Positions 1 to 15,103 of a DNA stretch of 15,103 bases are shown here, one piece after another. Positions within the stretch are counted from its first letter, which is position 1; every line of letters begins with the position of its first letter. The notes under the pieces were generated by a model. It worked only from the letters and a program-made list of their open reading frames with translations. It was not told the DNA's origin and did not search any database. Source of the stretch: Thermodesulfovibrionales bacterium (GTDB lineage Bacteria > Nitrospirota > Thermodesulfovibrionia > Thermodesulfovibrionales > UBA6898). Made by a program: the position numbers and the translations under genes. The stretch lies in contig JBIOIY010000063.1 of the NCBI GenBank assembly GCA_044450345.1, positions 1 to 15,103 on the forward strand. The letters run 5' to 3'.

Positions 1-1455
1 GATTACGGACCTCAGAGGTATCTTCTTCTTAAGCGGTTTTCCGCCCTTAGAGAAGGTCAGAAGCTGTGTCGTAAGGTTCACGGACATATGCAAGGCCTTC
101 TCCGCCTGCTCAAGCATCGCGAGGGAATGCTCCTTCTGGTCTAGGGTCATCTTGGCCATGGATATATACCCGAACACTCCCTGCAGCAAGTTGTTGAAAT
201 CGTGTGCGATTCCTCCGGCAAGCAAGCCAATGGCTTCAAGTTTCTGCATGCGAACATCTTCTTCCTCCTGTTTTTTCCTGTCTGAGACATCCTGGAGAAT
301 GACAGCCACATTCCCCGGGCCCGTCTGGAAAGCGAGGATGTCGAAGATTCCCAGCTGACTGTCCTGACTTTCAACACCTCTCAGTTCGATTTTGCCGCCC
401 TTCGACGCCAGGTTTCTCACTATTTCGTTTAAATTTTTATGATATCGATTAGGAAACAGGACAGCCAGTTCTTCAAGAGAGTCCACGTCCGGACCAAATC
501 GTTTCCGGGCAGCGGGATTAACGTTGACAACGGCTATATTTCCATCATCCTGCAGCCTGTATATAAGCGCACCGAAGGGAAGGGTGTCTACCATGCTCTT
601 CATCTGAAGTTGGTAGTTTTTGAGTTCCTGTCCGATGCGGATATGATCAAGGACAATGTCTTCATACATGTCGTTGGTACGCGATACGACGGAAAAAATC
701 GGTTCATCCCGTTGCTCCTCGAGCAGGTCACCCACAAGTAGTCCGATAACGCAGATCCTCAACTGGGAGGCCTGTTCGGGACTCACTGAAGCGAATTGTA
801 TCGCCATCCCCGGTACGCTCGAAACTCCATCAGGCTCGGCGACCTTCGAGTACAGGACCTTTCCCTGGAAACGTAAGGGGGTCTCGAAACCGAGCGGGAC
901 AGAAACTGCTACATCCTCTCCTCTTGGAAGTGGGTTCCTGCTCCTGACGAAGATGCCGCCCTCCGAAAGAGAGGTGGCCCAGAGTTCGGTTTCCCTGCCA
1001 CCATGGGAGAGTACTACCTTTTCACGAAAGGATGTCCGCAGGTGAACACGTTTCTCACCGGAAGAGAAGTCGATTATGTCATAGACAACTTTGTACAGCT
1101 GGAATATGTTGACCGGCCTGCTCAGATATTGCACTCCACCCAATTTTCTGATGGCCCGATTGCATTCCTCATCTTCGGAATCGCAGACCATGACGACGGG
1201 AACTCCGGCAAAGGCTTCGTCTTGCCGGAGGCTTATCAAAAAGGATACACCCTTCATATCCTCGAGGAAACTGCCCAGCATGACCAGGTCGGGCTTCATG
1301 ACCTTCATGAGGTCCTGCAAAATAGTGCCTTTCTTCAGAGGCACTATGCGAAATCCCATACGTTCGAGGAGTATCCTGAGATAGATGAGAAACGACTCGC
1401 TTCGGTCGGCGAGAAAGATGGTCTTTCTCGTCTCCTGAAGAATTTTGCTATTCAT
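1..1455 (-). CDS. Sensor histidine kinase, 3'-truncated by the window edge: atypical receiver + PilZ + PAS + HisKA
   Basis: Not in the ORF track; translated by hand. ATG at 1455, purine-rich GGGGGA upstream, open to position 1 (485 codons). N-terminal REC-like fold (KTIFLADRSESFLIYLRILLERMGFRIV..KPDLVMLG..GVPVVMV..YLSRPVN). PilZ motifs (EKRVHLR, SLSEGGIFV, GMAIQF). PAS-like segment (VVNVNPAARKRFG..VILQDVSDRKK). H-box LEAIGLLAGGIAHDFNNLL. Confidence 0.92.
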   Translation of the reverse strand, partial: MNSKILQETRKTIFLADRSESFLIYLRILLERMGFRIVPLKKGTILQDLMKVMKPDLVMLGSFLEDMKGVSFLISLRQDEAFAGVPVVMVCDSEDEECNRAIRKLGGVQYLSRPVNIFQLYKVVYDIIDFSSGEKRVHLRTSFREKVVLSHGGRETELWATSLSEGGIFVRSRNPLPRGEDVAVSVPLGFETPLRFQGKVLYSKVAEPDGVSSVPGMAIQFASVSPEQASQLRICVIGLLVGDLLEEQRDEPIFSVVSRTNDMYEDIVLDHIRIGQELKNYQLQMKSMVDTLPFGALIYRLQDDGNIAVVNVNPAARKRFGPDVDSLEELAVLFPNRYHKNLNEIVRNLASKGGKIELRGVESQDSQLGIFDILAFQTGPGNVAVILQDVSDRKKQEEEDVRMQKLEAIGLLAGGIAHDFNNLLQGVFGYISMAKMTLDQKEHSLAMLEQAEKALHMSVNLTTQLLTFSKGGKPLKKKIPLRSVI

Positions 1456-1750
1456 GTTCTCGGTCCCCCATGCGTTTCTACTACCCCGTTGCAAAAGTCC
1501 CATTGGCAAGAAGTATGCTGATATTCACCAGCATTTGAGTAAGTACATGTTAGAAAAAGATATTAACAAAATAGCTCCTTTTTATTCCACTGGAAAAATA
1601 AAAAAAAGGAAACAAAAAAATCGCGGCATTCCTCTCAAACTTTATTTTGACTCTCCGTCTAAATTGCCCGGCAAGGGAAAAACGGGAGATTGTAGGGATT
1701 CCTCGAATCCCGGAAGGGGGTTTTGGGGTGGAAGGAAGAAATTTCCTAAC

Positions 1751-1787
1751 GATACCCCGCCGGCTCTGCGGCCGGGGAGTTTTCATT
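1751..1787 (+). mobile_element. Solo IS200/IS605-end-like GC-rich hairpin (PATE/REP-like)
   Basis: GATACCCCGCCGGCTCTGCGGCCGGGGAGTTTTCATT is an imperfect CCCCG..CGGGG palindrome followed by a short tail ending TCAT. This is the layout of IS200/IS605 subterminal hairpins. Recognised by pattern only. Confidence 0.45.
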
Positions 1788-1883
1788 TCCGGTACGATTT
1801 GTCTTTAAGTTTAGGTTATTTAATCCTTATTTGACAAGAGGTTATAATTCAATAACTTTTTCTGTTGGCAAGGTGTTTTTTAC

Positions 1884-1918
1884 TTGACAAATATCATAAG
1901 TAATACTATCATATTACT
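1884..1918 (+). promoter_or_regulatory. Sigma70-type promoter with an overlapping inverted-repeat operator
   Basis: TTGACA (1884-1889), 17 nt, TATCAT (1907-1912). The inverted repeat AGTAATA-N6-TATTACT (1899-1918) straddles the -10 box. Confidence 0.7.
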
Positions 1919-1952
1919 AAAGCAATACAAATGGCATGTAAAACTTGAGGTT

Positions 1953-2115
1953 CTGAAGCCGATAACCTTAAGACTTGATAAAGAAGATCATGAAAAAACT
2001 GGGGGAGTACCTCAGCGAACGGAGGTTTTGGATGAAACAGCAGGAGAGAAGCAAAAACGCTTACCCGGGCGGAACGAAGGGAGTGAGGACAGAGGGTGAA
2101 GGAATGAAAGCGGGT
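1953..2115 (+). pseudogene. Frameshifted, internally deleted paralog of the RHH regulator gene at 3055-3426
   Basis: LKPITLRLDKEDHEK, then one extra A in the A6 run at 1993-1998, then LGEYLSE..FWMKQ..AYPGG. Compare LKPTTLRLDEEEYEKLKKYLEE..SWLKQ..NMPGG in the 3055 ORF. The ATG-CCA start is absent after the shared TGAGG. Confidence 0.7.
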
Positions 2116-2181
2116 GTTCGAAATGTGAGCGATTCTCACAAAAAACAATCAGAAACCATAACCCAAAAAGGAGGTCAGACA

Positions 2182-2472
2182 ATGGAACAGAAAACATTTT
2201 TCGCAGGTTTTGACATGAGGACAGTCAGTGAAGATGTTGTGAAGTTAATGAAGTTTTCTCTCGACACGACATTTGACAGCTTCACCAAGATCCAGGACTA
2301 CAACGCAAAGATTATGAAGGACATGATCGAGATGAATAAGAAGGCCCAGATGGACGCCGAAAAGATGGTGTATGAGTTCATCGACAATGGAAAAAAGGGT
2401 GTCGATGAGTACAAGAAAGTGGTTACAGGAGGCCTCAAGACGGTCGAAGAGCTGATTCAGCCCAAGAAATAA
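2182..2472 (+). CDS. Putative phasin-like PHA granule-associated protein (96 aa)
   Basis: Strong RBS AAGGAGGT directly upstream of ATG 2182, so the longer 1975 start is unlikely. All-helical, amphipathic M/K/E/F-rich sequence, with its own promoter and terminator next to phaEC. Function is inferred from composition and context. Confidence 0.7.
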   Translation: MEQKTFFAGFDMRTVSEDVVKLMKFSLDTTFDSFTKIQDYNAKIMKDMIEMNKKAQMDAEKMVYEFIDNGKKGVDEYKKVVTGGLKTVEELIQPKK

Positions 2473-2485
2473 CCCAATTATCAGA

Positions 2486-2524
2486 AGTGTGTAAAGGGGG
2501 ATGGGATATCCCCCTTTACACACT
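2486..2524 (+). terminator. Perfect 17-bp stem-loop after the phasin-like gene (terminator or mRNA stabiliser)
   Basis: AGTGTGTAAAGGGGGAT-gggat-ATCCCCCTTTACACACT, with no U-tract. Confidence 0.7.
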
Positions 2525-2715
2525 CCCTAAGAGGTCACAATAATGTAATAGCTTTTCAAGTAAAGTGGCCTGAGGCCGGCATGTAGCTGCTCGTTATCAT
2601 AATCTCGTTCAAAAGAATAACCATGCAGCGTCATGTCTGTGTTTCATAAATAATTTCGCGGTGGACACCCTCCGGTCTTGCTGTGTGGAGGAGCCGCTTC
2701 CTCCTGTCTTTATTG

Positions 2716-2744
2716 TTGCAAGTGGGATATAAGTATCCTAGAAT
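2716..2744 (+). promoter_or_regulatory. Sigma70-type promoter directly upstream of the tnpB relic (leaderless arrangement)
   Basis: TTGCAA (2716-2721), 17 nt, TAGAAT (2739-2744). ATG lies 6 nt downstream at 2751. Confidence 0.55.
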
Positions 2745-2750
2745 GGAATC

Positions 2751-2951
2751 ATGAAGCTTATGGTAAAGGGTAAACTGCGTACGACCGCTGAACAACATAC
2801 TTGTATTCTGAAAACGATGAAGGCTTTCAATGAGGCTTGTAATTATATATCGCAGTCCATGCTCCCGTTCCTACCGTTCATTCTGTCGGAACCGCAAGCT
2901 CTCTGCAGCCAGGGTTATTAACGCCCTGTGCTTTAACACAGGGTAATTGAA
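2751..2951 (+). mobile_element. tnpB: Internally deleted IS200/IS605-family tnpB element (5' end of tnpB joined to the right-end hairpin)
   Basis: 56-aa ORF at 2751-2921. The first 35 aa, MKLMVKGKLRTTAEQHTCILKTMKAFNEACNYISQ, match the TnpB N-terminal pattern (MKLTxKxKL.PT.EQ...L..TM..FNEACNYIS). It is followed by GCCCTGTG-CTTTAA-CACAGGG-TAATTGAA (2923-2951), resembling the right end/omegaRNA 3' hairpin. Confidence 0.75.
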
Positions 2952-3054
2952 TATTAACAAGATGTTATGAACAGTCTATTCTACCTATCGGAAAAAATGT
3001 CATACATGAGACATATTAATACAATACAAAAAAACACAAATGAAATGAGGAGCT

Positions 3055-3426
3055 ATGCCACTGAAGCCCACGACGTTAAGGCTCGATGAGGAAGAATATG
3101 AGAAGTTGAAAAAGTATCTGGAGGAATTTGGCGATCCGGATATCAACGTGGCGTATATCTTGAGATCCTATATACGGGACCTCAACAGGGCGATGCCTTT
3201 TATGATTAAATCAGGCAGGGACCTGAAAACCTATTTTGGGTTACTCGGTTCCTGGCTCAAACAGTTTGGTTCGATAACCGATGCTGATATGTTCTCCAAG
3301 ATGATCAACCCATGGGCATTATGGAATATGCCGGGTGGAGCTCCTGAGAGAGGTGCGGAAAGGTCTGAGAATGGCGCGGAGAAAGGGAAAAGCGAAGGCA
3401 AGGAGACAGGCAGCAAGGAAGAATAA
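3055..3426 (+). CDS. Putative ribbon-helix-helix (CopG/Arc/MetJ-like) regulator of the pha cluster
   Basis: RBS GAGGAG. N-terminus follows the RHH pattern: beta strand PTTLRL, helix DEEEYEKLKKYLEEFG, helix INVAYILRSYIRDL. Then an aromatic amphipathic segment (YFGLLGSWLKQF..NPWALW) and a charged disordered tail. First gene of the operon. Confidence 0.7.
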   Translation: MPLKPTTLRLDEEEYEKLKKYLEEFGDPDINVAYILRSYIRDLNRAMPFMIKSGRDLKTYFGLLGSWLKQFGSITDADMFSKMINPWALWNMPGGAPERGAERSENGAEKGKSEGKETGSKEE

Positions 3427-3473
3427 AACCGGAAGATTCGATAATCGAACTTCCCACAGTGAAAGGAGGCGAT

Positions 3474-3917
3474 ATGACTAGCGACGACTGTAGCTCGAAG
3501 ATGAATGACATGTTTACCAATCCGCTCTTCAAGATGGGGTTTTTCGACTTTTTCTTGAAGATGCAGCAGGAAGGTATAGATGCGGCGCGAAAGTACTGGA
3601 TCAAATATGCGCAAGATAACAGCTTCTTTCCGGGTACCATGGATACGTATGAACGAATGGCTGACTTCTACATCATACTCGGTCTTGTGCCGAAAATAAA
3701 ACATGATCAGGTCCTCAGTGAAAACAATAGCCTGAAGGAAGAGAACAAGTTTCTCAGAGATACCATTAAGGAACTTCAGATCAACCTTTTTGCCGAGGGC
3801 GGGGAAGCGGCCCGGCGCATCTGGCACGAAAGCATCGACAAGCAGCTTGAAGTAAACAAGGAGATCTCGAAGAACTTCTTTGAGCTCTTCAGGATGTTAA
3901 AGGTGAGTAGCGAGTAG
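3474..3917 (+). CDS. Uncharacterised helical/coiled-coil protein, probably PHA granule-associated (147 aa)
   Basis: RBS GAAAGGAGG upstream of ATG 3474. LGLVPKxKHDxVL motif followed by a coiled coil. A paralog within this window (8885-9598) supports that it is coding. Confidence 0.8.
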   Translation: MTSDDCSSKMNDMFTNPLFKMGFFDFFLKMQQEGIDAARKYWIKYAQDNSFFPGTMDTYERMADFYIILGLVPKIKHDQVLSENNSLKEENKFLRDTIKELQINLFAEGGEAARRIWHESIDKQLEVNKEISKNFFELFRMLKVSSE

Positions 3918-3989
3918 TCTGCTCCCGGATTATTCCGGATTTAGGTCAGTATTCTACTGATTATTTTATAAAAGTATGAGGTGAGAAGT

Positions 3990-4340
3990 ATGGATAAAGT
4001 AGTCGACTATGTTGATGCGTGGATGAAGTCCCAGAAGGATTTCATGGAGAACTGGGTAAAGTCCCAGAAGGATCTGATGGAGAGCTTCACCGAGGCAACG
4101 AAGAAACTTCAGGAGTCTCTTATGGCCACGGGCGGCTCGCAGGAAGGTCCGGCAAAGGAGATGTTTGCAATGTACAACTCGTGGCTGACGACGCTCGTTA
4201 ATTCCTCAAAAGGTTTTTCTGACCAAGCAGGGAAGATACAGGAGAACTGGAAGAACACCGTCGAAAAGCAGATGGAGATGACCAAGGAGATGGTAAAGAA
4301 GATGTCTGAGCTGTTTCCGCAGCCCGGCGAGAAAAAATAG
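3990..4340 (+). CDS. Phasin-like protein homologous to the PhaE N-terminal region (116 aa)
   Basis: RBS GAGGTG upstream of ATG 3990. W/M/Q-rich amphipathic helices. DY-D-W-KSQ, TE-T-K-Q--L---GG and MY-SW are shared with the adjacent PhaE N-terminus. Confidence 0.75.
   Translation: MDKVVDYVDAWMKSQKDFMENWVKSQKDLMESFTEATKKLQESLMATGGSQEGPAKEMFAMYNSWLTTLVNSSKGFSDQAGKIQENWKNTVEKQMEMTKEMVKKMSELFPQPGEKK
4020..4085 (+). repeat. In-frame 33-bp tandem duplication (11-aa repeat)
   Basis: WMKSQKDFMEN / WVKSQKDLMES; 28 of 33 nt identical by hand count. Confidence 0.9.
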
Positions 4341-4367
4341 GGCTACTGCCTGGAAAGGAGATATTTC

Positions 4368-5432
4368 ATGGAAAGCACGAAGGACTATTTCGACATCTGG
4401 CGTAAGTCACAGGAGCTCGTCTTTGGGAACCTGACCGAGATGACGCAGAAATTCCAGCAGGGCCTCCAGGGTCTCGGGGGCAATGTAGGAGGGATGCAGG
4501 GCTTCGGCGGTTTCCAGGATATGTATACCTCGTGGGCAAAGTCAGTAATGAATGCCCTGCAGGGGACAGAGACAGCCGATATGGATTTTGTAAAGGAGAC
4601 CCTTTCGAAAACCCTGACCTGCTCCATTGCCTACCAGAAGCTATATGAAATATGGCTCCCTTTCTTTAAGGCAATTCAGGAAAAAAGCGTAAGCCCCAAT
4701 TCCTACAAGGATCTGACTGACCCGGCAAAATTCAAGGAGATGATGGACCGCGTCTTCGGTTTTGATCCCACCGCAGTTTCCCAGATGGTCGAACAGGCCA
4801 CAAAGCTCCTTGAAACCCTGGCGGGATATTCGCAGGGCTTTCTGAAACCCTGGTTGGATGCTTCCGGGAAAAGCTTCAAAGAATTTCCCAACATAATGGA
4901 AGGTCACCCAGAATCGGTTATGAAGATCTTCCATACGTTGTTTCGCGCCTTTGACAGCACCGTAGGCAGGGCGTTTCATGTCCCCGCCGTGGGGAAGGAC
5001 AGGGAGAAGATAGAGCTGCTTCTTAGGAGCCTTGATGATCTCTCGGTCTACCTTGCCAAGAGGACAGAATACGAGCATACGATGTACGTCACTGGTCTCG
5101 GGGCATTCGAAAAAGTAATCGCTACCCTTGCGGATAAGGTCAGCAAGGGGGAGGAGTTCAAGAGATTCGACGAATTCTTCGACCTCTGGATCAGTGTGAG
5201 CGAGAAGGCCTACTATGCCCTTTTTCAGACGCAGGAGTTCTCGAAGATGCAGGGAGAACTGCTCGAAACATCTGCGCATCTGCGGCAGCACAACTTTAAG
5301 TTGATGGAGCTCTATCTCTACGATTTTCCCATCGCACTCCGTTCGGAAATGGATGCTCTGTACAAGACGGTCTACGACCTGAAGAAGAAAGTGAAAAGCC
5401 TCGAAAAACGGATCGGGGAGGTGCACGCATGA
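4368..5432 (+). CDS. phaE: Class III PHA synthase subunit PhaE
   Basis: 354 aa. C-terminal PhaE signature FFDLWISVSEKAY..F.TQEFSKMQGEL..PIALRSEMDALYKTVYDLKKKV. Its stop overlaps the phaC start (ATGA 5429-5432). Confidence 0.92.
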   Translation: MESTKDYFDIWRKSQELVFGNLTEMTQKFQQGLQGLGGNVGGMQGFGGFQDMYTSWAKSVMNALQGTETADMDFVKETLSKTLTCSIAYQKLYEIWLPFFKAIQEKSVSPNSYKDLTDPAKFKEMMDRVFGFDPTAVSQMVEQATKLLETLAGYSQGFLKPWLDASGKSFKEFPNIMEGHPESVMKIFHTLFRAFDSTVGRAFHVPAVGKDREKIELLLRSLDDLSVYLAKRTEYEHTMYVTGLGAFEKVIATLADKVSKGEEFKRFDEFFDLWISVSEKAYYALFQTQEFSKMQGELLETSAHLRQHNFKLMELYLYDFPIALRSEMDALYKTVYDLKKKVKSLEKRIGEVHA

Positions 5433-6616
5433 AATCAATAGTGGAAAATTTCAGCGTACATAATTTCATCAAGGAGATCGGCGAAATCAACACGAAACTC
5501 ATCAAGGGCACAGGAACCCTCGCCGGAATAAACGAGATAGACGTCGGGACCGCGCCGAAGGAACTCGTCTACGAAGAAGACAAGCTCAAGCTCTACCACT
5601 ATACGCAGGAAGGCAAGATAACCTGTAAGGTGCCGGTGCTGATCGTTTACGCCCTGGTGAACCGGCAGTACATCCTTGACCTCCAGCCTGACAGGAGCAT
5701 CGTAAGGAACCTTCTGCAGCACGGCATGGACCTGTATATCATTAATTGGGGGTATCCTACAAAGTCGGATATGTATCTTACCCTTGATGATTATATCACC
5801 GGATATCTGGACAATTGCGTCGATTTTATCAGGAAGAGAGCCGGGAAGGACAAGATAAATCTGATGGGCATCTGTCAGGGCGGGACCTTTTCAGGGATCT
5901 ATTCTGCCCTGTACCCGGAGAAAGTGAAGAATCTGGTTGCCATGGTGGCGCCCTTCGATTTTTCGACAAATGACGGCCTTCTCTTCAGCTGGTCAAAAAA
6001 TTTGAATATAGATTCTCTCGTCGATGCCTATCGGATCATCCCCGGGGATTTCATGAATTCCGGTTTCCTCATGCTGATGCCCTTCGCCCTCAATATCAAA
6101 AAGTACGTGGACATGCTCGATGTGATAGAAGACAGGGAGAAGCTCCTCAATTTCCTCCGGATGGAAAAATGGATATTCGACAGTCCCGGTCAGCCAGGAG
6201 AATGCCTGAGGCAGTTCGTCAAGGACTGCTATCAGGGCAACAAGCTCATCAAGGGGGAACTCAGGGTCGGCGACCGTCTGGTCGATCTCAAGAACATAAC
6301 GATGCCCTTGCTCAATATCTACGCCTCTGCAGACCATCTGGTGCCTCCTGCCGCGACACGGCCTCTCAATGACGCCGTCGGCACGACGGATAAAACGCTG
6401 TACGAGTTCAAGGGCGGGCACATTGGTCTTTTTGTCGGCTCGAAGTCCCAGAAGGAACTCGCGCCAACCCTTGCCACCTGGCTTCACGAGCGGGACGGAG
6501 AAGATCAGACAAAGACTTCCAAAAAACCGGAGAGCACCAGGGCTGTAAAGGCCGGCCGGACAACTGCTGGCAGAAAACGAATCCTGAAGGATACCGGGCG
6601 GCGCAAGACGAAATAG
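5429..6616 (+). CDS. phaC: Class III PHA synthase subunit PhaC
   Basis: 395 aa. VYALVNRQYILDLQPDRS, lipase-box-like GICQGG (catalytic Cys), FLRMEKWIFDSP, DHLVP (Asp), GGHIG (His). Confidence 0.97.
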   Translation: MKSIVENFSVHNFIKEIGEINTKLIKGTGTLAGINEIDVGTAPKELVYEEDKLKLYHYTQEGKITCKVPVLIVYALVNRQYILDLQPDRSIVRNLLQHGMDLYIINWGYPTKSDMYLTLDDYITGYLDNCVDFIRKRAGKDKINLMGICQGGTFSGIYSALYPEKVKNLVAMVAPFDFSTNDGLLFSWSKNLNIDSLVDAYRIIPGDFMNSGFLMLMPFALNIKKYVDMLDVIEDREKLLNFLRMEKWIFDSPGQPGECLRQFVKDCYQGNKLIKGELRVGDRLVDLKNITMPLLNIYASADHLVPPAATRPLNDAVGTTDKTLYEFKGGHIGLFVGSKSQKELAPTLATWLHERDGEDQTKTSKKPESTRAVKAGRTTAGRKRILKDTGRRKTK

Positions 6617-6669
6617 ACACGGGGAGACAACACCCCCTAACAGGACCTTAGTACAGGGAGGTTTTTATT

Positions 6670-7413
6670 ATGGAATTTACCGGCAAGAAGGTGATAGTAA
6701 CGGGCGGTGCAAGAGGAATGGGAAGGAAGTTCGCCGTAGACTTGAAGCGTCTCGGCGCCAAGCCATTCGTGGTGGACGTGGTTCAGGAAAACCTCGACGC
6801 GCTTAAGAGTGAGACCGATATCTCAGGGCAGGTGGTAGATGTGAGCAACGAGAAGAGCGTCGAGACGTTCTTCGAAAACTATGTCTCGGAAAACGGCGCT
6901 CCGGACGTGCTGATCAACAATGCTGGCATAACCTCCGATGCCCTTTTTATAAAGCAAAAGGGAGATGAGATAACAAAATTCCCATTCGCGAACTGGGAAA
7001 GGGTGATCAACGTCAATCTGACGGGTGTGTTTCTCTGTGCACGGGAAGCCGCCTATCACATGGTCAAGCACAAGGTCAAGGGTGTGCTTATCAATATTTC
7101 ATCCATCAGCCGTGCCGGAAACCTCGGCCAGACGAACTATTCGGCCACTAAAGCTGCCGTTGATTCGATGACTGTGACCTGGGCCAAGGAGCTTTCAAGG
7201 TATGGCATACGGGTGGGCGCAATCGCGCCCGGTTATATCAATACCGAGATGGTTGCGAAGATCAGACCCGATGTTCTCGAAAAGGTCGTTCAGAATATCC
7301 CCCTCGGGAGATTGGGCGAGATGGAGGAGATATCCCGGTCTGTCCAGTTCATCATACAGAATGATTTCTTCACCGGGAGGATCATGGAAGTAGACGGCGG
7401 GATGAGAATCTGA
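6670..7413 (+). CDS. phaB: SDR-family 3-ketoacyl/acetoacetyl-CoA reductase (FabG-like, functional PhaB)
   Basis: TGGARGMG, NNAG, NISS and YSATK motifs. Located between phaC and the thiolase. The symbol is assigned from context. Confidence 0.85.
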   Translation: MEFTGKKVIVTGGARGMGRKFAVDLKRLGAKPFVVDVVQENLDALKSETDISGQVVDVSNEKSVETFFENYVSENGAPDVLINNAGITSDALFIKQKGDEITKFPFANWERVINVNLTGVFLCAREAAYHMVKHKVKGVLINISSISRAGNLGQTNYSATKAAVDSMTVTWAKELSRYGIRVGAIAPGYINTEMVAKIRPDVLEKVVQNIPLGRLGEMEEISRSVQFIIQNDFFTGRIMEVDGGMRI

Positions 7414-7485
7414 TTTTTTCTCCGTGCCGGACGGATATATTTTGGTGTTCTCACTCCTGTGGGATCCCTTGAAGGAGGAGCAGTT

Positions 7486-8667
7486 ATGGAAGCGTATATC
7501 GTGGGTGGTGTAAGAACAGCCGTCGGGAGGTTCAATGGCTCCCTGGCCTCGCTGAACACTATTGACCTCGGGTCCGAAGTGATCAGGGAGGTACTGAGAA
7601 GAACTTCAATTAAAGGAAGCAACGTCGATGAAGTCATCATGGGGAATGTCCTTCAGGCCGGATTGGGGCAGAACCCTGCGAGGCAAGCAGCCATCATGGC
7701 AGGTCTTCCGGAAAACATCCCTGCCTTTACGGTGAACAAGGTATGCGGCTCAGGCTTGAAGTCTGTTAGTCTTGCGGGCCAGGCAGTCGCTTCAGGTGAG
7801 GCTAAGGCCATTATCGCCGGCGGAATGGAGCATATGACGAGTGCCCCCTATGTCGTGAAGTCAGCGCGGTGGGGACAGCGTTTGGGAAACACCGAGATGA
7901 TAGATACGCTGGTCAACGATGCCTTGTGGGATATGTTTTACGAATGTCACATGGGTGCGACTGCCGAGAACGTGGCAGAGAAGTATGGGATTACCAGGGA
8001 AGAGCAGGATGCATTTGCTGCTGCATCCCAAAAGAAGACGGAGCAGTCCATCAAGGAAGGGAAGTTCAAGGAAGAGATCGTTCCGCTGAAGATCAAACAA
8101 CCAAAAGGCCCAGACACGATCTTTGACACTGACGAGCATCCCCGTTTTGGTACGACTATTGAGAGCCTGGCAAAACTGCAGCCGGCGTTCAAGAAGGAAG
8201 GGACTGTAACGGCGGGGAATGCCTCCGGAATTAATGATGGAGCTGCTGCGGTGCTGGTAGTGTCAAAAGAAAAAATGAAGGAGCTTAACCCGGCCTGGGC
8301 ATTCAGGATTAGGGGCTCGTCATCGGCTGCCCTGGACCCTGCGTTTATGGGACTCGGCCCGATAAACGCCTGCAAGCAGCTCATCTTAAGGGCGAAGTGC
8401 TCGGTAACCGACCTTGACCTTGTGGAGATCAATGAGGCGTTCGCCTCCCAGTCGATCCAGGTCCACCGTGAAATGGGATGGGGCATGGATAGAGTGAACG
8501 TTTTGGGAGGCGCCATTGCCCTGGGACACCCGGTAGGTGCAAGCGGCACAAGAATCCTCGTCACCCTTCTCTACGAAATGGTGCGAAGGGATGTTACCTT
8601 GGGTCTCGCCTCCCTTTGCATCGGCGGGGGGCAGGGCATTGCCATGATCGTGGAACGGCTCAGGTGA
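7486..8667 (+). CDS. phaA: Acetyl-CoA C-acetyltransferase (beta-ketothiolase)
   Basis: RBS GAAGGAGGAG before ATG 7486. Motifs NKVCGSG, NEAFA, GHPVGASG and CIGGGQG. Confidence 0.95.
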   Translation: MEAYIVGGVRTAVGRFNGSLASLNTIDLGSEVIREVLRRTSIKGSNVDEVIMGNVLQAGLGQNPARQAAIMAGLPENIPAFTVNKVCGSGLKSVSLAGQAVASGEAKAIIAGGMEHMTSAPYVVKSARWGQRLGNTEMIDTLVNDALWDMFYECHMGATAENVAEKYGITREEQDAFAAASQKKTEQSIKEGKFKEEIVPLKIKQPKGPDTIFDTDEHPRFGTTIESLAKLQPAFKKEGTVTAGNASGINDGAAAVLVVSKEKMKELNPAWAFRIRGSSSAALDPAFMGLGPINACKQLILRAKCSVTDLDLVEINEAFASQSIQVHREMGWGMDRVNVLGGAIALGHPVGASGTRILVTLLYEMVRRDVTLGLASLCIGGGQGIAMIVERLR

Positions 8668-8884
8668 ACCTCAGCCGTCAGTGGGCGTAAAGAAGAAGAG
8701 CCCGCAGACCACAAAGTCACACTCTCAGGCGAGTTCACTGGAATCTCAGGTACAGGAAGAGACTTTTATGACTGCACTCTGACTGATGGCTGCGGTTTTC
8801 ATCCCTTAGTAGATGCGCGATCCTATCAGGTTTCGAATACGTTGAGTAAGAGGAAGGAGATTTGCGCCAAGTATAATTGTCAGA

Positions 8885-9598
8885 TTATGCCGATAATCCA
8901 ATCACGGAAGCTTTTTCCCATCGTGCAGTGTATGTTTTGTGTCGTATTGGAGGAGAACGCTTAATCATTATCTTTTGTTCTCTTTTGAGGGTAATAGACG
9001 ACTTGATGCATAGACCGGAGTCGCTGATATTCAGGATGACACCCTTCACCGTTTTATCTGCTGCTTCACTTAAGACAAATTCTACAGGAGACACAAACTT
9101 ATAGCGTGTCTCACGGCGCGTCTCAACAGTATTGAATGGTTCCTCCGTTCGCTTCCCATAAAAGGAAGTACTCCTTTGCCTGAAGAATTCGGAAAAGTTC
9201 TTTGCGATCTCCTTATTCATCTCAATCTGCTTGTCAATAATGCTTTCCCATGCTTTCCGCACCTTCTCTCCGCCCTCTGCAAACATCCTCATCTGGAGTT
9301 GCATGATTGTTTCCCTTAAGAAGGCATTCTGATGGTGTAGCTTCTCATGTTCCTCGAGTACCTCGTCATGCTTCGCTTTCGGTACGAGACCGAGACTAAT
9401 ATAAAAATCAATCATTTTTTCGTACACATCCAGTGGATTGAGAAAAAAGACGTTCTTGTAAGGATATGAATGCCAGAATCTCCTTGCGGCCTCGATGCCC
9501 TCACGTTGCATTTTTCGGAAGAAGTCGAAGAAGCCCTTTCTAAAAAGAAAATCATTGAAGAGGGTAATTATGGATTTATGTTGTTCTTCGTTAAACAT
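8885..9598 (-). CDS. Paralog of the 3474-3917 protein fused to a C-terminal PilZ domain
   Basis: ATG 9598 with GGAG 8 nt upstream (GTG 9607 is an alternative start). The N-domain aligns ungapped with the 3474 ORF (74/123 identical by hand). The C-domain has RRETR (RxxxR), NISDSG (D/NxSxxG) and ARW..IGL. Confidence 0.9.
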   Translation of the reverse strand: MFNEEQHKSIITLFNDFLFRKGFFDFFRKMQREGIEAARRFWHSYPYKNVFFLNPLDVYEKMIDFYISLGLVPKAKHDEVLEEHEKLHHQNAFLRETIMQLQMRMFAEGGEKVRKAWESIIDKQIEMNKEIAKNFSEFFRQRSTSFYGKRTEEPFNTVETRRETRYKFVSPVEFVLSEAADKTVKGVILNISDSGLCIKSSITLKREQKIMIKRSPPIRHKTYTARWEKASVIGLSA

Positions 9599-9684
9599 AA
9601 CGCCCACTCCATTCGGGCAGAGGAAAGCAAATGTTAATTAATTCTTATCACGACATGCGACTATTGTCAAGGGGTATGCTGCTA

Positions 9685-9894
9685 CAAGTTTTCTCTTCCG
9701 CTGATGCAGCAGATTAGGATGAATATCGAGTTCTTGCGCGACCCTGCCGACAGGCATCCCCTTTTCTATCACCATCTGCACCGCATTCCTCTTAAACTCA
9801 CGAGTGAAAAGACGGGTGTCCTTCTTTCCCATACACAGACCTCCTGTTCATAGTACAAATTCTTCGGTGTGTCCATCAAATAGGGGGGAAATCA
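9685..9894 (-). mobile_element. Truncated IS3-family element: left inverted repeat + 5' part of OrfA transposase
   Basis: Minus strand begins TGATTTCCCCCCTATTTGATGGACAC (IS3-type 5'-TG..CCCC..GGACA end). RBS AGGAGG, then MGKKDTRLFTREFKRNAVQMVIEKGMPVGRVAQELDIHPNLLHQ (HTH_Tnp_1 pattern). Similarity is lost near 9690; no OrfB or right IR is present. Confidence 0.85.
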
Positions 9895-9921
9895 AGGAGT
9901 ACGCAGTAATTCTGCTTGACA

Positions 9922-9949
9922 GGCGAGGTGATGTGATGGCGAGGTGATG
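9922..9949. repeat. 12-bp direct repeat GGCGAGGTGATG x2 (16-bp period)
   Basis: Copies at 9922-9933 and 9938-9949, directly after TTGACA (9916-9921). Confidence 0.75.
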
Positions 9950-9972
9950 ATGATTGACTTTTAATACCAATT

Positions 9973-10359
9973 TTGCTACCTTTTATCTTAAAGGTAAAGG
10001 CTGTGAGTAACCGTTCTGCTATTGACAGAGTTATTGCCACCAATCTCAAAAGACTTAGGGAACGCTCAAGCTTAAAGCAGCATGAGCTTGCTCAGATGGC
10101 CGAAACGTCTGAGATGAGGTTATGCGCTTGCGAGGACGGGCGCGAGTGCGTGGATAAAGATATGATGATGAGAATATGCCGGTGCCTCGGTGTTCATTTC
10201 TATGAATTTTTTATAGAGCCCGATACCCCTATCTTAGTCGATGAAGACGAGAAGTTATTCCTTGAGAAATGTCGAATGGCTAAAGAGAAGAGAGTGATCG
10301 AGCAGGTCTTATCATTTCTTGATTTCCTTAACGAAACCAAAGCAGAAATAATGAAATAG
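9973..10359 (+). CDS. XRE/Cro-CI family HTH transcriptional regulator (start may be GTG 10003)
   Basis: IATNLKRLRERSSLKQHELAQMAETS..EDGR..RICRCLGVHFYEFF matches HTH_3. The recognition helix is divergent and Cys-rich, so the gene may be decaying. Confidence 0.8.
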   Translation: MLPFILKVKAVSNRSAIDRVIATNLKRLRERSSLKQHELAQMAETSEMRLCACEDGRECVDKDMMMRICRCLGVHFYEFFIEPDTPILVDEDEKLFLEKCRMAKEKRVIEQVLSFLDFLNETKAEIMK

Positions 10360-10424
10360 ACCCTTTTCACTTTGTGGGCAGGTTTCGACTCCGGCGGAAA
10401 ACTCCTCAGAAACAGTGCAAAATC

Positions 10425-10613
10425 TCAATGAAAACAGATATCCGCCGGCAAGCCTGTAGTGCCATGTAATGGGTGACCCTCCGGAGAACAGATATTCAAA
10501 GATAGCGCACTCCATAAGAGAAAGTCCTCCTCATAAATATGCTCACTGAGCCAGTCCAACAGTGCTGACAATATGGACGGCTTAAAAAATAAACGTCCTA
10601 ACGATTCAATCAT
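10425..10613 (-). pseudogene. Possible hemerythrin-like fragment
   Basis: LLDWLSEHIYEED (about 10524-10562) matches the hemerythrin last-helix motif L..WL..HI..ED. The upstream His ligands are not present in frame. Confidence 0.3.
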
Positions 10614-10674
10614 CTCCTCATATGCCCAGCCATAAATAACGACATAACAGCCTTATTTTATCTAAAGTTATAAA

Positions 10675-10702
10675 TTGACATCTTCAGTGAATTTGATACT
10701 AT
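10675..10702 (+). promoter_or_regulatory. Sigma70-type promoter of the cytochrome gene
   Basis: TTGACA (10675-10680), 16 nt, TACTAT (10697-10702), with an extended -10 TG at 10694-10695. Confidence 0.6.
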
Positions 10703-10790
10703 GGCTTTAGAAGGATCAGATTAACAGAAAAGTGCAAGAATCTTCGTCAGAAAGAAGCATTATCAACGTTTCGATGGCAAAGGGGGTTTT

Positions 10791-12254
10791 ATGAAACACA
10801 GGATCAAAATGGCCTGGGTTATTATTGTAGTAATGTTGGGAGGATTTGGAGGCTCTGCTTTTGCAGGGTCCAAGGTCTTTGATGTAGATCGTGAATTTTA
10901 TCCTTATTATCCCTCCCTGATCAAGTGGAACAAGTCCAACGCCAATTTTACTTCACCAGACGTTTGTCGCGGTTGCCATTCCAAGCAGTATGAGGAATGG
11001 ACAGGGTCGGTGCATTCTTTAGCTTTCCAGGAACCTGTGTACCAGGGAGAGTTAAGCAAAGCATACAAAGCAGTGGGACATGAGATCGCCCGGCAATGTG
11101 AAGGATGCCATTCCGCTGCGGGGATGGTGACCGGTGAGATCAAGAAACCCGGTATAGCAGATCTGAGTCCTATGGCATTGGCAGGGGTGTCCTGCGACAT
11201 CTGTCACTCCATTAGCGGCACAACCCATTGGCAGACTCCATCTCATGAACCTGAAAACGGCTCTTTTATTCTTACCCCCGGAATAGATTCTGCCGATGGA
11301 GCTAAGCGTATCAAGCGCGGTCCCTTCAAACCTTCCGACAACTGCGGAATGGGCTTCCATGATTGTGTCGAATCGTCGTTGCATTTACAGGCCGACCTTT
11401 GTGCCAGTTGCCATCAAGTTTACCATTATGAAGATCACTTCCCGTTAGAATCCACCTACCTTGAATGGAAGCACGGCGCTTATGCCCAGAAGGAAATCCT
11501 TTGTCAGGACTGTCACATGGTCGACTTCGCCACTTTCTTGCGCGCCTCCGATGATTTCCGCAAACCTCAGCGCTCGGAATACCATCACAACTTTAATGGT
11601 GCCAACTATCTCCTCTCTTATTTGGCCTCAGGTGCGGCAAAGAAAGCTGGTGACGAGAAAAAAGCATCCATTATGAAGGAAGAATATGACATGGCAGTAA
11701 AGAGGTTGCAGGCGGCGGCAGATATGGATCTCTCTCCCATCTATCGCAACGGAAAGCTTGCGGAAATAAAAGTGCGAGTCAAGAATGTCCGTGCAGGTCA
11801 TAATCTTCCTACGTCTCTCACAAATGTTCGACAGATGTGGTTGGAAATCACGGCAAAGGATGACAAAGGGAACGTCCTTATGACCAGCGGCAGTCTTGAT
11901 GCGCAGGGTCACCTCATTGAGAATACGCGCATGTTAAATTCCGACGGAATGGGCAAGGATTTTCATTTTGCTATCGACCCATGGATTGTGACCTCGTTCT
12001 CCAGGCATGACACCATCCCTCCCAGGGGTTATAAGGACGTTTACTACGGCATAAGTGTCCCCCAAGGGATCAGCTCTATCATGATTGAAGCGAAGCTTCG
12101 ATATCGTCAGGCCGATCAGGGAGTGGCTGAAGCTCTCCTTGGTGCCGTATCGGAAAGCATAAGTCTGAAGGAGATTTACGGTCTCACGAAAGTGCCTCCA
12201 TTGCCGGTAGTTGATATGGTTACTAAACAGGCTTCTTTTAACCCCACAAAGTAA
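10791..12254 (+). CDS. Exported pentaheme c-type cytochrome (cytochrome c554/c552-like multiheme family)
   Basis: Sec signal peptide ending SAFA. Five CxxCH motifs: CRGCH, CEGCH, CDICH, CASCH, CQDCH. Family-typical segments QYEEWTGSVH, TYLEW and AGHNLPT..RQMWLE. Confidence 0.92.
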   Translation: MKHRIKMAWVIIVVMLGGFGGSAFAGSKVFDVDREFYPYYPSLIKWNKSNANFTSPDVCRGCHSKQYEEWTGSVHSLAFQEPVYQGELSKAYKAVGHEIARQCEGCHSAAGMVTGEIKKPGIADLSPMALAGVSCDICHSISGTTHWQTPSHEPENGSFILTPGIDSADGAKRIKRGPFKPSDNCGMGFHDCVESSLHLQADLCASCHQVYHYEDHFPLESTYLEWKHGAYAQKEILCQDCHMVDFATFLRASDDFRKPQRSEYHHNFNGANYLLSYLASGAAKKAGDEKKASIMKEEYDMAVKRLQAAADMDLSPIYRNGKLAEIKVRVKNVRAGHNLPTSLTNVRQMWLEITAKDDKGNVLMTSGSLDAQGHLIENTRMLNSDGMGKDFHFAIDPWIVTSFSRHDTIPPRGYKDVYYGISVPQGISSIMIEAKLRYRQADQGVAEALLGAVSESISLKEIYGLTKVPPLPVVDMVTKQASFNPTK

Positions 12255-12270
12255 CACTTTAGAAATTTTC

Positions 12271-12327
12271 ACGTATATCCTATGGCCCCGGAAATGAAAA
12301 TTTCGGGGCCTCTTGATAGGTATACGT
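12271..12327 (+). terminator. Nested hairpin, probable terminator after the cytochrome gene
   Basis: Inner stem GGCCCCG(G)AAAT-gaaa-ATTTCGGGGCC (12284-12310). Outer stem ACGTATA(T)CCTAT / ATAGGTATACGT. Confidence 0.7.
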
Positions 12328-12479
12328 CTTTAGTGAGAGAGACCGTTTATAGGTGGAGTCGAAAGGCAACAGTCCTTCCTGAAGATGTTACTTATGACAG
12401 GCCAGGAAAAGGGTTCTTTCTGTTCAATTTCATCAGGACGTGATATATTTGGAGAAAGAAGGGGACAAATGCGAAGCTC

Positions 12480-12495
12480 GTATAATCATAATTTA
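12480..12495. promoter_or_regulatory. Possible PerR/Fur-family box upstream of katG
   Basis: TATAATCATAATTTA resembles TTATAATnATTATAA and lies about 35 nt before the katG ATG. It may simply be a -10 box. Confidence 0.35.
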
Positions 12496-12496
12496 A

Positions 12497-14725
<2,229 letters not shown>

Positions 14726-14778
14726 TCGTAGCATAAATGTCTTCATGGGCTCCTGACCGGATAGCAAAATAAACAGTT

Positions 14779-14836
14779 AGCCAAAAACCGGTTCCAGCAG
14801 GCGGCATACCGCCGCCGCTGAACCGGAGCGAAGGTT
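14779..14836 (+). other. Degenerate integron attC recombination site
   Basis: GCCAAAAACCGGTTCCAGCAGGCGGC-atacc-GCCGCCGCTGAACCGGAGCGAAGG. The arms CCGGTTC(C)AGC / GCTGAACCGG carry one extrahelical base, as attC sites do. The AAC and GTT core triplets appear mutated (AAA, GAA). Confidence 0.6.
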
Positions 14837-15103
14837 ATCAGTTTCTCTTGTAAATCTGCAACAGTTTCAATCTATGATACCTATCGATCGGTGCAGTCCG
14901 CGCCCATCAATGAAACTATATTCTATTTTCTCCTGAGTCGGGAATCGATGAATGTTTCTTTCAGTAGAACGAAACCGCTTCGCGGTAGAGCCTTCCCTCC
15001 GGGCTTTATGACAATAACCATTTCGTCTTTCTTGGCTTGAGCCTGACACCCTGCCTTTTTTAGTTAGCATAATCTTTTTACAATTTCCTTTTGATGTACC
15101 ACC

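What the first reader, a model, noticed from the sequence alone, without database searches (positions are those of the whole stretch)
3474..9598. PHA-operon protein has a PilZ-fused twin: candidate c-di-GMP switch on PHA granules
Seen: the uncharacterised operon protein (3474-3917) and the convergent gene just past phaA (8885-9598) align without gaps at 74/123 identical residues. Only the latter carries a C-terminal PilZ domain, with intact RxxxR (RRETR) and NxSxxG (NISDSG) motifs. Known: PilZ domains with both motifs bind c-di-GMP, and coiled-coil paralogs often hetero-oligomerise. Inference: the PilZ twin co-assembles with or displaces the plain copy on granules or PhaEC, so carbon storage responds directly to c-di-GMP. 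I know of no described PilZ-bearing granule protein.
Basis: partly seen in the sequence, partly recalled or inferred. Interest (0 to 1): 0.88.

Follow-up and report, generated by a model that had tools for sequence, protein, structure and literature searches.

The report
PilZ-fused twin of a PHA-operon protein
A small helical protein that almost always opens the bioplastic (PHA) synthase operon in these bacteria has a sister copy carrying an intact c-di-GMP-sensing PilZ domain, which could tie carbon storage to that signal, though no binding or function has been tested.

Summary
Genes 3474-3917(+) and 8885-9598(-) are paralogs: 74 of 123 identical in the best ungapped window, 77 of 147 overall, against a shuffle maximum of 22.

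The shared 147-aa domain matches no Pfam or NCBIfam family. It is tightly tied to class III PHA synthase. In 23 of 24 other genomes it lies directly upstream of [phasin-like]-phaE-phaC, and 24 of 25 genomes that hold it also have PhaC-III. Its C-terminal 60 residues are homologous to the operon's phasin-like protein (hhalign 97.8%).

The C-terminus of the twin is a complete short PilZ barrel. Its best structural match is PA0012 with c-di-GMP (Z 11.2). RxxxR and NxSxxG are conserved across 27 fused orthologs, which form a single clade.

Only 3 of 16 fused loci show pha genes in the DNA fetched. One genome has only the fused copy, placed between the pha operon and a PhaZ-like depolymerase gene.

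c-di-GMP binding, granule or PhaEC binding and A-B co-assembly remain untested. I found no described PilZ-PHA link in the papers searched. Verdict: a real, conserved, undescribed domain combination and a plausible c-di-GMP input to PHA metabolism. Interest 0.6.

The parts
1975..2472 (+). 165-aa helical ORF at the head of the pha locus. It is also present at the head of the loci in L066 and L083.
   Evidence: no Pfam or NCBIfam family
3055..3426 (+). 123-aa ORF directly upstream of the plain copy. I read its N-terminus as ribbon-helix-helix-like from the sequence alone; this was not tested.
   Evidence: Found upstream of the family gene by blastp on called ORFs in 6 of 30 loci (L041, L061, L065, L066, L067, L085) and by tblastn also in L083, L086, L087, L088 and L094. 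No Pfam or NCBIfam hit.
3474..3917 (+). Plain copy (A), 147 aa. It is the first conserved gene of the phaEC operon and a member of an unannotated all-helical family.
3711..3797 (+). Leucine-zipper stretch of A (residues 80-108). L87, L94 and L101 are spaced by seven, with N91 invariant.
   Evidence: Invariant or near-invariant columns E83, L87, E90, N91, L94. The heptad reading is my inference from the sequence.
3729..3911 (+). C-terminal module of A (residues 86-146), shared with the phasin-like protein of the operon
   Evidence: hhalign A5 vs A6: probability 97.8%, E 7.2e-13;
3981..4340 (+). Phasin-like 119-aa protein. Its N-terminus is homologous to the PhaE N-terminus, and its C-terminus to the C-module of A.
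   Evidence: Phasin_2 E 7.5e-4, below cut-off; 13 of 21 family members match Phasin_2 at E <= 0.01; hhalign vs PhaE 98.9%
4368..5432 (+). PhaE, class III PHA synthase subunit
   Evidence: PF09712, 112.9 bits
5429..6616 (+). PhaC, class III PHA synthase
   Evidence: TIGR01836, 484.1 bits, cut-off 365.3
6670..7413 (+). SDR reductase (PhaB-like)
7459..8667 (+). Acetyl-CoA acetyltransferase (PhaA-like thiolase)
8885..9598 (-). PilZ-fused twin (B), 237 aa plus stop, convergent with phaA
9158..9598 (-). N-domain of B (residues 1-147), paralogous to A
8888..9127 (-). PilZ barrel of B (residues 158-237). The six predicted strands span residues 166-236, and the 10-residue blocks covering 171-237 average pLDDT 73-88.
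9104..9118 (-). RxxxR motif (RRETR, residues 161-165)
   Evidence: R165 is invariant and R161 is >=90% conserved in 27 fused orthologs
9014..9031 (-). (D/N)xSxxG motif (NISDSG, residues 190-195)
   Evidence: N190, S192 and G195 are invariant in 27 fused orthologs
9638..9832 (-). 64-aa transposase HTH fragment just upstream of B on the same strand. It marks a rearrangement joint.
   Evidence: HTH_Tnp_1, 36.9 bits, cut-off 24.1

Best explanation
A (3474-3917) belongs to an unannotated family of about 147-aa all-helical proteins that work with the class III PHA synthase machinery, as a granule-surface or PhaEC-associated protein. The family has a conserved N-terminal module, a central leucine zipper that probably makes a parallel dimer, and a C-terminal helix module shared with the operon's phasin-like protein.

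B (8885-9598) belongs to a single, old clade in Thermodesulfovibrionales-type Nitrospirota in which a duplicate of this protein gained a short, complete PilZ domain. The domain is joined through a conserved linker of about 20 residues that carries RxxxR.

I infer that B binds c-di-GMP at RxxxR/NxSxxG. As in other PilZ proteins, binding would fold the linker onto the barrel and reposition it against the end of the long C-terminal helix. This would change how the helical domain engages its PHA-related partner: granule surface, PhaE/PhaC, phasin-like protein or A.

Shown here: the paralogy, the linkage of the family to phaEC, the PilZ fold and motif conservation, the single origin of the fusion, and the presence of c-di-GMP cyclase domains in the genome. 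Inferred: ligand binding, dimerisation, the identity of the partner and the direction of the effect on PHA.
For: Family linked to PHA:
- The shared domain was found in 25 of 401 sampled genomes of the phylum.
- In 23 of the 24 other genomes it sits directly upstream, on the same strand, of 0-3 phasin-like genes followed by phaE-phaC. The 24th locus is a 3-kb contig that ends first.
- 24 of those 25 genomes have class III PhaC, as do 29 of the 401 overall.
- The C-module is homologous to the phasin-like neighbour (97.8%, E 7e-13), which in turn shares its N-terminus with PhaE (98.9%).
- P0132 is a natural fusion of the phasin-like N-module with the family domain.
- The nearest ESM Atlas clusters outside its own are an automatically named phasin cluster (0.86) and a cluster in which 64% of members carry the PhaE family PF09712 (0.79). 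These are leads only.

PilZ:
- The 10-residue blocks covering residues 171-237 average pLDDT 73-88.
- All of the top 10 structural matches are PilZ domains. The best is PA0012 with c-di-GMP (8u0i_A, Z 11.2, rmsd 2.8, 76 of 85 residues aligned).
- R165, N190, S192 and G195 are invariant and R161 is >=90% conserved in 27 fused orthologs of 48-84% identity.
- 24 of 27 match Pfam PilZ at E <= 0.01.
- The genome has 20 GGDEF matches.

Fusion tied to PHA:
- All 27 fused N-domains form one clade (SH-aLRT 99).
- All 6 genomes known to hold a fused copy have PhaC-III: G000, G376 and G401-G404.
- G404 has only the fused copy. It lies divergent from orf165-RHH-phasin-phaE-phaC-phaB and is followed by a PhaZ-like depolymerase gene (TIGR01849, 288.9 bits, just under the 300.75 cut-off).
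- L065 has the same layout as the window.
Against: - Only 3 of 16 fused loci (window, L065, L066) show pha genes in the DNA fetched. The other 13 had flanks of 0.2 to 10 kb and share no conserved neighbour.
- The window's own PilZ score is below Pfam's cut-off (20.9 vs 22.5).
- A profile of the fused clade finds no PilZ chain in the PDB by sequence at E <= 1.
- In the closest relative (L065, 84% identity) the gene has a 1-nt and a 12-nt deletion at the linker/RxxxR. In L083 a B-clade gene has no PilZ at all. The PilZ part can therefore be lost, or these are assembly errors.
- The family itself matches no phasin or PhaE profile.
- Its fold has no informative structural match.
- Divergent family members exist outside pha loci (L096, L097). 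G405 has one without a PhaC-III match; its completeness is unknown.
Confidence: 0.5

Rival explanations
1. B is a c-di-GMP receptor that acts on something other than PHA. Its helical domain serves only as a dimerising scaffold inherited from a PHA protein, and its place beside phaA in this window results from a rearrangement.
For: - 13 of 16 fused loci show no pha gene in the fetched flanks and have variable neighbours.
- A transposase fragment abuts B in the window.
- The B clade has its own conserved substitutions (P17F, K20R, F71L, N84H, Q114R) and has lost the E90 that is invariant in plain copies.
Against: - 36 positions are conserved and identical in both clades, including the C-module shared with the phasin-like protein.
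- All 6 genomes with a fused copy have PhaC-III, against 29 of 401 in the sample.
- G404's sole copy lies between the pha operon and a PhaZ-like gene.
- L083's B-clade gene sits at the head of a pha locus.
Confidence: 0.2
2. The family regulates pha gene expression or synthase activity without being a granule coat protein, for example as a co-regulator working with the upstream RHH-like protein. B is its c-di-GMP-responsive form.
For: - The family gene follows a conserved 123-aa ORF that I read as RHH-like.
- Residues 8-81 of the family occur fused to a cNMP-binding Crp-type regulator in L073, L072 and P0153. In L073 a PhaB-like gene lies about 650 nt downstream.
Against: - No DNA-binding domain is detected in A or B.
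- The only detectable homology is to the phasin-like neighbour.
- The RHH reading was not tested with any tool.
Confidence: 0.17
3. The PilZ domain of B no longer binds c-di-GMP and serves as a protein-protein interaction barrel.
For: - The Pfam score is below threshold.
- The domain is very short, 77 residues from RxxxR to the end.
- The domain has been lost or damaged in L083 and L065.
Against: - Both binding motifs are invariant or nearly so in 27 orthologs.
- The best structural match is an 85-residue PilZ protein solved with c-di-GMP.
Confidence: 0.1

Closest known systems
PhaF phasin of Pseudomonas putida (passage read in review PMC5658603; primary paper PMC3574117 seen only as a search listing and abstract start)
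   Same: Both are encoded in a pha cluster. Both are elongated helical proteins in which a PHA-related helical part is followed by a short leucine zipper and then a separate functional domain.
   Different: No sequence or profile similarity was found here. PhaF's added domain binds DNA, whereas B's is a PilZ barrel. PhaF belongs to class II mcl-PHA systems. Granule binding is shown for PhaF and not for A or B.
Small and fused PilZ c-di-GMP receptors with solved structures: PA0012 (8u0i), YcgR (5y6f), MotI/DgrA (5vx6), Alg44 PilZ (4rt0), BcsA PilZ (4p00)
   Same: The six-stranded barrel is shared (Z 8.1-11.2, 73-77 residues aligned). RxxxR lies in the preceding linker and (D/N)xSxxG is present.
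   Different: The partner domain is a PHA-operon coiled-coil family not seen with PilZ in the papers I searched. Sequence identity to the solved chains is 13-19%. Ligand binding is untested.
Phasins (Pfam Phasin_2, PF09361) and the operon's own phasin-like protein (3981-4340)
   Same: They share operon context and an amphipathic helical character. The C-terminal 60 residues are homologous to the phasin-like neighbour.
   Different: A and B do not match Phasin_2 or any phasin model. The N-terminal 85 residues and the zipper are specific to the family.
PhaR/AniA, a PHB-binding transcription regulator (abstract start seen in the search listing for PMC12542648)
   Same: Both represent the idea of a protein that couples the state of PHA granules to regulation. 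The Crp-fused relatives (L073) suggest a comparable logic.
   Different: No homology was detected. A and B lack a DNA-binding domain.

Membership tests
PilZ domain (PF07238) | Sequence match to the family profile at or above the curated cut-off | tested here: inconclusive
   Window's B scores 20.9 bits against a cut-off of 22.5. Orthologs P0123 and P0124 score 24.1 and 24.7. 24 of 27 fused orthologs match at E <= 0.01.
PilZ domain (PF07238) | Six-stranded beta-barrel fold | tested here: met
   The model has six strands over residues 166-236, and the 10-residue blocks covering 171-237 average pLDDT 73-88. The top 10 structural matches are all PilZ domains, Z 7.8-11.2.
PilZ domain (PF07238) | RxxxR motif in the linker N-terminal to the barrel (motif definition recalled) | tested here: met
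   RRETR at residues 161-165. R165 is invariant and R161 is >=90% conserved in 27 orthologs.
PilZ domain (PF07238) | (D/N)xSxxG motif (motif definition recalled) | tested here: met
   NISDSG at residues 190-195. N190, S192 and G195 are invariant in 27 orthologs.
PilZ domain (PF07238) | Binds c-di-GMP | not testable with these tools
   Needs a binding assay. The genome has 20 GGDEF matches, so the ligand is plausibly made.
Phasin (Phasin_2, PF09361; TIGR01841) | Sequence match to a phasin profile | tested here: not met
   No phasin family appears among the hits of A or B at E <= 1. The only link is indirect: the C-module is homologous to the neighbour, which itself matches Phasin_2 weakly.
Phasin (Phasin_2, PF09361; TIGR01841) | Binds the PHA granule surface | not testable with these tools
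   Needs granule isolation or localisation experiments.
PhaE, class III synthase subunit (PF09712) | Sequence match to the PhaE profile | tested here: not met
   No hit for A or B. The true PhaE is at 4368-5432.
YabA, 'regulator of replication initiation timing' (the name JGI gives to some members) | Match to the YabA models at their cut-off | tested here: not met
   14 bits against cut-offs of 142 and 130, confined to the coiled-coil stretch.

The most novel reading that the evidence does not exclude
The 147-aa family is a portable module that docks on the PHA machinery or reads its state, and evolution has wired it to nucleotide second messengers at least twice. One wiring is to PilZ: the B clade, with a CZB-family-PilZ form in G376. 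The other joins its N-terminal 80 residues to a cNMP-binding Crp regulator. On this reading B would be the first c-di-GMP receptor acting directly on a carbon-storage granule or its synthase, so that PHA build-up or mobilisation follows the c-di-GMP level.
Probability: 0.3. Interest if true: 0.8.

Novelty: new variant of a known kind. Interest (0 to 1): 0.6.

Why it matters
PHA storage is known to be governed by nutrient status, PhaR-type repressors, phasins and global regulators. A 2021 review of PHA regulatory circuits contains no mention of c-di-GMP, PilZ or second messengers (PMC9049629, term search of the main text). My three searches pairing PilZ or c-di-GMP with PHA terms listed no paper on such a link among the titles and abstract starts shown.

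A PilZ receptor built on a PHA-operon protein would give a direct post-translational route from the motile/sessile switch to carbon storage. It would also name a previously unannotated, strongly conserved first gene of class III pha operons in Nitrospirota and relatives.

The idea is testable in E. coli with the cloned operon. The organisms themselves are uncultured soil and peat bacteria, which limits tests in the native host.

Tried and rejected
- **Complex prediction.** The job with PhaE + PhaC(1-356) + A gave no verdict: score 0.00 against a mark of 0.32, and the controls were not run. It counts neither for nor against binding.
- **The search for related loci with A1.** This failed because the alignment had no sufficiently conserved stretch. 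I repeated it with the closer alignment A2.
- **Structure searches for the helical domain.** Foldseek against the PDB gave nothing at E <= 0.001. VIA-align gave only generic helical matches with Z <= 7.3, including BAR-type chains. Neither is informative.
- **PDB sequence search with the A2 profile.** Nothing below E 0.01, and no PilZ chain.
- **Pfam and NCBIfam on the shared domain.** Only sub-threshold coiled-coil noise: Takusan, bZIP_2, DUF2205, YabA.
- **RNA evidence.** Contigs from two metatranscriptome libraries lie on A, phaE, phaC, phaB and phaA at 90-99% likeness, and none lies on B. Contigs from RNA libraries do not prove transcription, and missing cover proves nothing.
- **Promoter and terminator scan of 8600-10000.** Two promoter-like sites and one terminator-like site were found, no more than in shuffles.
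- **PhaZ (TIGR01849) in the window's genome.** No match; the genome is 91% complete.
- **Earlier findings of this scan.** None were on record for this genome.
- **Rejected idea: B is truncated.** All 27 orthologs end at the same ...GLSA/S C-terminus, and the barrel aligns with the whole of an 85-residue PilZ protein.
Full report
**1. The observation**

The window carries, on the + strand:
- a 165-aa helical ORF (1975-2472)
- a 123-aa ORF (3055-3426)
- the 147-aa protein A (3474-3917)
- a 119-aa phasin-like protein (3981-4340)
- PhaE (4368-5432; PF09712, 112.9 bits)
- class III PhaC (5429-6616; TIGR01836, 484 bits against a cut-off of 365)
- an SDR reductase (6670-7413)
- a thiolase (7459-8667)

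Convergent with the thiolase is the 237-aa protein B (8885-9598, minus strand).

A and B align without gaps at 78/147 identities (E 2e-56). In 2000 shuffles the maximum was 22 of 147. The assembly (3.19 Mb, 86 contigs, 91% complete) holds no third copy. B has RRETR at residues 161-165 and NISDSG at 190-195. DNA contigs of two coded runs from two studies bridge phaA into B; one of them may be the source sample.

**2. The shared domain is an unannotated family bound to phaEC**

Neither Pfam nor NCBIfam recognises the domain. The only hits are sub-threshold coiled-coil noise. The name some JGI records give it, 'regulator of replication initiation timing', rests on a 14-bit YabA match against cut-offs of 130-142.

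A word-indexed search found 202 relatives. The best 120 are nearly all 137-150 aa, with five of 156-174 aa, and none has a precomputed Pfam domain. The few organism names given are Thermodesulfobacteriota, Dissulfurispiraceae and Nitrospiria.

In a sample of 401 genomes of the window's phylum, a profile of the family found the domain in 25. The other 42 genomes that matched did so only on the PilZ columns of that profile. I fetched the DNA around the plain copy in the 24 other genomes. In 23 of them the gene lies directly upstream, on the same strand, of 0-3 phasin-like genes followed by phaE-phaC. The 24th is a 3,046-base contig that ends after the phasin-like gene.

Class III PhaC occurs in 29 of the same 401 genomes. 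Of the 25 genomes with the family, 24 have it; the exception, G079, is 65% complete and cut at that contig. Five PhaC-III genomes lack the family. None of the 14 other genomes of the window's own family-level group has PhaC-III or the domain. The locus is therefore patchily distributed among close kin.

**3. Anatomy of the family**

With a 67-sequence alignment, AlphaFold gives an all-helical, elongated model (mean pLDDT 77.8). The helices span residues 3-14, 17-48, 55-68 and 74-145.

G70, E90 and N91 are invariant in that 67-sequence alignment, and E83, L87 and L94 are conserved in at least 90% of rows. E83 is invariant in the smaller alignments. L87, L94 and L101 are spaced by seven, with N91 four residues after L87. 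I read this as a leucine zipper with a buried Asn, which in other zippers favours parallel dimers. That reading is my inference and was not tested.

Profile-profile comparison shows that residues 86-146 are homologous to the C-terminal 60 residues of the operon's phasin-like family (97.8%, E 7.2e-13). The N-terminal 67 residues of that phasin-like family are in turn homologous to the N-terminus of PhaE (98.9%, E 2.9e-17). Of 21 phasin-like members, 13 match Pfam Phasin_2 at E <= 0.01. One metagenomic protein, P0132, is a natural fusion of the phasin-like N-module with the family domain.

The operon thus encodes a set of helical proteins built from shared modules, which fits proteins that meet on one surface or partner. 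No solved structure resembles the domain informatively.

**4. The C-terminus of B is a complete PilZ domain with conserved binding motifs**

The window's own sequence scores 20.9 bits against Pfam PilZ, below the 22.5 cut-off, and matches only the first half of the profile. Orthologs P0123 and P0124 pass the cut-off at 24.1 and 24.7 bits, and 24 of 27 fused orthologs match at E <= 0.01.

In the model of B, the 10-residue blocks covering residues 171-237 average pLDDT 73-88, and six strands span residues 166-236. The helical part is poorly defined as a monomer.

A search of 48,161 PDB representatives puts PilZ domains in all of the top ten places:
- PA0012 with c-di-GMP (8u0i_A; Z 11.2, rmsd 2.8, 76 of 85 residues aligned)
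- the BcsA/CeSA PilZ domains, VCA0042, YcgR, MotI, PP4397 and Alg44 (Z 7.8-9.4)

The domain is therefore short but whole. All 27 orthologs end at the same ...GLSA/S. In those 27 sequences (48-84% identical to B), R165, N190, S192 and G195 are invariant and R161 is conserved in at least 90%. The genome has 20 GGDEF matches.

**5. The fusion is old, of single origin and restricted**

A second word-indexed search lists about 36 clusters (at 90% identity) that cover at least 87% of B at 48-84% identity. One of them NCBI names 'PilZ domain-containing protein [Thermodesulfovibrionales bacterium]'. The genome records with a fused copy are all labelled Nitrospirota/Nitrospirae or Nitrospiraceae.

On a tree of 79 N-domains, the 27 fused sequences form one clade (SH-aLRT 99). 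Their nearest neighbours are two plain 147-aa proteins. A and B fall in different, well-supported clades.

Between the two clades:
- 36 positions are conserved and identical.
- Five are conserved but switched (P17F, K20R, F71L, N84H, Q114R).
- E90 is present in 52 of 52 plain sequences but in 19% of fused ones.

In the phylum sample, only G000 and G376 (2 of 401) have the fused form.

**6. Where fused genes sit**

I obtained 16 loci with a fused gene. pha genes appear in the fetched DNA of three:
- the window
- L065 (84% identical, same layout)
- L066/G404

The other 13 show none. Their flanks range from 0.2 to 10 kb, and they share no conserved neighbour.

All six genomes known to carry a fused copy have PhaC-III: G000, G376 and G401-G404. 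Four of them (G376, G401, G402, G403) also have a plain copy. In G376, G401 and G403 I saw it directly upstream of phaEC; in G402 it lies on the same contig, about 1.5 kb upstream of the PhaC match.

G404 has only the fused copy. It is divergent from orf165-RHH-phasin-phaE-phaC-phaB, with no plain gene in the usual slot, and it is followed by a PhaZ-like depolymerase gene (TIGR01849, 288.9 bits, just under the 300.75 cut-off). In L083, a B-clade gene lacking PilZ sits at the head of a pha locus.

**7. Evidence that cuts the other way**

- The closest relative's fused gene (L065) has a 1-nt and a 12-nt deletion that break the frame and remove part of RxxxR. L083 has lost PilZ altogether. These may be decay or assembly errors.
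- Divergent family members (36-41% identical) occur away from pha genes. One is in G401, next to surE and pcm-type genes. One is in G405, next to a patatin-like lipase gene, and G405 shows no PhaC-III match; its completeness is unknown.
- In the window, a 64-aa transposase HTH fragment lies immediately upstream of B, so B's position beside phaA may be secondary.

**8. Mechanism**

My best reading (confidence about 0.5) has four steps:
1. The family acts at the PHA granule or on PhaEC as a zipper-held dimer.
2. B is a c-di-GMP receptor built on that scaffold.
3. Ligand binding at the linker-borne RxxxR and at the barrel's NxSxxG repositions the barrel against the end of the long C-terminal helix, the module shared with the phasin-like protein.
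4. That changes partner or surface binding.

This follows what is established for other PilZ proteins, where the RxxxR-bearing linker wraps around the ligand. That point is recalled general knowledge, not tested here.

The zipper core positions (L87, N91, L94, I98, L101) are the same in A and B. It cannot be obligatory, however, because G404 has no plain copy.

Rivals:
- B acts elsewhere (0.2).
- The family is a regulator rather than a granule protein (0.17).
- The PilZ domain is ligand-dead (0.1).

**9. Comparison with known systems and novelty**

The closest functional analogy is PhaF of Pseudomonas. It has a PHA-binding helical part, a short leucine zipper and an added DNA-binding domain (review PMC5658603, passage read). 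I found no sequence relationship to it.

B passes the PilZ tests for fold and both motifs. The curated score is borderline for the window's own sequence. A and B fail the phasin, PhaE and YabA profile tests.

Three full-text searches found papers holding both terms, but none of those listed by title and abstract start describes a PilZ or c-di-GMP receptor acting on PHA:
- PilZ + polyhydroxyalkanoate: 37 papers
- c-di-GMP + phasin: 106 papers, mostly matches to 'phasing'
- cyclic di-GMP + polyhydroxybutyrate: 42 papers

I did not read those papers. The 2021 review of PHA regulation has no occurrence of c-di-GMP, PilZ or 'second messenger' in its main text. Subscription journals are not covered by these searches.

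I rate the finding a new variant of a known kind: a PilZ receptor with a new, PHA-linked output domain, together with a conserved but unannotated pha-operon family. Interest 0.6.

Noticed in passing
window 1-1509 (-), runs off the window's start: A hybrid sensor protein with receiver, PilZ (35.4 bits, above cut-off), PAS and HisKA domains lies about 0.5 kb from the head of the pha locus. It is a second PilZ protein in the same window.
   Followed up: no
window 9638-9832 (-): A 64-aa transposase HTH_Tnp_1 fragment (36.9 bits) lies immediately upstream of B on the same strand. The only strong promoter-like site for B (9670-9641) lies inside it.
   Followed up: partly
L038:1028-2173 (G376:C45), and P0124: A three-domain form: chemoreceptor zinc-binding (CZB) domain, family domain and PilZ, 382 aa. 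CZB scores 37.5 bits and PilZ 24.7 bits. No pha gene lies within the 12 kb fetched.
   Followed up: partly
L073:10007-10900; also L072 and P0153: Residues 8-81 of the family are fused to a cNMP-binding domain plus a Crp-type HTH (298 aa). In L073 a PhaB-like SDR gene follows about 650 nt downstream. G405, which holds it, shows no PhaC-III match.
   Followed up: partly
L066:11278-12684 (G404): A PhaZ-like intracellular PHA depolymerase gene (TIGR01849, 288.9 bits, cut-off 300.75) lies directly downstream of the sole, fused family copy. No such gene was found in the window's genome.
   Followed up: partly
L065:530-600 and L083:918-1397: In the closest relative, the fused gene has a frame break and a 12-nt deletion removing part of RxxxR. 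In L083, a B-clade gene ends after the helical domain with no PilZ.
   Followed up: partly
P0131, P0140, P0150 (metagenome proteins): The same PilZ subtype, with its conserved FYGK...RRxEIR linker, also occurs behind putative membrane segments (my reading of the sequences) in P0131 and P0140, and behind a PAS domain in P0150. P0131 and P0140 keep a remnant of the family's last helix.
   Followed up: no
L096:6752-8311 (G405:C12): A divergent family member (41% identical to A) sits directly upstream of a patatin-like phospholipase gene, with no pha gene within 8 kb.
   Followed up: no
L042, L043, L041 (G212, G200, G043): The phasin-like gene is present in two or three tandem copies between the family gene and phaE. 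In L066 it carries an internal triplicated repeat and is 168 aa long.
   Followed up: no
window 3055-3426 (+): The 123-aa ORF upstream of A recurs upstream of the family gene in 11 loci: L041, L061, L065, L066, L067, L083, L085, L086, L087, L088 and L094. It has no family assignment. Its N-terminus looks ribbon-helix-helix-like to me, but this was not tested.
   Followed up: partly
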